64,000 nucleotides of DNA, from sequence record NC_048668.1; one strand, 5' to 3'. Both the position numbers and the translations under genes were made by a program. How positions within the stretch are numbered: the first letter of the stretch is position 1; the number at the start of each line of letters is the position of its first letter. Shown piece by piece: positions 1-64,000 of this stretch. The notes under the pieces were generated by a model that had not been told where the DNA came from, made no database searches, and saw nothing but the letters and a program-made list of their open reading frames with translations.

Positions 1-5
1 TGAAG

Positions 6-437
6 TTGATTAAGCGTCCCAATGACAAGGATAGCTGCGAAGGCTTCTACGTCGGCACGCTCTACGGTAAACCATTCGGTTACCACATAGACGGCAATCA
101 ACCTAAGATCACTCAGATCGATGACTACGTCCGTCGTTCGGTTGCTGACATCACGCAGACTCCAATCGAATCCGTCGAACTCGAAGGCGAACGCTTCGCT
201 ACGGATGTTAACTACGATCGCGTTGCTGACCGTTGGATCCTCAACTCTACGATCGGCGAGATTGGTCACTTGGTCAAAGGGGTTCGTCCTGATAACACTT
301 GTGATATTCGCAAGCACGTTAAATGGACATACCGCGTTAACGGATTTGCTCTCAACGAAATTCCATTGTTGGAACCGTTGTTGGTAGAAAGTTTCCTTCG
401 TGGTTACCATCGCCTTATTCAGCACACCACCGTCTAA
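6..437 (+). CDS. hypothetical protein (may be 5'-truncated by window edge)
   Basis: 143-aa ORF followed by terminator hairpin. Confidence 0.6.
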   Translation: MIKRPNDKDSCEGFYVGTLYGKPFGYHIDGNQPKITQIDDYVRRSVADITQTPIESVELEGERFATDVNYDRVADRWILNSTIGEIGHLVKGVRPDNTCDIRKHVKWTYRVNGFALNEIPLLEPLLVESFLRGYHRLIQHTTV

Positions 438-444
438 GTGGCAT

Positions 445-478
445 AAAAGAAAGGGCATTGCGCCCTTTCTTTTTTTTG
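445..478. terminator. intrinsic terminator between convergent genes
   Basis: AAAGAAAGGGC-ATTGC-GCCCTTTCTTT plus T run. Confidence 0.8.
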
Positions 479-484
479 TGTTTT

Positions 485-1738
485 TTAAGAGGGACGAACA
501 CCAGTACGAGAATGAGAACTACCGCCAGCTTGATAATACTTCATCGTAACAGTACGCAGAACGATGTAGAGAATAACACCGGTACGTTCTGAACTTACTG
601 GGGTAGGCGGATTACGACCCGTGGCTTTACGAACGAGATCGTCGCCGTTGGTACGCAGGAACATGACATCCGGCTCTTTGTTACGCGAGGCGTTGATAAC
701 ACCTTTCAACCCAGAGATTAACTCTGCCAGGTTTTGAGGGTTAATGCCGCGAGCATGGATAAAGTCGAAAGTATATTCCAACGTTCTCTCAACAAAACTT
801 TTCACCTTCTTGCCTTGTGGCTTAGAGTACATCGTAGAGATGAACGTAAGCGTCTCTGTTAAGAGTTTAGGCTGAAGGCTAGGGTTTGTCTTACTAATCA
901 GATCAACGAGCTCCGGTTTGACGAAGGAGCTTGTATCAGTGATAGTTTCGTTGAGGTAACGACGGTACATCGGGAACAGACGTTTAACGTCGCGTACTTC
1001 TAACGAGCCATCTACTTCAACCATAGTCGATGTAGCAATCACGCGGTCGCCAGCTTCTTTGACTTGATAGTACAGCGCAGTCAGCGTCTTGATCACTACG
1101 CGGATACGGGTCTGTATATCTGACAGGATGTATTTCACATCGTCGTCGTCATTGAAGCGAATAAAGGATTCGTAGTGAATCCCGTTAGTAGCGATGATTG
1201 ACTTGGCACGTTCCTCGATTAACTTAGCCCAGGTCTTGTATTGCTTAAGGTCGTACTTGTAGGACATTGCCTCGTAAGTACGCAGGGCGATCTGGGGATC
1301 GGTACCGTACGGGAAGTACTGCGTTAAAATACCACAGATGAACTTAAAGTGCAGGACACGAATAATGTCGATTGCGCAGTTCGTCTTTTGAGTCGGGTTC
1401 AACTTATCGCTAGTCAATACCCGGTGAACGAAGTAAATCGTGGTCAGGTTGAAAGCGTCAGTTGTAACGATGTGGTTAGGATCGATGTTGTCCAGGTTAT
1501 CGATGTTGATCTTTAACGTGTCCATATCGGTCACTGCGATATTGTCGAACCATTCTTTCAGTTCGGTCATCGTCCAACGAACCTTGTGCGCTGCCAATAG
1601 CCCTGAACCAAAGAAGGCTGAGTGCTCGCCTTTGTTCATGAATACACGGACAAAGGTATTTATTTTTTTGGCTAAGCTAGGGTCAAAGGAGATGTGCGAA
1701 TAGGTGCTGTCGAAAAGCTGTTTGATTTCCACGGACAA
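485..1738 (-). CDS. conserved phiKZ-like protein, probably virion structural
   Basis: 417-aa ORF; minus-strand GGTATGTAAC (TATG late-type element) upstream near 1765-1774; function inferred from synteny only. Confidence 0.5.
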   Translation of the reverse strand: MSVEIKQLFDSTYSHISFDPSLAKKINTFVRVFMNKGEHSAFFGSGLLAAHKVRWTMTELKEWFDNIAVTDMDTLKINIDNLDNIDPNHIVTTDAFNLTTIYFVHRVLTSDKLNPTQKTNCAIDIIRVLHFKFICGILTQYFPYGTDPQIALRTYEAMSYKYDLKQYKTWAKLIEERAKSIIATNGIHYESFIRFNDDDDVKYILSDIQTRIRVVIKTLTALYYQVKEAGDRVIATSTMVEVDGSLEVRDVKRLFPMYRRYLNETITDTSSFVKPELVDLISKTNPSLQPKLLTETLTFISTMYSKPQGKKVKSFVERTLEYTFDFIHARGINPQNLAELISGLKGVINASRNKEPDVMFLRTNGDDLVRKATGRNPPTPVSSERTGVILYIVLRTVTMKYYQAGGSSHSRTGVRPS

Positions 1739-1865
1739 GGTCCTTTGGTCAGTTATTCAAAAAGTTACATACCAACCGATTTCAAACAATTTTCAAGTCT
1801 ATATAACCGTGGCGAATATCCAGAAGTAATGGGTAAAGTTTAATAATCGAATAGGGTAATTCTTA

Positions 1866-2198
1866 ATGGCTATCAATACTATCCTAGATGCAAAGGTTCG
1901 TCTCGAAGAACTTCGTAAAGTGGTAGGTTCCGTTTCTCTCAATAATGACGAATCGCGTAAGCACGCTTTTTTAACGGTGCGTACAATTACAGTAGGTATT
2001 GCTGACGTCATCATGCATGACTTCGGTAACGATTACGCTCGGCTCTTACTCAGCGCCGATCATTATCAGCTTTATAGCTGGGCAACCGCTACAGCGTTCT
2101 ACTGCAGTAAGATGTTAACGGAAGATAACTCTTCTAAGTTAATTCGTGCAATCCATTTCCTCGACGATCAGATTGAAGATCAGCTCGAAAAACTGTAA
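1866..2198 (+). CDS. hypothetical protein
   Basis: 110-aa ORF, co-oriented with downstream cluster. Confidence 0.6.
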   Translation: MAINTILDAKVRLEELRKVVGSVSLNNDESRKHAFLTVRTITVGIADVIMHDFGNDYARLLLSADHYQLYSWATATAFYCSKMLTEDNSSKLIRAIHFLDDQIEDQLEKL

Positions 2199-2238
2199 TT
2201 CCATTTAATCCATTTTCACTAATAAAGAGGTATTTATC

Positions 2239-2673
2239 ATGGCTATCAACTTCACCGAAAAACAAACTCGTTCTATCACTGCTGCGCGTATCGCTGGTCT
2301 GGTTCAGGCATTGGCTCATGAAGTCGCAATGTTCGGTCGTGATCCACAAACTCTGCTGGAAACTGAATACCTGCCACTGTACTCTCAACTGCAGGATCTG
2401 GGCTTCAATGCCAAAGGCGACATCAAATGGATGCTGCTGCAGGATCTGGAGCGCAGCCATGGTATCGCGTTCCACAAAACCGATCTGGGTTTCGGCTTCC
2501 AGTTCAAAGGCCTGACTCTGGAAGTAGCTTCTAAAATCGAAGCGCAAAACTCAACCGGCGGTAAGGACTTTCCTTCCGTCATCCGTAACCGCGAAGCCAA
2601 ATACAAAGGCTACGAAGTCGTTTACGCTGTTGCAACTAAAACTGGTAGCGACCACGCGATCGTACGCGCTTAA
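2239..2673 (+). CDS. hypothetical protein
   Basis: SD AAGAGG; strongly biased, high-expression codon usage. Confidence 0.8.
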   Translation: MAINFTEKQTRSITAARIAGLVQALAHEVAMFGRDPQTLLETEYLPLYSQLQDLGFNAKGDIKWMLLQDLERSHGIAFHKTDLGFGFQFKGLTLEVASKIEAQNSTGGKDFPSVIRNREAKYKGYEVVYAVATKTGSDHAIVRA

Positions 2674-2708
2674 AATCATCGCTGTTTTTCGATAAGTAAG
2701 GAAACAAA

Positions 2709-3473
2709 ATGACCATTAACAAATTCCCTCATGAAGTCTCTGAGAAATTGGGCTGGTACGTTTATACTCTCACTAATCCTCTGAATAATGACGAGGTGTT
2801 CTACGTTGGTAAGGGTTGTGGTAATCGCATCTTCGCTCATGTTAATGATCAACTCAAAACCAAGGATGCGAGTAACCTTTCACTTAAACTGGGAACGATT
2901 AAAGAGATTCATGAATCCGGTCTGGAAGTAGGTCACAACATCGTGGCCTACAACTTAAGGGATGAGACAGAAGCCTTTGCCGTAGAATCTGCTTTGATTA
3001 ACGTCTACCCTAACTTGACAAATGAAGTCAAAGGACACGGTAATAAATTCGGCGTACTTACTGTCGAAGAAGCCATTGTCCAATACGGGGCTGAGGAAGC
3101 TGTTCTGGAAGATGACGTCTTGATCATTAAGATCAATGACAGTTACGATAAGATGAGTACTTACGACGCAGTACGTTTCTCCTGGCCAGTAGTCGTTAGT
3201 CGCGCTAGTAGAGCTAAAGCTGTGCTGGCTGTTGCTAACGGTATCGTACGTGGCGTTTTTGAAGTAGACAGTTGGAAACCTGCTACTCCAGAAAACTTCC
3301 CTGAGATGTATCGTTTAAGAACCATCGAAGATGTTGCTAAAGAAAGCAAAAGAAAAGCTTTCTCAGGAAGGGTGGCTTCAGAGCCACTCTATTCCCGTTA
3401 CATTAACAAAAAGCTCCCTGCTGAATATTCCTTAAAAGGTTCTCAGCAATCAATCCGTTACAATTTCAAATAA
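2709..3473 (+). CDS. LEM-3/ANKLE1-like GIY-YIG nuclease
   Basis: YVYTL...FYVGKGCGNRIFAH...AFAVESALI...NEVKGHG motif pattern. Confidence 0.75.
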   Translation: MTINKFPHEVSEKLGWYVYTLTNPLNNDEVFYVGKGCGNRIFAHVNDQLKTKDASNLSLKLGTIKEIHESGLEVGHNIVAYNLRDETEAFAVESALINVYPNLTNEVKGHGNKFGVLTVEEAIVQYGAEEAVLEDDVLIIKINDSYDKMSTYDAVRFSWPVVVSRASRAKAVLAVANGIVRGVFEVDSWKPATPENFPEMYRLRTIEDVAKESKRKAFSGRVASEPLYSRYINKKLPAEYSLKGSQQSIRYNFK

Positions 3474-3483
3474 GGAAATCATC

Positions 3484-3834
3484 ATGCATAGTGTAAACGC
3501 CATTATCCGTACTATCGAAACTAACCCAGAGTTTGACAAAATCGCAGCTCCGTTCAACCGTACCTTGGTTCTGGCTCGTAAAGGTAAAGTCAAAAAGATG
3601 ATCAAAATGATCGAGTCTTTGGCTAACGAGCCTACTGAGCTGTATGTCATCAGAATCGAAACTGGCGATAGCTGGTTCAAAACTCCGGTCGGTGGTGATC
3701 ACTGGATCCTTAGCCGGACTGAAATCTCTCGCCTGCGTGCCGCACTTTATCGTGCGATCGAAAAGGACAGCTATCCGGTCAAGTTGAGTCGTACCATCGT
3801 TCAGTATCAGCCGATCGTAAACTTCGTAAAATAA
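3484..3834 (+). CDS. hypothetical protein (paralog of next gene)
   Basis: SD AAGGAA; C-terminal LSRxExxRL...PV pattern shared with 3856..4233. Confidence 0.7.
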   Translation: MHSVNAIIRTIETNPEFDKIAAPFNRTLVLARKGKVKKMIKMIESLANEPTELYVIRIETGDSWFKTPVGGDHWILSRTEISRLRAALYRAIEKDSYPVKLSRTIVQYQPIVNFVK

Positions 3835-3855
3835 TTAACCTCGAGGCCAGAACAA

Positions 3856-4233
3856 ATGAGCACCATGGAAATTCTGTTATCTCACGTCGAATCTAAAGTT
3901 TGGCGCAAGACTATCGATATTAGCTATCGTGAAATGAAACGCGCTGTATCGGCTTTAGAAGAGTTGTTGGATGAACCTGTACAGTTTGTCAACTTTGAAG
4001 ATGGCGCGATGCGTGATCGGATTAGCGACTCTGTGAATGAGGTTTTGGAGTTGTCCACCGCTAAGTTCTGGCCTGGTTGGAAATTCATCTACAAAACCGA
4101 AATCGTTTATACCCTCAGTCGACTGGATGCGATCCGTTTAGTCGGTGAACTGAAGCGTCGTCTGGAAACCGGTAATACTGCGCCTGTAAGCTTCACTATC
4201 GAACGCATTCGCAGACTGCCTATCATTCGTTAA
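3856..4233 (+). CDS. hypothetical protein (paralog of previous gene)
   Basis: SD GAGG; LSRLDAIRL...PVSF C-terminus. Confidence 0.7.
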   Translation: MSTMEILLSHVESKVWRKTIDISYREMKRAVSALEELLDEPVQFVNFEDGAMRDRISDSVNEVLELSTAKFWPGWKFIYKTEIVYTLSRLDAIRLVGELKRRLETGNTAPVSFTIERIRRLPIIR

Positions 4234-4298
4234 TAAAACTATAGGAGAGGGCTACGGCTCTCTCCGCTTATTTTCTCTATTTTAAAAAGGATACTATC

Positions 4299-4620
4299 AT
4301 GGAACAGTGCATCTTCGATTCAGTTTTGGTTGCAGACTACAAAAAGACTATCATCCGTACTTTAGATCGTAAAACTGTAGTTATTCCGCTTGACCAAATT
4401 CAAAAGGTCGCTTCTTTCGTTTCGATCACTAAAGATGAAGCTACTGGCTTTGTTCGTTTCTCTTTCTTTGGGTGAGCGTAAAGATCTTTTTGTTCAAGTG
4501 GACTTCGGTAAGATGGACGAAGACACTCTGCAATACCCTGGACTGATCCGTGAAGGTATTCAAACTGTTCTGGATCGTATCATCGGCTGCTACAACGTCG
4601 ACGCTATTGTTAATAAGTAA
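4299..4620 (+). CDS. hypothetical protein, frameshifted (+1) near 4470
   Basis: SD AAGGA + ATG 4299; removing one G in TTTGGGTGAG joins to the frame ending ...DAIVNK. Confidence 0.6.
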
Positions 4621-4630
4621 GGAGTCAGTA

Positions 4631-5041
4631 ATGAGTAAGAACGAAGAACATCACAATGCGGAAGCGCGCTTAACTGTACAATCTTTCTTCGAGGCCTTGG
4701 GTCTGCGTACTCAACCTAAGTTGCCGGAAGGGATTATTGGTTACAACGGCCAAGTAAACATTTCGTTGCTCCGTGGGATTATTAACGCGCATCCTCTGCG
4801 TCAGTTGATCCAGGTTTCTAAAGCCAAGTCTGACTTCACTAGTTTGCCTATGGCCGTGCAGGATATCGTCAAGGCACTGTCTCGTTATGAAGATAGCGAG
4901 TGGGTACTCACTAAGTTTGGGGTATTCAAGTTTAAGGTGAAGAAGCCTCAGGAAGAGATTCAAACCGTGATTGAAAAATACCGGAACGAGATTCCTAACC
5001 ACGTTTACGACAAACTGAAAAACGCATTGAAGTCGTGGTAA
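4631..5041 (+). CDS. hypothetical protein
   Basis: SD AAGGAG, ATG at 4631. Confidence 0.7.
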   Translation: MSKNEEHHNAEARLTVQSFFEALGLRTQPKLPEGIIGYNGQVNISLLRGIINAHPLRQLIQVSKAKSDFTSLPMAVQDIVKALSRYEDSEWVLTKFGVFKFKVKKPQEEIQTVIEKYRNEIPNHVYDKLKNALKSW

Positions 5042-5115
5042 ACCACTCTCTTTAATTCATTTTTTACGTCGTGTCTTATAGTGTGCTAAAAGCACACAAG
5101 ACATCTCGCAAGAGG

Positions 5116-5187
5116 GGTCACGGCGGAGCCTGTGACTATTAGGGGTTAGAATGACTGAGGAATGTAATGACGAAAGGAATTCCCTAA
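5116..5187 (+). ncRNA. repeated structured RNA element, copy 1
   Basis: GGTCACGGC-GGA-GCC(T)GTGACT bulged hairpin plus second stem GAAT/ATTC; homologous to 46649 and 50169. Confidence 0.6.
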
Positions 5188-5254
5188 GAGTACGGCTAGC
5201 TAAATACCCTAGATGAATTAGTGTGATTATAACTCAATAATCCACGTCTAAGAG

Positions 5255-5614
5255 ATGGAAAATACGATGAGAAGAAACCAAGCAGTAATCGATAAATCAA
5301 TCGAAGAACTGAACGATCTGTGCATTGGTGGCCCAGAGACTAAAGAGAAAACTCTGGCAATCAGCTCTGCTATGATGCAGATCTTTACCAACGGCTTAGG
5401 CTTGATGGTAAGTGCCTCTGAGGAAGGGAAGTATCCTCTGGGCAAATACGATTCATTCGCTGAAGTAAGTTTAGCGTCTAGTCGTATCTACGGTCAGATC
5501 GTAGTCTTCCGTGTACGCATTGGTTGGCAGGACACGACGTTCACTCGATTCGTGTTCCTGGATGAAGCAGGTGCTCCAGCCGCAGCCGTTGATGATATCG
5601 GTACTCCGTACTAA
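5255..5614 (+). CDS. hypothetical protein
   Basis: 119-aa ORF downstream of RNA element. Confidence 0.65.
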   Translation: MENTMRRNQAVIDKSIEELNDLCIGGPETKEKTLAISSAMMQIFTNGLGLMVSASEEGKYPLGKYDSFAEVSLASSRIYGQIVVFRVRIGWQDTTFTRFVFLDEAGAPAAAVDDIGTPY

Positions 5615-5741
5615 GTAAAAATGATCCAGCTCATTCCTCTAACCGGGAGTGGGTTGGGTTATTCCTTTTATTTTTTGACGCTATGTATCCATGGTATAGC
5701 GATTATGCTAGTTTAACTATTGAAAACAAGGGAAGAGAAAC

Positions 5742-6389
5742 ATGTCTGATACTCGTAAGCCGACTAAGATCCTGAGCATGGGTAAGCTCGTAGTAGAAGA
5801 GCAAATGGTTCGTGTGGTCGATATTAATCTTCTGGATCAAAACGGTGCACAACGCCCGGATATGGAAGCATTCAATCCAGCCTTCGGCTTCACTAAAGAT
5901 CCGGTAGTATTCCAGAACCCAATGGCAATGTTCGGTTGCGCCAGCTCTATCGAAGAGCTGAACGAGGCGATTAAACCTCACTACGAAAACCTGCCGTGGG
6001 AACTGTTCGAACTGATCGCTACCTTCAGCGAGACGTTCCGTATCTCCATCATGGTGAGCGCTAACAAAACGATCACCGCGCTGCTGGAAAGCAACGAAAG
6101 TACCACGCTGGCCTGGTGGGTACCTAACCAGGGCGTGATCTATACTTCCTCTACCGATCGGGTACAGGCGATTCAACGTCGTCCACTCAACCCATCTGAA
6201 GTTCTGTATGCATTCAGCATTGCGTTGGCACAGCTCGGTATCGGCGCGCCGGCGGTAAGCATCTCTCGCACCGAAGACAACGAAGGCGTAGCGGTTACTT
6301 ATATCGACCAGGAAATGGCGATGAGCAACCCAGGTGCGTGTCGTATCTCTTTCGTGTTCCCATCCATGGCCACGGAAGTAAAACACTAA
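5742..6389 (+). CDS. hypothetical protein
   Basis: 215 aa, biased codons, own promoter-like motif and terminator. Confidence 0.75.
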   Translation: MSDTRKPTKILSMGKLVVEEQMVRVVDINLLDQNGAQRPDMEAFNPAFGFTKDPVVFQNPMAMFGCASSIEELNEAIKPHYENLPWELFELIATFSETFRISIMVSANKTITALLESNESTTLAWWVPNQGVIYTSSTDRVQAIQRRPLNPSEVLYAFSIALAQLGIGAPAVSISRTEDNEGVAVTYIDQEMAMSNPGACRISFVFPSMATEVKH

Positions 6390-6509
6390 TTCATTCGACA
6401 TGAGGGAGTTCGCTCCCTCTTTTTGTACAGGAGGATATAAACGCGAAGTGGTAACACTCTCCTCTCGCCAAGGTACTCGTTAAACACGACTACTTGAGGA
6501 AAAAAGAAC

Positions 6510-7179
6510 ATGCGCATGGTATTCTGGACTCTTGTCCTTTGCTTGGTAACATTCAGTTTCCCAGCAACCGCATCTGTATCCGTGAACCAGGCCGGTTGGA
6601 ATAAACACAAAACCGTCTTGCTTTCTACGTCCAAACGTACGGACGTAAACATGATGGATCTAGTCATTTTGGCTAGCATCGAATCAACTATGGGTCAAAA
6701 TCGTCATAACCGTTCCAGCTCCGCCGCAGGTCTGTTTGGGTTCACCGACAGTACGTGGCGTGTAATGGTTAAGCGTTACGGTAAACAGTACGGCATTCGA
6801 CCTGGTACAAGTAAACAAAACCCGCGAGCCAACGCTTTGATGGCTGCGGAAATACATCAAGGAAAATCAACGATATCTTGAGAAGCAACTTCACCGTAAA
6901 GTCGGTATCGAAGAAATCTACATGGCTCACTTGCTCGGGCCTGGAGACGCTGTCAAGATCCTCAAAGCGCGTAACGGTTGTTACGCTTCTTCCGTAACGC
7001 CTAGTGCTGCTCGGGGCAATAAAGCGTTCTTCTACGATAAAGGACGTGCCCGTACTGTAGCAGGATTTAAGCAATACGTTCATTCGAAAGTTAACAGCCA
7101 CCGCAAAGCTTATAAAAGCGAAGTGGTTCTCTTAGCTTACAAACATCAACTCCCCCTAACTTTAGCTGACGCAACTTAA
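6510..7179 (+). CDS. lytic transglycosylase (SLT/phiKZ gp144-like catalytic domain) with N-terminal signal peptide; +1 frameshift near 6852
   Basis: LASIES catalytic Glu, SSAAGLFGF, YMAHLLGPG motifs; deleting one A in GGAAATAC restores AEYIKENQ and joins both ORFs. Confidence 0.8.
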
Positions 7180-7288
7180 GCGTTCCGGGAATAACGAAGT
7201 GACCATGGCGAGAGTAACTCATCCTTTCCTCTAGTTAATTCTAGAGGAAAGGGATCTATTCACTATTTTGTTAAAACAAGGAAACAAA

Positions 7289-7813
7289 ATGATTCACTAT
7301 TCTCTGACTTTTCCATGTGGTTTGATCGAACGTGTCTCTAAGAAAGGAGATGCAACTATCGTCACTGCTAATATCGCCAAGGGGAATTTCCACTTTAACG
7401 TACGCGGTGTTCGGGTCTACGATTCTTCCGTAGATAAGAAGCTCCCTAAGGAACATAAGGCTGCTATCGAGAAGTGTGAGCTCTACGGAGTTTGGCTGCA
7501 TGTTCAGAAACACGGCGTCCCACCGAAGGTTCAGTTCTTCTCAGACCTGCCGTATTACTTAGACGACTCGAAAGAGTTCCCTAAGTTCGTTCAGAGTTTC
7601 TGTGGTAAAGATGCCTCTGTGGTCGAGCTCTATTTCAAGCCAGGTTATGACGATGACCTTTTCAAGTCTATCGTAGAGGCCGCAGGTCGACCGGTACCTT
7701 ACCTCAACCCGATTAACCGACCTACGCTTTATGATGCGTTGACTTTCGACGTATTCGCGTCAGCGTTCAACCCTCGTGAACTTAAACAAAACATGTCTCG
7801 TGCAAAAGGATAA
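7289..7813 (+). CDS. hypothetical protein
   Basis: SD AAGGAA, ATG 7289. Confidence 0.7.
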   Translation: MIHYSLTFPCGLIERVSKKGDATIVTANIAKGNFHFNVRGVRVYDSSVDKKLPKEHKAAIEKCELYGVWLHVQKHGVPPKVQFFSDLPYYLDDSKEFPKFVQSFCGKDASVVELYFKPGYDDDLFKSIVEAAGRPVPYLNPINRPTLYDALTFDVFASAFNPRELKQNMSRAKG

Positions 7814-7819
7814 CTGAAA

Positions 7820-8428
7820 ATGAAAACTGATTATATCCAGGTCTTTAACTCCGGCTCAGTAAACGTTGAATCTCGCAGAGTAGACAACGACCAACTCCAT
7901 TATGTCATTCGCATTGATGGTGGCGTTCAAGTTACATTCACCTCCGTAAAACTTCCACTGACCTTCGTACTCGAGCGAGCTTATATCCTGCACTACTACG
8001 AAAACTATGGTGGTTCTAACTATTGGAAGAAAGCGGTCCCTTCTGCTATCGCGGAAGCCCTTCGTACCATCAGCACTACTCATCTGGTCGGGGAAGTTTA
8101 TCTCGATACTTTCAAGCGTCTGATCGTTTCCGGCCAGGGTCGTTTGAACATTCCCCACATGGTGAGGGAAGTTGCTAAGTTGATCGATATGGGTACCGAA
8201 GATTTTACTGTTAGGGTACAACGTTTCGAACTGAGTACCGACAGCAAGTTCCAGGTAATTCAAACTCTGTCAGCGGTATTCGATTTCGGCGAAGATCATT
8301 TCCGCCCGACCAAAACGGTCACCTTCACCCGCGTCGTTCCACAAGGCGCCTATCCGTTTAATTACCAAGAATTGGCTCAAGCTATGCGCGCTGAAGTCAA
8401 TTTAGTTATCCGTGACATCAACGGCTAA
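7820..8428 (+). CDS. hypothetical protein
   Basis: 202-aa ORF with SD, followed by hairpin. Confidence 0.7.
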   Translation: MKTDYIQVFNSGSVNVESRRVDNDQLHYVIRIDGGVQVTFTSVKLPLTFVLERAYILHYYENYGGSNYWKKAVPSAIAEALRTISTTHLVGEVYLDTFKRLIVSGQGRLNIPHMVREVAKLIDMGTEDFTVRVQRFELSTDSKFQVIQTLSAVFDFGEDHFRPTKTVTFTRVVPQGAYPFNYQELAQAMRAEVNLVIRDING

Positions 8429-8488
8429 ATAACAACATACTCGCCTAGGGAATTCCCTAGGCGTTTTATACCGTATATCGGAGTAGTC

Positions 8489-9067
8489 ATGAAAGATTCA
8501 ATTAAACACGCGTTTCGTACCGTACTTGAAACATACCGTACTGAGATAGAGCCATCACGAGTCATTAGCGACCATGGTGGTATTGCCTTATTCCACCAAT
8601 TTGAAACTGATTTACCAGAAGAACACATCCATACGGCTGCATTGATTAACATTACAGATCACGTAGATCTCTTCGACATTGATCCTCTACGTGGTATCTG
8701 CCTACCCTGTGCATTATTTGTTACTGCCTATATGCAGGATGTTTACGGGTATGACGTAGTTAGGCAGGATCTTAAAGTACCGAATGAAGACTTCAGTGAT
8801 TCGGTATTCCTTCATACTTTCATCTTGGAAGACGGTCTGCACTTCGATACATGTTACGTCGAAGGTCTGCGCTATATCCACGATCATCCTTTACTGCGCC
8901 AATTCGATGAAGACGAAGATTGGTGGTTATCATTCTCGGATACTAAAGAAGATTACGGTATTATCCATAAGGGTACGGAACTTAGTGACTTCTTCGTTAA
9001 ATGCGCTGATTTGATCTACCCCGCTGCGTGCTCCCGTACGGAATTCAAAAAGATATTCCTTAACTAA
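8489..9067 (+). CDS. hypothetical protein
   Basis: SD GGAG, 192 aa. Confidence 0.7.
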   Translation: MKDSIKHAFRTVLETYRTEIEPSRVISDHGGIALFHQFETDLPEEHIHTAALINITDHVDLFDIDPLRGICLPCALFVTAYMQDVYGYDVVRQDLKVPNEDFSDSVFLHTFILEDGLHFDTCYVEGLRYIHDHPLLRQFDEDEDWWLSFSDTKEDYGIIHKGTELSDFFVKCADLIYPAACSRTEFKKIFLN

Positions 9068-9156
9068 GTTACGTAAAAAATAAACTCATCATCGTAGTCT
9101 ATGTACGGGATTCTCTTTAGAGTATCCTTTAGTTCATTAACGAAGAGAGATTTCTC

Positions 9157-9756
9157 ATGGCTAAAAGTAATGAGAATGAAGTAGCGTTCTTCTTCCAGAT
9201 TACGCCCGAAACACGGCAGACTCTGTTGGAGACACCAGACTACCTCATCATCACTCAGTCGGAAATCCAAACCGTAGCCGACAACGGCCTGCGGTTAACT
9301 AACCGTGTTCGTCGTACCGAAGCTGTTCAGGCTAAGACCTCAGTTGGGGTTGTGTTTGAGTGCGCGACTAAATATCGGTTCCCTGGTAAACCCGGCGATA
9401 TGACTTCTCGTTGTCTGGAACGTGAATTCCAAGTTAGCGAAGAAGAATACGAACTTGCGTTGCCTTTTGGTGAGCGAGTTTACCACAAGCGTCGTTTCTC
9501 ATTCAACTTAGCTGGATTTGAAGCAGACCTTGACTGGTTCGTCGAGAAAGAGTCTAACGACTTCGGCGAATGGGTTAAACTGGATATCAATGTTCCTGAG
9601 GAAGGCATCACTGACAGTAAGCTCTATCAGTTACTGACTAAGTTGCCGCAATCAGGCATCACTATTGCAAACCTGATTAACCCACCTGGTATTTACAACG
9701 AACGTATCAAATCCACTATTAGTGACCTGATGCAGAATACCTGGAACCTGGCATAA
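9157..9756 (+). CDS. CYTH-like (triphosphate tunnel) domain protein
   Basis: N-terminal ExE (ENEVAF), KRRFSF, EADLDWF pattern. Confidence 0.55.
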   Translation: MAKSNENEVAFFFQITPETRQTLLETPDYLIITQSEIQTVADNGLRLTNRVRRTEAVQAKTSVGVVFECATKYRFPGKPGDMTSRCLEREFQVSEEEYELALPFGERVYHKRRFSFNLAGFEADLDWFVEKESNDFGEWVKLDINVPEEGITDSKLYQLLTKLPQSGITIANLINPPGIYNERIKSTISDLMQNTWNLA

Positions 9757-9826
9757 AGCCAACCGTACGGCGTAGGGGAATTCCTCTACGCCAAAACACC
9801 CATTTATTTTTGAGGAGTATATCTCC

Positions 9827-10267
9827 ATGCGCAAACAATGTATTATTTGTAACGTAACCTTCGATCTTTCCCAATTCATGCGTGACGGTAAAGAACATGC
9901 CGATTGCAATGGTTGCAACTGCTTCCAAAAAGCGAAGCCTGCTGCCAAAGTATTTGAACGTGTTACTGAGGTAAAAGATACCTGCAAGTGCCCGACGTGT
10001 TTAGAAGAGAAATCGATTAAAGAGTTCACAAAGGACTACAAGGTATATCGTTATTGCAATACCTGTCGTACCGAAGCACTCGAAAAACGAAGTGCAAAAA
10101 ACAAAGAACTCTTGGGTGCATTCGCGCCCAAATCTCAAACGCTTTGCCGCTGTTATCGTTGCGGTCGCATTAGTGCCACAACGAGTGGGGATTTTAAAAT
10201 ATCAACAACCTCCGAAACAGGGTATAGCTTTTACTGTTATACGGTTTGTAAAGGGAGACGTGGATGA
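9827..10267 (+). CDS. multi-zinc-ribbon protein
   Basis: repeated CxxC pairs with KxxxEF spacing. Confidence 0.6.
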   Translation: MRKQCIICNVTFDLSQFMRDGKEHADCNGCNCFQKAKPAAKVFERVTEVKDTCKCPTCLEEKSIKEFTKDYKVYRYCNTCRTEALEKRSAKNKELLGAFAPKSQTLCRCYRCGRISATTSGDFKISTTSETGYSFYCYTVCKGRRG

Positions 10268-10725
10268 AAGTCACCGTTAAACTTTCTGAAGGTATTGTTC
10301 AGAACGTTTCAGTGATCGATGATAGTAACGACGTAGTGCTGAACATCGCCCGTCGTTCCTCGGTAGCCAGACATTGTTTAATCGTTGGTACCAAAGACGG
10401 TTTACAAGTTTACCGCATTACTCGTACGCAGGCTGGTCGTAAGTTACCGATCCGCCCACTACTTAATCTCATCGAAGAAGATCTGAAAAGCCACTATAAC
10501 TTAATGTTCCGTGGCGTATGCTGGGGTAAGCCGTCCTACTCTGTTTACAATGGCGTTAACCACTTCGTACTCAATACCTGTTTTATTAGTACCTGGGAAG
10601 GCGAAATCACCGAAGTCTTTAAAGAGACTCTGGAAAAGGCTGGGCTAGACACAGTTCCCAAAGCTGGACTTGTCGAGTTCATCAAGTACTTTACCTTCCA
10701 AACACCTGAGCCAGAAGAAGAATAG
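10264..10725 (+). CDS. hypothetical protein
   Basis: ATGA overlap with previous gene. Confidence 0.7.
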   Translation: MKVTVKLSEGIVQNVSVIDDSNDVVLNIARRSSVARHCLIVGTKDGLQVYRITRTQAGRKLPIRPLLNLIEEDLKSHYNLMFRGVCWGKPSYSVYNGVNHFVLNTCFISTWEGEITEVFKETLEKAGLDTVPKAGLVEFIKYFTFQTPEPEEE

Positions 10726-10800
10726 AGAGAGCCTCTGCACACTTTGTGTGCAGAGGTTTTTCTTTCTGTTACCCTCTTTTCTTTTTTGTTAGGAGTGCCC

Positions 10801-11608
10801 ATGGAACAAGTCACCTCAGCTATACCTGAGTCTACTGTAGATGAAAACAAGTATGCCATGACCTTCATGCTTTCTTTCAAACCAGAGAATGTAACACCTG
10901 GGTCATTGATTATCGACTTGTATGCCAATGGGGAAACTTACCCCGTTACTGCTCTCTGTACCGCTGGGCTATGAAGTTCCATTTGAGAACACCGGGGACG
11001 TTAAGAAGATTATTGAAACCCTGATGAAAGGGGGTGCTAAGTTCACGGATGATTGGAGGATTGTTTCTACTTTCCTGGTCCACAAGGTCAGCCTCATCGA
11101 CGATATGTATCGCTTTGAGTTTGGTGAAGTCGTTTGCGTTCCACACGTAGACGAAGATGGGTTCGTTAGCGACTATCAGGTTTTGGCTGACGATACTGAA
11201 CTCGATATGTCTGTTCACCGCATTGATCGCCATCTCATTGTTGTTCACGATAAAGTCAGCAATGAAGATATTACCGTCCACATGGTGACTGAAGATCAAC
11301 CGGTTAAAACTGGGGACTGCATCGCCACAATCTTCGATATCGATACCAAGGAGAACTTCATCTACAACCTTTACAACTACAAACGTAAAGACGATGAAGA
11401 AAAGACCAACTACATCTGCGCCATGGTTTGGTTGACTCAAACTCAATCACTTGGTCAGTTTAGTTTCATGACAGGTGACTTCAGTTTGGCTAAGAGCGAC
11501 TTAGGTGATATTGACCCAGGTTACCTTGCAGCGACAGTAACAGAACCAGACGGAACTGAGTACGATTTCGAAATTCCTAAAGAGCACTATATCGCCTCAC
11601 TTCACTAA
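10801..11608 (+). CDS. hypothetical protein, +1 frameshift near 10967
   Basis: SD AGGAG + ATG 10801; removing one G in GCTGGGCTATG joins to the 228-aa frame. Confidence 0.6.
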
Positions 11609-11648
11609 AACAAAATAGGTAGGAGGGTTTCCCCTCCTACTTGTGACC

Positions 11649-12482
11649 TTACATGAATCCGCCGATAAGGTTTCGGTAATAGTTCCCAGCTGCACTGGCA
11701 TCCGAAAGGAAGTTGACAGCTTGCCATTCTTCCCTGAAGTATTCTTTATAGAGCTCTGCTGCATCCGAGTATCCGTCGACGAACTCTTGGATGACTGGCA
11801 TTTCACTACCACCTTCCAAGTAGCCCTGATTAAGACTTACCTTCAGATTATTATAGATCCATGCTTTCGTTGCATAGACGCACAGCTGAACAAATTGTGG
11901 AACAGCCCTAGGTGGCAGGGTATTCATATCAGCGTCATGGGAAACACGGCAGGTAATAGAGCCTTGTTTAACAGAACCCATGTAGTCCGTGATGAGAATC
12001 GTATTCTCACCAATCAGACGGACAGCTGCTGAACCCGTAAGACCACCTGGGGCGGCGGAGGTGAGGATTTTAGATGCGTAGTTCATCAACTGGGAGTTAC
12101 CACAGTTGTTCATCGAGTAGTCGTTGTTCAACGTACCACCGATCATGGTTTGTGCACCCAGGTTATACGTATAGTTGAAGTACAACGTTTCAACAATAGT
12201 ACGACCCTGAGTTAAACGTTTAGGGATACGTACCACGGTACGATAGTCACCAGTTGGATCAGGGATTACTTCCGCTTGAGCTAATGGGATGTTAATCTCA
12301 AGAGCACCGAGAAGGTTACAATCTGCCCTGACTTTCGCATCGATAACTTTGTTACGGATCTCCCAGTCCAATGACCCCGGAGAGATTCGTTCCCTTCCTC
12401 GTTTACCGAGAAATGCTATTTCAAGGACATCGGTTGGAATTTCAAACCGAATATCCGAGATAACTTTATGAAGGACTGACAT
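11649..12482 (-). CDS. conserved phiKZ-like core protein (probably virion), divergent from phuZ
   Basis: 277-aa ORF, SD AGGAGG; synteny. Confidence 0.55.
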   Translation of the reverse strand: MSVLHKVISDIRFEIPTDVLEIAFLGKRGRERISPGSLDWEIRNKVIDAKVRADCNLLGALEINIPLAQAEVIPDPTGDYRTVVRIPKRLTQGRTIVETLYFNYTYNLGAQTMIGGTLNNDYSMNNCGNSQLMNYASKILTSAAPGGLTGSAAVRLIGENTILITDYMGSVKQGSITCRVSHDADMNTLPPRAVPQFVQLCVYATKAWIYNNLKVSLNQGYLEGGSEMPVIQEFVDGYSDAAELYKEYFREEWQAVNFLSDASAAGNYYRNLIGGFM

Positions 12483-12512
12483 GGGCTACCTCCTAGTAGG
12501 ATCCGTCAGGTT

Positions 12513-12543
12513 ATTTTTTACATCTCTTCTGAAGATGTGTAGC
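12513..12543. promoter_or_regulatory. pseudo-palindromic divergent promoter candidate
   Basis: TTTTTTACAT...GATGTGTAG between divergent genes. Confidence 0.4.
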
Positions 12544-12588
12544 AATTACACAGATAAAGTAGTTTTTTCTTATCAGTAGTGAGGAAAT

Positions 12589-13551
12589 ATGCAAACTCGT
12601 AATAGCGTCTCTATCTATGGTTGTGGCGGTGCCGGTATCGACCTGGTAAACCGTCTGCTCGATCAAGACCTCAGTGGTCTGGCTTATGTCAACGCTGCCT
12701 TCGTAGACAGCAGCAAATCCAACTTCAACGGACGCTACGATCCTAAGACGTGTTACGTCCTGGAAGGCGTAGATGGCTCCGGTAAAGAGCGTTCGATCAA
12801 CTACCCTCTGATCGCTCGTGCAGTAGACGATGTTCTGCTGTCACACAAACCATCCGACCTGAACATCCTGGTCTTCTCTGCATCCGGCGGTACTGGTTCA
12901 GTATTCTCACTGAAAATCGCCGAAGCGCTGTGGGAACAAAACAAAGCCGTTCTGCTGTTCGTCGTCGGTTCGACCGAAAGCGGTAAAACCACCGGTAACG
13001 TTCTGGATACTCTGTATTCGATCGATACCATGGCTCGGAAGAAAAACGTCTCTGCGGTTGTCTACTACGACACCAATGGCAGCAACGTCCGTAACTCTGA
13101 AGTCGACATCAACATGCTGACCGGTATGCGTTGGATCCTGGATCTCTACGCAGGTACTCACCACGGCCTTGATAGCGCCGATGTTCTCAACTGGGCTCGT
13201 CCTACTAGCGGCGCCAAAGTAACACCTCAGCTCTGCCTGCTGGACATCACCGAAGATCGCAACGAAGCGATCGAAATCGAAGCACCAATCTCTGTTGCTG
13301 AACTGCACGGTGACGACTATCGTGGTGAAGGTACTATCGCCGCTGACTACAGCGCGTATGGTAACCGTCGCGAAAGTGGTAAAGGTTCTCTGTACTTCAG
13401 CATCTACACCCATGGCCTGGGTTCGCTGATGGATGAACTGAAAACCATCAAGGACGATTACGAGCGTCGTAAGGCCTCTCGTGAGAAACTGACTTCTTCT
13501 GTAATGAAGAACTCTGGGCCGTCCGAAGACGACGGGATGTTTTTCTCCTAA
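12589..13551 (+). CDS. phuZ: PhuZ phage tubulin
   Basis: GCGGAG T1 loop, SASGGTGS tubulin signature, acidic-aromatic C-tail EDDGMFFS. Confidence 0.92.
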   Translation: MQTRNSVSIYGCGGAGIDLVNRLLDQDLSGLAYVNAAFVDSSKSNFNGRYDPKTCYVLEGVDGSGKERSINYPLIARAVDDVLLSHKPSDLNILVFSASGGTGSVFSLKIAEALWEQNKAVLLFVVGSTESGKTTGNVLDTLYSIDTMARKKNVSAVVYYDTNGSNVRNSEVDINMLTGMRWILDLYAGTHHGLDSADVLNWARPTSGAKVTPQLCLLDITEDRNEAIEIEAPISVAELHGDDYRGEGTIAADYSAYGNRRESGKGSLYFSIYTHGLGSLMDELKTIKDDYERRKASREKLTSSVMKNSGPSEDDGMFFS

Positions 13552-13554
13552 TAG

Positions 13555-13878
13555 TATGTAGAAAACATTCTTCGTGTTTCAAAGTAGTTCAATCTTGATC
13601 TTCGGCAGTTAACGCTGCGCTTGGATTCGGATAAAACTCTGGGCGGGGTTAACCTCCCGCTCCGTTTAACAATTTGGAAAAGGTCTGAAGAAGACCAACT
13701 CCTCGCGGATTAAGTTCCGTACATTAGCCGACTAAATCGTATTCGGCTCTAAACAAGATATACCGCACTATAGATCTGCAAACAAACGTTGAACGATTGA
13801 ACGCTGTAGCGTCTTCCTTCCGTAGCTATCTCCCTCGGCGACCTTAACCGGTCGTCGGGGAGAGATATGCTATTATGA
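13555..13878 (+). ncRNA. candidate structured intergenic RNA
   Basis: GTATGTAGAA start motif, several hairpins, long terminal hairpin, no ORF. Confidence 0.35.
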
Positions 13879-13904
13879 CTTTTTGCTCGAAATGATTTCA
13901 GAAC

Positions 13905-13912
13905 TATATTAC
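13905..13912 (+). promoter_or_regulatory. early (virion RNAP-type) promoter TATATTAC
   Basis: matches the phiKZ early motif; TATATTAC-N5-TGA. Confidence 0.7.
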
Positions 13913-14037
13913 TACAATGATAGGAGTTTTATACTCTAGAACTTACTGTATCAAATTGTACGTAGCTTTCACTTATAATGAGGGTAGTTGCTGCACATTT
14001 GGTATTAAATTGAATCTGGTGGATTACAGGGACAATT

Positions 14038-14430
14038 ATGATTGGGCAAACTACAGTAGTAGGTAACGTACCATTGCTGTTACGTTCTATCACGAAACCT
14101 TATCCTTACTTAGTCCATGAGAACACGATCTTCCAATTGATGTTATTCACTTGGTGGAGTGTAGGTGACCTCGGCTGGGCAGAGCAGTTGTATACCTGGG
14201 TAATCAGGACTGGTAAGGATGAGCTTCCTCGAGCAGCCATGCTACTACCGGGAAGGAACCCGGTCGATTACGATAGGATGTTATTCGAGATATTTGATAA
14301 CGTCTGTAATCACGAAGACATCCTCACTGACTACATGATCTCGAGCTTCGACCATTATCGACATCTGTACATTGAGGAAATCTATTTTAGGAAAAGGGAA
14401 TTCACACTGAAACTAGCGGTGAGAAAATGA
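14038..14430 (+). CDS. hypothetical protein
   Basis: first gene of translationally coupled operon upstream of DNA polymerase. Confidence 0.65.
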   Translation: MIGQTTVVGNVPLLLRSITKPYPYLVHENTIFQLMLFTWWSVGDLGWAEQLYTWVIRTGKDELPRAAMLLPGRNPVDYDRMLFEIFDNVCNHEDILTDYMISSFDHYRHLYIEEIYFRKREFTLKLAVRK

Positions 14431-14792
14431 TTATACTTTACGACATCAACACGATGATCAGTATAGCGAGAAAGATAGACCCAGAACTGAGCCAAGGAGA
14501 CTTGCTTGAAATATTCATATTTTGCATTACGAAAGACAATGATCTAAATTTGGTACATCCGACTTATATTGACGGATCAAACAGAAGAGTAGCTGAGACA
14601 GTCAGGAGATTATGGCGGTTCATGCCAGGTTATAATTTCTTGGATATAGAGGATGTTCAACTCGCTCCATTCGGCCGTGTAGCAATACACGTAGATGAAG
14701 AGGAGTTCTACGACAGAAACCCTAATGCAATCCCTAGGAGTAAGTCATGGAGAGAATATACCGTCTCGACTACCCAATGTCTGTTCAAGTAA
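14427..14792 (+). CDS. hypothetical protein
   Basis: ATGA overlap. Confidence 0.65.
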   Translation: MIILYDINTMISIARKIDPELSQGDLLEIFIFCITKDNDLNLVHPTYIDGSNRRVAETVRRLWRFMPGYNFLDIEDVQLAPFGRVAIHVDEEEFYDRNPNAIPRSKSWREYTVSTTQCLFK

Positions 14793-15163
14793 TCCTGAAT
14801 AAGCTGGATGGTTTGGAAGCTAAATACCGATTCCTTTATTCGTTAGTGAACACCGCTATATGGACAGGGATCTACGAAGGGGAATCGGATAAAACCCTTT
14901 CCTTCAACGAACATTATTACAACGATCACATCGAGTACGTATACGACGACGAAGAGATGTCTGAAGAAACTCTACAGGCTAGGATGAAGGAGTTGGATTT
15001 CTTATCTGACTTATTCACTCGACCTGAGGGAATCAATCTCTTCGAGAACAGCCTGGCTACAATGGGTCGTTCTTTGTCAGATATCGTAGACGGTTTAGCC
15101 GATCCAGTTCTGGCTGTAGAAACCGCCTTGATTAGTCACTACGATGTTTCAGTTATGGATTAG
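14747..15163 (+). CDS. hypothetical protein
   Basis: SD AGGAG; acidic 138 aa. Confidence 0.65.
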   Translation: MERIYRLDYPMSVQVILNKLDGLEAKYRFLYSLVNTAIWTGIYEGESDKTLSFNEHYYNDHIEYVYDDEEMSEETLQARMKELDFLSDLFTRPEGINLFENSLATMGRSLSDIVDGLADPVLAVETALISHYDVSVMD

Positions 15164-15172
15164 AGGATTGCA

Positions 15173-15652
15173 ATGGGCAAGTTAGTTGTCGTAGATAGTT
15201 ATTCGTTAACCGGGTTCTTGCTCAGTACAATACGACAGTTTATCCGTCGGTATCCTGAGTACCGTGAACGAATCGATCCGAACATTTCGATAAACAATTT
15301 GCAAGAAACTACCGAGCGCATCATCTGGAATATCATTCAGAAGGACAAGCGTTTCGGTTCCCCGGAGTATTGGGATGAGGTTCAGGAAATCGGGAAGTGG
15401 TTCAAGGGCTACGATCCCGAAGGCGTCTATATAGACGACCGTGGTGAAGAGCAAAATAGCGATGAGATGTCAGGTGAATTCTTCCGTGAAGTTATCGACA
15501 TGTACGAAGTTCGTATCCGGTCAGTATTGGGATCGATCGGCGTAGATCTCAGCTGGGAATATTTGGAGTACGAGAAATCTACACCAACCGCTCTTCTATT
15601 ACGGAGTCACGGTGACTATCGTATTTACGATTATCACAAACGTAATGGGTGA
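15173..15652 (+). CDS. hypothetical protein
   Basis: SD GAGGA. Confidence 0.65.
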   Translation: MGKLVVVDSYSLTGFLLSTIRQFIRRYPEYRERIDPNISINNLQETTERIIWNIIQKDKRFGSPEYWDEVQEIGKWFKGYDPEGVYIDDRGEEQNSDEMSGEFFREVIDMYEVRIRSVLGSIGVDLSWEYLEYEKSTPTALLLRSHGDYRIYDYHKRNG

Positions 15653-15655
15653 GTT

Positions 15656-16003
15656 ATGAGGACATGGTTGATTCCAGTAGAAACGCTACGGGCAAGATAC
15701 ACGAGGTTACTCGATAATGTAGATCGGGATGCGAAGAACTCAGTTAACGTTGAGGTGCATCTGAAATACTTGTTGGCTAACCTTATGGAACCCGATCTCT
15801 TCTCCTACCGTGTTGATGAGATAGCGAACGACTTGAGTATGTTTGGTTTCGACCATATTGTCTTTGATTGTTTGGTCTTGGAGGTTAGTGATTTCTTCAA
15901 GAAACAAATCGTCTATCACACCGGCTTACCCCCGCATCTTTTCGAAGGAAACTGGCACCTTGACTTCCCAACAAGAACGTTATCGGTCAGTGCATATTGT
16001 TGA
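15656..16003 (+). CDS. hypothetical protein
   Basis: operon continuity. Confidence 0.6.
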   Translation: MRTWLIPVETLRARYTRLLDNVDRDAKNSVNVEVHLKYLLANLMEPDLFSYRVDEIANDLSMFGFDHIVFDCLVLEVSDFFKKQIVYHTGLPPHLFEGNWHLDFPTRTLSVSAYC

Positions 16004-16463
16004 TATCTCGAACCTACTCAGTCTATTTAAAGTCATGGTGAGTCCGTATGGGCTCTCCGTGGCTGATTGTGTTCGGGTAGCATTCCTTTATGCCATGACC
16101 TATTCAGTAAACAGTGATGGATCCTCTGTCTTTGACATGAGGTTACGTTATCGTATCGTTAATGAGATGGAGGTACTGGTCGAGAAATCGTTGATCAAAC
16201 ATCCACTTAATAACGAAGAGGAGTATGAATTACATCGGACTAATATCTACCTGATGATTCAGAAAATGTCTCGTAATCTAGGGCCGCAATCCTCAGGGTA
16301 CTTCGGCGTTATTGATTCTATAGAGGATATAATGTTCGATTTTGATCTCACCTTAGGAACGCTCTATGTTAGATTTAAGAAGCCCGCCTGGGAGGCATTC
16401 AAAGAGAATAGTTCTATATCTCGACTACAAAGAGGAAATCCACGATCTCTATCTCAGCCTTAG
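15843..16463 (+). CDS. hypothetical protein (true start probably GTG near 15989)
   Basis: operon continuity; start uncertain. Confidence 0.5.
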   Translation: MVSTILSLIVWSWRLVISSRNKSSITPAYPRIFSKETGTLTSQQERYRSVHIVDISNLLSLFKVMVSPYGLSVADCVRVAFLYAMTYSVNSDGSSVFDMRLRYRIVNEMEVLVEKSLIKHPLNNEEEYELHRTNIYLMIQKMSRNLGPQSSGYFGVIDSIEDIMFDFDLTLGTLYVRFKKPAWEAFKENSSISRLQRGNPRSLSQP

Positions 16464-16773
16464 TAAAGACTGGGGGATCATTGGAGCACCTCGATTGTTG
16501 ATCGAAGGGGCTATCAACTCTATTACGGCCTCTACGCCTCCTAAGGTAATACTTAAGGAACTCTCCGAAATCATCATGTTAGTTCGTAATCCGTTCTTCC
16601 AGAAAGAGAATTGGGACATGAACAACTGGATGTCTGACGCGCTCGTTTTTTACGGCATGTTTCAAAAGTTCTATGCGCATGTTCTACTTGCCAGGAACTT
16701 AACCGGAGAGTACTCCGTATCATCTATCGACTTCAGTCAATCTTCAATAAGGTTGATGTTGGAGAAACCATGA
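16366..16773 (+). CDS. hypothetical protein
   Basis: operon continuity; start uncertain. Confidence 0.55.
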   Translation: MLDLRSPPGRHSKRIVLYLDYKEEIHDLYLSLSKDWGIIGAPRLLIEGAINSITASTPPKVILKELSEIIMLVRNPFFQKENWDMNNWMSDALVFYGMFQKFYAHVLLARNLTGEYSVSSIDFSQSSIRLMLEKP

Positions 16774-17210
16774 TTAACCGTAACTTCACTTCCACGGCAT
16801 TATTCGAGATTCGTGGATGGAATGCAAGTGTTCTAGATGCATTCGTAAAGAGGCACGCTCCGGATCTAACTGGCCCGGAGTTACTTAAGTATGCTGCTCA
16901 GTTGTCTTTGGATTACTACATCCATCCCAATGGAGAAGCGTTTGATAATCTCCAGGATAATCTTGAAGAACAGTTTGGTTATAACGAGTTGACGGAAGAT
17001 AGCCCGGATTACGTTTATGAGCAAATTGAACGTGAAGTGCAAGTATATGTGGAAATCGTATCTGACTTCGCAAGGTATCTTGATAAAGAAATCGAACGCA
17101 TCGCCAGCCGTATCGACATCCCGTTGAGCCGAGTCAGTATTGATCGTGCATTCGTACGCGGGCACACATTCGGTTTACAGTTAGTCGATTATGACCGGGA
17201 GGTTTGGTGA
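16770..17210 (+). CDS. hypothetical protein
   Basis: ATGA overlap, SD GGAG. Confidence 0.65.
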   Translation: MINRNFTSTALFEIRGWNASVLDAFVKRHAPDLTGPELLKYAAQLSLDYYIHPNGEAFDNLQDNLEEQFGYNELTEDSPDYVYEQIEREVQVYVEIVSDFARYLDKEIERIASRIDIPLSRVSIDRAFVRGHTFGLQLVDYDREVW

Positions 17211-17662
17211 GCACCGTAGCTAAAGTAATTGTCTTTGAAGCACTTGAGTATTTAAGGCTGTTGGAAAACCTGTGTTCTGTAGTAGAAGCCTCTGACGAAA
17301 TGGTATATGTCAACCGTGAAGGTATTACCCATTGTATTCTGGATGATATCATGAGCGGCGGCACATTCGAGGGCTCTATGCGGGGCTATGTGTTTGCCGA
17401 TAGTAAATGTAAAATGGATGTTGCTCTTGAAATAATCGAAGAGCAGCGTGAGTTATTAAGGAATGAATTGACTCAGGTAATGATGCGTCAGTGCATGGGT
17501 GTAATCAAAGATGCCTCTTTCATTGATAACTTCACCATACTCGGGTTAACTAAATCCATTGCGATGAGATACCTGACAAATGATTCTGAAATGTTACCAC
17601 AGCAGCGTATATCTCCCCGTCGTAATTGGGGAATACGTAGACGCGATAACCGGGCGTATTAA
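17204..17662 (+). CDS. hypothetical protein
   Basis: SD GGAGG, GTG start. Confidence 0.6.
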   Translation: MVSTVAKVIVFEALEYLRLLENLCSVVEASDEMVYVNREGITHCILDDIMSGGTFEGSMRGYVFADSKCKMDVALEIIEEQRELLRNELTQVMMRQCMGVIKDASFIDNFTILGLTKSIAMRYLTNDSEMLPQQRISPRRNWGIRRRDNRAY

Positions 17663-17960
17663 GAAAGAGGCTAGCGAGTCTGGGGAAGATCTGGAGATCG
17701 ACCCCGTCTTCGTCATGGAAGAAGCCGTTAAAGAGATTGAATGGTGTTTCATTGAACTGTTGTCTCTCGAGGAAGGAGCGCCGCCTACTTTCGATTGGTT
17801 AATTAACTCGAGTTTACCTGCAATCAACTTCTATCGTTCTTTGATGGATACCGATGTCTTCACCCATCTACGCAATGAGGAGTTCGACTTCGTAAGTCTG
17901 GATGTTATGAATTCTTGCGAAATCTTAGTAACTCTGAAATGGAGAAGTAAAAATGGCTGA
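17580..17960 (+). CDS. hypothetical protein
   Basis: operon continuity. Confidence 0.6.
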   Translation: MILKCYHSSVYLPVVIGEYVDAITGRIKKEASESGEDLEIDPVFVMEEAVKEIEWCFIELLSLEEGAPPTFDWLINSSLPAINFYRSLMDTDVFTHLRNEEFDFVSLDVMNSCEILVTLKWRSKNG

Positions 17961-18378
17961 AGCAGGTAACAAGATCCTGGGTAAGTTTAACCTGGGTGAT
18001 CGGGTTACGTTCCAGATTTACCCGGTGACACTTTACGGTGACATTTTCCGTAACTGCGTCCCTACTGACCTTATCTCGTTCAAGTCAACGCCTCGATTTA
18101 ATGTCGATGCTGCGGCTGAACACGCTAAGGTCTACAACTTACTTCCACCTGGCCAAGCGCCAAATGACCCTGCGGGTTATAAGTGGTTAGTAGTTACTCT
18201 GGAGAACGGCGATGAGCGCGTAATCGGTTTACCTTGGATTAAGGTTGATACAATCCAGGTAATCCAGGTAGTTAACACCTACGTGACTATCCCGAACACT
18301 GCCCCAGAAGATCAAGAGAAGATTCGACTGGCACTCTCTGCCGCAGGTTTCAACGACGTCGAAATCAATCAGCGATAA
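17953..18378 (+). CDS. conserved core protein preceding DNA polymerase (phiKZ gp49 position)
   Basis: SD GGAG; synteny; followed by terminator. Confidence 0.6.
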   Translation: MAEAGNKILGKFNLGDRVTFQIYPVTLYGDIFRNCVPTDLISFKSTPRFNVDAAAEHAKVYNLLPPGQAPNDPAGYKWLVVTLENGDERVIGLPWIKVDTIQVIQVVNTYVTIPNTAPEDQEKIRLALSAAGFNDVEINQR

Positions 18379-18494
18379 CATACTCCTCCCTCTGCCATTA
18401 GGCAGAGGGAGGGCTATTTATTCTCTTTCTTTTTTCTTTTACGTCATGAGCTGATGGTATAGATGAAAGTTTAAGATTAGAAAAAGGGATTAAC

Positions 18495-20723
18495 ATGTCC
18501 GCTAATATTCAGAACCCATTTAATCGTCCTGCGTCACACTACACGCGTAACATCGATGTCATTACGGGTTACATCGAACAGAATACTTTACTCCTCCATA
18601 AGTCAACTGGACTTCCGATGGATGAGTGCGAAGCTTTCGTAAGGGAAGAACTCTTCGAAGGCCCGAATAAAATGAAGGATCCTGAGTTCCTGTTATTGGA
18701 AAGGGACGACGAACTCGATCAGCATCCTAAAGCAGTGAGGTTTACTCAGTACATCAGTACAGTGACTTCAAACGGCTGGTTACTGGCACCTACCTTCACT
18801 ACGGTACTGCCACCGCACATCAAACAGTCTCTGCTTTCTGAATACATCAAAGGAAACTTGAGCAAACGTTCCGCTGAGAAGCACTTGATGTTTGAAGCCG
18901 AGCGTAAAGGTAATGGATTTAAAGCTACGTTCCACAAGAACAACCAGAACAACAAAAAGATCCTGAACAACGCCATCTCAGGCAACCACCGTTCTGAGCA
19001 CAGTCCGTTACATGACCGTAGTACTCACCCGGTGTTGACTTCGTGCTGTCGTATTGCTAACGGTAGTGCTAACTCCAACGATGATCGGTTGTTGTCCGGT
19101 AACCGTCACTATTGGAAGCCTGAAGTTGTACTGAACAATATCAGTAGTATCCTCAGCCTGAGCAATTGGGACGAAGTGGAAGAAGCGGTAGTGAAGCATA
19201 ACCTCCATATCCCGACAGTGGATGAAGTTATGGAAGTTATCCGTTGGGGTAGTGACCTTTATTGGGGTCGTGGTAACCCTGACTCACCAGCTCACCGTAC
19301 GATCCGTAAGTACGTAGAGGGTTGCACGGATATCGAGCGTGCAGGTATTGTTTATACCGGCGACCTTTACCACTTGCGTAAATACAACGAACCGTTAGTA
19401 CGTGACTTCATCTCTGGTCTGGTTACTCCAGCTACCGAGATCGACCCTGATCATGAAGCGTGGCTGAAACACGTAGATGATGACACCATCGCACAGATGA
19501 AAGTTATGTTCCCACACATTCTCTTGGAAGAGGATCTTTGGGATGACTACGAAGAAGTGAGTCAACGTGAAGGCTTTGGTCTGATGGGCACAACGTGCAA
19601 ACAGATCTACCAGAAGCTGGACAAGTATAAGGAGATCATCAACGTCTTCTTCATGTCTAAGAACATTCCGTTCCTGACTTGTGACTTCCCCCACTCCATC
19701 CGTCGTAGTGGTGTAGGTTCAGATACAGACTCCGCAATCTTTACGGTGCAGGATTGGGTACAATGGTACTCTGGTCACAACCGCGTGAACCATGAGAACA
19801 TCATCATAGCCGAATCTATGGGCTTCATTGTATCTCAAACCACAACACACAACCTGGCTAGCTTGGCGGGTAACATGGGTGTTGTAGAACCTAAAGAAGT
19901 ATTCCGTCTCTCAATGAAGAACGAATACCTGTTCCCTATCTTTACTCTTACGTCTCGTGCTAAGCACTACTTTGCTAACATGGCGGTACAAGAGGGGGTA
20001 ATCTTTAAGAAGTATAAACGTGAGAAGAAAGGTGTGGAGTTAATCGCATCTAACTCACCGGCCGGGGTACGTGCTGACCTTGACAGAATCATCGAGGAAA
20101 TCACTGACCTGGCTACGGAAGATAAAAAGATTAACCTCGCTCGTTACTTACGCTGGGTAGCTCGTTGGGAATACACCATTTACGATTCTATTCGTAACGG
20201 TGAAGTAACTTACCTGAAAGCTGCTCGTGTAAAAGAGGAAGATGGTTACGAAGGTGAAAACACCCCTTACCTGAACTATGAGTTGTGGCAGGAAGTGTTC
20301 GCACCTAAGTATGGTTTGATCGAACCACCTCCGTATTCTGCTTTGGCGTTTAGCATTATTCATGACACCAAGAAGAAAACGGATAACTGGTTGAATACGT
20401 GGGAAGATCAGGAGATGGCTGGTCGCTTCCGTAAATGGTTAGCGTCTAAAGGGAAGAGTTACGTTGGTCGTATGTTGCTGCCTGAGAGTATCATTATCTC
20501 CATGGGTATTCCATCAGAGATTCTGGATGCAATCGACGTTCGCAAGATTATCGGTTCAGCAATGAGCCCGATGTACCTGGTCTTAGAGAGCCTGGACTAC
20601 TATCTGTTTGACAGTAACCAGACTCGCCTTATCTTTGACCACATCGACCGTGACGTAGCCTTTATGGACGTAGACCAAGTGGACTCAGCACTTCGGACTC
20701 AAGTAGTTGAAGAGTTCGATTAA
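18495..20723 (+). CDS. family B DNA polymerase, polymerase part (phiKZ gp50-like)
   Basis: KxxxNAISG motif B (KKILNNAISG), SDTDS motif C, KHYF, KGVE. Confidence 0.85.
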   Translation: MSANIQNPFNRPASHYTRNIDVITGYIEQNTLLLHKSTGLPMDECEAFVREELFEGPNKMKDPEFLLLERDDELDQHPKAVRFTQYISTVTSNGWLLAPTFTTVLPPHIKQSLLSEYIKGNLSKRSAEKHLMFEAERKGNGFKATFHKNNQNNKKILNNAISGNHRSEHSPLHDRSTHPVLTSCCRIANGSANSNDDRLLSGNRHYWKPEVVLNNISSILSLSNWDEVEEAVVKHNLHIPTVDEVMEVIRWGSDLYWGRGNPDSPAHRTIRKYVEGCTDIERAGIVYTGDLYHLRKYNEPLVRDFISGLVTPATEIDPDHEAWLKHVDDDTIAQMKVMFPHILLEEDLWDDYEEVSQREGFGLMGTTCKQIYQKLDKYKEIINVFFMSKNIPFLTCDFPHSIRRSGVGSDTDSAIFTVQDWVQWYSGHNRVNHENIIIAESMGFIVSQTTTHNLASLAGNMGVVEPKEVFRLSMKNEYLFPIFTLTSRAKHYFANMAVQEGVIFKKYKREKKGVELIASNSPAGVRADLDRIIEEITDLATEDKKINLARYLRWVARWEYTIYDSIRNGEVTYLKAARVKEEDGYEGENTPYLNYELWQEVFAPKYGLIEPPPYSALAFSIIHDTKKKTDNWLNTWEDQEMAGRFRKWLASKGKSYVGRMLLPESIIISMGIPSEILDAIDVRKIIGSAMSPMYLVLESLDYYLFDSNQTRLIFDHIDRDVAFMDVDQVDSALRTQVVEEFD

Positions 20724-21760
20724 CATCGACGCCGGTAATCCCATTGAAGTAGTTACCGTTCTTTAACCGATTGAAATAGCGATCAAGGTATTGAGCAACG
20801 CGGGTATTGTTCTGCGTCTTAGTCTCTTTACCTGCCCAGGCAAGGAACGCCAGGTATCGCATATAAGCCAAGGTATAAATACCCAGGTTCTGTCGGTTGA
20901 AGAACGTATCCGGGATTCGCAGTTTATCTGCGAGGTTATCCAGGAAGATCAGAGGGATCTGAGCTGGCAAAGTAAGGAAGTCTTTGTTGGCTGTACGTAA
21001 CCGATTGATCAAGTCGGCAATAACTGAATCTGCAGGTGTGTTTAAATCCACGGAGGCCAGCCCAATTCGTTTGGGTTGGCTTACCATGGGTTTATGCTCC
21101 CATCTCGCTGCCAGACGGTTAAAGAAGCAAGTATCGATATCGCTACTGATCATGTTCACCAATGGGTATTGATAAACGAACTGAGTAACTAGCGGTTTGA
21201 CTTCGCTATATGTCTGGACATTAGCTTTCCATTTAACGAACTGGAGAGCAAGTAAACCGATGTCCAATTCTAGGAAAGCACCGGGCCTTACCGATCGGAT
21301 AATCTTCACCGTTACGAGTCTGCATGGTCAAGTCGGTAAATGGATGAGATATTACCTTAATAGGTTCCAAGTCCATCCAGATGTCTGTCACGTCCAAATT
21401 GGTTGGGTAGCGACGCTTGACGCAGATAATGAATTCGCGAACGCTTTTAGGGAAGAAAGAGTTCTTACTCAGCGCACCTGACAGTTGAACTTCATTGTTC
21501 AGTCCAAGTGCACGGATGATCTTATCAGCCTGGGTGTTAACACGGTAATAAAAGTCTTCATCATCACCCAGGTACTGAACCGCTACGTGCTGAAGAACCT
21601 GAACCAGGATATGGTCGGACTCCACCGCGTGTACAGATTTACGGTACCAGTATTTGGTACGAACCAAATTCGATTGAGCATTGTTCCTGAGGAGATTCAT
21701 GGCGCCAGGCGTATAATCCCTGACGTTATCTGTCCTTAGGTCTTTGAATATTTCGATCAT
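20662..21760 (-). CDS. conserved core protein between DNA polymerase and chimallin; +1 frameshift near 21285
   Basis: two overlapping ORFs join (GKPGAFLELDIG) if one G is removed. Confidence 0.6.
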
Positions 21761-21792
21761 CGTTTACCTCATGGGTAAAGGGTTAGGTAATT

Positions 21793-21822
21793 TTTTACAT
21801 ACGATCCATTAGATATGTAAAA
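21793..21822. promoter_or_regulatory. palindromic divergent TATG-type promoter
   Basis: TTTTACATA-N12-TATGTAAAA perfect 9-bp inverted repeat. Confidence 0.5.
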
Positions 21823-21951
21823 GTAACTATTCCGATTGGAATTGTTGCTAGGTACGTATAATCTATTATATGTACAAACTATTCTTGGGTGCCTCGGGGT
21901 GCTCAGGTCGTACTATAGGCTATATAGCCGAAATGAAACTTTTTTCACGTC

Positions 21952-21959
21952 TATATTCC
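21952..21959 (+). promoter_or_regulatory. early promoter variant (TATATTCC) for chimallin
   Basis: TTTTTCACGT context and N5-TGA spacing like the other copies. Confidence 0.6.
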
Positions 21960-22048
21960 TACTATGAAGATAAACAAAGATGTTTCTTCTTCAAATAATT
22001 ACTTTCATTGCAATGAAACAATAAACAATGCTTTTAAGGAGCAAAACA

Positions 22049-23884
22049 ATGAGTCTGTCTGACCAAAACGTTAACGAAGCTAAAAACACCCAACGCGCTG
22101 CAGCTGCACAGGGTCAACAACCTCGCGAACAAGCAGGCCGTCGTCTGAACACCAACATCTTCGAAAGCGGCCAACTGGTACAAGCCGGCGTTTCCGGTAA
22201 CGAACTGACCACTTTCATCGAGCGCTTCAACGCTTATCACGACGCAAACAAAGCTGCTCTGTCTGCCGGCGGTCAACTGACCTGGGCCGTAATCCCAGCA
22301 TCTTCTGGCGAAACCAAAATGAAGCTGGATGCAGCTGTCGTTGTCGGTAAAGCCACTACCTCCGAAGGCGTGATCACCACTGCACTGACTCTGCTGTTCA
22401 CCGGCGGCCAGCCTCTGCCGAAGCAAGTCGTAGAGATCAGCAACCGTAACGAGCGTCAGTACTCTGCCGTCGCGAACGATCAGTTCACCGAAGCGTATCA
22501 GAAAAAGCTGACCGAAATCATCAACCGCAAAGCGCCTTACATGGGCGAAGCTGAAAACATCGTTCTGATGGGCGCCGTGGCAGTAACCAACGCGCAACTG
22601 AGCGAAGCGAAGTGTGAAGACCTGATCATCTCCGCGGTGAACTCCGTCTTCGGTTACCTGGGCAACATGCTGCGTACCGAACACTTCTCTCTGACCGATG
22701 CGATCGACTCTCAGCGCAGCGAGTTCGTTTCTCGCGTGATCTACAATCAGGGCGATGCCCATGACGAAATCACCGAGCGTCCTCGTCGTCGCGATCTGGC
22801 CGTCGAAGTATCTCTGGCAACCAAAGGTCAGCGTAACCGTGTGTCTAACGCACTGGAAAACGCTGAAGGCGCAATGGACATCGCAACCAATCGAAGGTTA
22901 CGTTGATCTGCTGTTCCTGGGTCGTCCGGATGGTCAGCAACGTCGTTCTCGCTACCGTTCTCAGCGTGAAGAAGACGCAGCGCGTCAGATCTACGGTAAA
23001 AACCTGGTCATCACCCACATGAAGCACGAAGCTTCTCCCGAGCACCTGTGCCTGGCACTGGCCCAGGATCCCTGTACTGATCAACGAAAACGTTCTGACC
23101 ACTGGCCTGAAGCCAGCCGGCGACAACGCGAAACTGCGTACTCCGGTTGCTCTGACCTACGAGCTGGACGAAGAGTTCGAAGCAGTGCCGGACGTTCTGG
23201 ACGATGCAGAGTGGGCTGACCTGACCGACGTAGTGATCCAACCGGATCAGAACTTCGTAACCGTACTGATCGACGAAACCGGCATCACCACCCAACAGCA
23301 GAAACTGCTGCTGCAAGCGACCGACCGCATGAACCCGAACCGTGACCTGTTCGCAGACATGCTGGTACAAGCGGCTGATAACCTGACCAAAGGCGCCTTC
23401 ATGGAAAGCCTGGGCGCAGCGCGTATCAACCCGCTGGATATCGGCGAACGTCAAGACCCGTATCGTCCTGCTGGGCGAATGGACTGACGACCGTGGCCAA
23501 ATCCGTTCTCTGACCGAAATCGACTACTACGCGATCCTGACTGCCTTCGGCCAGAAAGATCGTCGCATCGTAGAAGACTGGGATCGTTGCCAGAACGATG
23601 TAAGCCTGCCGATCGAAATCCGTCTGGCGAAAATGGAAGAGATCATCGACCAATTCACCGGCGGTTCCTACCGCATCACCGGTCACGGTGTTCCAGTACT
23701 GGTTAACACCCAGTGGCTGTTCACTCTGACCAACGCCGCAGAGCGCGCTGGTATGGTTACTCAGGCTGACGGTATCTATCAGGATACTCGTTTCCGTCGT
23801 GGTTTCCAATCTCAGTACGCTACTTCCGGTTACGCCGGCAAAGCGTTCCGTATGCGTGGTACTGGTCGCAACGATTACTTCTAA
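22049..23884 (+). CDS. chmA: chimallin, nuclear shell protein (about 610 aa after repair of three +1 frameshifts near 22889, 23067, 23461)
   Basis: position between DNA polymerase and RNAP beta' subunit; GYVDL and EIDY motifs; extreme codon bias; repaired size matches. Confidence 0.8.
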
Positions 23885-23924
23885 GTAATAGTTCGGAAGT
23901 AATTGAAGTACTCCCGTAAGGGTG

Positions 23925-23958
23925 AGAAAGGGGGCGTTTGCCTCCTTTCTTTTTTTCT
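23925..23958 (+). terminator. intrinsic terminator
   Basis: AGAAAGGGGGC-GTTT-GCCTCCTTTCT plus T run. Confidence 0.8.
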
Positions 23959-23985
23959 ATCTTTTCAGAAAAGAGGGGAAAGTAA

Positions 23986-25263
23986 TTGGGTGTTTATCTG
24001 TTAAATCCGGACTATGACAGGGATATCGCAGCTCTGCCTCGTCCTCCAATTATCCTCAATGATATCGACCCGGCGCATTATGAAGGTACTGATCCAGTCA
24101 AAGAACTGACCATGACCGAATATAGCGACGACTTCATTGAGACATTACCGGCGTGTGAGTGTGGCCACACCCATGGTCGGTATAATTCATCGAACGACCC
24201 AAGTATCCCTAACACGGTATGTCCGAAATGTCAGACTGAAGTGATGAGCCCAATCGATCGAGGGTTTAAATCTTCTGTGTGGCTGAGAGCACCTAACGGT
24301 GTTCGTGCGTTCATCCGTATCAATGCGTTGGTCATGTTGCTGAAGAACTTCACCCAGGAGAACTTCTCGGCAATTGAATGGCTCTGTAACACCAAATATA
24401 AGCCAACCAACGATACCAGTGCCACGTTCCGTCGGTTCAAAGAACTGAACATCCCTCGTGGCTATAATCACTTTATCGAGAACTTCGATGACATCCTGGG
24501 AGCGATGGTGGATAGTAAGATATTCAAGCCATCTGCTAACCGTAACGATGCGTTGGTGTATTTCGATAAGTTCAGGGATCTCCTGTTCCCAACTGTCCTC
24601 CCACTACCATCTCGCCGGTCTATCATCACGGAGCTTAGTAACAAAACTCGGTTCTGTGCTGAAGGCTATGCAGATGTCGTCGATGCTGCACGAGCTATTT
24701 ACAGCTTGGTCGGTAAAGATGAACCGCGTTATCAAGTGACTAAGGAATATCACGTATTCCGAGCACTGATGATGTTGGTGAAGTATCGGGAATATATCGA
24801 CAAGAACATCCTGGGTAAGAAAGAAGGCTGGTTCCGTAAACAGATCTATGGATCTCGTACCGGGCCAACTTATCGTGGCGTAGTAACGTCTATCGCGGGA
24901 TCTCACGACTATGAAGAAATGCATATGCCGTGGGGGATTGCGTTAGGGGTTTATCACACCCACTTGATCGGAAAGTTAGTTCGTCGCGGATTCACCATCC
25001 AAGACTCTGAGGATCTACTGATCTCTTCAGTAGGGCGTTATAATCCACTGATCTCCACACTGCTGGATGAGCTGATTGACGAATCTCCGTTTACGACAAT
25101 TAGTGGTAAACGTGGACTGCCTCAGTTGCTGGGTCGAAATCCAACGTTGAACTTACGTTCGATTCAGAACCTGTTTGTCACCAAAATCAAAAGGGACGTG
25201 CACGACAATACTATCGGCCTATCGCTGCTAGTGCTGAAGGCTCCGAACTGTGACTTCGACGGT
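23986..25263 (+). CDS. non-virion RNAP beta' N-terminal subunit (phiKZ gp55-like), exon 1
   Basis: Zn finger CECG...CPKC, RNPTL, ends NCDFDG at the 5' splice site. Confidence 0.88.
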
Positions 25264-25559
25264 AGAAGTAACCCAACTAAGTTGCCGTCTTAAAACTCCT
25301 TTAACTGCTGGGAACTCTTGCTAGGTAGATTGGCTACAACGTAACTGGAAACGGTAAGCGTGAATGCTTGAAAACAATCTAATAGAGACAATCAGCATCC
25401 AAGCTCCTGTAAAATGGAGAAGGTTCAACGACTATCGAAAGCACGTAACACGGATGTGGTAAACGTAGTGAGTAGAGTAGGGGAAACCCGAAACGGGGAG
25501 CACTTGAACGATTCAAGTGAAGATATAGTCTGTTAAGTACTCGGTGCATTTAGCCGAGG
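25264..25559 (+). mobile_element. group I intron without ORF (296 nt)
   Basis: P1 GACGGT/GCCGTC with U-G at splice site; P AACTGCTGGGAA, Q AATCAGCATCC, R GTTCAACGACTA, S AAGATATAGTC; ends in G; splicing restores DFDGD. Confidence 0.9.
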
Positions 25560-25733
25560 GACATGTTGGGCGGGATGCCTATCCTGAGTAAGGCGGATTA
25601 TCATCGTGTGCGCAAATTAGCTCCTCACACGGGTACATTCGATCTGAACAAACCGCACGCCTTGAACAACAATATGGCGTTGGGTGCTCCGGTAAGGGCT
25701 ACGATAAACAACTACCTTCACAGGAGGAAGTAA
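25560..25733 (+). CDS. non-virion RNAP beta' subunit, exon 2
   Basis: GAC ATG TTG... = DMLGGMPILSK...NNYLHRRK stop, in frame after splicing. Confidence 0.85.
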   Translation, partial: DMLGGMPILSKADYHRVRKLAPHTGTFDLNKPHALNNNMALGAPVRATINNYLHRRK

Positions 25734-26354
25734 TTGAAAATTTCTATAGTTAGCGGAGACGAGCGATCGTTCCGAGCGGCTGCGTTCGGGATGCCTGATC
25801 GTGACTCCGTAGAGCGGACATATTCTCGTCTGGAAGAATTCAGTCGTGGGTTGTCTTCTCGGGCAAGGGAAGGTCTGGAGCGTACTCGTGGGTTGATTGA
25901 ATCCATGTATGACGATACGGTGCGTAACTCGCTGCGTATTCTGGGCCGGGTTAAACGCGGGCTGTTCCGTGATGACGTTATCCAGTTCTTGGATGATCAG
26001 ACAGAAATTGCCACAGCACCGATGACCATGCGTCGTTGGATTCTGGCGCACCCATTCATCCGTAGTCGTTATGATACCCAGTCCATTGATGCTTGGGGTA
26101 GTAAACCCGGTCAGTGGGATCTGGAAGGTAAAGGCTATGAAGATCTCTTCTATCGTGCAGCGACCAATGGTCTGGCAACGAAGAACGAGAAAGGTGAATG
26201 GTGGAGCGAATATACGTTTGGCGGTTGTTCTGTTCCTGGTGCGGGTACTATCTCTCTGGAAGAGCAGATGGATATCCTGGCTACCTGGGATATTATTGAC
26301 GACTGCATCGCAGACGGAATCGATCCGACTTCAGTAATGAAAGAGCGTCTTTAA
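25734..26354 (+). CDS. conserved core hypothetical protein
   Basis: SD AGGAGG, TTG start, terminator at 26361-26394. Confidence 0.7.
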   Translation: MKISIVSGDERSFRAAAFGMPDRDSVERTYSRLEEFSRGLSSRAREGLERTRGLIESMYDDTVRNSLRILGRVKRGLFRDDVIQFLDDQTEIATAPMTMRRWILAHPFIRSRYDTQSIDAWGSKPGQWDLEGKGYEDLFYRAATNGLATKNEKGEWWSEYTFGGCSVPGAGTISLEEQMDILATWDIIDDCIADGIDPTSVMKERL

Positions 26355-26436
26355 TAGACGAAGAAGAGGGGCGTTTGCTCCTCTTCTTTTTTTGTTCGAA
26401 TTCTATGGACAAGTAATCATTCATTAGGAGTTCTAG

Positions 26437-26832
26437 ATGGCAACTGTACATGCCTCTTTAAACGGGTACGGTTACACCAAAGACCCAACTATCATTGCCG
26501 ATGAGTTATTCGGCGAGAGCATCTATAGCAGGCGCTCTCAGACCGAGATCTACTTCGGGAAGATCGTCTCCTTGGACGACATGATTCGACAATTCAGCGA
26601 TCGACCTACTGAGCTTTGTAAGGAGTTGGAAGATCAATACACTGAGTTGTTTGGTCGTCACTTTGTGGACGTACGGGTTCAGGCTACTTCCGAGGAGCCT
26701 GAAGGTAAAGACACTTTCAACGTAGTGTTAAAAATTAGATATCTGCGAGATGGTATACGGTACGACTTCGCGCGTGTCATCGAGCACTACGATGGCGTCG
26801 TTAAAGAGATTACAAGGATACTTGACAAATGA
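26437..26832 (+). CDS. putative baseplate wedge/gp25-like virion protein
   Basis: 131 aa, SD AGGAG; synteny; fold inferred. Confidence 0.45.
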   Translation: MATVHASLNGYGYTKDPTIIADELFGESIYSRRSQTEIYFGKIVSLDDMIRQFSDRPTELCKELEDQYTELFGRHFVDVRVQATSEEPEGKDTFNVVLKIRYLRDGIRYDFARVIEHYDGVVKEITRILDK

Positions 26833-27392
26833 CCGATCTCACTCCTCCAATTCCTCAGGAAGATACCAGATTCCTGGATGCGATCTTAGACTGGAGCGAA
26901 GCCTCCATCGGATCCATCGATAAAGAAACATTTGCCCGTACCTGGCTACCTGCCTTGACCAGCGAAGATAAAGTTATTCGTGAAAACGCCTGGCGTGCCT
27001 GGGAAGCTGACGTTGCCAAAAGCTTTTCCTTGCCGGTCTATGTTACCGAAGACGGCGAACGTAAGTGGTTAGTTCCTCCTGTCATCGGCACCATTAACTC
27101 GGGTTACACTGCCAACCCAATGTCAGTAAATACTCAGAACCAGATGGTAGCAACTATGCGTAACCGTCTGCTCGCCAACGGCGACATTGCCCAGGACAAA
27201 ATGTTCGAGGGTATCGCCAATGCAGATGGCACTGCCGCAGATATCAATAAGTTCTATCAGCTGAACTGGTTTGTTATTCTCCGTGACTTCGGTCACCTGA
27301 AAGATGAATCTGGAAAGGCGGTTGCTGCTACTAATGTAGAAGCGGCTAATGGTAGTGATGATGTCTACGAAGAAGATGAGTATGATTTCTGA
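26829..27392 (+). CDS. conserved core hypothetical protein
   Basis: ATGA overlap; acidic tail. Confidence 0.7.
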   Translation: MTDLTPPIPQEDTRFLDAILDWSEASIGSIDKETFARTWLPALTSEDKVIRENAWRAWEADVAKSFSLPVYVTEDGERKWLVPPVIGTINSGYTANPMSVNTQNQMVATMRNRLLANGDIAQDKMFEGIANADGTAADINKFYQLNWFVILRDFGHLKDESGKAVAATNVEAANGSDDVYEEDEYDF

Positions 27393-28506
27393 CGAAAAAG
27401 GCCTGCGTATTGGGCTCGTCAGTGATGTTCACTTTTTCCATAAACGGACTCGGTCGCCACGTATGTTGGCGGCCATCCGTCGTCTATTTCCGGATAATGA
27501 CGAAACGGGAGAATTAGACATCATTGCGATTACCGGTGACTGGACAGATCACTTGGTATCGTTAGATGATCCCGATGTATATTTCGCCCAGGAAGCGGCG
27601 ATTTACTTGATGCGACTCTGTGCCAAACGGGACATTGACCTTATCGTCCTGGAAGGTACCAAATCACATGACCGAAACCAAAACATCATGTTCGACAAAT
27701 TGAACAAGATACTGGAATTAGGTTGTAACGTTATCTACCGAGACACGCTGTGTATTGAGTATCTGGAAAAGCATGGGATTAACATTCTGTTCTTACCTGA
27801 TGAATGGTCGCCTAATGCTGAGGTTACTCTGCAACAGGCCAAAGACTTGATTCACTCTCGTGGCTTGGCAAAAGTTGACTTTGTCTTTATGCATGGCGGA
27901 TTCACTTACCAATTACCCGGCATCCCATCTCCAGCGTTGCACGACGCAGTAGCATGGAGTGAGTTAGTTGAGTATGCGGTATTTAGTGGACACATTCACA
28001 CTCACTCTCGTTATCTTAACGTCATGTCCGTAGGCTCTCTGGAGCGCCTTGGGCACGGCGAAGAAGAAAACAAGGGCGTAGTCTACATGACCTATGCAAA
28101 TGGGCGTGAGACGGACTACGTGCGTAAATTCAACCATGATGCTAGGATTTACCGTACTCTTGATGTTCAGGGTATGGAGATCAATGACGTCTTACAGATT
28201 ATTGATTCAGAGGGGCCATGGGAACCGGGTTCTGCGATTCGTCTTCTGTTCGATCCTGAAGATCCTAAGATGGCTATAATGGAGGCGGTAAAAGCAATAT
28301 ACGGAGATATTGAGTTTACTGAGAAAGTCAACGGTAAGAAGTTAAAAACAATGCATCGTGGTACTGCGTTTGTCCAGCAGAAATACGTAGCTACGCCGAT
28401 TACTCGTGCAAACGTATCTTCTCTTTTAGAGAAGCGCTGGTCTGATCGTGGTACTGATTCAGCAACCATCGAAGAACATCTTGATTTGGTAAGGGGACTT
28501 TTGTGA
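27382..28506 (+). CDS. sbcD: SbcD/Mre11-like metallophosphoesterase nuclease
   Basis: SDVH, TGDW, GTKSHD, FMHG, GHIH motifs. Confidence 0.88.
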   Translation: MISDEKGLRIGLVSDVHFFHKRTRSPRMLAAIRRLFPDNDETGELDIIAITGDWTDHLVSLDDPDVYFAQEAAIYLMRLCAKRDIDLIVLEGTKSHDRNQNIMFDKLNKILELGCNVIYRDTLCIEYLEKHGINILFLPDEWSPNAEVTLQQAKDLIHSRGLAKVDFVFMHGGFTYQLPGIPSPALHDAVAWSELVEYAVFSGHIHTHSRYLNVMSVGSLERLGHGEEENKGVVYMTYANGRETDYVRKFNHDARIYRTLDVQGMEINDVLQIIDSEGPWEPGSAIRLLFDPEDPKMAIMEAVKAIYGDIEFTEKVNGKKLKTMHRGTAFVQQKYVATPITRANVSSLLEKRWSDRGTDSATIEEHLDLVRGLL

Positions 28507-28907
28507 AGGCAATTGTTAGAAACTCAATGGAGGTCACCGTAGACAATACGGTGCCTTATATCCTACTTTTGGCTTTGTCGCCTGTATTAGGACTTATCGC
28601 TAAGGTAACGTTCTGGTCGTTTTACGGCGGCTCCAGTATTTTGATCTTCGGGGCAGGTGTTGGGTTAATCGTTCACTGGTGTTCGTGGGTGATGACTAAC
28701 ACTACTGAGAACGACGGTATCCCTGGCTGGTTAGCTGGGGTAATGTCTTACCTGGCTGTCAGTATTGGTTTTGTTCTGATCAACTGGGGACTCCACCTTA
28801 TCGACTACAGAGTACGAGTTGATACAGCTAACGCGTCTATCGTCTGTCTGTTAGCGGCATCTGCCGTACCGTTGATTCGCTTATGGTTCGATAAACGAAA
28901 AGGGTAA
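28503..28907 (+). CDS. membrane protein (about 4 TM)
   Basis: hydrophobic segments. Confidence 0.65.
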   Translation: MKAIVRNSMEVTVDNTVPYILLLALSPVLGLIAKVTFWSFYGGSSILIFGAGVGLIVHWCSWVMTNTTENDGIPGWLAGVMSYLAVSIGFVLINWGLHLIDYRVRVDTANASIVCLLAASAVPLIRLWFDKRKG

Positions 28908-28910
28908 GTT

Positions 28911-29735
28911 ATGAACGCATACGACGTCCTTTCTCAGCGGGCTGTCGGCGAACTTCCGATTTCTATAGGCACGGCTCTAGCTCTTGAGGGGCTAGAGAAA
29001 AACATTAGCGCTGGTGATTCTGGTAATCAGCGCTATGGTGCTTTGTGGATTAACATTCGCACGCTGTACCGTAACATCTACGAATCGGTGGAGAATATCC
29101 GCCGACCTTTATTAACGCCAAAAGCAATTGCGGATACATTGATCGAAGAAGTTCAGTATATTCGTCGTTTTGCTAGCGGTAAGATTGACCACGTTCAGTT
29201 GTACCACCGTGAGTACGCAGATCTACTTCGTCGGTTCCCGAAAGCGTACATTAAGGTTCCTAATACCCCATTGCAAAAACAATACGATGCGTTCATGAAC
29301 AAGACACTGGACATTGTCATTGCTCGTGATGTCGACCAAAGTATTGAATGGGATAAGGGATCAATATTGCGCGGTGAGCCTACCAAAGCGTTGATCATTA
29401 CTCACTACCCGGTTGACTTACTTTCTCGTACCAAGTTCACTCAGCTACGTTTGCTGGAGTCGTACACGGCTGCGATTAAGTCTAAGTCACAATGGAACAC
29501 GAAGTTGACAGAAGGTAAGAACCTCAAGAACATGCCTTTCAACGATTTCACTATTCAGGTGTTTGGCGATGGCCCGACGCAGTTCTTGCGTATGCCAATT
29601 GCAATTCGCCGAGCGGTTATCGATTGTGCAATTAAGTACAAATGGACACCGATGACCACCACTGAAAAGATCCGTCAGAACATCCAATGGATACCTGACA
29701 AATCGATCGTAGAGCTACTCAGAGAGGCTCTCTAG
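28911..29735 (+). CDS. conserved core protein, possible nuclease-like fold
   Basis: GELPISIGT...LWINIRTLYRN motif; synteny; function uncertain. Confidence 0.55.
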   Translation: MNAYDVLSQRAVGELPISIGTALALEGLEKNISAGDSGNQRYGALWINIRTLYRNIYESVENIRRPLLTPKAIADTLIEEVQYIRRFASGKIDHVQLYHREYADLLRRFPKAYIKVPNTPLQKQYDAFMNKTLDIVIARDVDQSIEWDKGSILRGEPTKALIITHYPVDLLSRTKFTQLRLLESYTAAIKSKSQWNTKLTEGKNLKNMPFNDFTIQVFGDGPTQFLRMPIAIRRAVIDCAIKYKWTPMTTTEKIRQNIQWIPDKSIVELLREAL

Positions 29736-29812
29736 TAGTATTTTACGCCGGCTCTAGTGATATGAGCCAACTTACAAATTTATCTTCAAACCGAATATTA
29801 AGGGTTTACCAA

Positions 29813-30604
29813 ATGGCAGAACAAAAGTCTTATAGCCTGGGTCGTCGCGAACGTGCACTCGATGATTGGGCATGTCGCCTGTTTGCTCCGGCTACTCAAA
29901 GCAGCGATGGTAAAGAACCATTCCTGTTTATTGATTTCCGCTACAATCATCAGGATAAAGTTCGTGATATCCAGATGGGTGTAAACCTGCGCAAAGGCGG
30001 TAAAGACGGTAAGATCGACTTCTTCCCTAACCTGGTTCAGTTCAACGCGCTGTGCGAAGCTATCCGCATGGTAGCTAACGACCAGATCCCTGACGGTATG
30101 GTCAAAATGGAAGTCATGACTACGTTCATGTTCGGTAAGAAACTGGATCGTCCAGAAACCGAATTCATGATCGTGGTCGGGAAAGACCAGGAAGGCGTAT
30201 TCATCGGGATCACTCAGAAAGGTCGCGATAACGTGAAGTTCTACTTCACGGGTCCACGCATGACCATTCTGCGAAACCGTGCAGGTGAAGTGTTCGATAA
30301 TTCGGTCACCAGCAAAATCTTCGCCATCGCTCGTGCGAACATGTGGGAAAGCCACATCAACTATCTGATGCAAAGCGCATACCTGGACGCTCCTGAACTG
30401 GAGCAAGCAAAGGAAGCGAAGAAACGCGCCAACCAAGCACGCTTCAGCCAGAACCAAGGTCGCCAGGGCGGTGGCGGAAATTCATGGGGCGGAAATGGTG
30501 GTGGTAACGGCGGTGGCAATAGCTGGGGTGGCGGTGGCCAACAACAGCAACAACAATCTGCTCCTCCGGCCGATGGCGGCTTTGATAACGACATTCCGTG
30601 GTAA
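29813..30604 (+). CDS. chmC: ChmC-like single-stranded nucleic-acid-binding protein
   Basis: immediately upstream of gp68-like and PicA-like genes; G/N/Q-rich tail ending FDNDIPW. Confidence 0.6.
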   Translation: MAEQKSYSLGRRERALDDWACRLFAPATQSSDGKEPFLFIDFRYNHQDKVRDIQMGVNLRKGGKDGKIDFFPNLVQFNALCEAIRMVANDQIPDGMVKMEVMTTFMFGKKLDRPETEFMIVVGKDQEGVFIGITQKGRDNVKFYFTGPRMTILRNRAGEVFDNSVTSKIFAIARANMWESHINYLMQSAYLDAPELEQAKEAKKRANQARFSQNQGRQGGGGNSWGGNGGGNGGGNSWGGGGQQQQQQSAPPADGGFDNDIPW

Positions 30605-30613
30605 TACGGTAAA

Positions 30614-30642
30614 GCTGCTGAGGGCTACTTGCCCTCAGCAGT
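30614..30642 (+). terminator. intrinsic terminator
   Basis: GCTGCTGAGGGC-TACTT-GCCCTCAGCAGT. Confidence 0.7.
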
Positions 30643-30661
30643 CTCTACTATTTTTCACGTA

Positions 30662-30669
30662 TATATTAC
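30662..30669 (+). promoter_or_regulatory. early promoter TATATTAC
   Basis: exact motif, N5-TGA. Confidence 0.7.
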
Positions 30670-30707
30670 CTAATTGATAACAAACCAAATGGTCTACAGG
30701 AGACTTC

Positions 30708-32225
30708 ATGGAAATCTATTTTGATCCGGAAATCGACGAGAAACAAAAGCTCGTTTTGATGGGACATCCCGGAGAAGAACCGTTGGTCTGGGACATGCGT
30801 TATTACAAGAAGGTAAACGCGGAAATGTTCCGGGACATCAACGATTTCTGGCGGTGGCGTCCAGAAGAAGAACAGGCTGCGATCTTCCAGGCGTTCAGGA
30901 ATATCCGCGATGTGCTCGGTGTAGTATTCGATCCAAACGTTCTGTTCAGTATCATCAACAAGGAAGTCATTAAGATCGCGAAGTATCATCCGATCGACCT
31001 GGTTGATCACTGGGTAAGAACGCGTTCTCAGATTCGTTTTCCGGATAACCTGAAAGACGAAATGGATGATCGTGACCGGCCTGAGCAAACGTATCTGCGT
31101 GACGACTATCGTCAGCTGACGTCTCTGTCGGTAATCCTGAAGTTCATGTTGCCGATCTGGTCTGAGTATACCATGCTCAAACTGGGGTTGCGTGAGAACC
31201 AGCAGGAAGTAGTATCCATGGCGTTGCTGCAACGTAGTGGTATTGAAGAGAGTGCTCCATTCCAGCGGTTCCGTGTATTCGTGGATTATATCGCATCGGA
31301 TAACGATCCGGGTATGAGAAACATTCTCGAAGGTATCGGGACGTTGGACATGCCAGAGTGGATCTTCAGTCTGATGATGGTAGAACGACTGGCGGCTGCA
31401 GTAGTGTCTCACAACGACGACGCGAACAAAGAGCAAACGGTTAACCTGATCTCTACGCTCTGGGCACAAACTCGAGCTAAACTGAGTCCTGACCAGAACC
31501 GTAAGAAAGGGGATGTTCGTCCTAAGACGTTTACGTCGGCGAACGGTAGCGAAGAAGACAACTCGTCTACAGCGGAAAGTTATAAACCCAAGGAACGTAT
31601 CAGTGATGGTACTCGAATTGAGTTCGACTATTCTGCAGCAGATGCGGCGTTGATGGGTCGTCGGTTGATGAACGATATCGATCTGGATCTGTTGAAACGA
31701 CTGGTTCGTCGTAACTCGCTTCGTAAGTATTTCAACCCGACCGAAGAGCAAGTTAAGTTAACGGCACTGACGTTAGCGAAAATTAACCCGACTCGTGCAA
31801 TGCCTCACACCGATCGTACCGGTGCGATTAACATGCTGTCGGTAGCTCAGACCTATCTGCATCAGAAAGGGTTCTCTACTCTGGCTGATCTGTTAGGTGC
31901 AAGTCGTGGTGAGCCGTGTAATACGATCTCTGGTAGCGAGCAGATCAAAGATCACCACAAAACTATACTGGCAACCATCTATCCATATCGTCGCCAAGTA
32001 AAAGCGGGTACTGGCTCTAAGACGGTATTGAAAGATCCGGGCACAATCGCCATTGAAACATTAACAAGTAAATTCGCAGGCTATTATTGGTATCGTGATA
32101 CTGATGACGTCATTGCGGAAAGCTCCAAGATGGTTATTCGGGAAGGCGGTATGGTTATCCCTAGTGATATCCGACTGATCCTGGCTGACTTCATCATTGC
32201 ATTAAACGGCCCAACTGGCCTGTAA
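30708..32225 (+). CDS. non-virion RNAP specificity subunit (phiKZ gp68-like)
   Basis: 505 aa; synteny and size. Confidence 0.65.
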   Translation: MEIYFDPEIDEKQKLVLMGHPGEEPLVWDMRYYKKVNAEMFRDINDFWRWRPEEEQAAIFQAFRNIRDVLGVVFDPNVLFSIINKEVIKIAKYHPIDLVDHWVRTRSQIRFPDNLKDEMDDRDRPEQTYLRDDYRQLTSLSVILKFMLPIWSEYTMLKLGLRENQQEVVSMALLQRSGIEESAPFQRFRVFVDYIASDNDPGMRNILEGIGTLDMPEWIFSLMMVERLAAAVVSHNDDANKEQTVNLISTLWAQTRAKLSPDQNRKKGDVRPKTFTSANGSEEDNSSTAESYKPKERISDGTRIEFDYSAADAALMGRRLMNDIDLDLLKRLVRRNSLRKYFNPTEEQVKLTALTLAKINPTRAMPHTDRTGAINMLSVAQTYLHQKGFSTLADLLGASRGEPCNTISGSEQIKDHHKTILATIYPYRRQVKAGTGSKTVLKDPGTIAIETLTSKFAGYYWYRDTDDVIAESSKMVIREGGMVIPSDIRLILADFIIALNGPTGL

Positions 32226-32257
32226 AATAAATCGACTAAGAAAAGGAAAGACAATAA

Positions 32258-33751
32258 ATGAAACCTCAAGTTATCGACGCAATCTTCTTCGAATCTTCTA
32301 ACTACGATGATCAGTTCTCTCGTTCTTTCGATACTCACTTCGACGGAGATGTATCGAATGACCTGTTGCGTAACACCAGCAATGGTCGTAACTTGTCACC
32401 GACTGCATTGTCCCGCTCTGTGGGTTCTGCGATCACGATGCAATCTCGTCACCGTGGCGAAATCGTAATCCCAGGCGGCTGGGGCGAAAAACGTCTCAGT
32501 TTCATCATCACTGTACTGATCGACGATTATAATGGTCGTAGTCGTCGTCAGGTATTGACTGGCTATACTGACTATAACGGCGTGTCTCGTGTAAGTGGTT
32601 CTCTGGATGATGAGATGTTGCTGTATGTCAACAACTCTACCACAATCGCAGATACCGTGTTCAGCACCGGTCGTGGTAATACTCGCCGTTCTCGTATTGA
32701 GAGCAACGATTACATCATCCGACCAAACGCACTGCGTAACGACCGTACTCGTCGTCTGGGCTTTGACGAACCTGAACGTCTGCTTCGTCCAAACGATATC
32801 TTCAATAACCGTTCTATTGCAGAACAAACACGCTTCCTGGGCGGTAGTGACGAAATCATCGATACTCGTGGCGATCTCGGTAACGAAATCAAACTGGGTC
32901 GTCGTACTGATAACAATGCGTCCAACTATCTGTCTCGCGTTCTTCGTGCAGGGATCATGGCTGAAACTAACACTCAGCCGGAGTTCAATGTCGAATCTCG
33001 TTTTGCGGCAGAAGAGCTGACTCCAGCGGAACATGCAGCAGCGGCAACTATGCCGAACGATATCGGTTCAAACACACTGTTCATGGAATTCCTGGCCAGC
33101 TGTGATTTCGGCGTAAGTGGTTCCATCACTCTGCGTGAGTTTGCAGACTGCACCGATTGGGATGAGCGTGCAACGCGCTTCATCGATGCCGGCGAAGTGG
33201 GTAAACGTGGCTATACTGGTTACGAACGTGGTCGTGGTAGCGACTGGAAAGGCTCTGACCGTAAGACCATCGCAGCATCTATCATCGCGCAATCTGTTCC
33301 GGCGTTGATGATGCAACACTTCATCTCCGATGCTATCATTAAGATCACTAATGATACATTGACTGGTGAAATGAAAGCGCTGGTAGAAGGTCCTCGTGCA
33401 ATGATCCCAGGTATGGACGTAACTCCATATCTGACTCCGCTGGAAGACCTGCTGGTTCTGCAAGTCGGCGAAGTGGTATCGCACAACAACCAAATGTTGA
33501 TCGATGTTCAGATCGACTGTTCTGTCATTACCGATATCAAAATCACCATCAGCATTGAAGGTGATGAGGACGAAGAGTTCGTAGCTCCGTGCTTCTGTGA
33601 TGGCCTGACTTCTCCGATGAAAACTCCTGACTACGATCAGGCAGCTAAGATCGGTAACGACCTGAGCGCAATCATCGACGACGTCGTAGACCAAATGCGT
33701 GCTGAGACCGATGAGCCAACTCGCGACTACTTCGACCGCGACGGTTATTAA
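32258..33751 (+). CDS. picA: PicA/Imp1-like nuclear import protein (phiKZ gp69 position)
   Basis: 497 aa; synteny between gp68-like and gp70-like genes. Confidence 0.6.
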   Translation: MKPQVIDAIFFESSNYDDQFSRSFDTHFDGDVSNDLLRNTSNGRNLSPTALSRSVGSAITMQSRHRGEIVIPGGWGEKRLSFIITVLIDDYNGRSRRQVLTGYTDYNGVSRVSGSLDDEMLLYVNNSTTIADTVFSTGRGNTRRSRIESNDYIIRPNALRNDRTRRLGFDEPERLLRPNDIFNNRSIAEQTRFLGGSDEIIDTRGDLGNEIKLGRRTDNNASNYLSRVLRAGIMAETNTQPEFNVESRFAAEELTPAEHAAAATMPNDIGSNTLFMEFLASCDFGVSGSITLREFADCTDWDERATRFIDAGEVGKRGYTGYERGRGSDWKGSDRKTIAASIIAQSVPALMMQHFISDAIIKITNDTLTGEMKALVEGPRAMIPGMDVTPYLTPLEDLLVLQVGEVVSHNNQMLIDVQIDCSVITDIKITISIEGDEDEEFVAPCFCDGLTSPMKTPDYDQAAKIGNDLSAIIDDVVDQMRAETDEPTRDYFDRDGY

Positions 33752-33783
33752 TCCAACCCAATTTTAAAAGAGAGTAAAGTATA

Positions 33784-35109
33784 ATGAGCGCAGAGAACAA
33801 AAAGAAACTGACTACGATCTATAAAGAGATCATGATCGCATTAGGTTTCGAAGTTGATTCCAAGATGCACGTACTGCTGAACGAGGCCGGGGTGAAAACC
33901 CCGTTCACGATCAAAGGTAAGCAACTGATCATCCCGACCGATGAGTGGTTGAAGAATCCGGACTACGATAACCAGATCCCGTTCCATCCTCTGTCTGAGA
34001 ACGTACGTCGTAAGAAATCGGAAGTCCAGGAACGTCTGGCGCTGGCGGTTTCTAATCGGGTATATCGCGTAACCTGCACTCTGCTGAACTTCATCTTCAC
34101 GCTGGCGCTGGATACCGACAAACACCCGCAGTTGACTCCGGAACAACGTGAGTATCTGCGCGACGTGCCGGACGTGACCAAGAAGACGCTGACTGCGGTG
34201 CAGAAACTGATCCAGGAGAAAGTAGACTTCAAAGGTCAGTATGCCCTGGTCAACATGTTCGTGAAACGTAGCGGCCTGTGGAAGGGTGAGGAATATCCTC
34301 GTGTCTGTACGACCACCTTCCCGATCATGGACGAAGAGCATTCTCCGGAAAAGAAAATCTTCGACGTACCGTTCCTGGTTCGCGATCGCAGTACCTTCTT
34401 CAAAGTGATGCGTCGGATCTTCCCGAACATCGATACTTCCATGGACGACTATTCTTACGGTAGCCGTTCTCAGGTAGCGCCAAACTTCCACAGTCTGATG
34501 ATGGCGTTCTCTCTGCTGGCCAATGACCTGAACAAGGTCACCAAAGTATTCTGCGAAGACTTCGCGGAGCTGGAAGGTTGCATCATCCAGACTAACTGGG
34601 TGAAAAACATGGCCGACCTGAACGACTACAAAAACGATATCCCGCCACTGGACGGTAATATCGGTGAAGCGAATGAAGATGAACTCGCTGAGATGAAGTC
34701 TCGTCAGGAAGAGAAAGTGAAACGTGAAGAGCGTCGTACTCTGCGTCGTGAAGTGTCTGCAGGTCGCCAGAGCATCCTGCGTCCTCGCGACGAAGGTAAC
34801 CGCTTCGTGCGTCAGGAAGAAAGTCGTGAAGATGAAAGAACTGTTAGCTGGCGTGGTCGCGCTGGTCGGGACGACGATCGCGGATATGGTCGTGAAGATC
34901 GTTATCGCAGCCGTCGTGATGATCGCTACGACGATCGTGATCGTGGCCGGGATAGCCGTTATCGTGATGAACGTGATGACCGCGGATTCGGTCGTCGAGA
35001 CGACCGGTATAGCCGTGAAGACCGGTTCAGTCGCGATGATCGCCGAGATACTCGCGGCGGTAATGACGATTCCTGGTTCGACAACGTAAGTACTCGTCGC
35101 CGTTGGTAA
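33784..35109 (+). CDS. conserved core protein (phiKZ gp70 position) with Arg/Asp-rich tail
   Basis: synteny; RDDR repeats in last about 120 aa. Confidence 0.65.
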   Translation: MSAENKKKLTTIYKEIMIALGFEVDSKMHVLLNEAGVKTPFTIKGKQLIIPTDEWLKNPDYDNQIPFHPLSENVRRKKSEVQERLALAVSNRVYRVTCTLLNFIFTLALDTDKHPQLTPEQREYLRDVPDVTKKTLTAVQKLIQEKVDFKGQYALVNMFVKRSGLWKGEEYPRVCTTTFPIMDEEHSPEKKIFDVPFLVRDRSTFFKVMRRIFPNIDTSMDDYSYGSRSQVAPNFHSLMMAFSLLANDLNKVTKVFCEDFAELEGCIIQTNWVKNMADLNDYKNDIPPLDGNIGEANEDELAEMKSRQEEKVKREERRTLRREVSAGRQSILRPRDEGNRFVRQEESREDERTVSWRGRAGRDDDRGYGREDRYRSRRDDRYDDRDRGRDSRYRDERDDRGFGRRDDRYSREDRFSRDDRRDTRGGNDDSWFDNVSTRRRW

Positions 35110-35162
35110 GTTAAGCATAGAGGAGGGGTAAAACCCTCCTCCCTATTTTGTTCGAGGAAACT

Positions 35163-35372
35163 ATGTCTGGATGTAAAGAAGTTAGCGGTATTGTGAAAGA
35201 AGCTGTTCTGTTATACGGGGAAGTTCTTGAGCTATCTCTGTGGCGCCAGGTTCAGGTTGCAAAAGAGAAATCGATTGACGATGAAACTATCGCAGCCGTA
35301 TTGGATATCTCGGTTGAAGAAGTCCAACAGTATTCCAACTCCACCGAAGCAGAAGTCGTTCGTTGGTTCTGA
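35163..35372 (+). CDS. small protein, possibly HTH
   Basis: SD GAGGA; IAAVLDISVEEVQQY helix-turn-helix-like segment. Confidence 0.5.
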   Translation: MSGCKEVSGIVKEAVLLYGEVLELSLWRQVQVAKEKSIDDETIAAVLDISVEEVQQYSNSTEAEVVRWF

Positions 35373-35473
35373 CATAACCCTCTCTACCTATTAAGGTAGA
35401 GAGGGGATCTATGTTTAGTCGATTTATTTTTTACGTAAATAGGTCGCAATTTACGCCGGCTACACTTGATTTG

Positions 35474-35821
35474 TTAACTGGCTTTAAAGGCCAAATACTT
35501 TTCCATCAGGGTTTCAATCTTACCATCTTTAGGGATGAGTATCTCATGCCAATTCTCATCGAACTGAATCGGTGAGGTCATGTTATTAACTCTGAGGATC
35601 GTGTAGTAGTACTCCGGTTTATTGGCGTTCACTACATCGCGAAGGAATGCATAAAAGCGGCCGTAATAGCGGTGAGCTTCCATCCCGCTGACTTTGTGAA
35701 GATTAGAGTTTGCCGGATCTTGGAGCCACTGCAGATGATCTTCTACGATATTGTAGAACCCGCGTTCGTAGTAGATAGCTGGCCCAGGATTATTCATTGC
35801 GTCGATTAAGTTAGTCGCCAT
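35474..35821 (-). CDS. LysM/tail-X-like virion protein
   Basis: YYTILRVNNMTSP...ILIP pattern; SD AGGA. Confidence 0.5.
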   Translation of the reverse strand: MATNLIDAMNNPGPAIYYERGFYNIVEDHLQWLQDPANSNLHKVSGMEAHRYYGRFYAFLRDVVNANKPEYYYTILRVNNMTSPIQFDENWHEILIPKDGKIETLMEKYLAFKAS

Positions 35822-35848
35822 GATGATTTCCTAAAATGATTTCATGTA

Positions 35849-35856
35849 TATATTAC
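35849..35856 (+). promoter_or_regulatory. early promoter TATATTAC
   Basis: exact motif upstream of RNAP beta gene. Confidence 0.7.
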
Positions 35857-35941
35857 CTAAATGATAGGTAAATCAAAACAAAAGAAAGGTGTTGGTTTAA
35901 AAGCCAACACCAGTATTATTCACTATTCCATCGAGGAGCGT

Positions 35942-38191
35942 ATGACTGAATATCAGATGTCGGAACTAGAGCAAGGACAAGTGGACGTAAGGGTAGCAGG
36001 AACAGCGACCAACTTGGCACCGTATGCTCCGTGTACATCTCCAAGTCGTCTGGTGATGTTAGGTTCTCAGATTCAGCAGAAGCTGTTGACCAAAGGACTG
36101 AAGCGTCAACGATTCTTCACCGGTGTTGAACACGAATATGCCAAGTATACTTTTGGCGTTAAAGTGGACGAGCCGGTAGAGATCATCGCAGCAATCGATA
36201 AATATAACGTCGGGTTCGGTGAGCGTAGTTTCAAATATAACCCAACTCGGTATCTGTTCGTCTTCAACGTGAAGAAGCAAGAATATGACTTGATGGAAGT
36301 CACTAAGTATTGCTCTCATCACAATAACTTTGGTTTTGAGTTCGACATCAATGAAGAAGCGATGTTCCGTACTCAAGCGGGTAACGTACTTCAAGCAAAT
36401 ACCTGGTTGACAAAAAGTCCTGGTGTTATGCCTGAGGGTGATTATATCTTCGGTACCCCAACCAAAACGGCGTTCATGTCGTCGCACTATGTTACCGAGG
36501 ATGGTTTCATGGTGTCTCAGGAGTGGTGTGAGGAAAACACTACAACTGGCTATGGCGAGATTGTCATCAACGTACCTAAGGGTAAGTATCTGACTAACAG
36601 CTATGGGTCGAAAGGGTCGTATATTCCGTTCCCAGGTCCGGGTGATAAAATCCGTCCAGATGGACTGATTGCATCTCTTCGGGATTATGATGATATCCTG
36701 GGTGCGGTAGAGATGACCGAAGACGCCATGGGTACAGTGGATCACTTCTTCGATGAGCGTTATTACATCGAGGCGGGTTCTCTGAATGCCCGTGTACTGG
36801 ATGTCGATATCTGGTGTACTGACGGCGACGGCGTTGATAAGATGCCGACGTTTGAAGCCACTGGTCCGAATGAGTCTGACTATATCGACAAGTTCTGGAA
36901 AGCTAAGCAGAAGTTCCACAAGCAAGTAGATGCTGCCTATACGCTGATCAAGAACCGTAGCCGTGGGAAACCTCGTCTGAGCCGTGCACTTCATCGGTTC
37001 ATTACAGACTCCCGTGACTTCATGCTGACCAAACCAGGGAAGCGTCGTTATCGTTACAAGAACACTCCGATCCCAACGGTGCGTATTGCGATTCGTTTCA
37101 TGTACGATATCGTGCCGACGATCGGTTTCAAATTAACCAATATGTACGGTGGCAAGGGCGTAATCTGTCGCATTAAACCGCGTTCGGAGATGCCAACTTA
37201 TCCTGATGGTACAGTTGCCGATTTCATCGGCGATGGCTTAAGTACTATCAACCGTATGAACCCGTCGGTCTTGTTCGAGCATTACATGAACTATAAGGCC
37301 GAAGAGGTTGAGAAGAAAGTCCGGGACTTCGTTGATCAGGATCGTTGGGAGGATGCCTTCGATATTCTGATGACGTATTATCGGGCAGGTGTTCCGCTGT
37401 ATTACAACAAGATCGTTACTCAGAACTGGTCGGAGAAGCGTCGTCGTGAGCATGTGAAAGCTGTCTATGACGATAAGATCTTTGCGTATATGCCGCCGAA
37501 TACCCCTGGGTTAGGTATTGAGCAAATTGGTCGGGTTGAAGATGCGTTACCTTCTAAGGTAGAGCATGTAACCTGGATCGGTGATTTGGGTCGTGAAGAA
37601 CGTAGTGTTGATCCGGTAATGATCGGCGACATGTATATCATGGTGCTCGAGAAAACTGGTCACGACTGGTCTGCGGTCGATGTACCGAAACGTCAGGTAC
37701 ACGGCGTTCCAACTAAGGTGAGTGCTCGCGATAAGCACAACTTACCGTATCGTCAGTCTCCGCTCCGATTCTTCGGTGAAGCAGAGATCCGTAACTATTC
37801 AGGTATCCTGGGTGGTGACTGGGCTGCCGATATGTTGGATCGTGCAAACAACCCGAAAGCTCAAGAAGCAATCTGGAAACAGGTTATCGAGAATGAACGT
37901 CCAACCGATCTGGATATCACTATCGATCGTAATCAGATCCCAGTAGGCAACTCGTTGTCTCTGAGTTATCTGAACAATGCGATGTATTGTAACGGCGCTC
38001 AGTTCGCATATGCTGAAGTCGATACTGCATCGGATCTGGAAATCGAGATGCTTCGTAAATACCCTGATCCAATCAACCGCCCACGGGTAAGTTCATTGGC
38101 TAAGTCCTTGGAAGAAGTCGTCGAGGATGAGGACGAAGAAGAGTACATTGAACCTGAAGCTGACTACGACGATGAAGGTGAAGAAGAGTGA
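35942..38191 (+). CDS. non-virion RNAP beta C-terminal subunit (phiKZ gp71-73-like)
   Basis: GFKLTNMYGGKGVI, MNPSV, RFFGEAE motifs; SD GAGGAG. Confidence 0.88.
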   Translation: MTEYQMSELEQGQVDVRVAGTATNLAPYAPCTSPSRLVMLGSQIQQKLLTKGLKRQRFFTGVEHEYAKYTFGVKVDEPVEIIAAIDKYNVGFGERSFKYNPTRYLFVFNVKKQEYDLMEVTKYCSHHNNFGFEFDINEEAMFRTQAGNVLQANTWLTKSPGVMPEGDYIFGTPTKTAFMSSHYVTEDGFMVSQEWCEENTTTGYGEIVINVPKGKYLTNSYGSKGSYIPFPGPGDKIRPDGLIASLRDYDDILGAVEMTEDAMGTVDHFFDERYYIEAGSLNARVLDVDIWCTDGDGVDKMPTFEATGPNESDYIDKFWKAKQKFHKQVDAAYTLIKNRSRGKPRLSRALHRFITDSRDFMLTKPGKRRYRYKNTPIPTVRIAIRFMYDIVPTIGFKLTNMYGGKGVICRIKPRSEMPTYPDGTVADFIGDGLSTINRMNPSVLFEHYMNYKAEEVEKKVRDFVDQDRWEDAFDILMTYYRAGVPLYYNKIVTQNWSEKRRREHVKAVYDDKIFAYMPPNTPGLGIEQIGRVEDALPSKVEHVTWIGDLGREERSVDPVMIGDMYIMVLEKTGHDWSAVDVPKRQVHGVPTKVSARDKHNLPYRQSPLRFFGEAEIRNYSGILGGDWAADMLDRANNPKAQEAIWKQVIENERPTDLDITIDRNQIPVGNSLSLSYLNNAMYCNGAQFAYAEVDTASDLEIEMLRKYPDPINRPRVSSLAKSLEEVVEDEDEEEYIEPEADYDDEGEEE

Positions 38192-40180
38192 AAACCCGTT
38201 ACGCTCGTGAATTAGTTAACTGGCAAGAACGTGAGATCTGGGCACACGCAGAAGACCCAGAGGAATTCATTATCGTCTTTGATGATGGTGAGTTACCAAC
38301 TCATTGGGAACAGGTTTTAGTATCCTGGTATTTCTGGCAGTATCATCGGGAATATCCGAACGTACCATTGGAACTGAAACACTTCCTTTGGGACGATCGT
38401 CTGGAACCTGGCATGGAAGACAAGCTCCGTAACCGCGGCATGAACTCTGTTCTAGCGGTGCATCCGGAAACCGATCGTGAAGATCTGCAAGCGACTGCAT
38501 ATCGGTTGTCTAACATGCTTCACAACGCATTCTCGTCTGAAGGGGAAAGTTATCAGGCTTCTGTAGATGCACTGGCGTTGTTGCAAATCCACAGAGATCC
38601 GGATATCTCTAAAGCGTTGAACGAAACCCGCCACACCAAGGCGGGGATTAACGAACTGTACTCTCGTATCAATAAGGTCTTGATGGATAAACCGAGTCTT
38701 CGGTTCAATCCGATGGTTGCAGCTAACCGCAACAAACAAATCAAGATCGCTCAGTTTGACCAGGTAGTCGGTGCCAGGGGATTCTGTTCTGAGATCGATC
38801 AGACCATTTTCCCAACCATGGTATCGTCTGGGTTCTCTCGCGGTCTACATCGGCTGTCTCATTATCTGATGTGTAGTCGAGATGCGTCTAAAGCGATGCA
38901 AGCAACCGATGACCCGGTAAAACAAACCGAGTATTATAACCGAGAGCTGCAACTCTTTACGTTCGTCGTGAAAAGTATCTGGGTTGGCGACTGTGGTTCC
39001 ACCGAGACAGTTCCGTGGTTAGTGGAAGCTGATGAGCTGGATACAATCCTGCCAGGGAAACGATATGTAGCAGAAGACGGCACGTTGAAGATGATCAAGC
39101 CGAGCGATCGTCATCTCCGTGGTAAAGTCATTCAGCTGCGTAACGTAGCCAGCTGTTGGCATCCGGACGATGGGGTAATCTGTAGCACCTGTATGGGTGA
39201 TATCGGTGAGTCCATCCAGCGCGGTACCAACCTCGGCCATGCCTGTACTGTAACTCAGAACGAACGTGTATCTCAGGACGTAATCTCAACGAAGCACTTA
39301 TTGATCTCAGCGACCAGTGAAGGCTTTGAAGTAGATCCGTTCTATTCGGAGTATCTGGTTAACGCCGGTGACATCTCCGAGATCATGTTCTCCACGGGTG
39401 TTTGGGATAAACGCGTAGAGATCGAAATTGATCTGGCCGATATCCCTCGTCTGTCTGACATCACTGTAATGAAGAACCTGAGTAACGCAGAGCTGGCGCG
39501 CTTCTCTGTTATTCGTAGTTTGACATTGCTGATCCATAACGACGATGAAGATAAGTCTATCACGACAGTCATCGTACCTACATCCCATGGCTCCTATCGT
39601 CCGTTCCCTGACGGAAGTGATGGTTAAGCACATGTTGGATTATGGTTATGAAACGTTGGGGAAGAAGATTAAGATCGACATGACTAACTGGGATAACACA
39701 GAGTCCATCCTGCGATTCCCAGAACGTCACCAATCTACCCTGGAGCTGATGGCTGAACTGAAGTCTGCATTGTTCATGTCTACCAAAGAATCGAAAGCTA
39801 AGCTGCGCTATGACCTGACTGACCCGGACATTCTGTCCATGGCCATGAAGGACATGTGTGAGATGACTAACCGTAAGTTCTCGGTTAACTTGGCAATCGT
39901 CGAAATGGTACTCTATGCGATGATGTCTCGTGATCCTGCCAACGGCGATTATCGTCTGCCGAAGAAAGGAACTGGGCGTTGGTTTGATTCTAAATCCAAC
40001 ATTATGAACGGGCGCTCCTTGTCCGTTAAGTCCAGTTACGAGCAGCAGTATGAAATGCTTCAGTCTGCGAGCAGTTACACGAACCCAGTTAGACCTTCGC
40101 ATCCATTTGATTATCTACTTGTGGATGTAGAGGGTTGGCGTCGTAAGCATCGCCGTAACGGTACTGAGATAAAGGCGTAA
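38188..40180 (+). CDS. non-virion RNAP beta' subunit part (phiKZ gp74-like); +1 frameshift near 39607
   Basis: GARG, TEYYNRELQ, DCGST, CSTCMG motifs; one extra T in CCGTTCCCTG. Confidence 0.85.
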
Positions 40181-40189
40181 TAACGTCAT

Positions 40190-40219
40190 AAGGGGAGCTT
40201 CGGCTCCCTTTCTTTTTTT
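40190..40219 (+). terminator. intrinsic terminator
   Basis: AAGGGGAGC-TTCG-GCTCCCTT plus T run. Confidence 0.85.
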
Positions 40220-40297
40220 GTTTTCACCATGAGGGAGGGCGTAAGAAAGCACGTATCCGCTTCTAGTTATGGAGCGATATTTTCTACGAGGACTGTT

Positions 40298-42860
40298 ATG
40301 GTAGAGTTTAAGATCACTCGATACAGTCACTATTTCTCAGTGGCGGCGATAACTGCCAAGGCTCGCGGATTCCGTAGGTCTATAGCAGAGACGCTTATCG
40401 AGAGTAACCTAACCAAGAAACGTGGACGCTTTGTCCAAGAGCAAAAAAGGATCTATGCTCGTCGTGACTTGGAAAGAGAAGAAATTTGTTTCCATGATAA
40501 CCTCTGGGAAGAGTTCTATCAAAAGGCGATGTATGAGGGATTCAATGAAGACTCTTTTGAGATTGACGTTGTCCCGATGTACGAGCCTGTTAAGTTTGAG
40601 ATGTCAATAGATGCAACGCCATGGCCAGAGCAATTGCCTGTAATTGATTTCTGTCTTGCAGAAGGGAAACAGAAAGTCGTAACCGCCCAGCCTGGGTTCG
40701 GTAAAGCTCAATCCTTAGATGCGTCTATCAAAGTCCCTGGCGGTTGGAAACGAATGGGTGACATTTCAATTGGGGACAGAGTTATTAGTCGCGACGGTAC
40801 TGAATGTAACGTCACAGGTGTATTCCCGCAAGGGGTAACTGAATTATGGAGGGTACATTTTGCAGATGGCCGGTTCACAGACGTTAACCCGGATCACCTG
40901 TGGGAAATACGGATGCGGTCAAATGAAGGTTCTCAGGTAATAGATACTCGGGAAATAAAACGTCGTTTAGATCTTAACAATGATAGGTCTAAACGGATAA
41001 CTGTTCCGCTATGTGTTGCCGAGGAGGGCGTGGCTAAAGACTTCCTTATTGACCCTTATGTTCTAGGGGTTGCATTGGGTGACGGAAATATAACTGAGCG
41101 GGGAGTTTCGATATCTAAACCAGATAAGTTTATCCGTGAAAGGATTTCTGGTTTGTTACCTGAAGATCTGCGAGTATCTGAGATCCAAGTCGACTGAGGG
41201 TATGACATTCTCTATCGTTAGATCTAGTACATCCGGTCCGAATAACTCCATTGTTTCCGCTTTTAATCAGCTTGGTTTGGCTGGGAAGCGGTCTTGGGAG
41301 AAATTCATCCCGGAAGAATATCTGCACGGTTCAGCTGAACAAAGAAGGGAGTTACTTCGTGGGTTAATGGACACGGACGGGACGGTTGATGGTAAAACCA
41401 CCGCTACTTTTTCGAGTACGTCCTACGAATTAGCAAAAGGAGTTCAGTACCTAGTTCGCAGTCTAGGGGGAATCGCCAGTCTTTCCAGTAGGATTCCAAA
41501 GTTCACTTACAAAGGGGAAGTAAAGGAAGGTCGTAAGGACTATCGTCTGATTATACGGACTAAGACCCCGACTGACCTATTTGCGTTACCTCGTAAACTG
41601 AATCAGACCTGTGGCGAGAACCAATATCGTGAGCACTTAAGGTTGGGTATTACTGCAATTGAAGTTTTGCCCGATGCTCCTACTCAGTGCATCATGGTAG
41701 ATCATCCGGAACACTTGTACGTTACTGATGATTTTATCGTGACTCACAATACGATGATCTCCCTTTACGTTGCCGCCCAGATGGGTGTACGGTTCGCCGT
41801 CGTTACATTAGGTGGCTACGAAGACCGATGGGTTCCTGAGATGTATCGTCTCTTAGGATTTGAGCCTAGCGAAGTTCGGTCTTGTTGCGGTTGTACTAAA
41901 CTCTATAAGCTTCTACGTGAAGTTAAAGAGACTGGGATTCCTGATGTTAAAGCAATCTTCCTCTCCACTGCAACGTTGCGTGATTTCTTCAAGAATTACA
42001 AAAACGGTAAGGTGGTAGGTACGGGTTGCGAAGATATTGATCCCCGTGACATTTGGGAAGTACTGGGCGTTGGTCTAAGGATCACTGACGAAGCTCACAA
42101 AGACTTCCATGCAAACTTTATAGCTGATCTCTTTAGCCATGTTCCTAGGACTATTTATCTGACCGCTACGTTGTTCTCTAATCAGGACTTCATGAAGCGA
42201 ATGTACGAGATTTTACTACCTCGTAAGTTCCGGAAAGAAGGCGGTAAGTTGAATGTCTACGTTGAGACTGTTCGTGTTCTGTATCGTCTCAAAGACCCTA
42301 GTAAGGTTAGGTTCAATGGCGGACAAGGGAGTTATTCCCACACGGCTTATGAAGCGTGGATAATGAAAGATGCCGAAAGAGAAAAGAACTACATCGAAGC
42401 TATCTATAAGTACGCTTTGAATCAATGGGTTCTGAGTAAACTGGACGGCCACAAACTACTGATCTTTGCTGCTACGATAGAGCTTTGTCAGAAAATCAGG
42501 GACTTGTTACAACAACGACTACCTGACCTGATTATCAATAGTTATACGGCTGGGGATGATTATCAGATTCTTCTGGATTCTGACATCATCGTTTCTACAA
42601 TCGGTAAATCCGGTACTGCAGTAGATATTCCTGACTTGACTCAGGCTATCATGACCGTAGCTATCGATTCACCGAATGCTAACGTTCAGGCGTTGGGTCG
42701 TTTACGTGAACTGAAGGGTGACAAGAAGTTCCCTCAGATCTTCCATTACTTTGTCTGTATGGATATTCAGAAACAGATCGACTATGCCAAGAGTAAGGAA
42801 CGGCTGTTCAGCAATCGTGTAACGAAGGTTAGGACAGAACACTTACCTGGTGTCATTTGA
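40298..42860 (+). CDS. SF2 DEAD/H helicase (phiKZ gp75-like) containing an intein
   Basis: AQPGFGK|T Walker A, DEAH, LTAT, QALGRLR motifs. Confidence 0.88.
40706..41750 (+). mobile_element. intein with LAGLIDADG endonuclease, class-3-type; +1 frameshift near 41175
   Basis: starts Ala (AQSLDA), block B DHLW, block F QCIMV, ends VTHN|T; LGVALGDG and LRGLMDTDG motifs. Confidence 0.88.
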
Positions 42861-42912
42861 ATCATAGGCGGAGGGGAAACCCTCCGATCTATTTTGTTTT
42901 AGGAGAAATAAC

Positions 42913-43344
42913 ATGATCGATCGTATCAAACTTAAAATATTGGGTAGAGTGGGTTCTGGTAAGACTTCCGTATTGCAATTTATTAAGCATAAGCACGGAC
43001 TGGTCTCTAATGATCCTAATGTTAACGCTATTTCACTGGAGCGGGCATTGGGCGTTATGGATGAGATTAAACGAGGTTTGCTCAAAGAGATTAATGTTAA
43101 GATCGTGAGCAAGTCAGAACCTGTGTCCGGATTAAAGAATGGAGATATGGTATTGGTTATTGAAGGTAATTTGTCCCGTGCCATTAAATGCCAATTCATG
43201 CTGGATGTAATTATCCCAGCATTAACTAGTCAGGGAATTAAATTCTCCATTGCTAGCGATCTTTCTGCTCACGTAGATAATCCTGCTGTCTTCCCTCTCG
43301 ATAAAATCGATGTCTCCTACGAAGAATTATACCCAAGGAACTAA
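42913..43344 (+). CDS. small P-loop protein
   Basis: GRVGSGKT Walker A. Confidence 0.55.
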   Translation: MIDRIKLKILGRVGSGKTSVLQFIKHKHGLVSNDPNVNAISLERALGVMDEIKRGLLKEINVKIVSKSEPVSGLKNGDMVLVIEGNLSRAIKCQFMLDVIIPALTSQGIKFSIASDLSAHVDNPAVFPLDKIDVSYEELYPRN

Positions 43345-43345
43345 C

Positions 43346-43837
43346 ATGTTCGATTATGTTGAATGCAATGATGCTAACCAATTCTTTATTCTGGCTTCGG
43401 AAAACAGCTTACATCTCCCTCGTGGGATTATGATGCGTACCATCAGAAGTGCTGCCGATGAGCCTGATTATAGTTTCAAAGGTGTCTTAGTTTACGCTAA
43501 TGGTAAATGTTGTGCGCTCGGTTGTATTACCAGGAAGAAGCCAGAGGCTGCGTACAGTCTTATGCTTTACGTAAAGACCTGGTTACGCGGCATGGGTATC
43601 GGTTACGAATTAGTCCGGCAGTTAATCAAAGCGGCAGAAGGTCGTCGTGTATTCTGTTTTCCTTGGGATAGCAGAAGCGTTATCTTCTATCGTAAATGCG
43701 TCGATAAAGAAATCGTTACGTTAGATAACTTCCAGGCGTATGAACGAAGATTAGTTAGCGATGAAAGTCTTCAATGGACTTTAGGCTCGGGGGATAATAA
43801 TGGCAATCGTAAGGGTGTTGAAGTCCAACGTATTTGA
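43346..43837 (+). CDS. GNAT-family acetyltransferase
   Basis: [17 protein letters not shown] acetyl-CoA-binding motif A. Confidence 0.7.
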
Positions 43838-44255
43838 AAGTGATCGGGAGATCATCGGAGTTACAGTTAACTGCGTCGGTGTTGCCGGGGCGGGGAATGC
43901 TAAAGAATGGAAGGAGCGCTATCCTGAGCAATATGCCAGGTACAATGCGCTATGTCGTAAAGGTAAGTTTTTCCCTGGTAGTCTCTTGTTGATGCCAACT
44001 AACGACGGGTCTGGTAAAAAGATCCTCCTGATGGCGACCAAGAAACACTGGAAAGATAAATCTGAAATGGAGTGGGTGGCTCGTATATTCTCGGCGCTAG
44101 CGGCACGATGTGAGGAGTTTAACATCGACGAGCTGGCTATACCCTATCCCGGCTGCGGTCATGGTGGATTGAAACGTAGTGAGGTCTTCGATGTCATTCA
44201 CAAGGCTATGGAAGATACGCTCGTAGAAATCGATCTGCACGACTATCGTTCTTAA
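43800..44255 (+). CDS. macro domain protein (DarG-like macro subfamily)
   Basis: [28 protein letters not shown] motifs. Confidence 0.8.
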
Positions 44256-44316
44256 ACAACAAACGAGTAGGGCAAACGCCCTACTCTATTCACAATCGCT
44301 TATAGGGCGTCTAATC

Positions 44317-45375
44317 ATGGGTTATTACTCAGTCCTTATCTTCTTTCCTGGTTTATTAATTATTCTGGGATCTAAGTATTTCTTTCCTCGTCAAATTACC
44401 AGGAAGGAGTTCATGGTTCAGCTGGGGTGCCTTGTTGTCTCGACTGCTATAGCGACTGCAGCATTGTCTGCCGGTCAGTTATACAAGACATCTGATTTCA
44501 ATATCCTAAACGGCGTAGTTACTGATAAGAAGCGGGTAGAAGTTTCATGCGAACATCAGTACCAGTGCGACGAAATATGCTCAGGTACCGGTAAAAATCG
44601 AAGCTGTACTCCAGTCTATTGCGATGAGCACGATAACGACTGGGATTACAACGTTTACACTACCGTCGGTAAGTTTGAAATAAAGCGACTGGATGATCAG
44701 GGGGCTCGTACACCGCCTCGTTGGTTAGCGGCTAAGATTGGCGAGCCTGCTGCCAAAGTAGAATCGGTCACCAACTATACGTTAATCGATGATGAGCGTT
44801 ATAAGGCTGAGGAAGCGAGTGAACTTAAGTACAAGGGTAAGTTACCTGATTATCCTAAGACTGAGGATTACTATCGCTATAATCGTATCGTAAATACCAC
44901 CCCGTTCTCGTTCGGTTATTTGAACAACTACCTCAATCGAATGCTGATTGAATACGGTGCGAAGAAACAACTGAACGTTATCCTGGTTATTACCGAAAAT
45001 GATCCTGACTACTGGAAGGCACTTCGTAGCCACTGGAAAGGGGTTCGGAAAAACGATGTTGTATTAGTTTACGGTATCGGGGATAATAATGAGATCAAAT
45101 GGTTCGAAGCAGAGACATTCGCTGACGGGGAAGGTAATCGTAGATTGATTATTGATCTGGAAGGGATGGCGCGGAACAATCGTTTGGGTTACGATCTTGT
45201 ACATCATCAGTTTGAACATATCGTTACCGAGTATGTCCGTAAACCGAACGCTGAGTTCGCGTATATGGCCAGTAATTACTCTCCGCCTATTTGGTGGATT
45301 GTTCTAATCATTTTCATCAACATGCTCGTCACTGGTGGCGTGGCTATATACTTCAAAGACAACAGAGTCTTTTAA
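44317..45375 (+). CDS. membrane protein with Cys-rich extracytoplasmic domain
   Basis: two N-terminal and one C-terminal TM segments. Confidence 0.7.
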   Translation: MGYYSVLIFFPGLLIILGSKYFFPRQITRKEFMVQLGCLVVSTAIATAALSAGQLYKTSDFNILNGVVTDKKRVEVSCEHQYQCDEICSGTGKNRSCTPVYCDEHDNDWDYNVYTTVGKFEIKRLDDQGARTPPRWLAAKIGEPAAKVESVTNYTLIDDERYKAEEASELKYKGKLPDYPKTEDYYRYNRIVNTTPFSFGYLNNYLNRMLIEYGAKKQLNVILVITENDPDYWKALRSHWKGVRKNDVVLVYGIGDNNEIKWFEAETFADGEGNRRLIIDLEGMARNNRLGYDLVHHQFEHIVTEYVRKPNAEFAYMASNYSPPIWWIVLIIFINMLVTGGVAIYFKDNRVF

Positions 45376-45392
45376 TTAAGGAATAAAATACC

Positions 45393-45975
45393 ATGGGCGT
45401 TTCTGCAGATAAAACCGCTTTCTCTTTCGCTAAAGCTTTAGTAGTAGCGATGTTACTTTCCGGTGCTGTGATTGTAGGGGTTACAGTCGCGTACGTATCC
45501 GCTTACAACGAAGGTAATAAGAGCGAAGAACAGATCAAGTATCTGAATACTGAATCAGAGAACCGTCTGAGCTCCTACACGAACTCTGTGCTGGAGCAAG
45601 CACAAATTCCAGAGAAGTACAAGGACAACTTGAAAGACGTCCTTAAAACGGCTCTGGAAGCTCGTTATGGCGATACCGGTAATAAGTCTACTATCTCCTT
45701 TATCCAGGAGCACCGCAGTTAACTTCGACAGCAAGATGTACGAAAACATTCAGGCGACTATCAAGTCTGGCCGTGAGGAGTTCCGTATCTCTCAAACTCG
45801 TAAGATTGAAACCTGCCGTAACTACCGGACTTCCCTGGGTTACTTCTGGAAAGGGACTTTCTTGAAGTTTGCCGGTTATCCGAAAGTTAACCTGGACGAT
45901 GTCTGCGCCCTGGTGAGCGATGAGCGCTCCATGGAAGCATTCAAAACCAAAAAGACATCACCAATCAAACTGTAA
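45393..45975 (+). CDS. membrane-anchored LemA-like coiled-coil protein; +1 frameshift near 45715
   Basis: N-terminal TM, SAYN; two ORFs join after one-base removal. Confidence 0.55.
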
Positions 45976-46041
45976 TAATAAAACCCTCAGAGAGCCGCTT
46001 ACGCTCTCTGAGGGCCTATAACGTTTAATAGAGGAAGTGTA

Positions 46042-46599
46042 ATGGAAACTCGTATGGTCTTTAGTAACCTTCGTCGTACTGCGGGTAAGTTGTTCCGCAA
46101 TGTAGGCTTTCGTGAGGAGGGTGCACAAACTAACCTCAACTCACTGAATACGGCTCAGTACGAAGTAGTGACTTTCTTGAATCAGTCACTTAATGCTGGC
46201 GTTAACAATATTATCAAAAGTATTGCCAGTGAGTCCACTGTAGAGGAAATGGCGCATTTATTCCGTCATGCCCATACGTTGGGTTTCCTCAAGTGTGACG
46301 TCGCCGTCCTGACCTGTAAGCGAGGTTTTCAGAAGGGGTCGTTCTACGTCTACCTTCATGAAGAAAGCCTGAGTAAGAAAGTTTACCTGGAATGGGTAAT
46401 TCACCAGGTAGGGCTGATGTGGGGAGTTAACCTTCCGATTAAGGTTGTAACCGATTGTCAGTACGTTAGTGACACTCGAGTTAACCCTAATGAACTAAAC
46501 GATCTTGATCACTTGAGTTTGTACTATCAACTCATCTCGTTCGGGGTAGATGTTTATCCTGGTAATGCGGGTAAAGAATCGGCATTTCTGATTAAGTAA
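46042..46599 (+). CDS. hypothetical protein
   Basis: SD GAGGA. Confidence 0.7.
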   Translation: METRMVFSNLRRTAGKLFRNVGFREEGAQTNLNSLNTAQYEVVTFLNQSLNAGVNNIIKSIASESTVEEMAHLFRHAHTLGFLKCDVAVLTCKRGFQKGSFYVYLHEESLSKKVYLEWVIHQVGLMWGVNLPIKVVTDCQYVSDTRVNPNELNDLDHLSLYYQLISFGVDVYPGNAGKESAFLIK

Positions 46600-46648
46600 T
46601 TAGTTAGCTCTCATTTTTTACGTACGTTTCAATTATGTGTCAGAACTT

Positions 46649-46732
46649 GGTCACGGCCCGGAGGGTCTGTGACTATTAGGGGTTTTAGAGTGAACTAGGA
46701 TGACCAAAGGGAAGACGAAGTGAGCTCCCTAA
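46649..46732 (+). ncRNA. repeated structured RNA element, copy 2
   Basis: GGTCACGGCCC-GGA-GGGTC(T)GTGACT; GAGT/GCTC stem. Confidence 0.6.
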
Positions 46733-46851
46733 ACGCGTGGATAATTAACCCCATTTAAACTAAATTGATATTCACTGGTAGATTAAGTTCTACTGGTGAT
46801 TATTGATCTATTTTGTAAAATTACCAATATACCTCCATTGGATCTTAGGTA

Positions 46852-46859
46852 TATATTAC
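46852..46859 (+). promoter_or_regulatory. early promoter TATATTAC
   Basis: exact motif, N5-TGA. Confidence 0.7.
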
Positions 46860-46879
46860 CAGATTGAATAGATTACTAC

Positions 46880-47443
46880 TTGGATAACAGGAGAAGTAAA
46901 TTGAAACACTTATCAATTACCGCTGGTTGGGGTAGCGTTAAGAACACTACGATCATCAGCTACGAAGATAACGATACTTTATCTCGTGGATTACTCCATA
47001 CGTTCATTAACGAAGCAGGTGGAAGTTTCTGCCTGGATCATCTGGAAGCTATCGCTAAAGTGGTACGCGGTATTGTTAGCGGTGAACTGCGCACAGATGA
47101 GGACATCGTTGTAGTCCCTTCTTATCTCACTGTTTCATACAGCCAAGAACGTTCAGTTTGGACCAGGGCCCGTTACCAGATTTTCTCAGGTGGCGAGTTA
47201 ATCTGGAAAGGGATTTTCGCATTAGATAGTAATGGCGACTTCGATACTGCATGGATGGTGCGCGCTTGGGTATCGAAAGCACTTATTCGCGTCGACCATA
47301 ATTTGATAGGCTATGCTGCTGACATCATGGAACGTGTCCGGAGTAGCGATAACCTCAAGAAAGAATTGGTAATAGAGCGCTTTGTCTTTGAAGGCAAAGA
47401 GATTATTGTCAACGTGTCTAAAAGCTACCAAGGAGCTAAGTAA
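46880..47443 (+). CDS. hypothetical protein (start may be TTG 46901)
   Basis: AGGAG precedes TTG at 46901. Confidence 0.6.
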   Translation: MDNRRSKLKHLSITAGWGSVKNTTIISYEDNDTLSRGLLHTFINEAGGSFCLDHLEAIAKVVRGIVSGELRTDEDIVVVPSYLTVSYSQERSVWTRARYQIFSGGELIWKGIFALDSNGDFDTAWMVRAWVSKALIRVDHNLIGYAADIMERVRSSDNLKKELVIERFVFEGKEIIVNVSKSYQGAK

Positions 47444-47703
47444 TGTCCAGAGAAAGTATCGTTAGTGTTACACTGAAATCCGAATACTGCGATGTTAGTG
47501 AGAAAGAGTTTTCTTACTACTGCGGCGAAGAGCGTTCTCTCATGTGCGTTGCTGATGAGATTGCTGAATGGATCGAAGAGTGTAGCGTAATGCTCTGCCC
47601 TGAGCCAGACGACATCCAAGAGGCGTTGGAAAACCTTTATCTCAACGGCTCGTCTAAAATGGATACACTGGATGAAACGGAAGTCTTGTTCCGGAAAGTT
47701 TAA
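47443..47703 (+). CDS. small acidic hypothetical protein
   Basis: SD AGGAG, TAATG coupling. Confidence 0.6.
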   Translation: MSRESIVSVTLKSEYCDVSEKEFSYYCGEERSLMCVADEIAEWIEECSVMLCPEPDDIQEALENLYLNGSSKMDTLDETEVLFRKV

Positions 47704-47714
47704 AGGAGCCTGTT

Positions 47715-48287
47715 GTGGAAAACAAAGAATACATTTTAACGGTTAAAGAAAACGTTATCCGTGTTAAGTTACCGGGCGAGACTACGAAAGAAGAGTTCGT
47801 TCGCAAAGTCTCCAAAGAAATCCGTAAACAACTCAGCCGCGTGGCAAGTAAAGTCATCGTGGAAGGGTTGACGTCCCAATTACCGGAATACCTGGGTAAG
47901 TATTATCAGGAAACCGAGCAGTACAATTACGCGATGCTCTCAGCGGCTTATAACCTGTCGCTGTACGTTATCCCTATCGATGATACTCAGGTAGAATTAA
48001 AACCGGTTATACGTTCTCTGGGAGCGTGTCGTGGGCACATTACGTACAAAGGTCAGAAGAGTCCGTTCATTCTCATGGAAGGAGATACTCTAGAAGAGGC
48101 GGTAACAAAAGTCCATCGTCGCTTGGCTACTAAAATCAAGGAAACTAATTTCCCTGAAGACCTGGAGTTAATCGAGTCAGGTCTAGCTAAAGATTCCATT
48201 ACGGAAATCCTGGGCTACTTTGCAAATGATGGTGAGCGCGGGTCAACTATCGAACATCCGTGTGGCATCGTTCTCTTTATCGAATAA
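47715..48287 (+). CDS. hypothetical protein
   Basis: SD AAGGAG, GTG start. Confidence 0.65.
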   Translation: MENKEYILTVKENVIRVKLPGETTKEEFVRKVSKEIRKQLSRVASKVIVEGLTSQLPEYLGKYYQETEQYNYAMLSAAYNLSLYVIPIDDTQVELKPVIRSLGACRGHITYKGQKSPFILMEGDTLEEAVTKVHRRLATKIKETNFPEDLELIESGLAKDSITEILGYFANDGERGSTIEHPCGIVLFIE

Positions 48288-48299
48288 TTACCTGGAGCA

Positions 48300-48587
48300 T
48301 TGAAAGTGAAAAAAGAAAAGATGGTTAAAGTAGAAATCGTAGTTAATGGTCAACATCGCCTTACTCGTATTTTTGACGTCGATAACCTTAACGCTGTGTC
48401 GGATGCCATTGCGGAAAACAAAGAAGTATTCTCCGGTGACGAATTCAAACAATTAACCGATAACTACATGGAAAGCGTCAAGTGGCGTATTCGCGATGGC
48501 TTTATCGGTGTAATTTGGACTCGGTACTTCACTGAACATTTCCGCCTGCGTATCCAAACCTACCGATCTGGAACTACAGCGCGTTAG
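48300..48587 (+). CDS. hypothetical protein
   Basis: SD GGAG. Confidence 0.55.
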   Translation: MKVKKEKMVKVEIVVNGQHRLTRIFDVDNLNAVSDAIAENKEVFSGDEFKQLTDNYMESVKWRIRDGFIGVIWTRYFTEHFRLRIQTYRSGTTAR

Positions 48588-48624
48588 CGTTTCTCTCCGA
48601 GCCCCTGGGAATCTATCGACTCGA

Positions 48625-49455
48625 TTGATCCGCACGATCTGCTATCGTGGTGAGATCAACGATATGTTCTCGCTGTTTAAAGTTAACTTACTTCGTAGAC
48701 TGTCTTTGACGGCCAGGGCGTTTTTGAGCTCACTTAAGTACGAAGACTGGAGCAAACTACGTTCTGGGGATAATGAGTTAGCCCTCATGGGGAGTGACTA
48801 CACGCTGGTAGTTACACCGGTAGGCCAACCTGCTGAGAAAATCGTTCAGATCTTCACGCCTGTGGAAATCAGAGAAATCATCGAGAGCCCGCAGGCAATT
48901 AAGAAGGATACTATCGATTTGCCTCCGGAATTACTTGAGGCGATCGGTACGGTTTCTGAGTTACATCGCCGTAAAGCTCAGAACGGTGGTCGTTGGGAAC
49001 TTCGGGAATTAGCTAACCCTGAATTACAATTGAAGGTATGTTCGGCCGCTGTTTCGCCAATCACGGATTGGGCCAGTAATACACTGCAATATCTCGTGTC
49101 CCCACGTCGGGTTGGTAAACATTCGGTGGAAGAGGTATTCAAAAAGCTATCGGCTCGGCACGAGGAACTTCAGGCACTATGTAAACGCGGCGAAGACATG
49201 AGTAAGGTCATCGTCTATCGTGGCTCCGCCGAGGCCAATGGTAAGAAGACCAACTTCGTTTTGACCTACGATATGGTCTACGGTAAACAAGAGGGGTTTA
49301 GCTGGGTCATCGACCGCGTAGCTCGCCAGATTAAACGTAACTTGGGCGAAAACATTTCTCCGCCTATCCTCTATCATGCGTTCCATATCACTAACTTGGG
49401 GCACTGGGTAGAATTAGTCCCTGGACTTAATATCCGCATTGAAGCTGTACTTTAA
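48625..49455 (+). CDS. hypothetical protein
   Basis: 276-aa ORF; start uncertain. Confidence 0.6.
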   Translation: MIRTICYRGEINDMFSLFKVNLLRRLSLTARAFLSSLKYEDWSKLRSGDNELALMGSDYTLVVTPVGQPAEKIVQIFTPVEIREIIESPQAIKKDTIDLPPELLEAIGTVSELHRRKAQNGGRWELRELANPELQLKVCSAAVSPITDWASNTLQYLVSPRRVGKHSVEEVFKKLSARHEELQALCKRGEDMSKVIVYRGSAEANGKKTNFVLTYDMVYGKQEGFSWVIDRVARQIKRNLGENISPPILYHAFHITNLGHWVELVPGLNIRIEAVL

Positions 49456-49519
49456 ACCCGTCATAGGCCCGTAGGATTAACCTACGGGCTACTATAATCT
49501 TTTTTAGAAGGAAAATAAA

Positions 49520-50113
49520 ATGAACTATCGTGGCAAAGTAAATGGCGATGAATACCTGGCATCTGTAGTTAAGTCTGTTCTGTTCTCTGGCTCGGTACCC
49601 GATGCAGATTCCCGCAGTGAACTCCATTGCGTTTCAGTTGCAATCCCTAAGTTCGATGTCATCAAAGAAGTTAAGTTCAACTTCGCTGGCGGGGCATCTT
49701 GCTTGGATGAATATCAATACCCCGTACGTGAGGTCTGTGAGACGCTACAGGCCATGGGTGTTAAAGGTGTCACTCTGGTAACCCAGAGACTTGTTCGTGC
49801 CTTAGAGGCCCGTCTGACGACGATTGTCCCAAACATGGATGACTTCTCCGTCAACCAGTATTGCGAATGGTTGAAAGTTACCATCCGTGAAAAGATTGCA
49901 TTGTGCTATCCGGATATGTTAGCCGTGTATGTCGAACCTAACTCTGATCTGTTCGTGGTAGATGAGTTAGAACAACCTTGTCCTACTGGTTCAGTCAATG
50001 TGGTTATGGCTGATATGGTTGGTTCAGTATTCGGTTGTGAATTGTATTCGTGTACTTACTTCACGGATGATGGTGTTATCAATCCGATATTCAAGTTTGT
50101 ACTTAAACAGTAA
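49520..50113 (+). CDS. hypothetical protein
   Basis: SD AAGGA. Confidence 0.7.
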   Translation: MNYRGKVNGDEYLASVVKSVLFSGSVPDADSRSELHCVSVAIPKFDVIKEVKFNFAGGASCLDEYQYPVREVCETLQAMGVKGVTLVTQRLVRALEARLTTIVPNMDDFSVNQYCEWLKVTIREKIALCYPDMLAVYVEPNSDLFVVDELEQPCPTGSVNVVMADMVGSVFGCELYSCTYFTDDGVINPIFKFVLKQ

Positions 50114-50168
50114 TAATCTCTCATTTTTTACGTCACTTCTCTTTAGTTTGTCAAAACAATACCACTCA

Positions 50169-50247
50169 GGTCACGGCCGTAGGCCTGTGACTAATAAGTA
50201 CCCGTATGACTGAAGAACGTAGTGATGAAAGGAATACATCTTGGGTA
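50169..50247 (+). ncRNA. repeated structured RNA element, copy 3
   Basis: GGTCACGGCC-GTA-GGCC(T)GTGACT; GTAT/ATAC stem. Confidence 0.6.
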
Positions 50248-50339
50248 AAAAGAGAGTTAAGTAAGGTTAAATTAACTCTATTGATAAAGAGTAATAATCA
50301 TGAATAATACTCATTTTAGTAATAACTGTAACTAATGGA

Positions 50340-50855
50340 ATGAACAGTTTAACAGATACATTACGAGTAGAGCTGGATAACTTTCCGGTAGCTCGTATCA
50401 AGGGATGGGTAAAGAGCATCAGTGAACGATATGGATTAGCTACTCTACCTACGCTGTACTACATGGACTGGGGGAAAGTGGTTGATGACATTAACGAAAA
50501 CCCTCATACCGTTCTCAATGTAGGAGGAGACAGCAGTATTACCTGGGAAGCGGGTAATACATGGCCAAAGGGTGTAAACTCTGATGGTACGTTATCGGCT
50601 GGACGTAACATTAAGTTCCATCCAACCACCTGGTCAGAAATCATGTTTGCTACCCATGATAACTTTTTAGAAGTAGAAGGTTTCATTCTGGTAGATAAAA
50701 CCGGGGCTGTTTATGAGTACGGTATCTTAAAGGAACGTAATTTCATTAACCTGGGTGGATTTGATTTCCTCTCTAGCGATTACAAAGCGTTTGCTTACCA
50801 TCGTAGAGAAGGCGTAGTCACCCTGATCGAACGCCATAGTCCACCAACCGCTTAA
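50340..50855 (+). CDS. hypothetical protein
   Basis: 171-aa ORF. Confidence 0.65.
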   Translation: MNSLTDTLRVELDNFPVARIKGWVKSISERYGLATLPTLYYMDWGKVVDDINENPHTVLNVGGDSSITWEAGNTWPKGVNSDGTLSAGRNIKFHPTTWSEIMFATHDNFLEVEGFILVDKTGAVYEYGILKERNFINLGGFDFLSSDYKAFAYHRREGVVTLIERHSPPTA

Positions 50856-50872
50856 TTAATTAGGAGCACGAC

Positions 50873-51163
50873 ATGATCGAAGTAACTTGTGATTCAGTAG
50901 CAGATAACTTATTCTCCGTAACGTTGAGTAAGCCATCTGAGGGCAGGTTTAATTCTAACTACTCTCGTAAAGTTTCTTTCCGTATCGATACGAAAGTATA
51001 CTCCATTCGCTTAGCGAGCATCTCTGCGGTTCACCAGGCTGCACGCAACGGCGGTGAAGGGGTGATTACTATCATCACCCAATCGGCGAAGTACACGTTC
51101 AACTACCGTAAGGGCGGCCAGGAAGCAATCAATGAGTTCTTGGCTGCATGGGAACAGATCTGA
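50873..51163 (+). CDS. hypothetical protein
   Basis: SD AGGAG. Confidence 0.65.
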   Translation: MIEVTCDSVADNLFSVTLSKPSEGRFNSNYSRKVSFRIDTKVYSIRLASISAVHQAARNGGEGVITIITQSAKYTFNYRKGGQEAINEFLAAWEQI

Positions 51164-51417
51164 TGGAATACTCCATTATCAACCCTAATGGGAAACTCCC
51201 TGTACTACGTATCAAGGTCAGTGGTGTTTTGAGTCATTACTCGATTATGGGCATTACGGGTATCAGCTACGCCAAAATGGCCATGCCGTTAGGTACTGTA
51301 CAAGTGACGATTGACCGGGAAGGAACAAGTAATATCTTCCAGGTTCCGGTAAAAGATGTCCCATTAGTAGATGAGATCGTTACTCTCTGGGTAAATATCA
51401 TCAACGGTATCAAGTAA
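51148..51417 (+). CDS. hypothetical protein
   Basis: coupled to previous gene. Confidence 0.6.
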   Translation: MGTDLMEYSIINPNGKLPVLRIKVSGVLSHYSIMGITGISYAKMAMPLGTVQVTIDREGTSNIFQVPVKDVPLVDEIVTLWVNIINGIK

Positions 51418-51540
51418 GTAATTTGTCATAAACCCACCTACCCTAACCGGTAGGTGGGAGTTGTATTATCCTAAATCTTTTTCTTTTGTCATTACGTTAA
51501 AATGTACGCATGTTTGACTTAATGTAGACATTAGGGAATT

Positions 51541-52455
51541 ATGAGGGAGTTTCGGAAAATGGCCGGGACAAAGAAATTAATCATTACACCAACCTTCAAA
51601 CTAAAAAAGTTATTGAAGGATATGGTAGGCTCAGAGCCAGGTTTTAATCTAGTCTGGCAAATGGCCGTAGACTACATGGTGAAATGCATCTTGTCTGGTG
51701 CCCGTAAAGAAACGCTTCCCGAATTCATGCAGGAAGCATACGGCGAATTAGATGCTTCCACGAGTTATTACTTCGCAGATCTGTTGGGGTTCAAATTGGT
51801 TGAGTCCTCGTACAGAAAAGATTCATTTACATTCTCCTTGGCATTATCTGGGGAATCTAAAAACGTTCCTGATCTTTCTAAGGTTACGAAGATCTCTCGT
51901 ACACCTTACGATAACGGATGGATGAATGGCGTAGTTTGGTTCCGACCTGTACACTGCGCATTTTACTACGTTAAAGCAACCCGTAACCCATTAGCTGACT
52001 TTGTGCAGGAAAGTGCATATCTGGTCGGCAAACACCACAAGGTGAATATCTACCAAAAGATATTTGATGCGGGTGATGATAAACGTATTAAAGGGATTTA
52101 CTTTGAAGTAGCCGATCGGAAGGAATCCGAAGATGTAGGTAGTCAGATGTCTAACTACGTCAGAAACAATAGAGGGATCTACGAAGAGGGAGAAAGACGT
52201 GTCGGGGAATTATTACCTGACCGTAAAGATCAACCCAATACCCAACACCAGGGGAATGGGAAGAAGCCTGACTTTGGTATCGGGAGAAATCAGGTATGTG
52301 TAAAAGGTAAGGAATACCGTAATGTAGTTTCGTACCACAAAGAGACTCGTTTACCGATGCCGCAGATCTACCGTCGATTGAATTCCCGTCATCCTGAATG
52401 GATTGATTGGTTCTTCATCGGCTCTCCTAAAGATACTAGAAGGAAGTCAGTGTGA
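51541..52455 (+). CDS. hypothetical protein with C-terminal NUMOD1-like HTH module
   Basis: KGKEYRNV...QIYRRLNSRHPEWIDW resembles the repeats of 61791..63138. Confidence 0.5.
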   Translation: MREFRKMAGTKKLIITPTFKLKKLLKDMVGSEPGFNLVWQMAVDYMVKCILSGARKETLPEFMQEAYGELDASTSYYFADLLGFKLVESSYRKDSFTFSLALSGESKNVPDLSKVTKISRTPYDNGWMNGVVWFRPVHCAFYYVKATRNPLADFVQESAYLVGKHHKVNIYQKIFDAGDDKRIKGIYFEVADRKESEDVGSQMSNYVRNNRGIYEEGERRVGELLPDRKDQPNTQHQGNGKKPDFGIGRNQVCVKGKEYRNVVSYHKETRLPMPQIYRRLNSRHPEWIDWFFIGSPKDTRRKSV

Positions 52456-52706
52456 AAGTATTGGAAAGTAAAGAAGGACACGGTGTTTTCCTTATCCAAA
52501 CGTACAAGTGCGTTTTCGATGCAATCAAGTGGTTCGCAGACCAACTAGGTTCAGAAGACCTAGATGAAAGCATCTTAGAGAAATCACTGACCGGGATCGC
52601 TATAGAGACAGGGGTAAGCTTGTTTCCTGCGATCTTAGAAGTCATGGAGACGGACAAGGTAATGTCCTACCGAGTCATTAATCTCGATGGTCTTAAACTT
52701 AGCTAG
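52452..52706 (+). CDS. hypothetical protein
   Basis: GTGA overlap, SD AAGGA. Confidence 0.55.
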   Translation: MKVLESKEGHGVFLIQTYKCVFDAIKWFADQLGSEDLDESILEKSLTGIAIETGVSLFPAILEVMETDKVMSYRVINLDGLKLS

Positions 52707-52774
52707 TCCATAAGCCGGCTGGGGAAACCTGGCCGGTCTATGTTGTTTATGTACAATTAAGAGGAAACACCACC

Positions 52775-52934
52775 ATGCCTAGTACCAGTAAGAAACAAGA
52801 GCAATTCATGGCAGTCGCTGCCCACGACAAAGAGTTCGCTGAAGAAGCAGGCATTCCCCAGAAGGTTGCTAAAGAATTCCATAACGCCGGATAAGCGTAA
52901 GAAGAACAAGAAAGCGATCTTGGCAAAACGTTGA
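52775..52934 (+). CDS. small protein MPSTSKKQ...; +1 frameshift near 52888
   Basis: SD GAGGA; MPSTSKKQEQFMAVAAHDKEFAEEAGIPQKVAKEF. Confidence 0.65.
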
Positions 52935-53072
52935 TTTAGATCTTTTTTTACGCAACAAGTTTAAGTATGTAGAAGCTGCATCAAGTAATCATTTAGTTCA
53001 ATTAACTCCAGGGTCGATTGTCGGTAACTAAGTGAGATTCAGCTACAAGCGGGGATGGATCCCCACTAAGTA

Positions 53073-53234
53073 TTGGAGAGCTTTAAGGGTACGATCTCAA
53101 TCGTCCGGGTTGTGGAACAACTTCCGCACACTAGTGCGTTGGTTTAGGGTTCGACTCCCTACCGGAATGCCTTAAAGGTAGCGCATGATAAATGCGAGCA
53201 ACTAACACGAGGCGACATTACGCGCCTACTCCAA
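53073..53234 (+). ncRNA. multi-stem RNA with nested tRNA-like domain
   Basis: TTGGAG/CTCCAA, CTTTAAGG/CCTTAAAG, TCCGG/CCGGA, T arm TAGGG-TTCGACT-CCCTA. Confidence 0.5.
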
Positions 53235-53249
53235 TCAAGACGAATTCCT

Positions 53250-53334
53250 GGTAGGTTACTCAAGCGGCAACGAGAACAGACTGTAAATCTGTTGCCTTCG
53301 GGCTTCGATGGTTCGAGTCCATCACCTACCACCA
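53250..53334 (+). tRNA. trnY: tRNA-Tyr(GTA)
   Basis: acceptor GGTAGGT/ACCTACC, anticodon arm ACAGA-CTGTAAA-TCTGT, long variable arm, TTCGAGT T loop, encoded ACCA. Confidence 0.95.
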
Positions 53335-53341
53335 AAACAAT

Positions 53342-53420
53342 GAACCGAGTAGCTCAACTGAATAGAGCACCGTCCCGCTAAGACGGAGGTTAGAGGTTTA
53401 AGTCCTTTCTCTGGTTCCCA
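53342..53420 (+). tRNA. atypical/pseudo tRNA: Arg-like body, GCT anticodon
   Basis: D arm AGCTCAACTGAATAGAGC, arm CCGTC-CCGCTAA-GACGG, T loop TTTAAGT, bulged acceptor, CCA. Confidence 0.65.
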
Positions 53421-53426
53421 AACAAC

Positions 53427-53590
53427 GACACTGATCTCAAGAAGATCGGCAGCCTTACCCAACCGTGTCGCGGCGATCGCCAGCAATCGGTATTTAGTGC
53501 ACGGTACGTAGACAAGCCTTTGAGCGAAGTTCCGCGTCCCGAGCCGTCGGCAGCCCATAAGCCTCAGTGAAATTCTGAGGGGTGTCACCA
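53427..53590 (+). ncRNA. tRNA-mimic RNA (164 nt) ending ACCA
   Basis: GACACT/GGTGTC stacked on CCTCAG-TGAAATT-CTGAGG. Confidence 0.6.
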
Positions 53591-53680
53591 AAGATGTCCT
53601 CATTGCAGAGGGAGGTTGATTGTAGTCAGCCTGTTGTGAAACGAATCTGCAGTGGGGACGCCTTCCCTTTCTAAAGTTTT

Positions 53681-53769
53681 ATCGAGATAGTCTACTTAAA
53701 CCTAGTGAGGAATTCGACGGCGGATACGTCCGTAAGACTGCGTAGGTTCGATCCCTACTCTCGATCCGA
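53681..53769 (+). ncRNA. tRNA-mimic RNA, three-way type
   Basis: ATCGAGA/TCTCGAT, AGTCT/AGACT, GTAGG-TTCGATC-CCTAC. Confidence 0.55.
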
Positions 53770-53782
53770 TTTAAAAGAACAA

Positions 53783-53909
53783 TGACGCCTGCACGTAAAA
53801 AGCAAACTGCGCCAGCTGGGCGCGGTGGGGGCTAAGTGCCATGAACCATGCGGCGAGATCGCGGCGAAGGTATAAGATAGCCAGGTGCGATTCCTGGGGG
53901 CGTCACCCA
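53783..53909 (+). ncRNA. tRNA-mimic RNA (127 nt) ending CCCA
   Basis: TGACGCCT/GGGCGTCA, CCAGG-TGCGATT-CCTGG. Confidence 0.6.
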
Positions 53910-53911
53910 AT

Positions 53912-53988
53912 TAGGTACGTAAGTCTCAAGTGGCCGCATTCATCTGCCCGCTGCCTAAAGACTTTGTGGAATGGATTCCGCGTACCTA
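53912..53988 (+). ncRNA. tRNA-mimic RNA, three-way type
   Basis: TAGGTAC/GTACCTA, AAGTCT/AGACTT, GTGGA-ATGGAT-TCCGC. Confidence 0.5.
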
Positions 53989-54024
53989 AAAACCAGTAAG
54001 TTAAACTAATAGGACGATTCTACG

Positions 54025-54535
54025 ATGACTATCCTTAATCGCGATATGATCATGCAAGAACTCTTAAACTCAATAGATCCTGATGCAGGCCCATGTCTTG
54101 GGCTTAGCAGGGAAAAAGAGTTAGCCGAAATTTATACGCTAGGATTCAAGGCACCTCGCCAAACGGGGTCTACGTATTGGCTTATCGAAAAACTCATTGA
54201 GGATCGTAACTCAATTGTAATTTTGATTAATAGCGACTTTAAAGAACACTTCCTAGGCGGATGTTGAGAAATACCCTAAAGTCATTTTCGACAAATGTGT
54301 TCAATATGGACCATCTGTTGAACGAGGTATTCTTAATGGCGATAAAGACAATATAGTCGATCGCTGTTTCACTGCCAGGGAATTCCTAAACGCCGACCTA
54401 GAACGTCACCGCTACGCCACATCGGTCTTCTTTGATGGCGCGTCGACGATTGCTAGTAAGATTAATCTTAATGCGTATTACCGAAAGTTGGCCAAAGAAG
54501 TAAAAGGTTATCCGGTTACTTGGCTGATTAACTAA
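54025..54535 (+). CDS. hypothetical protein with degenerate P-loop; +1 frameshift near 54257
   Basis: APRQTGST; frames join (LADVEKYPK) after removing one G. Confidence 0.55.
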
Positions 54536-54627
54536 AGAACACTTGATGTGCTGGTAAAGGTTTAGTCGCCTTTTTTAAGATCGTCCGCTAACGATTGATA
54601 CTAGCGCATCTTTTTTATTGAAGAATC

Positions 54628-54850
54628 CCGCCGATCGGGTAGCGTACGTCTGGCGTAGTCATTACTCTAATTGAGTGGGGATACGAGGGGTTTACCAGTC
54701 GATCGGTGGTACCAAACTCCGAGCAGGTTGCAGCCGGCTGGAGTAAATAGGGGACTGCGAGTCCCCAGGTGCATAAAGGCCCAGAAATGGCGCCCGGCAC
54801 AAGACGCAGCGCGTCGGTATCGAGAGGGGCTTCGGCCCCTCTCTTTATTT
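54628..54850 (+). ncRNA. candidate GC-rich structured RNA with UUCG terminator
   Basis: CCGCCGATCG/CGATCGGTGG, GGGGAC-TGCGA-GTCCCC, GAGAGGGGC-TTCG-GCCCCTCTC. Confidence 0.5.
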
Positions 54851-54869
54851 TCTTCAACGGGAAACTGTT

Positions 54870-55346
54870 ATGAAATTCATACTGGCATTGAATCCTAAAG
54901 ATCCGGCAATTAAAGGTTACGAATCAGCTCTGCTTAAGATGATCCAGATTATGGATAAACGAGAAGCTACTTACTGGAAAGAGTCAGCTAACTTAGATAT
55001 CCTTAGTCGCGAGATGTAGTGTAAAACCTTAGAGGAACGTTGGGTAGATGATACTCAAATACTAATGCTCCTTGTGAGAGGTAATCCTGTAGGTTTCGTT
55101 GAGTACACGACCGCGGTAGTTAACGCTAGTTCTAAGTGGCTTTCTATATGTTATCTGTACGTACAACGAGAGTACAGAGGGTTTGGATATGGATCTGCAC
55201 TAGTTGATCAAGTAAGGAACTTTGCCAAGATCCAACAAGTAGATCAGTTATCACTTTCAGTAAAGTCCAGAAATAAACGAGCCATTAAGTTTTACAAGAG
55301 ATACGGTTTCTCGGAACAGACTAAGTACTTCTGTATGAAACCTTAA
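54870..55346 (+). pseudogene. GNAT acetyltransferase with in-frame TAG at 55017-55019
   Basis: LYVQREYRGFGYGSAL motif; same frame on both sides of the TAG. Confidence 0.6.
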
Positions 55347-55360
55347 TTAGGAGAGTAACG

Positions 55361-55561
55361 ATGATTACCTTCCCTGGGATTACTGCGGTAGAGAAAAGTC
55401 AACTGAGTGTCGGTACACTCATCAATTATACCGGGCTAGGACTCAAGTTTAAATGTGATGTCTGCGAAGAGAAGTTAACTGTAAGCTATTACAAAGACAG
55501 TAAACCCGAAGATCGGATTATCTGTTCAAAGTGCAGCGGTTCTTCTTTCAGCACCTACTAA
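55361..55561 (+). CDS. zinc-ribbon protein
   Basis: CDVC...CSKC; SD AGGAG. Confidence 0.65.
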   Translation: MITFPGITAVEKSQLSVGTLINYTGLGLKFKCDVCEEKLTVSYYKDSKPEDRIICSKCSGSSFSTY

Positions 55562-55602
55562 GCAAACATAGGGAGAGGGAAAACCCTCTCCCTCTATATT
55601 GT

Positions 55603-57529
55603 TTAAACGCCGTCTGGGATATTGAGCATGGAGTTAACCTGATCCGTAGACCACTCGAGAATATCGAATGTACGGGAGTTAATGTTCTCCTGGTCACCGG
55701 TATCTAAGACGAACTCAAATACGAACGTAGGAGCGTCCTGATCAATCCTGTCAATACGACCTATCGCTTGTTCCATGTTGTAGCTACGGAACGGCACGTT
55801 CAATGCCAGGATGGTATTTGCCATTGTCATCGGTACGGCACTGGAAAGAGATTGGAATGTAGTAACCATCGCCCGCTCTTTACCCGTTTCGAACTTCTTG
55901 ACTTCACTATCAGCAGTACCTTCAGAACTACCGTGAACTACCAGTGGTTGAATGCCTTTACCTTTAAGATATTTGGCACACTCATCAACTACCTTAACGT
56001 ACGAAGTAAAGACGACAGTTTTCTTCTCAGCCTCCTCGATATACTTCTCGATTTTAGCATGACGCATAACTGCCTCAACTGCTTCCTCACGCCGTTTGGA
56101 TACAAGTGACCCAAGACACTCCCCTCTGACTTTCAATTCAACATACTTGATTACAGAGAGATAGGATCGCAGTTTCTTCCTACGTTCATTATCCAAAGCA
56201 GGTAAAAGAACATTCTTCTCGTACTTATTAACAAATACGATAGTGTCCCGGATTTTAGGATAATCAGTAGTCTTAACTATCACGTTGAACATCTTACGAT
56301 AAAGCGCGAACTGTTGCTTCTGCTGAGGACTCTTCAACGCCTTCTCAAAGATGGCAAGGGACTCGTTGTAATACTTCAGAGCATTACCTCGCTGACCTTC
56401 CCAGTACTTCAAACGATCCTTGATAAACTTCTCCATATCTTTCTTGAGAGTAGTCAACAAGAAAGGAGTTGGGTCGGGTATCTTAACAGGGACACGTTCG
56501 ATCTTAGGTTCGGTTTTAACAACCTCAGCTTTGAAGACGATATTACCCAGACGATGACTAATGATGTCGAATACCTTATTACTGGACTTACCGTATAACT
56601 TACGGAAAGCCTCTGCAACATCATCGTTCATGAGCGGATCGATTGTCCTTAGCATGGTGATCGCTTCAGTACCGTATGCCTTAAGCGGGGTTGCCGATGC
56701 CCAAATAGTCGACATGGGTTCGATGATCTTCCATGCTTCGTACATGATGTTATTTCGACCACTTGTCTCTTCGTTCAACGTGTGGGATTCATCGAGTATT
56801 AGCGTGACTTTCTTACCACGGAACTTACTCGCAATCTCTTTGAAATAACGTAGGTCTTCTACGTGGAAGATCAGGAAAGGAGGGGGATTTCCTTTTAACT
56901 CTTTGTCCCGATCGTAGATCCAGTACTTAGGAGGATTACGAAAATCTTCCTTCATCGACTTTTCCCAAACACGATAGACCGCACGTTTGAGTGTTATGAT
57001 AATCGTGAAGTCTGACCCTAACATCTGGGACAGAGCCAACGAGGTATAGGTCTTACCAGTACCAGTTCCCATAGCCAACGTATAGCCACGAAGACGGAAT
57101 CTTGGTACTACGTTATCGTATTTATCAAAGAACTCATCCTGGTGTTCCTTAGGCGTGAATTTGAACAATGATAACTTAGAACGATTAAGGATTGGATCGT
57201 GTTCTTCTTGAGTACTCTTCAGCCAGGTATTTTCTAACATGGCGTTTTTAACGGACACCAGAGATCGTTTGGAGGTCTTGTTTAACTTAGGGAACTCCAA
57301 TAACTTGTCGACAATGTAAACGAACTCTACTGCGAAGAAACTATAAAACTCAATCTCGTAGGGAGAGACTTTAATGAACATCGATTTGGCGATCCTGTTT
57401 GTCCGCCACAGAGAATAGATGTCCGCAAACATGTTCTTTGGTTTTCAAAGCCGAAACAGTAATCTTCCCATTACTCTCCACGACCTTAACCGAACCAATT
57501 AAAGAACGAATTGGGTTAAGAATGCCCAT
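55603..57529 (-). CDS. SNF2-like/SF2 helicase; +1 frameshift near 57433
   Basis: MGTGTGKT, LDESH, SATP, QAIGRIDR; upstream ATG at 57529 in adjacent frame; minus-strand TATG upstream. Confidence 0.85.
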
Positions 57530-57589
57530 TACAGTTTACCCGATAGTTGATTAGCCTAGACATAGAAAATCTCGAAAAGTATTCACGTA

Positions 57590-57597
57590 TATATTAC
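57590..57597 (+). promoter_or_regulatory. early promoter TATATTAC
   Basis: exact motif, N5-TGA. Confidence 0.7.
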
Positions 57598-57631
57598 TAC
57601 CATGATAGAGGCCATTAGTAGGTAATGTCAG

Positions 57632-58300
57632 ATGGGCAATCTAATAGTTAAGTTCGATTACCCAGCGGGTATACGGGCTAAGATAAAAGAATGGGTTAAG
57701 AATAATCCGTTCTTCGAAGCATTGATCTTTTCGATGGTAATCGAATCTAAGATCGATACCATGTTCGCTTGTCCTGAAATAGAAGGGCTCGCTGATAAGT
57801 TTAAAGGGAACTACGAATCCCTAGAGGATCATCTTGACGGTAAAGAATTCAGCCATGCTAAACCGACTGAATTAGGATTGGACGTAATAGCTAACAAGGA
57901 TAAAGATAAACTCCTTGACTATTCTCCGATGAGGTCGATAAACGATATCCGTTTCTTCAAAGACCAAGAAGAGATGAAGAAGTGGTTTAAAGGCCCAGGT
58001 AAACACTACTCCAGATTTATCCTGATTTGTTCAACTGTGGTATTAAAGGAATATGGAGTAGTAAACTCCAATCAAGGAAACGACCTGGAAGAGTGTTTAA
58101 AGATCAACGGCAAGATGTTCGATTACATCACAGCCAAGAAAGCACAGTGGGCAGTATTGAACTTTAACGTGAATGGAAATGAGGGAGCGATCAATAATTC
58201 GTCTAGAGTTATCGAACGTTTAATCACCTTAACCATGAACGCTAAGAGAAAAGCACGCGGCAGAGACGCCGGTAAATTAATCGCACCAATCGAAAACTAA
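57632..58300 (+). CDS. hypothetical protein
   Basis: 222-aa ORF after early promoter. Confidence 0.7.
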   Translation: MGNLIVKFDYPAGIRAKIKEWVKNNPFFEALIFSMVIESKIDTMFACPEIEGLADKFKGNYESLEDHLDGKEFSHAKPTELGLDVIANKDKDKLLDYSPMRSINDIRFFKDQEEMKKWFKGPGKHYSRFILICSTVVLKEYGVVNSNQGNDLEECLKINGKMFDYITAKKAQWAVLNFNVNGNEGAINNSSRVIERLITLTMNAKRKARGRDAGKLIAPIEN

Positions 58301-58310
58301 GGAAATACAA

Positions 58311-58718
58311 ATGAAAAACATCACCAAAACTATCGCAGCTATCGCATTCGCAACCGGCGCTATGTTCGCAGCCAATAACGCATATGCCGCAGACGGCTAC
58401 AAATCTCCAGATGTGAAATACGCCAAACCATGCGTAGCCGACGCTCGCCAGAAGGCGCAGCTTATGGCTAACACCTACCAGGAAATGAACCAGCTGGATT
58501 ACGAAGCTGAACTGAAACTGGTCGACCCTACCTTCCCGGCGGCATTCCGCAATCCGGTACGCAAAGAGCAGTTCGTTCACCCGATCGAATTCAAAGTGCT
58601 GTTCGTCCGTGGTTTCGAAACACGTATCCGCGTGATGTACTCCAACTCCTCAGCCACTGATCCTAACATGTGTGTATTCCAGGGCATCGAATTCCTCGAC
58701 CTGACCGACGCAAACTAA
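58311..58718 (+). CDS. secreted/periplasmic protein
   Basis: Sec signal peptide MKNITKTIAAIAFATGAMFAANNAYA; strongly biased codons. Confidence 0.7.
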   Translation: MKNITKTIAAIAFATGAMFAANNAYAADGYKSPDVKYAKPCVADARQKAQLMANTYQEMNQLDYEAELKLVDPTFPAAFRNPVRKEQFVHPIEFKVLFVRGFETRIRVMYSNSSATDPNMCVFQGIEFLDLTDAN

Positions 58719-58745
58719 TTCTACCAATCCGAAATAGCGGTCTTA

Positions 58746-59288
58746 ATGGCCGCTAATAAATTTAAGGAGCTTAACGTGACTAAACGATTTATTCTGCTGA
58801 AGGACATTTTTGGAGAAAACTGGAAACGAGGTGGCGTAGTAGACTTAGCCGAAGTGGTCATGATTGCACCGGCTAATATCGCGGTACCGCGTACACTCGA
58901 TGATATCCGCATCATCACTCGTGGCGGTGCAGAAACTCGCATCATCGTTGAAGATTTAAATCAGTCCTCTATCGTAGCCGCTAACGATAAGTTGGTACAG
59001 GCCTTCATGGATTACGTTACCGCTCAAGCAGAGGGGCCGGAACTTCCCCCGGAACAAATTAAACCAACACGGGAAGAAAAGCTGGCTCGGTTCAATGAAA
59101 TGGTCATTGCTGAAATTTCAAAGTTAACTGACTATGGTCGGTTAAGCGCATTTCACCTGAGCATTACTGAAACAACGGAGTGGAATCAAAAAGATCTCAA
59201 CGATCTTGATTCCTTCCTTAAGTATCGTCCGGGTGCGTGGACTAACCAATATCGTAAAATCATGGAGTGCGAAGATGATCTTTGGTAA
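58746..59288 (+). CDS. hypothetical protein
   Basis: 180-aa ORF; start may be GTG near 58776. Confidence 0.6.
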   Translation: MAANKFKELNVTKRFILLKDIFGENWKRGGVVDLAEVVMIAPANIAVPRTLDDIRIITRGGAETRIIVEDLNQSSIVAANDKLVQAFMDYVTAQAEGPELPPEQIKPTREEKLARFNEMVIAEISKLTDYGRLSAFHLSITETTEWNQKDLNDLDSFLKYRPGAWTNQYRKIMECEDDLW

Positions 59289-59577
59289 CTACAAATCAGC
59301 CACGATCCAACGTTCAGACGTACCTGATCTGAAATCACTGTACATCATGGTACTGCTCAACTCTCACGCTGTCGACCATCTGGCTGAATACGCTATGGTG
59401 CGCGATGAGACAACCGTCGGCGTATTCGCTGTTAAACCAACTGGCGAGACTGTAGAAGACTCGCTCACCATTATTCGTTTAACCGGCGGGGCTGTTAAGT
59501 TCATCCTTTCCGAATCCATGATTGAGTTTACCGTCGATCAATCCTTCCTCAAACGTTTTATCTCAGGAATTCAATAA
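59275..59577 (+). CDS. hypothetical protein
   Basis: SD GGAG, ATG 59275. Confidence 0.6.
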   Translation: MIFGNYKSATIQRSDVPDLKSLYIMVLLNSHAVDHLAEYAMVRDETTVGVFAVKPTGETVEDSLTIIRLTGGAVKFILSESMIEFTVDQSFLKRFISGIQ

Positions 59578-60053
59578 TGGCCAGAAAAGTAGAAGTTACT
59601 TCCCTTACCGATGATGCCGGTGAACTAGCCTTAACGCTGACCTACGAAGGCCACTCGGAAACTGCGCGCTTTACCACCGAAGAGTTGAAACCTCTCGATG
59701 GATTAAAGTACGCGCTCTGCCTTTTATTTGCAGACGATTGGAAAGAAGAAGGTTTCATTCGCCGGATGCATATTACTGAGCTAGTAATCAAGTACGATAT
59801 TACTATCTCTAAAGAAGCGGAGCTTGCGGCGATCCAGTTGAACAATGGTTTCAAAGAACTCTTCCGTGAATTCCCAGGCTCCGTCGGCAGCAAAGAAGAC
59901 CGCGTTGACGCACTGATCCAGGCTATGGTGGCGGACATCAACACTCGCGCCCTGCACAATCATCAACACGGCGATCCTTGGACTCTGGAAGACTGTAAGA
60001 AAGGTGCCGACCTGGGCCGCAAAGTAGCATTTCAGTTGAAAGAACTATTGTAA
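59577..60053 (+). CDS. hypothetical protein
   Basis: TAATG coupling, SD AGGA. Confidence 0.7.
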   Translation: MARKVEVTSLTDDAGELALTLTYEGHSETARFTTEELKPLDGLKYALCLLFADDWKEEGFIRRMHITELVIKYDITISKEAELAAIQLNNGFKELFREFPGSVGSKEDRVDALIQAMVADINTRALHNHQHGDPWTLEDCKKGADLGRKVAFQLKELL

Positions 60054-60060
60054 CATAATC

Positions 60061-60086
60061 GCAGAGTACCCTTCGGGGTACTCTGC
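60061..60086 (+). terminator. intrinsic terminator (UUCG)
   Basis: GCAGAGTACCC-TTCG-GGGTACTCTGC. Confidence 0.75.
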
Positions 60087-60124
60087 TTCATCTAAAGTAA
60101 CTATTTCTTTTTTTGGAGAATTCA

Positions 60125-60770
60125 ATGAAAACTAAAGTCGAACGTATAAAGGCTGTGTGCGATAAACTGAATCCCGAAAAAGAATACTTCTTTACTGGGA
60201 TCGGTTCAACCGAAGTAACCGAAGACGAGTTCTCTTTAATGAAAATGCTCGCCTCAGTAATCTCAGTTACTTTCAGAATCGGAGTTCGTTCAGGCCGTGC
60301 TCCTGGATCAGACCAAGCCTTCCAAGCTGGCGTGGAGTATTCCAACCATAAATGTAGTTTGAACAATCTCCCCTTAGCTCCATTGGAGATTTATTTACCC
60401 TGGAAAAAGTTTGAGCTTGATAACCCGAATACCTCTAAGGATAATTCAATTTGGGAAATGGATCACTACGACAAAGCCTCAGAGATCTGCTCAACTATTC
60501 ACCCTATCTTCGACAGACTCACGGATGCCCAACGTAAGTTCCATGTACGTAACGTTTATCAGACCTTAGGTAAAGACCTAAACTCTCCGTCCCTCTTTGT
60601 GCTCTATTGTGCAGATGAGGATAAACACGGATTACCTAAGGGGGGGAACTCGCACGGCTACTAAGTTAGCAGTAGATAGAAACATTCCTGTTTTGAACAT
60701 CCGTGGTAAAACGCTAACGTTTATAATGGACTGGGTTCTAGAGATACTGGAGAGTCGGTTGTTATGTTAA
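60125..60770 (+). CDS. DprA/Smf-like SLOG-family protein; +1 frameshift near 60645
   Basis: TGIGS, RSGRAPGSD, YLPW, RN, then GGTRTATKLA...IPVLN after repair in a G run. Confidence 0.7.
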
Positions 60771-60801
60771 TTCGACAACCATGTGAAAAGGAATAACCAA
60801 A

Positions 60802-61671
60802 ATGTTAAGATCAAAAATCTTAGCGCGCTCCGCAGTCAGCAACGAAAGTTTCCTCGACTCCTTGAGAGCCAAAAAAGAACCAGAAACTAAAACGTTGCTG
60901 ACGATCCCAGAGAAGACGATCGAAGCTACCGGGTATCTGGAAAAACACAAGAACGATGTCGAGAATAAACTCGGCTCCGCTGAGTGGGTAGCTGAGCATT
61001 CCGATATCTCAACGATCAATCCGCTTTGGAGCCTGGTTCTCCTTAATGGGGAACTCCCAGAGAACATCGGTAAAGCGCTGACCGATAACTTCAAAGAAGC
61101 CATCGACTACGCCAAAGAAGGCGCGAAGGTACTCGAAGCTCGCAGTAAAGAGATCCGTGGTATCGAGAAGAAACTGGGCGAAGGCTACCAGGCCGATAAA
61201 ATCGAGAACGCTTCTGCCGCTATCCAAAGCGCCTACTCGGACATCAAATGCCCACTGGAAGGCCTTAAGTTCGACAAACCGATGCTCGGCGGTTTCGAAG
61301 TAGAGATGGACGGCACCAAACGTAAGTACAAATTCCATGACGGTAAAGTCACCCTGGAAGAACTACCTGCTGCCCAAGATATCGCCAAAGCGGTTAAAGT
61401 TGCTTTCGGTATCGTAGAAGAGGGTATGAAGTTCCTGAACGAATGGGACGACTACAAACTCTTCGACGTTCCCGGTATCGATACTTCCGAAGGTATCTGG
61501 CGCGACCAATCCGTCAAGCACAACAACAAAAAGACCCGCGAGATCTCCGACTTCATCGATAGTGAGGGTCATGTAGAAGTCGCTGAGCTGTTCTACGTAT
61601 CTCCTCTGCGTGCTGCGATTGATTCTGCGGTTGCCTTTATCCGCCTGGTCAACGACTCGAGCAAGAAGTAA
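60802..61671 (+). CDS. putative internal head protein
   Basis: N-terminal AVSNES matches the (S/A/G)-x-E prohead-protease site pattern; high-expression codons. Confidence 0.5.
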   Translation: MLRSKILARSAVSNESFLDSLRAKKEPETKTLLTIPEKTIEATGYLEKHKNDVENKLGSAEWVAEHSDISTINPLWSLVLLNGELPENIGKALTDNFKEAIDYAKEGAKVLEARSKEIRGIEKKLGEGYQADKIENASAAIQSAYSDIKCPLEGLKFDKPMLGGFEVEMDGTKRKYKFHDGKVTLEELPAAQDIAKAVKVAFGIVEEGMKFLNEWDDYKLFDVPGIDTSEGIWRDQSVKHNNKKTREISDFIDSEGHVEVAELFYVSPLRAAIDSAVAFIRLVNDSSKK

Positions 61672-61703
61672 ACCCTAATTACGGGTGGAATCCAAGTCAC
61701 GTA

Positions 61704-61711
61704 TATATTAC
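61704..61711 (+). promoter_or_regulatory. early promoter TATATTAC
   Basis: exact motif upstream of endonuclease gene. Confidence 0.65.
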
Positions 61712-61790
61712 TCTAATGTAGGGGATTAGCTACCCTCTATTAAAAATCTTAACCTTGGCTTTCTTAGCCTCCTTTGCAAAGGATTTTTAA

Positions 61791-63138
61791 ATGAGTAAAG
61801 TAATACTGGCGGAAGATTCCACCTTAATCAATAAAAGTAGTTTACTCCTGGGCCAACCCGGCCCAGGGGTTTATGACCTTCTGATGACGATTGCGATCAA
61901 CGCACTTCGTAAGCCTGAGGTCTTATTACCTGGCGCCCTGAAGGACGTCACCGAGCTTTTCAATACCGAGCGATGGGGTAAGGAGGGATCTATTCCTCTT
62001 GCCTCCCTGCCGCCTTCTATAACGTCTGTATCGGGAGCGGAATTCTCAATCAACACCAAAGAAACGATTTTCGAGGATGGCGATTACGAGAAGATCGTGG
62101 ATATAATTCCGATTGACGACTTGATGGGTGATTTCGGATTCAACCGATCTGAGGGCGCTTTCGCTGGCGTCTATATCCTGACGTTCTCGAATAAACCGAT
62201 CTCCTATATTGGATCGAGTGTAAACGTATTCAAACGTCTAAGGGAACATCGTAATAACCTGGCTGGCGATAGGCACTACAACAAGCGACTTCAGACCTTC
62301 TATAACCTGCACAAAGATGACCCTGTAGTTAGGATCAAAGTACAGGTTATTCGTACCGCTGAAACCCAGACTCCTTTCTGGTTAGAGAATGAGACTTTGA
62401 GTTACGTTAAACGTAAACAAGCCGTGTTCAATATCGGAGATACTGCTGAACTGCCTAAGCTGGGCGTTTCGGTAAGTGAGGAGACTAGGAGTAGGATGTC
62501 TGAGTCTGCCCTAGGTAAGAAACTCTCTAAGGTAACGCGGGATAAAATGGCGGCGGTTAGAAAAGGAAAGGTTAACTCTGAAGAACATGTGTTGAAAACA
62601 ACTAAAGCCCTTAGTAAGGAAATAATGGGCGACGGGATTAAGTATCCGTCTGCATCTGCAGCGGGTCGTATTTCTCGGCATCAACCAGTCTACCATCACA
62701 CGTAGATTGAGTAGTAAAGGTTATCCTGGATGGTACCTAATTGGTTCTGAGCATGACCCTGATGTTAAGTCAGGTAAAATAGAACAGACCACCGAAAAGA
62801 ACGCAGATAACTTAGGGTATCGTATTGACGGTAAAATATACTTTACCTCAACCGAAGCCGGTAATGAGCTAGGGTACTCTTCATCTACTGTTAAACGTAG
62901 AGCAGATGATCCCCGGTTCCCAACTTGGGAGAGGATTGAAATAAATGATCCAGCTAGATTAGTTAGATCAACCTCTAAAGCCGTGGTAGTCGACGGAGAA
63001 CACTTCTTGTCCTTACGTATAGCGGCAGATTCACTAGGTGTTCACCCAAGGACAATTATCGATTGGATGAACCATCCAGTTAACCATCCCAACACGTATT
63101 ATGTTGGATCGGATAAAGATCCTTTAATTAAGAAGTAG
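61791..63138 (+). mobile_element. free-standing GIY-YIG homing endonuclease with NUMOD3/NUMOD1-like repeats; +1 frameshift near 62670
   Basis: GVYILTF...YIGSS...RLREH; SEETRSRMSESALG; YPSASAAGRFLGINQSTITRRL after repair. Confidence 0.8.
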
Positions 63139-63145
63139 AACATAG

Positions 63146-63171
63146 CCAGAGTACCCCGAAGGGTACTCTGG
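63146..63171 (-). terminator. terminator between convergent genes
   Basis: CCAGAGTACCC-CGAA-GGGTACTCTGG. Confidence 0.7.
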
Positions 63172-63214
63172 ACTACTCTTCACGGTTACTTATTTTTTTT
63201 TTGGCTAGACGGGC

Positions 63215-64000
63215 CTAGAATAGGTCACGTCGCCAATTCCATTTCTCTGTCTTAACTGCCTTCCCGTGCATTGCGCTCATCATCAAACTCATGAAAACGT
63301 TACCGGTCTCGGTCGCTAATGAGCTCAGAGACTGCCTAGAATCGACGTAGCGCTCACCAAGGCACTTCACGCAGAAGTTACCATCAACTGTATTACAGAA
63401 CTGCGGAGAACGCATTACAGTAGGTTTTCCGTAAAACTGCTCAATGTTTGTTGGAGTAACCTGAACCATCTTACCATTAACAAGTGCGTATGCCCAGAGA
63501 TAGCCGGAAGCATTATCTGCATCGATGATGTGCTCGACTCCCAAGGTAGAACCGCAATCGTCTTCTGCAATGTTGGTGTTCAGGAAGAAGCGAGACAAGA
63601 ACTTCGCAGCCTCACCACCCAGCGCTGTCAAGAAGCCACGGCTGTAAGAACCATCGATAAGTGAGTTAGCCATCTGCGGTAAACGTTTGATGTCCCATTG
63701 CTCTGCCAGGGAACGATCGATAACCGTGATCTTGTTGGGATCGTTAAAGTCACGTTCGATACCGTGCATTACGTAGGACTTCATGCGCGTGATGTCAAAG
63801 TCTTTACCGTTCTTCAAGAACCCTTTCTCCGGGTCTTGATCCTGGAAGGCTTTATCCATATCTTTCAGCTCACCCATGATCTTCGCTACGACAGTTGCAT
63901 CGTGGAGTTGATCCTTGTATTGCTCCAAGAGCTCGTTACGACGCTTGATGATATTTTTATCGGTCAAGATCGTGTAAGGAGTAGCAGCAGGGGCGGCCAA
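63215..64000 (-). CDS. virion RNAP beta' C-terminal subunit (phiKZ gp80-like), 5' part outside window
   Basis: DCGSTLG, RSPQFC, CVKCLG, MSAMHG trigger-loop region motifs. Confidence 0.82.
   Translation of the reverse strand: MAAPAATPYTILTDKNIIKRRNELLEQYKDQLHDATVVAKIMGELKDMDKAFQDQDPEKGFLKNGKDFDITRMKSYVMHGIERDFNDPNKITVIDRSLAEQWDIKRLPQMANSLIDGSYSRGFLTALGGEAAKFLSRFFLNTNIAEDDCGSTLGVEHIIDADNASGYLWAYALVNGKMVQVTPTNIEQFYGKPTVMRSPQFCNTVDGNFCVKCLGERYVDSRQSLSSLATETGNVFMSLMMSAMHGKAVKTEKWNWRRDLF

What the first reader, a model, noticed from the sequence alone, without database searches (positions are those of the whole stretch)
5061..5187. Three-copy covarying structured RNA element ahead of accessory operons (copy 1 and overall model)
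Seen: the same non-coding module occurs at 5116-5187, 46649-46732 and 50169-50247. Hairpin 1 is GGTCACGG(n)-3-nt loop-(n)CC/TC-bulged T-GTGACT. The upper stem length varies, but pairing and the single bulged U are kept. Domain 2 is a covarying 4-bp stem (GAAT/ATTC, GAGT/GCTC, GTAT/ATAC) with GA on both inner sides. It encloses CTGANGA...RTGAYGA-AAG (copies 1 and 3) and stacks on an outer stem (TTAGG/CCTAA or TACCC/GGGTA). Each copy lies about 30-50 nt after a TCATTTTTTACGT motif and upstream of an accessory gene. Inference: a phage-specific RNA motif, such as an mRNA leader (translation, stability, or export from the phage nucleus), an sRNA, or a ribozyme-like fold. CUGA plus RUGAYGA resembles box D/box C kink-loop elements. 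I do not recognise it as a described family.
Basis: partly seen in the sequence, partly recalled or inferred. Interest (0 to 1): 0.8.

Follow-up and report, generated by a model that had tools for sequence, protein, structure and literature searches.

The report
Three-copy structured leader RNA, jumbo phage
Three operons of a nucleus-forming Serratia jumbo phage begin with the same small folded RNA module (a bulged hairpin plus a hairpin full of G·A mismatches) just after an early-promoter-like motif; it is real, conserved, matches no described RNA family, and its function is still unknown.

Summary
The window is the last 64 kb of Serratia phage 2050HW (Moabitevirus; it encodes PhuZ and a chimallin homolog). 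The three copies are real and are the only ones in the 276-kb genome.

Each copy lies 25-46 nt after an AT-rich motif that also precedes the chimallin, PhuZ and tRNA genes. Each sits in a long leader, 84-173 nt before an ORFan gene.

- **Hairpin P1** (bulged U, GNA triloop) is 100% identical between 2050HW and the diverged phage Totoro. It has two compensatory base pairs in Klebsiella jumbo phages at the syntenic site.
- **Domain 2** is not a box C/D kink-turn. It is one continuous hairpin in which Watson-Crick pairs covary between invariant tandem G·A/A·G steps. Seven substitutions separate the Totoro and 2050HW copy-1 hairpins: three compensatory pairs plus one loop base.
- A 13-nt apical motif (N-GA-NN-RNA-N'N'-GA-N') is kept in 7 of 7 lineages.

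There is no Rfam match, no conserved small ORF and no hammerhead core. G·U pairs place the fold on the transcribed strand.

Best reading: a cis-acting recognition element in the leader of putatively early transcripts. That it is a real structured leader RNA is well supported; the mechanism (a protein operator, or an antitermination, stabiliser or processing element) is inferred. It is new, confined to three genera, and of moderate interest.

The parts
5057..5069 (+). AT-rich promoter-like motif TCATTTTTTACGT, copy 1 (followed about 14 nt later by TGTG)
   Evidence: Exact in all 3 copies. The same T-run-AC ... TGT motif precedes PhuZ (12511), the chimallin homolog (21788) and the tRNA region (52941). 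Only 7 such sites lie on the + strand of the whole genome.
5081..5097 (+). Small 7-bp hairpin GUGUGCU-AAA-AGCACAC between the motif and P1 (copy 1 only)
   Evidence: Read from the sequence. 95.7% identical in Totoro. Similar small hairpins start at the TGT of the PhuZ, tRNA and copy-3 sites.
5116..5137 (+). P1, copy 1: 6-bp lower stem, bulged U, 3-bp upper stem, GGA triloop
   Evidence: -10.4 kcal/mol, z = -2.7. 100% identical in Totoro. The ortholog in FBKp24 has 2 compensatory pairs.
5138..5148 (+). Linker AUUAGGGGUUA; UAUUAGGGG is shared with FBKp24 and Centimanus
5149..5182 (+). GA-rich hairpin, copy 1: 4 bp, GA/GA, 2 bp, GA/GAA, 1 bp, GA/GA, 2 bp, GUA triloop
   Evidence: 9 of 9 Watson-Crick pairs are kept in 3 sequences and 5 of them show compensatory changes; all GA positions are invariant. 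RNAfold finds the same fold on its own.
5183..5266 (+). Rest of the copy-1 leader up to the gp283 start codon; poorly conserved
   Evidence: 60.5% identity to Totoro, against 100% for P1.
46611..46623 (+). Promoter-like motif, copy 2
46649..46674 (+). P1, copy 2 (5-bp upper stem with one G·U, GGA triloop)
   Evidence: 100% identical in Totoro.
46688..46727 (+). GA-rich hairpin, copy 2: as in copy 1 plus one extra '1 bp + GA/GA' step; AAA triloop
   Evidence: -8.9 kcal/mol, z = -2.5. Natural variants: U·G to U-A (Haymo, Yaphecito), A-U to G·U (Kodama), one disruptive C to A (ParM-25).
46772..46799 (+). 11-bp hairpin further down the copy-2 leader (weak U-tail)
   Evidence: Kept in Totoro.
50121..50133 (+). 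Promoter-like motif, copy 3
50169..50192 (+). P1, copy 3 (4-bp upper stem, GUA triloop)
   Evidence: z = -3.8.
50204..50237 (+). GA-rich hairpin, copy 3
   Evidence: P1 + linker + hairpin are 69/69 identical in Totoro, while the protein encoded downstream is only 40% identical.

Best explanation
The three sites are paralogous copies of a structured RNA module in the 5' leader of three operons of ORFan genes. [quoted passage not shown] P1 is a short hairpin whose core (CACGGC ... GCC-U-GUG, with a bulged U) is fixed in sequence, while its base and top covary. The second part is a rod-like hairpin in which invariant tandem G·A/A·G steps alternate with covarying Watson-Crick pairs, capped by a 2-bp stem and an R-N-A triloop. 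Most likely mechanism (inferred, not shown): the module acts in cis as a shared recognition site for one trans-acting factor, most plausibly a phage-encoded RNA-binding protein. That factor would read the fixed nucleotides around the bulged U and the widened G·A helix, and so put the three operons under common post-transcriptional control of translation or mRNA lifetime. Shown: the copies, their strand, the fold, the selection on it, and its position after the motif. Inferred: that the motif is an early promoter, where the 5' end lies, that a protein binds, and what follows from binding. My confidence that this is a real, selected, RNA-level leader structure is about 0.85. My confidence in the protein-operator mechanism specifically is about 0.3. 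The figure below is a compromise between the two.
For: Copies and specificity. Fold of domain 2: 99% of cells paired and 5 of 7 pairs with compensatory changes over 7 sequences. 9 of 9 pairs are kept and 5 covary among copy 1, Totoro copy 1 and copy 3, with every GA invariant. Totoro and 2050HW copy 1 differ at 7 positions: 3 compensatory pairs plus 1 loop base. The apical 13-nt motif is kept in 7 of 7 lineages with 21 of 21 cells paired. P1 is 100% conserved between 2050HW and Totoro while flanking genes are 75-94% identical in DNA. Two compensatory pairs lie at the P1 base in FBKp24, Centimanus and KpLz-2_45 at the syntenic site. Strand: several G·U pairs would be A·C on the other strand, and all neighbouring genes are on +. 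Promoter inference: the same motif lies upstream of the chimallin and PhuZ homologs. The jumbo-phage literature describes early promoters as roughly 10-nt AT-rich conserved motifs near -10, or as a T-rich element plus an extended -10 (PMC7598289, PMC8244752). The downstream genes are unrelated to each other, so the module is not part of a duplicated gene. A hairpin with fixed sequence in one part and covariation elsewhere is what protein operators in phage mRNAs look like (general knowledge: MS2/PP7 coat operators, lambda boxB).
Against: No transcript data exist for these phages, so the 5' end, the timing and even transcription from the motif are inferred. No partner protein is identified. The module ends 84-173 nt before the start codons, which is far for a classic translational operator. 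In the Klebsiella-phage ortholog of copy 1 the GA hairpin is replaced by a short ordinary hairpin. In the second Klebsiella-phage leader P1 is degenerate, so the two parts are separable and may not work as one unit. Covariation rests on few independent lineages (3 paralogs in 2 Moabitevirus lineages, plus 2-3 Klebsiella-phage lineages). The GA hairpin is weak by nearest-neighbour energy (-2.4 to -8.9 kcal/mol).
Confidence: 0.4

Rival explanations
1. Promoter-proximal RNA that acts on the transcribing phage RNA polymerase (put/nut-like processive antitermination or pausing). The nascent two-hairpin RNA would bind the polymerase, or load a factor on it, so that it reads through the terminators inside the downstream operons.
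For: The module lies 25-46 nt after a promoter-like motif, at the head of multi-gene units, in several copies per genome. It consists of two hairpins, one with a fixed sequence. Terminator-like hairpins follow gp283 (5620-5663) and gp284 (6402-6419), and one lies inside the copy-2 leader (46772-46799). HK022 put and lambda nut have this layout (own knowledge).
Against: Only 3 of about 7 sites of this promoter class carry it. No similarity to any known antitermination RNA in Rfam. The jumbo-phage polymerases are very different from the host enzyme that put and nut act on. Nothing here tests read-through.
Confidence: 0.15
2. A 5' stabiliser or RNase processing signal. P1 and the GA hairpin would protect the 5' part of the mRNA from 5'-end-dependent decay, or mark a cleavage site that separates these cistrons from read-through transcripts of the upstream genes.
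For: No terminator lies between the upstream gene and the motif (5041 to 5057), so read-through from upstream is likely. In copy 2 and in the Klebsiella-phage orthologs P1 starts only 7-10 nt after the TGT of the motif, so it could be near the 5' end. Stable 5' hairpins are known stabilisers (own knowledge).
Against: Simple protection does not need an invariant sequence, a conserved bulged U or invariant G·A steps. The distance from the motif to P1 varies from 25 to 46 nt.
Confidence: 0.15
3. Independent small RNAs (5'UTR-derived or stand-alone) that act in trans.
For: 5'UTR-derived sRNAs made by premature termination are reported in 201phi2-1 and phiKZ (PMC11512511). The copy-2 leader has a terminator-like hairpin about 45 nt after the module.
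Against: Copies 1 and 3 have no terminator before the gene. No conserved single-stranded seed region is evident. The three copies differ mainly in paired positions.
Confidence: 0.08
4. A DNA-level element: + strand hairpins in single-stranded DNA (priming, replication or packaging signal, or hairpin promoter), or simply the repeated core of a mobile promoter cassette that promotes recombination.
For: C-GNA-G triloops (FBKp24 has GCGAAGC) and tandem sheared G·A are also very stable in DNA. N4 virion RNAP uses 3-nt-loop DNA hairpins as promoters (own knowledge). In Totoro sequence identity drops from 100% to about 60% right at the 3' end of copy 3. An extra HTH gene sits after copy 2, and gp283 sits between the module and the gp284 homolog relative to FBKp24.
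Against: Changes pass through G·U intermediates, as expected for RNA. The template strand would carry A·C and pyrimidine mismatches. The orientation always matches transcription. The variable spacing between half-sites (10, 12, 14 nt) with complementary fillers argues against a double-stranded operator. The mosaic boundaries can be a by-product of conserved repeats.
Confidence: 0.08
5. A box C/D-type kink-turn, a hammerhead-like ribozyme, a riboswitch, or a tiny upstream ORF.
For: The letters CUGA, UGAUGA-like and GAAA are present in copies 1 and 3. ATG-ACT-GAR-GAA opens short ORFs in copies 1 and 3.
Against: No 3-nt bulge. Box and core letters change in Totoro copy 1 and in copy 2. No Rfam ribozyme, riboswitch or snoRNA hit even at E up to 10. 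The ORF stops at codon 5 in Totoro copy 1, is 2 codons long in copy 2, and substitutions follow pairing rather than codon position. No expression platform lies next to the module.
Confidence: 0.04

Closest known systems
HK022 put / lambda nut sites (promoter-proximal antitermination RNAs)
   Same: Small RNA hairpin modules placed shortly after early promoters, present in several copies per phage genome, acting in cis. One hairpin has fixed recognition nucleotides.
   Different: No sequence or Rfam relation. Those sites act on host RNAP with or without Nus/N factors, whereas this phage uses its own multisubunit RNAPs. Antitermination is not tested here. G·A-rich helix architecture is not, to my knowledge, a feature of put or nut (not tested here).
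PeSL cassettes of T4-type phages (promoter-early + stem-loop repeats; own knowledge, Arbiol et al. 2010)
   Same: A repeated early promoter plus stem-loop module ahead of variable accessory ORFs. Mosaic boundaries and gene insertions occur next to the repeats.
   Different: PeSLs carry sigma-70 type early promoters and simple stem-loops. Here the motif is not sigma-70-like. The RNA fold is elaborate and under strong structure-preserving selection.
Box C/D and other kink-turn / k-loop motifs
   Same: Tandem 5'-GA-3'/5'-GA-3' steps next to Watson-Crick stems. CUGA and UGAUGA-like letters occur in two copies.
   Different: No 3-nt bulge. The G·A steps are flanked by base pairs on both sides and repeated 3-4 times along one helix. 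The box letters are not conserved. No L7Ae-family protein is known in the host (own knowledge).
Protein-binding operator hairpins of phage mRNAs (MS2/PP7 coat operators, lambda boxB, T4 gp43 operator)
   Same: A short hairpin with a single bulged nucleotide, a small loop and fixed bases at the recognition face, while other pairs covary. This is what P1 works like in my best explanation.
   Different: No sequence relation. It is 84-173 nt from the start codon rather than overlapping it. The partner is unknown.
5'UTR-derived conserved sRNA of 201phi2-1 / phiKZ (sRNA005, PMC11512511)
   Same: A conserved structured RNA in the leader of a gene of nucleus-forming jumbo phages, at a syntenic position across genera, with unknown function.
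   Different: Different locus (tail gene) and different phages. It is defined by premature termination. Sequence relation was not tested here.

Membership tests
Any Rfam 15 family | Match to a curated covariance model | tested here: not met
   No match over the three copies at gathering score or at E up to 10. The FBKp24 leader gives only noise (E 0.35-4, 13-16 bits against cut-offs of 56-176).
Box C/D kink-turn | Tandem sheared G·A / A·G pairs | tested here: inconclusive
   GA faces GA on the two strands at 3-4 places and is invariant. The pair geometry cannot be tested with sequence tools.
Box C/D kink-turn | 3-nt bulge on the 5' strand before the G·A pairs, with the other strand continuous | tested here: not met
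   The G·A steps are flanked by covarying Watson-Crick pairs on both sides. The only asymmetry is one bulged A.
Box C/D kink-turn | Conserved box C (RUGAUGA) and box D (CUGA) | tested here: not met
   Totoro copy 1 has CCGA and AGGAUGA. Copy 2 has ACUA and no RUGAUGA at that place.
Hammerhead ribozyme | Invariant core CUGANGA ... GAAA around a three-way junction with a cleavage site | tested here: not met
   U4 becomes C in Totoro copy 1. The A14 position is C or U. The fold is a single hairpin rather than a junction. There is no Rfam hammerhead hit.
Riboswitch | Conserved aptamer directly coupled to an expression platform (terminator or SD-sequestering helix) | tested here: not met
   84, 173 and 102 nt of poorly conserved leader lie between the module and the start codon. 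There is no terminator in copies 1 and 3. Ligand binding is not testable here.
put/nut-type antitermination RNA | Location shortly after an early promoter; hairpin module acting in cis | tested here: inconclusive
   The position after a promoter-like motif is met. That the motif is a promoter is inferred from its presence before the chimallin and PhuZ homologs and from the literature (PMC7598289).
put/nut-type antitermination RNA | Makes RNAP resistant to downstream terminators | not testable with these tools
   Terminator-like hairpins exist downstream, but read-through needs experiments.
PeSL-type mobile promoter cassette | Repeated promoter + stem-loop next to variable ORFs and mosaic junctions | tested here: met
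   Three repeats. The identity break falls at the 3' end of copy 3. There is an extra HTH gene after copy 2 in Totoro, and gp283 is inserted relative to FBKp24.
PeSL-type mobile promoter cassette | Host sigma-70 early promoter | tested here: not met
   No sigma-70-type hit at the three motifs. Promoter-like hits in the regions are fewer than in shuffles.
Small coding ORF (leader peptide) | Open frame kept among orthologs and paralogs, codon-like substitution pattern | tested here: not met
   The frame has 21 codons in 2050HW copy 1, 4 in Totoro copy 1 and 2 in copy 2. Substitutions come as compensatory pairs.

The most novel reading that the evidence does not exclude
The module is an address label on a subset of early transcripts of a nucleus-forming phage. 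A phage protein would read the P1 bulged hairpin and the G·A rod and route these mRNAs to a compartment-specific fate: release from the early infection vesicle or the phage nucleus, or preferential loading on ribosomes. That would be a first cis-acting RNA signal for mRNA trafficking in a bacterial virus.
Probability: 0.1. Interest if true: 0.85.

Novelty: new variant of a known kind. Interest (0 to 1): 0.55.

Why it matters
Nucleus-forming jumbo phages transcribe with their own polymerases and must control and move their mRNAs across protein shells. Almost nothing is known about cis-acting RNA signals in them. This is a compact, clearly selected RNA fold that marks three operons behind a promoter class shared with the chimallin and PhuZ genes. 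It has separable parts (a sequence-fixed bulged hairpin and a helix built from repeated G·A steps) that can be mutated cleanly. It offers an experimental handle for finding an RNA-binding regulator or an RNAP-modifying RNA in this phage group. The G·A rod is also an unusual structural motif in its own right. The limits are that it is confined to three genera, the operons it heads are all ORFans, and no function is shown.

Tried and rejected
1. Pattern scans of public collections found nothing beyond chance:
   - IMG/VR with the loose P1 pattern gave 120 chance hits.
   - The stricter P1 pattern returned only the 2050HW contig plus one GC-rich coding chance hit.
   - The cross-genus core pattern returned only the 2050HW and FBKp24 contigs.
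   - The metagenome scan gave 4 chance hits with no hairpin.
2. The search for related loci with gp345 and gp283 returned only 2050HW itself.
3. Pfam, PHROGs and NCBIfam gave nothing for 15 flanking and operon proteins. The downstream genes are not paralogs.
4. Model R1 does not retrieve the second FBKp24 leader. Its relation to the Moabitevirus module therefore rests on synteny, shared short strings (GUGACUAUUA, UUAGAGUGA), an independently predicted GA-interrupted hairpin and covariation within the Klebsiella phages. It should be treated as probable, not proven.
5. The PhiEaH1 syntenic gap has no homolog.
6. The FBKp24 'promoter' features are PhagePromoter predictions of sigma-70 type and were no help.
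7. A k-mer over-representation scan for a genome-wide promoter consensus was uninformative.
8. The proximal outer stem (TTAGG/CCTAA) was considered as part of the fold and downgraded. It is broken in Totoro copies 1 and 2, where a more distal CCCUA could pair instead.
9. The literature search found no paper on this element or on transcription of these phages.

Full report
**What the window is.** A 5-kb piece matches Serratia phage vB_SmaM_2050HW at 100% identity. Window position equals record position minus 212025 in NC_048668.1, genus Moabitevirus. The phage encodes PhuZ tubulin (window 12589-13551), a chimallin homolog (about 22049-23884) and split multisubunit RNA polymerase genes. It therefore belongs with the nucleus-forming jumbo phages.

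**Check of the observation.**
- The P1 pattern occurs three times, with none expected by chance.
- TCATTTTTTACGT is exact at 5057, 46611 and 50121.
- All three copies lie in unusually long gaps (225-300 nt) between + strand genes: gp282|gp283, gp338|gp339 and gp344|gp345.
- A covariance model built from seven sequences finds the three copies at E = 1e-15 to 1e-26. It finds nothing else credible in the window or in the other 212 kb of the genome.

The module therefore has exactly three copies per genome, all inside this window. Every sequenced Moabitevirus genome has the same three.

**Anatomy of P1.** P1 has a 6-bp lower stem (GGUCAC/GUGACU), a bulged U, an upper stem of 3, 5 or 4 bp that differs among copies but stays complementary, and a GGA, GGA or GUA triloop.

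**Anatomy of domain 2.** Domain 2 is not two boxes around a loop. Read through, copy 1 (5149-5182) runs as follows: 4 bp, GA facing GA, 2 bp, GA facing GAA, 1 bp, GA facing GA, 2 bp, GUA triloop. RNAfold finds this fold on its own.
- Among copy 1, its Totoro ortholog and copy 3, all 9 Watson-Crick pairs are kept and 5 show compensatory double changes. All twelve G and A of the G·A steps are invariant.
- The Totoro and 2050HW versions of copy 1 differ at seven positions in these 34 nt. Six of them form three compensatory pairs and the seventh is the middle loop base.
- Copy 2 has the same plan with one more '1 bp + GA/GA' step.
- Over seven sequences, 99% of cells are paired and 5 of 7 shared pairs covary. 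Sliding the partners by 1-3 columns drops pairing to 30-41%.
- Natural single variants mostly fit: U·G to U-A in Haymo and Yaphecito, and A-U to G·U in Kodama. One C to A change in ParM-25 breaks the closing pair. In Totoro copy 2 one pair becomes G·G.
- G·U pairs occur at several places, so the folded strand is the + strand, which is the mRNA sense.

**The outer stem.** I do not count it as established.

**Context.** The T-run motif followed about 14-16 nt later by TGT also lies upstream of PhuZ (12511), the chimallin homolog (21788) and the tRNA region (52941). Only seven such sites are on the + strand of the whole genome, six of them in this window.

FBKp24 has the same kind of motif before its chimallin gene and before its copy of the element. 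[quoted passage not shown] For phiKZ they are described as a T-rich element upstream of -19 plus an extended -10 (PMC8244752).

I therefore infer that the three modules sit 20-45 nt into transcripts from a small class of early-type promoters. No transcript data exist for these phages, so this is an inference.

The genes behind the modules are ORFans with no Pfam, PHROG or NCBIfam match. They are not related to each other. The module ends 84, 173 and 102 nt before the start codons. That part of the leader is only 60-76% identical to Totoro, against 100% for P1.

**Relatives: the syntenic copy-1 site.** Blastn finds the module only in Moabitevirus. The covariance model, however, hit the syntenic gap of Klebsiella phage FBKp24 (Maaswegvirus), just before the gp284 homolog, which is followed by the transglycosylase gene, on the same side of PhuZ.
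- There P1 is CGCAC-GGC-GAA-GCC-U-GUGCG. Its core, bulged U, upper stem and GNA loop are kept. The two lowest real pairs are changed on both sides, and the following UAUUAGGGG is kept.
- Centimanus, KpLz-2_45 (Siatvirus) and LPKP23 have it too.
- In these phages the GA hairpin is replaced by a short hairpin that covaries (GGGGC/GCCCC, GGUGAC/GUCACC, GACC/GGUC). A 9-bp hairpin follows with 6 of 9 pairs compensatory.

**Relatives: a second Klebsiella-phage leader.** A second leader lies in the region syntenic with copies 2 and 3 (FBKp24 54925-55290). It has a similar promoter-like motif and a degenerate P1 that keeps GUGACUAUUA. It also has a hairpin interrupted by GA/GA and GA/GAA steps, which RNAfold predicts unaided. 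In KpLz-2_45 and LPKP23 the lower G·A step is replaced by Watson-Crick GA/UC and the neighbouring pairs covary.

The apical 13 nt (one pair, GA, two pairs, R-N-A loop, two pairs, GA, one pair) are kept in all seven lineages. 21 of 21 cells are paired, all three pairs covary and the GA positions are invariant.

Model R1 does not retrieve this second leader. Its homology is therefore probable rather than shown.

**Where it is absent.** The syntenic gap of Erwinia phage PhiEaH1 has nothing similar. IMG/VR and the metagenome collection hold no further relatives with these patterns.

**Selection and mosaicism.** P1 is identical between 2050HW and Totoro in all three copies. In copy 3 the 69 nt from P1 to the end of the GA hairpin are identical, although the protein encoded downstream is only 40% identical. 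Identity drops at the 3' edge of the module. Totoro carries an extra HTH gene between the copy-2 leader and the gp339 homolog. Moabitevirus has gp283 between the copy-1 leader and the gp284 homolog, whereas FBKp24 does not. The promoter-leader unit is thus kept while its cargo changes.

**What it is not.**
- It matches no Rfam family, even at E up to 10.
- It is not a kink-turn. There is no 3-nt bulge, and the box letters are not kept.
- It is not a hammerhead. The core letters vary, and the fold is a hairpin rather than a junction.
- It is not a riboswitch of the usual build, because no adjacent expression platform exists.
- It is not a leader peptide. The short ORFs are not conserved, and substitutions follow pairing.
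- It is not a double-stranded operator. The spacing between half-sites varies (10, 12, 14 nt) with complementary fillers, and the bulge and G·U pairs are asymmetric.

**Mechanism.**
- Shown: a strand-specific, selected RNA fold in three leaders behind a shared motif.
- Inferred: that it is read by a trans-acting factor.
- P1 shows a fixed sequence around the bulged U with covariation at the base and top, which is typical of protein operators.
- A helix with invariant G·A steps between covarying pairs points to a specific shape rather than to mere stability. Its nearest-neighbour energy is only -2.4 to -8.9 kcal/mol.
- I put about 0.3 on a shared post-transcriptional operator.
- About 0.15 each goes to an RNAP-directed (put/nut-like) element and to a stabiliser or processing signal.
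- About 0.08 each goes to an sRNA and to a DNA-level hairpin or recombination cassette.
- The rest is left for mechanisms not listed here.
- The two parts are separable in the Klebsiella phages, which weakens any model that needs both.

**Novelty and limits.** The module is an undescribed RNA family of a known general kind (structured, promoter-proximal phage leaders) with an unusual G·A-rich helix. It is confined to three related genera. The evidence base is small: three paralogs, two Moabitevirus lineages and two or three Klebsiella-phage lineages. The count-based controls do not correct for relatedness. About 200 kb of FBKp24 and the other Klebsiella-phage genomes were not scanned.

Noticed in passing
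window 22049-23884 (+): The chimallin (nuclear shell) homolog matches FBKp24 gp330 in four pieces lying in three different reading frames. RefSeq annotates three separate hypothetical CDS here (gp310-312). This is either frameshift errors in this assembly or a truly interrupted gene. Many other genes of the record are also split (RNAP subunits, ligase x3, SbcC x2, DnaB x2).
   Followed up: partly
window 25240-25549 (+): Group I intron (Rfam RF00028, 58 bits, E 4e-12). It lies between the annotated 'RNA polymerase beta subunit' gp313 (ends 25293) and 'RpoBC' gp314 (starts 25563), so it is an intron in a phage RNAP subunit gene.
   Followed up: partly
window 53250-53416 (+): tRNA-Tyr (GTA) at 53250-53334 by ARAGORN and Rfam. 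A second Rfam tRNA hit at 53343-53416 (41 bits) is not called by ARAGORN. Both follow a promoter-like T-run site at 52941.
   Followed up: no
window 12511, 21788, 52941 (+); record 103183: The same T-run-AC ... TGT promoter-like motif occurs without the RNA module before PhuZ, the chimallin homolog, the tRNA region and one more site. There are only 7 such sites on the + strand of the 276-kb genome. A looser family, CTCTTTT-ATTTTTTA, occurs at about 12-15 sites.
   Followed up: partly
window 5081-5097, 12531-12547, 52964-52976, 50145-50156: In several of these sites the TGT(G) of the motif is the 5' arm of a small hairpin. Copy 1 has GUGUGCU/AGCACAC, PhuZ has UGUGUA/UACACA, the tRNA site has UGUAG/CUGCA, and copy 3 has UUGU/ACAA. 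It is unclear whether this belongs to the promoter or to the 5' end of the RNA.
   Followed up: no
L153:44925-45290 (-) and L154/L155:215-560: The second Klebsiella-phage leader (about 350 nt) has a stretch of about 75 nt that is nearly identical between FBKp24 and KpLz-2_45. It forms two hairpins, GGGAGUA-AUA-CUCC.. and GUAAUC...GAUUAC. The string GUCGUUGACCUUGAC is shared between the two FBKp24 leaders; the KpLz-2_45/LPKP23 copy-1 leaders keep only GUUGACCUUGAC. A short ORF starts there but is not conserved in length.
   Followed up: partly
L124:1808-2551 (Totoro): Totoro has an extra 247-aa protein with two HTH domains (Pfam HTH_3, HTH_26) inserted directly behind the copy-2 leader. It is absent from 2050HW.
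   Followed up: partly
window 6510-7179 (+): The transglycosylase/endolysin homolog is annotated as two CDS (gp285, gp286) in 2050HW but as one gene in Totoro, FBKp24 and Moabite. This is another probable frameshift in this assembly.
   Followed up: no

What the first reader, a model, noticed from the sequence alone, without database searches (positions are those of the whole stretch)
52944..53990. tRNA island dominated by tRNA-mimic RNAs rather than tRNAs
Seen: after a TTTTTTACG...GTATGTAGAA promoter-like motif there is about 1 kb without a credible ORF. It holds one canonical tRNA (Tyr), one aberrant tRNA, and at least five tandem elements that keep an acceptor-like stem stacked on a T-arm-like hairpin (about 12-bp minihelix, some with encoded CCA) but have unrelated interiors. 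Established: acceptor plus T arm is what RNase P, RNase Z and the CCA-adding enzyme recognise, and T4 encodes stable non-tRNA species (RNA C and D) of unknown function in its tRNA cluster. Inference: the phage may use tRNA-like ends to cut a polycistron into a set of stable ncRNAs. These could act as decoys for anticodon nucleases or tRNA sensors, or as scaffolds. This is the best candidate here for an undescribed RNA system.
Basis: partly seen in the sequence, partly recalled or inferred. Interest (0 to 1): 0.8.

Follow-up and report, generated by a model that had tools for sequence, protein, structure and literature searches.

The report
Phage tRNA array filled with tRNA-shaped RNAs
A 1-kb gene-free stretch of a Serratia jumbo phage carries one normal tRNA, one odd tRNA and six conserved folded RNAs, five with tRNA-like ends; two belong to phage-wide RNA families absent from Rfam, and their function is unknown.

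Summary
The window is the end of Serratia phage 2050HW (Moabitevirus). Positions 52944-53995 have no supported ORF. ARAGORN calls only tRNA-Tyr; Rfam adds one aberrant tRNA with a GCU anticodon.

The rest is a head-to-tail series of structured RNAs. Five end in a closing helix stacked on a 3'-proximal hairpin, six times more often than shuffles ever gave.

They are not decayed pseudogenes. Against phage Totoro the flanking genes are about 75% identical, while three of these RNAs are 100% identical. The tRNA-Tyr slot itself is replaced, deleted or interrupted in relatives.

Two elements belong to wider families that have no Rfam model:
- Family A (53072-53235) is a 120-257 nt cloverleaf-topology RNA with a nested tRNA-like arm and a near-invariant 3' module. 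It occurs in 37 IMG/VR contigs but only 4 of 185,579 bacterial species genomes, mostly slotted into tRNA arrays. P1-P3 covary strongly.
- Family B (53681-53765) is about 86 nt, 82-86% identical from jumbo phages to T4-like Klebsiella phages, with compensatory changes in four of its five helices.

The closest precedent is T4 rnaC/rnaD, whose function is also unknown; there is no sequence homology. Maturation by tRNA-processing enzymes is plausible but untested. The decoy idea is speculation.

The parts
52944..52974 (+). Promoter-like motif: a T-run, then ACG, a spacer, and GTATGTAGAA.
   Evidence: The exact motif is unique in the window. A looser form, T-run plus TATGTA, recurs at 5682, 13555, 21814 and 52748. 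No sigma-70-like site lies on the + strand here. The phage encodes its own multisubunit RNA polymerases, as annotated in Moabite. Function was not tested.
52975..53071 (+). 5' leader containing an invariant hairpin, GGGGA-UGGA-UCCCC, at 53051-53064.
   Evidence: It is less conserved than the downstream RNAs: 89% identity to Totoro. Its supposed 3' closing strand is P1 of family A.
53072..53235 (+). Family A RNA, about 164 nt, with cloverleaf topology.
- P1: 53072-78 pairs with 53229-35.
- Junction AG.
- P2: 53081-88 pairs with 53170-77 and encloses a nested tRNA-like arm (stem 53104-08/53162-66, T arm 53145-61).
- GUAGC, then the P3 hairpin, then GAGCAACUAACACG.
- P4: 53210-14 pairs with 53223-27.
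   Evidence: - Distribution: blastn matched 65 phage records. An exact pattern scan found 37 IMG/VR loci and 4 of 185,579 species genomes.
- Architecture: 32 of 36 non-redundant instances have the full layout.
- Structure: RNAalifold recovers P1-P4, with 12 of 22 pairs carrying compensatory changes. Canonical pairing is 98.9% in P1, 99.6% in P2 and 100% in P3.
- No Rfam family matches.
- It is 100% identical in Totoro, where the flanks are 75%.
53250..53334 (+). Canonical tRNA-Tyr(GUA) with a long variable arm and an encoded CCA.
   Evidence: ARAGORN and Rfam at 53.9 bits. The slot varies within the genus: a different allele in Kodama, an 8-nt deletion in Haymo, and an HNH gene insertion in Totoro.
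53343..53416 (+). Aberrant tRNA-like RNA with a GCU anticodon, annotated tRNA-Ser in relatives. It has two acceptor mismatches, C33, and no long variable arm. CCA follows in an alternative 9-bp register.
   Evidence: Rfam tRNA scores 41.4 bits. ARAGORN does not call it in this window but does call it in Moabite and Totoro. The T arm shows compensatory changes within the genus.
53427..53590 (+). E4: a 160-nt RNA closed by GACACU/GGUGUC, stacked on a CCUCAG-UGAAAUU-CUGAGG hairpin, followed by an encoded ACCA.
   Evidence: Fold. In Moabite the interior is replaced by unrelated sequence. The 3' hairpin is kept there with an A-U to C-G compensatory change, and a closing helix is retained. No homologue was found outside Moabitevirus.
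53591..53664 (+). E5: a long, imperfect hairpin of 28 predicted pairs. It is not tRNA-like.
   Evidence: Free energy -35.4 kcal/mol, z = -4.1. All 3 stem substitutions in Moabite preserve pairing. It is 100% identical in Totoro.
53681..53765 (+). E6, family B: an 85-nt tRNA-like RNA.
- A 7-bp acceptor stem.
- One 5-bp arm that replaces the D and anticodon arms. It carries a 23-nt loop that is nearly invariant and a UACG-capped hairpin.
- A canonical T arm.
   Evidence: - Identity is 82-86% to Klebsiella phage N1M2, Shewanella phage SXP01 and about 70 T4-like Klebsiella, Salmonella and Enterobacter phages.
- Covariance model R1 scores members at 58-112 bits.
- 97.4% of cells are paired, and 10 of 25 pairs changed on both sides; slid controls gave at most 1.
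- In JD18 it sits between tRNA-Leu and tRNA-Thr, and in N1M2 just before tRNA-Arg.
53783..53909 (+). E7: a 124-nt RNA closed by UGACGCCU/GGGCGUCA, stacked on a CCAGG-UGCGAUU-CCUGG hairpin, then CCCA.
   Evidence: Fold. An internal hairpin differs between genus members while mostly keeping its pairing: 4 events keep pairing and 2 break it. Restricted to the genus.
53911..53995 (+). E8: a Y-shaped RNA closed by UUAGGUAC/GUACCUAA, stacked on a 6-bp hairpin with a UGGA tetraloop, then AAACCA. It lies immediately upstream of the next ORF at 54025.
   Evidence: Fold z = -3.2. BUCT660 tolerates a 14-nt duplication in the interior. Identity is 95-100% within the genus.
54822..54843 (+). The first strong intrinsic-terminator-like hairpin downstream. 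It is a possible end of the transcription unit (inference).
   Evidence: No comparable + strand terminator lies within 53000-54800.

Best explanation
The locus is this phage's tRNA array, read from a phage promoter near 52944-52974. Only one or two of its eight or so slots hold decoding tRNAs.

The other slots hold conserved structured RNAs. Most keep the minimal feature that tRNA-maturation enzymes recognise: a terminal helix coaxial with a 3'-proximal hairpin.

The likely mechanism has three steps.
1. The polycistronic transcript is cut by host RNase P at each 5' end.
2. 3' ends are made by endonucleases or exonucleases, with CCA addition where it is not encoded.
3. This releases a set of stable small RNAs, as happens for T4 species 1 and 2.

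Shown here:
- The RNAs are real, selected structures.
- Two of them belong to phage-wide families that occupy tRNA-gene slots in arrays.

Inferred: the processing route. Its sub-confidence is about 0.55.

Speculative: the mature RNAs act in trans as tRNA-shaped ligands for a host or phage tRNA-binding factor. The near-invariant unpaired segments would suit this role. These are the 23-nt loop of family B and the GAGCAACUAACACG-P4 module of family A. Sub-confidence for this reading is about 0.2-0.3.
For: - Real and non-random: minihelix motifs occur 6 times, against a shuffle mean of 0.12.
- Selected: Totoro's flanks are about 75% identical, while family A, E5 and E6 are 100%, E8 is 95% and E7 is 87%. 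Substitutions in E5 and E6 all preserve pairing.
- Family A: 37 viral loci against 4 bacterial genomes. Covariation supports P1-P3.
- Family B: conserved from jumbo phages to T4-like phages, with 10 compensatory pairs.
- Slot behaviour: in 19 of 28 loci family A lies in or next to co-directional tRNA arrays. Where it abuts a tRNA, for example in L030, L037, L040, L049, L055 and L057, the spacer is 2-9 nt. Family B lies 8 nt after tRNA-Leu and 2 nt before tRNA-Thr in JD18.
- Modularity: in Moabite the E4 interior is swapped while its minihelix is kept.
- Precedent: T4 rnaC and rnaD sit in the T4 tRNA cluster. rnaC has a canonical T arm followed by a strand that can pair with its 5' end.
- tRNA-like ncRNAs can be RNase P and CCA substrates, as shown for M. 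smegmatis YrlA (PMC4201824).
Against: - No transcript, end-mapping or cleavage data exist for any of these RNAs.
- Only E4 encodes an exact ACCA directly after its helix.
- E5 has no tRNA-like feature.
- E8 and the outer P1/P4 stack of family A lack a T-loop. P1/P4 is also interrupted by one unpaired A.
- In family A the inner acceptor-like stem is continued by P2, which should hinder RNase P there.
- Moabite carries a 12-nt deletion that removes half of the inner T arm of family A. Either that arm is dispensable or that copy is defective.
- No partner protein co-occurs consistently.
- Family B covariation rests on only about three independent lineages.
- The 5' anchor of family A was first located using pairing. 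RNAalifold then recovered the same helices, but on that anchored alignment.
- The 100% identities could partly reflect recent recombination.
Confidence: 0.6

Rival explanations
1. The elements are decaying tRNA pseudogenes. They would be left over from a larger ancestral tRNA array like the 10-11-tRNA arrays of related Erwinia Machinavirus phages.
For: The syntenic region of ChrisDB and pEa_SNUABM_4 holds 10-11 real tRNAs. In some members the inner arm of family A is called a tRNA: tRNA-Val in L033, and 'tRNA-OTHER', 'Undet' or 'Gln' in GenBank records. Moabite has a deletion in one T arm.
Against: - These elements are more conserved than the neighbouring protein genes: 100% against 75%.
- Compensatory changes maintain the helices.
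- The same non-tRNA elements sit between intact tRNAs in the Machinavirus, Kolesnikvirus, N1M2 and T4-like arrays.
- The non-tRNA modules are the most conserved parts.
Confidence: 0.04
2. The elements work only in cis. They would serve as processing punctuation and stability elements that set the level of tRNA-Tyr and the 5' end of the downstream mRNA. The excised pieces would have no function of their own.
For: The tRNA-like ends are what punctuation needs. E8 abuts the next ORF. Several family A copies lie 14-60 nt upstream of ORFs in loci without tRNAs.
Against: - Punctuation does not need 23-nt and 30-nt invariant unpaired modules, nor 82-86% identity across unrelated phage families.
- The island stays conserved in Totoro, where tRNA-Tyr is destroyed.
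Confidence: 0.15
3. Family A, and possibly others, are catalytic RNAs, for example self-cleaving ribozymes that help resolve tRNA-array transcripts.
For: Family A is a four-way junction with near-invariant joining strands, and it is phage-specific. From memory, several small ribozyme classes were found in phage-like contexts.
Against: It matches no known ribozyme model in Rfam. No cleavage site can be inferred. The invariance of part of the module was imposed by the search pattern.
Confidence: 0.07
4. The region encodes small proteins, as annotated in Moabite (CPT_Moabite_075, 078, 079 and 080).
For: Short ORFs exist and were annotated with ribosome-binding sites in Moabite.
Against: - There are no Pfam hits. 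The only PHROG hit is antisense to a tRNA-like gene.
- The ORFs are not conserved across the genus, because indels and replaced segments break them.
- The conservation pattern follows RNA helices.
Confidence: 0.03

Closest known systems
Phage T4 species 1 and species 2 RNAs (rnaC, rnaD)
   Same: They are small non-tRNA RNAs encoded co-directionally inside a phage tRNA cluster. rnaC ends in a canonical T arm followed by a strand that can pair with its 5' end. Their function is unknown after 50 years (PMC3014915, PMC12685909).
   Different: No sequence similarity exists beyond the T-loop (blastn and nhmmer). Model R1 does not hit rnaC or rnaD. Here six such RNAs outnumber the tRNAs, and two of them are far more widely distributed than the T4 genes.
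Bacterial and phage Y RNA-like YrlA (Rfam RF02553)
   Same: It is a non-coding RNA with a tRNA-like domain enclosed by a terminal stem. It is modified by tRNA enzymes, and in M. smegmatis it is cut by RNase P and receives CCA (PMC4201824).
   Different: The best RF02553 score is 24.8 bits against a threshold of 69, and that match merely spans the two tRNAs. YrlA is encoded next to a Ro60 gene; family A has no consistent neighbouring gene. The domain order also differs.
mascRNA / MALAT1 tRNA-like element (RF01684)
   Same: It has a tRNA-like fold without an anticodon loop. It is used as an RNase P/Z cleavage signal, and the product receives CCA (established knowledge, from memory). It is the best sub-threshold Rfam match to the inner arm of family A.
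   Different: It scores 30.1 bits against a threshold of 42.5. It is a eukaryotic family, so the resemblance is in shape only.
GOLLD and ROOL large RNAs
   Same: [quoted passage not shown]
   Different: They are much larger (several hundred nt, from memory) and have Rfam models, none of which hits here. They are not tRNA-shaped.
Phage tRNAs used against tRNA-cleaving defences (T5 tRNA-Tyr against Retron-Eco7 PtuAB; T5 tRNA-Lys against PARIS)
   Same: This is a plausible role for the one canonical gene here, tRNA-Tyr. PtuAB depletes host tRNA-Tyr, and phage tRNA-Tyr restores infection (PMC11555353).
   Different: That mechanism needs a decoding tRNA. It does not explain the non-decoding RNAs. 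tRNA-Tyr is also the least conserved slot in this genus.
Viral candidate structured RNAs catalogue (Fremin et al. 2023)
   Same: It lists 10,006 candidates from IMG/VR and RNA-virus datasets, including tRNA-like ones (PMC10690425). It may already contain these two families as unnamed entries.
   Different: I could not check its supplementary models. No function or architecture is described there for these RNAs.

Membership tests
Canonical tRNA (Rfam RF00005 / ARAGORN) | Cloverleaf that scores above the Rfam gathering threshold (29 bits) or is called by ARAGORN, with a 7-nt anticodon loop | tested here: met
   tRNA-Tyr at 53250-53334 scores 53.9 bits and is called by ARAGORN. 53343-53416 scores 41.4 bits, but ARAGORN does not call it in this window. 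It has two acceptor mismatches and C33.
Canonical tRNA (Rfam RF00005 / ARAGORN) | The same criterion applied to family A, E4, E5, E6, E7 and E8 | tested here: not met
   No tRNA match at E <= 10 and no ARAGORN call for any of them. The anticodon arm is absent or capped by a tetraloop.
tRNA-Ser identity, for 53343-53416 | Long variable arm (class II), which bacterial SerRS requires (established knowledge) | tested here: not met
   The variable region is only about 5 nt in the Rfam alignment.
T4 rnaC / rnaD (species 1 / 2 RNA) | Sequence homology to T4 rnaC or rnaD | tested here: not met
   blastn-short matches only the 10-15-nt T-loop words. nhmmer finds nothing. R1 does not hit rnaC or rnaD.
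T4 rnaC / rnaD (species 1 / 2 RNA) | Non-tRNA RNA gene embedded co-directionally in a phage tRNA cluster | tested here: met
T4 rnaC / rnaD (species 1 / 2 RNA) | Accumulates as a discrete stable RNA during infection | not testable with these tools
   No transcriptome data were available.
YrlA / bacterial Y RNA (RF02553) | Score above the gathering threshold of 69 bits | tested here: not met
   The best scores are 24.8 and 14.7 bits.
YrlA / bacterial Y RNA (RF02553) | Encoded within about 4 kb of a Ro60 (TROVE) gene on the same strand (PMC4201824) | tested here: inconclusive
   No such gene is annotated within about 15 kb in Moabite, but most neighbours are 'hypothetical'. Neighbours of family A in 8 other loci were an HD protein, NrdD, RtcB, DUF7740 or had no hit.
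mascRNA-menRNA (RF01684) | Score above the gathering threshold of 42.5 bits | tested here: not met
   30.1 bits at 53102-53169.
tmRNA | ARAGORN or Rfam tmRNA call with a tag reading frame | tested here: not met
   None in the window.
GOLLD / ROOL | Match to the Rfam models | tested here: not met
   No match in the window or in 14 related loci.
Family A (defined here) | P1(...GAG/CUC...), AG, an 8-bp P2, GUAGC, P3, GAGCAAC-UAACACG, then P4 (AGGCG-N8-CGCCU), A, and the P1 3' strand | tested here: met
   Window 53072-53235 has every element.
Family B (defined here, model R1) | 7-bp acceptor, a 5-bp arm with a conserved loop and a UACG hairpin, and a canonical T arm; at least 58 bits with R1 | tested here: met
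   Window 53679-53768 scores 107.4 bits. It is one of the three sequences the model was built from. The independent T4-like members score 58-68 bits.

The most novel reading that the evidence does not exclude
Family A and family B would be previously undescribed, phage-specific classes of tRNA-topology RNA. Their invariant unpaired modules would bind, or act on, a conserved host tRNA-handling or defence factor, or in the case of family A be catalytic. The Moabitevirus island would then be a battery of such effector RNAs that uses the tRNA-processing pathway for its own biogenesis. It would also explain the 50-year-old puzzle of T4 RNA C and D by analogy.
Probability: 0.25. Interest if true: 0.85.

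Novelty: new variant of a known kind. Interest (0 to 1): 0.66.

Why it matters
Phage tRNA arrays are usually annotated by tRNA finders, and the gaps are ignored or filled with spurious small ORFs. Here the gaps hold the most conserved sequence in the neighbourhood.

Two of the RNAs recur across unrelated phage lineages: chimallivirus-like jumbo phages, FelixO1-like phages, T4-like phages and many uncultivated viruses. They are nearly absent from bacterial genomes and have no Rfam model. That gives concrete, testable candidates for phage effector RNAs.

It also offers a comparative handle on the unexplained T4 species 1 and 2 RNAs. On the practical side, it corrects the annotation: Moabite's ORFs 075, 078, 079 and 080 and the various 'tRNA-OTHER' calls most likely overlie these RNAs.

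Tried and rejected
- A leftmost minihelix at 53006-78: rejected, because its 3' strand is family A P1.
- Homology to T4 rnaC/rnaD: none.
- YrlA, mascRNA, tmRNA, GOLLD, ROOL or any other Rfam family: none reaches threshold in the window or in 14 related loci.
- Host origin or mimicry of an E. coli RNA: no blastn match in 5,426 complete E. coli genomes.
- A conserved partner gene next to family A: none.
- Protein-coding reading of the region: not supported.
- Literature search for the invariant family A motif as a text string: only irrelevant primer hits.
- Homologues of E4, E5, E7 and E8 outside Moabitevirus: none by blastn against 50,697 phage records. Structure-based searches of public collections were not run.
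- Family A in the fetched N1M2, SXP01, T4 and JD18 loci: absent.
- The first family B pattern scans of IMG/VR returned only 5-10 loci, four of which were coding false positives.
- I did not submit a 323-column dot-bracket string to the pair-counting tool. I counted family A pairs in a script instead and confirmed them with RNAalifold.
Full report
IDENTITY OF THE WINDOW

The region is 100% identical to Serratia phage vB_SmaM_2050HW (MF285618, 264925-266075), a 276-kb member of Moabitevirus. Relatives in the genus are BUCT660, Kodama, Haymo, Totoro, Moabite and Yaphecito, at 93-99% identity over this region. Moabite's annotation shows phiKZ-type multisubunit RNA polymerases near the locus. The Moabite genome paper reports two tRNA genes (PMC6639629).

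CHECKING THE OBSERVATION

- tRNA calls. ARAGORN finds one gene in the whole 64 kb, tRNA-Tyr(GUA) at 53250-53334. Rfam finds that tRNA and a second tRNA match at 53343-53416 (41.4 bits). The second has two acceptor mismatches, C at position 33, a GCU anticodon and only a short variable region. It therefore lacks the class II arm that bacterial SerRS needs (established knowledge).
- ORFs. Those between 52944 and 53995 are at most 93 aa and have no Pfam hit. The single weak PHROG hit lies antisense to the aberrant tRNA.
- Structured RNAs. Folding and direct reading of the sequence give a head-to-tail series, listed with coordinates under 'parts'.
- Minihelix elements. Five elements have a terminal helix whose 3' strand directly follows a hairpin. 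These are E4 (6+6 bp, then ACCA), E6 (7+5 bp, canonical UUCGAUC loop), E7 (8+5 bp), E8 (8+6 bp, tetraloop) and the inner arm of family A (5+5 bp, canonical UUCGACU loop).
- Enrichment. A permissive scan for this arrangement finds 6 hits in the 1,047-nt region. The remaining 63 kb of the + strand has 14 and the whole - strand has 6. Shuffles of the region gave a mean of 0.12 and a maximum of 2.

E5 (53591-53664) is a plain long hairpin (z = -4.1).

ARE THEY DECAYED PSEUDOGENES? NO.

A six-genome alignment and per-element counts show the opposite of decay.

- Against Totoro, the flanking protein-coding DNA is about 75% identical. Family A, E5 and E6 are 100% identical, E8 is 95%, E7 is 87% and the leader is 89%.
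- All three Moabite substitutions in E5 stems preserve pairing, and so does the single one in E6.
- In Moabite the interior of E4 is replaced by unrelated sequence. Its 3' hairpin survives with an A-U to C-G compensatory change, and a closing helix is retained.
- The canonical tRNA-Tyr slot is the unstable part. Kodama carries a different allele plus an extra tRNA-like element with a loop of about 25 nt. Haymo has an 8-nt deletion in the anticodon region. Totoro has an HNH nuclease gene inserted there.
- One counter-example exists: Moabite has a 12-nt deletion in the inner T arm of family A.

FAMILY A (53072-53235)

Blastn of the left part of the island matched 65 phage records. They include Erwinia Machinavirus jumbo phages, where the element sits between tRNA-Glu and tRNA-Asp. 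They also include FelixO1-like Kolesnikvirus phages, where some records label it 'tRNA-OTHER', 'Undet' or 'Gln', as well as Pectobacterium, Yersinia and Citrobacter phages, CBB and KEY.

An exact scan for the most conserved 27-nt pattern returned 37 IMG/VR loci on contigs of 4-381 kb. The same scan returned only 4 loci among 185,579 bacterial and archaeal species genomes. tRNAs lie next to the RNA in the two of those four that I scanned.

In 32 of 36 non-redundant instances the same architecture is present:
- P1, ending in GAG/CUC, or GUG/CAC with both sides changed.
- An invariant AG.
- An 8-bp P2 closing a variable interior of 46-104+ nt. The interior usually contains a T-loop-type hairpin and often a whole tRNA-like arm.
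- GUAGC, then a short P3 often capped by a GNRA-type loop.
- GAGCAAC-UAACACG, then P4 (AGGCG-N8-CGCCU), one A, and the P1 3' strand.

RNAalifold recovers P1-P4 on the anchored alignment, and 12 of 22 pairs show compensatory changes. Canonical pairing is 98.9% in P1, 99.6% in P2 and 100% in P3, against 17-60% when partners are slid. P4 and its flank are invariant because the search pattern required them, so they say nothing about structure.

The order is helix, 2 nt, arm, arm, long joiner, arm, helix. That is the topology of a tRNA cloverleaf, with P4 sitting where the T arm would be (inference).

In 19 of 28 loci the RNA lies within or beside a co-directional tRNA array. Where it abuts a tRNA, as in L030, L037, L040, L049, L055 and L057, the spacer is 2-9 nt, so it occupies a tRNA-gene slot. 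In one member ARAGORN calls the inner arm tRNA-Val (L033).

No neighbouring protein family recurs. No Rfam model matches the window copy at E <= 10, or twelve diverse members at gathering thresholds. There is no match in 5,426 E. coli genomes.

FAMILY B (E6, 53681-53765)

Blastn finds 86% identity in Klebsiella jumbo phage N1M2 and Shewanella phage SXP01. It finds about 82-84% identity in about 70 T4-like phages, including Jiaodavirus JD18 and KPV15 and Salmonella phage STML-198. All of these sites are unannotated.

In JD18 the element lies between tRNA-Leu and tRNA-Thr. In N1M2 it lies just upstream of tRNA-Arg.

A covariance model built from three sequences scores the independent T4-like members at 58-68 bits, while ordinary tRNAs score at most 29.

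The structure is a 7-bp acceptor, one 5-bp arm, a small 3-bp hairpin, a UACG-capped 5-bp hairpin and a canonical T arm. It is 97.4% paired, and 10 of 25 pairs changed on both sides; slid controls gave at most 1. The alignment was fitted to the model and rests on about three lineages, so this is good but not overwhelming evidence.

The 23-nt segment between the arm and the hairpin is almost invariant. There is no match in E. coli genomes or in Rfam.

OTHER ELEMENTS

E4, E5, E7 and E8 have no detectable homologues outside Moabitevirus. Weak R1 hits show further non-tRNA, tRNA-shaped fillers in gaps of the Machinavirus and N1M2 arrays. Moabite has an extra element of the same design in a 290-nt insertion after E6.

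HOW IT MOST LIKELY WORKS

Shown: these are selected RNA structures, arranged like tRNA genes in a single orientation. They lie behind a promoter-like motif, and no strong terminator follows until 54822-54843.

Inferred: the transcript is resolved by the host's tRNA-maturation enzymes, because a terminal helix stacked on a 3'-proximal hairpin is the minimal RNase P substrate. From memory, model minihelix substrates, 4.5S RNA, tmRNA and the phage P1/P7 C4 RNA are all non-tRNA RNase P substrates. YrlA of M. smegmatis is cut by RNase P and gains CCA (PMC4201824).

Speculative: the mature RNAs act in trans through their invariant unpaired modules. Decoying of anticodon nucleases is unlikely for RNAs that lack anticodon loops. 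Factors that read the acceptor end or the tRNA elbow would fit better. Nothing here tests this.

The tRNA-Tyr itself may serve as a replacement for a defence-depleted host tRNA, as shown for T5-like phages against Retron-Eco7 (PMC11555353). Its dispensability within the genus argues that it is an accessory function.

COMPARISON WITH WHAT IS KNOWN

The nearest precedent is T4 rnaC/rnaD. They share the genomic setting, rnaC shares the T-arm-plus-terminal-helix design, and their function is unknown. There is no sequence homology.

YrlA, mascRNA, tmRNA and GOLLD/ROOL all fail their membership tests, although each shares one aspect.

Fremin et al. 2023 catalogued 10,006 viral candidate structured RNAs, some of them tRNA-like. 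These two families may be among them unnamed. I could not check.

VERDICT

It is not a new kind of system, because non-tRNA RNAs in phage tRNA clusters have been known since T4. It does contribute:
- two well-supported phage-wide RNA families without Rfam models, one of them with an unusual cloverleaf-within-cloverleaf design;
- an island in which such RNAs outnumber tRNAs and are more conserved than both the tRNA and the neighbouring genes.

Function and processing remain untested.

Noticed in passing
window 25240-25549 (+): Rfam calls a group I catalytic intron (58 bits, threshold 50). It lies between ORFs 23986-25293 and 25734-26354, neither of which has a Pfam hit.
   Followed up: partly
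window 52775-52894 and 54025-54267: Both ORFs flanking the island are shorter than in relatives: 39 aa against 52 aa, and 80 aa against 169 aa. Each matches only part of its PHROG family. This suggests frameshifts or sequencing errors in the 2050HW record.
   Followed up: partly
L002 (Totoro) 1924-2529: An HNH nuclease gene is inserted in the tRNA-Tyr slot. It leaves the first 27 or so nt of a tRNA-Tyr allele and alters the 5' acceptor strand of the adjacent GCU tRNA-like gene.
   Followed up: partly
L011 (Kodama) about 733-842; L012 (Haymo) 649-728: Kodama has an extra tRNA-like element with a normal D arm and T arm but an 'anticodon loop' of about 25 nt containing a hairpin. In Haymo, the gene in the tRNA-Tyr slot has an 8-nt deletion at the anticodon and is annotated tRNA-Asn.
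   Followed up: no
L001 (Moabite) about 2400-2705 and 1748-1760: Moabite has a 290-nt insertion after E6 holding another element with a closing stem and a 3' hairpin. It also has a 12-nt deletion in the inner T arm of family A. Its annotated small ORFs 075, 078, 079 and 080 overlie these RNAs.
   Followed up: partly
L006 3592-3687; L003 3797-3893; L004 2879-2985: Other gaps in the Machinavirus and N1M2 tRNA arrays give weak hits to the tRNA-shaped model R1 but are not called as tRNAs. They may be further non-decoding fillers.
   Followed up: no
L036 4599-5816 (-): In one uncultivated viral contig, an RtcB RNA ligase gene follows family A and a tRNA-Pro. This was seen only once.
   Followed up: no
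window 5682, 13555, 21814, 52748, 52966: A T-run followed 10-17 nt later by TATGTA recurs. It is a candidate promoter motif for the phage's own RNA polymerase.
   Followed up: partly
window 53352-53429 (-): The weak phrog_4647 match lies antisense to the tRNA-like gene. That PHROG family may consist of spurious ORFs called across tRNA genes.
   Followed up: no

Follow-up and report, generated by a model that had tools for sequence, protein, structure and literature searches.

The 64,000-nucleotide stretch of DNA analyzed here (record NC_048668.1, hereafter the window) shows 100% identity to Serratia phage vB_SmaM_2050HW, a jumbo phage of the genus Moabitevirus with a 276-kb genome that encodes the tubulin PhuZ. 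A terminator-like hairpin (52714-52737) precedes a stretch of about 1.1 kb that is poor in open reading frames and houses, on the plus strand, the element under study (53427-53590). The element lies in a tRNA island, directly behind two tRNA or tRNA-like genes. The second of these has C33 and no long variable arm, while its relatives have U33 and its counterpart in phage Moabite is called by ARAGORN; it is doubtful that the 2050HW gene is a working serine tRNA. The parts of the element, its immediate neighbors and a second, related element are as follows.

53250-53334, plus strand: tRNA-Tyr, the sole ARAGORN call in the window
53343-53416, plus strand: tRNA-Ser(GCU)-like gene (Rfam tRNA model, 41.4 bits; no ARAGORN call)
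53420-53426, plus strand: 5' leader or spacer AAACAAC, between the CCA of the tRNA-Ser-like gene and G+1
53427-53432, plus strand: 5' strand of the acceptor-like stem P1, GACACU, pairing with 53581-53586
53433-53447, plus strand: hairpin P2 at the D-arm position, GAUCU/CAAGA/AGAUC, 5 bp in the MFE fold
53448-53454, plus strand: 5' strand of P3, GGCAGCC, conserved in sequence (MFE fold, alignment)
53455-53548, plus strand: interior of P3, 94 nt, GC-rich, specific to the 2050HW group
53549-53555, plus strand: 3' strand of P3, GGCAGCC, forming 3 bp, an A.A mismatch and 3 bp with 53448-53454
53556-53561, plus strand: J3/4, CAUAAG, at the variable-loop position (family consensus UUnAGAA)
53562-53580, plus strand: T arm with a 6-bp stem (CCUCAG 53562-53567, CUGAGG 53575-53580) and the loop UGAAAUU (53568-53574)
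53581-53586, plus strand: 3' strand of P1, GGUGUC (direct reading, MFE fold, covariation)
53587-53590, plus strand: 3' tail A-C-C-A, with A at 53587 and CCA at 53588-53590 (direct reading)
53783-53909, plus strand: distant paralogue, UGACGCCU paired with GGGCGUCA, tail CCCA

The island contains further tRNA-like folds at 53102-53169, 53681-53770 and 53910-53990. The first has a canonical T arm (GGGUUCGACUCCC); its best Rfam match, mascRNA-menRNA, stays below threshold (30.1 versus 42.5 bits), and a 12-nt deletion runs across its T loop in Moabite. In the second, a terminal stem of 7 bp (AUCGAGA/UCUCGAU) goes with a canonical T arm (GUAGG-UUCGAUC-CCUAC); it is called by neither ARAGORN nor Rfam, and in Moabite about 310 additional bases lie between it and the 53783 element. 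The tRNA-Tyr slot changes among near-identical phages, which recalls segB in the T4 tRNA cluster. In phage Totoro (locus L005, 1924-2529), the 3' half of tRNA-Tyr is replaced by an HNH nuclease gene; phage Kodama (L002, ~1933-2040) has an additional tRNA-like sequence with a long insert, and phage Haymo (L003, 1849-1928) has an 8-nt deletion in the anticodon region, the gene being annotated as tRNA-Asn. Moabite (L004, 2013-2102) carries about 90 additional bases 5' of the family member, absent from the 2050HW group, which form a stable hairpin (CCCGAA-GACG-UUCGGG) and a second stem-loop. Outside the island, a GNAT acetyltransferase gene (54870-55346) has an in-frame TAG at codon 50 (55017-55019), where phage BUCT660 has GAG (Glu). 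The 2050HW gene is either a pseudogene or affected by a sequencing error; a suppressor tRNA is not evident in the tRNA island of 2050HW.

A sequence-only reading of the window had proposed an RNA at 53427-53590 with tRNA-like ends. The terminal stem, the T-arm hairpin and the ACCA that it described can be read directly from the sequence and amount to 12 stacked pairs. An unconstrained MFE fold contains these stems, the hairpin at 53433-53447, and a GGCAGCC/GGCAGCC stem that closes the 94-nt interior. The stability of this fold is not unusual, with a z-score of only -1.19 for the window copy. Scanning the window for the bare pattern (a hairpin of 6 bp and a 7-nt loop, closed by a 6-nt stem and followed by NCCA) gave four occurrences versus 2.2 expected from dinucleotide shuffles. 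As this count is close to the shuffle level, the window by itself does not rise above chance; the comparative evidence does.

Homologues of 119-220 nt are present in the tRNA islands of phages from six genera (Moabitevirus, Wellingtonvirus, Erskinevirus, Machinavirus, Seoulvirus, and Agricanvirus), always without annotation and mostly in the gaps separating tRNA genes. An identical or nearly identical element is found in BUCT660, Kodama, Haymo, Totoro, and vB_ParM-25. Moabite and Yaphecito, with flanks about 95% identical to the window, encode at this position a 126-nt version with the same ends and another body, and with a C-G pair in the T stem where 2050HW has A-U. A stretch of Erwinia phage Kwan shows 84.5% identity to the 5' half of the Moabite version, whose 3' end has matches in gaps without annotation within the tRNA clusters of Asesino, phiEaH2, Huxley, pSal-SNUABM-04, pEa_SNUABM_29, and SPAsTU. 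Additional members, namely pEa_SNUABM_11, AH06 and several uncultured contigs, came from further BLAST searches and from two IMG/VR pattern scans. With a simple descriptor, 15 distinct sequences were extracted, 119-220 nt long; ACAAU or ACAAC stands 5' of every one of them and N-C-C 3'. The Moabiteviruses encode two copies per genome and the other five genera one. The copy of phage AH06 has protein genes on both sides and no adjoining tRNA.

We built a covariance model (R1) from these 15 homologues, using a plain MAFFT alignment with 148 positions and 21 pairs. The family design consists of a 7-bp acceptor, a 4-bp P2 with an invariant GA, P3, a 5-bp T stem with the loop UGNRAUU, and N-C-C. RNAalifold independently predicts P1, P2, the T arm and the stem that closes P3. 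It also pairs the nucleotide following the 6-bp stem with the one located between T stem and 3' strand, so that 10 of the 15 aligned sequences have the canonical design, a 7-bp acceptor stacked on a 5-bp T stem. In the window copy the stack is divided 6+6 because the corresponding G joins P2 and the T stem gains one pair, giving 12 layers either way. P2 of 2050HW is the shortest of the family and carries the invariant GA just 5' of its 3' strand (G53441-A53442). The 2050HW copy is thus somewhat atypical: its P2 is minimal, its P3 large, its stack divided 6+6 and its ACCA complete.

R1 retrieves all known members at 53-149 bits, 14 independent relatives scoring between 93 and 149. The window copy scores 70.3 bits (E-value 3.4e-14, model positions 1-148), a value that is partly circular since this copy is one of the 15 training sequences; phage Simmy50, which is outside the training set, scores 53 bits. 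Under stricter filters, which could miss weak matches, R1 gave no match on the whole records of nine further jumbo phages with PhuZ (Centimanus, PhiEaH1, Eowyn, pEa_SNUABM_54, Proteus phage 10, pEa_SNUABM_37, RisingSun, Goslar, and Raoultella P1). A narrow 3'-end pattern found 39 loci in 185,579 bacterial and archaeal genomes, none of which passes R1, and, as the pattern is narrow, this is weak evidence against a cellular homologue. The same pattern found 63 loci in metagenomes, of which five pass R1, all from the same phage groups; two of the metagenome loci, from human-gut assemblies, gave no match. A PhuZ-based search of IMG/VR found no relatives, and we found no paper in the literature describing this RNA family. 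Comparison of a 1,201-base stretch with public runs identified 20 that contain part of it, all apparently DNA, and no run recorded as RNA covered the element. Two wastewater RNA-seq assemblies span 52900-53321 and 53582-53767 and not the element; two RNA runs with the same species label as the best DNA runs contained no phage reads. As a side observation, Kwan has a second unannotated tRNA-like sequence 3' of the family member (L006, ~1800-1877). Its terminal stem has 8 bp (UCAACGGU/ACCGUUGA), UGGG-UUAGAAU-CCCA forms a T-arm-like hairpin, and the tail is CCC; it has no R1 match.

Pair statistics were computed on a model-based alignment of 17 sequences. Standard pairs fill 95.5% of the cells, compared to 36-50% when the partners are slid by one to three columns, and two-sided compensatory changes occur at 12 of the 21 pairs. 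For four of five measures, none of 500 shuffles attains the observed value. We should note that there are fewer independent compensatory events than the cell counts imply, because the member phages are related to each other. All four pairs of P2 covary, with three pair types each. The acceptor is wholly switched to GGUACC/GGUACC in Machinavirus, and the sixth pair of P1 is U-G, U-A or C-G in relatives. The T stem has three covarying pairs. In this stem, the window copy has A-U where most relatives have C-G, a compensatory difference. The least certain pairing is P3, which is conserved in sequence with slight covariation and may therefore be a sequence motif rather than a helix. Its interior varies in sequence and, from about 30 to 130 nt, in length, and large differences in the P2 and P3 interiors occur even between close relatives. 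The G-U pairs in P1 and P3 indicate that the RNA is read from the plus strand.

Several positions are invariant in all 17 sequences: G+1, the GA of P2, the T-loop pattern U-G-.-.-A-.-U, and C74-C75. The window copy carries these family features at G53441-A53442, in the loop UGAAAUU (53568-53574) and in ACC (53587-53589). The discriminator N73 is A in 15 sequences, G in one and U in one (a purine in 16 of 17), and at position -1, 13 sequences have U and four have C. The claim that the RNA ends in ACCA thus holds for the window copy and not for the family: the terminal A76 is encoded only in the 2050HW group, whereas in the relatives N-C-C is followed by C or U. We conclude that 53427-53590 is a member of a conserved, structured and previously unannotated family of RNAs with tRNA-like ends in enterobacterial jumbo phages.

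The same data bear on two readings that would deny the element such a status. According to the first, it is a neutral relic: a tRNA gene in decay, altered by drift and acquired insertions and serving no function. The island does hold several odd tRNA-like sequences and shows visible turnover (the HNH gene of Totoro, the insert of Kodama, the 8-nt and 12-nt deletions of Haymo and Moabite), and the interiors of P2 and P3 differ greatly among close relatives. However, compensatory changes keep the helices across six genera, several unpaired nucleotides are invariant, and each genome has a single copy at an equivalent place; decay would have left neither the 12-layer stack nor the GA and the RCC tail intact. 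A relic is therefore unlikely. The second reading concerns an open reading frame on the minus strand (53322-53603, 93 aa). It exists in the window, and the minus strand is also open in several relatives, but ten of the 17 members have stops in every frame and the lengths of close relatives differ by non-multiples of three. The frame also runs antisense through the tRNA-Ser-like gene, and the substitutions in the element are compensatory for RNA pairing. That it encodes a protein is hardly conceivable.

The element at 53783-53909 had been proposed to form a paralogous pair with 53427-53590, and this proposal is supported. It contains P2 (GCAC/GUGC) with a long insert and the T arm CCAGG-UGCGAUU-CCUGG. 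R1, which was trained without it, matches 53783-53908 at 27.5 bits (E-value 2e-4 over 203 kb, 1.3e-6 locally) and aligns the acceptor, the 4-bp P2 and the T arm. The two elements share CGCGGCGA and ATAAG, as was originally seen, while the loop that they have in common needs correction from TGRRATT to TGNRATT, since the second copy carries TGCGATT. The 53783 copy was found in all Moabitevirus loci examined. On these sequence grounds, the 53783 element is best regarded as a distant paralogue.

In many respects the family resembles tRNA: a 7-bp acceptor stacks on a 5-bp T stem (6+6 in the window), there is a G+1, a purine discriminator and C74-C75, the T loop has the U54...A58 positions, and the four-way junction and the tandem placement with tRNA spacers are shared as well. 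Unlike tRNA, it lacks an anticodon arm, a conserved anticodon, the U8/N9 linker and the G18G19 D loop, and it has a length of 119-220 nt. Its T loop is of the T-loop type with G55 and a variable position 56, where true tRNAs have U55-C56. P2, with its invariant GA, and P3, with its freely varying interior, take the places of the D arm and the anticodon arm. The initial description of tRNA-like ends without an anticodon arm is borne out by the gene finders: ARAGORN calls only tRNA-Tyr, and no Rfam family matches the element, either at the gathering threshold or at an E-value of up to 10 on the island, nor seven relatives at an E-value of up to 1. The tRNA family RF00005, considered as an identity for 53427-53590, gave no match at an E-value of up to 10 and ARAGORN was silent, with the same outcome for the seven relatives.

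A decoding tRNA with an intron or an expanded arm would fit the cloverleaf-like four-way layout and the location in a tRNA island, and the earlier reading had named an intron whose removal yields a normal tRNA as the finding that would overturn it. We did not find this. There is no conserved anticodon loop, the P3 interior ranges from about 30 to 130 nt, and neither ARAGORN nor the Rfam tRNA model reports any of the members tested. The Rfam group I intron model RF00028 detects the intron at 25240-25549 in the window (58 bits), which served as a positive control, and nothing in the island. A decoding tRNA is thus very unlikely.

The resemblance to tmRNA that had been pointed out concerns the architecture, an acceptor/T-arm module framing a large non-tRNA body in a (here predicted) RNase P substrate. 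In this sense it is real, and the discriminator A agrees with it. The resemblance ends there. The third pair is C53429-G53584 instead of G3-U70 and is C-G or U-A throughout the family; there is no pseudoknot ring, and no conserved tag frame, since the interior varies. Neither ARAGORN nor Rfam reports a tmRNA. We consider a reduced tmRNA or another RNA of trans-translation extremely improbable.

YrlA, the Y RNA-like RNA of bacteria, is likewise non-coding, carries a tRNA-like module and occurs in phages too. In YrlA, the RNA ends build the Ro-binding stem and not an acceptor. The Rfam YrlA model (RF02553) gave no match on the element, and its sole match in the island spans the two tRNA genes at 24.8 bits (threshold 69). 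The 276-kb genome has no match to the Ro domain (TROVE, PF05731), which argues against a Y RNA-like role. Separately, partial YrlA matches below the same threshold of 69 were observed in the Agricanvirus phages Simmy50 (L045, 2896-2959; 44.5 bits) and AH06 (L027, 2783-2847; 37.3 bits), about 1.3 kb downstream of the family member.

The element is placed in the array as a tRNA gene would be: a CCA precedes it, followed by six to eight A-rich bases and G+1. The family spacer consensus, ACAAU|G, equals the spacer between the true tRNA genes of the same islands. Along with these A-rich spacers, which it shares with the adjoining tRNA genes, the family keeps the 12-layer stack of acceptor and T arm, the purine-C-C tail, G+1 and U or C at position -1. 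The sequence determinants of RNase P (stacked helix of fixed length, T loop, RCC tail, U/C at -1) are present. The RCC motif and N-1 matter to bacterial RNase P, the purine-C-C tail pairing with its RNA, and the enzyme also cuts non-tRNA and phage RNAs (PMC12710915). Because the most strictly conserved features are those that RNase P uses, we infer that host RNase P releases the RNA by cutting at G53427, which is predicted to be its mature 5' end.

The following route can be proposed. The element would be transcribed together with the tRNA island and cut by host RNase P at G53427, the enzyme reading the acceptor/T-arm stack and the RCC tail. Host exonucleases would then trim the 3' end, and in relatives without an encoded A the host CCA-adding enzyme could complete it. 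The product, presumably not a decoder, would accumulate as a stable RNA of about 164 nt. The A76 missing in relatives may either be added by the host CCA-adding enzyme or be dispensable; nearly all true tRNAs of the same islands, unlike the family, encode NCCA. Pfam searches of the 2050HW genome gave no match for a CCA-adding enzyme, RtcB, an RNA ligase or Ro/TROVE, and processing would thus fall to the host. The tRNAs of phage phiKZ require the non-virion RNA polymerase and formation of the phage nucleus (PMC12571901), and by analogy the RNA of the element would be a middle or late product. The predicted processing route is well grounded in sequence, and the element is probably a stable, tRNA-mimicking non-coding RNA, cut from the tRNA transcript by host RNase P with 3' trimming.

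Conservation of RNase P signals could also have another cause. The fold might be a cis-acting processing handle that only directs RNase P cuts to mature or stabilize the adjoining RNAs, the excised piece being a by-product. The head-to-tail arrangement with tRNAs (spacers of 6-8 nt) fits this reading, as does the fact that the best-conserved features are those read by RNase P. On the other hand, the adjoining tRNAs have their own RNase P determinants, the invariant GA of P2 and the GGCAGCC/GCAGCC core are superfluous for a cut site, and the AH06 copy sits between protein genes with no tRNA alongside. A mere handle is accordingly an improbable explanation, and we favor a stable RNA product.

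The closest known systems are RNA C and RNA D of phage T4, which are stable, derive from the T4 tRNA region and have a function that is still unknown (PMC3014915, PMC9697503). RNA C (species 1, rnaC; 139 nt) and RNA D (119 nt) lie at the end of the phage tRNA cluster in the same transcription unit. A T arm and a short terminal stem are common to RNA C and the element, and RNA C differs from the family in its canonical UUCGAAU loop and in lacking a CC tail. Sequence comparison shows no similarity, R1 gave no match on the T4 locus even at an E-value of up to 10, and host and phage lineages are unrelated. The family is analogous, not homologous, to T4 RNA C.

Regarding a possible role, the conserved core (GA loop, GGCAGCC/GCAGCC, J3/4, and T loop) probably binds a protein, although this is speculative. 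A conserved core combined with a freely varying P3 interior suggests protein binding over antisense action, and the best antisense complementarity to the phage's own genome is 12-13 nt (E-value 0.4-0.5), which is at chance level. The partner could be a host factor that recognizes the acceptor/T-arm ends of tRNAs, the RNA then acting as a decoy, or a phage protein, for which it might serve as a scaffold; both are speculative. A more specific proposal sees a counter-defense or takeover RNA, a tRNA mimic matured by the tRNA machinery of the host itself, that titrates or misdirects a host factor recognizing the acceptor/T-arm ends of tRNAs (candidates are a tRNA-targeting immune nuclease, a nucleotidyltransferase toxin, and a tRNA-handling enzyme) or that is aminoacylated for non-ribosomal use. 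We put this forward only tentatively, with the odds clearly against it.

Since phage tRNA islands have been annotated with tRNA finders alone, every record examined leaves the RNA blank or mislabels it as a small hypothetical protein. T4 RNA C and D have posed the same question of function since the 1970s, and the many natural variants of the present family, its minimal member of 119 nt and its clear core make that question tractable. It also connects to current work on phage tRNAs as responses to tRNA-cleaving host defenses. Giant nucleus-forming phages appear to keep under selection an RNA with borrowed tRNA maturation signals, for a use other than decoding.
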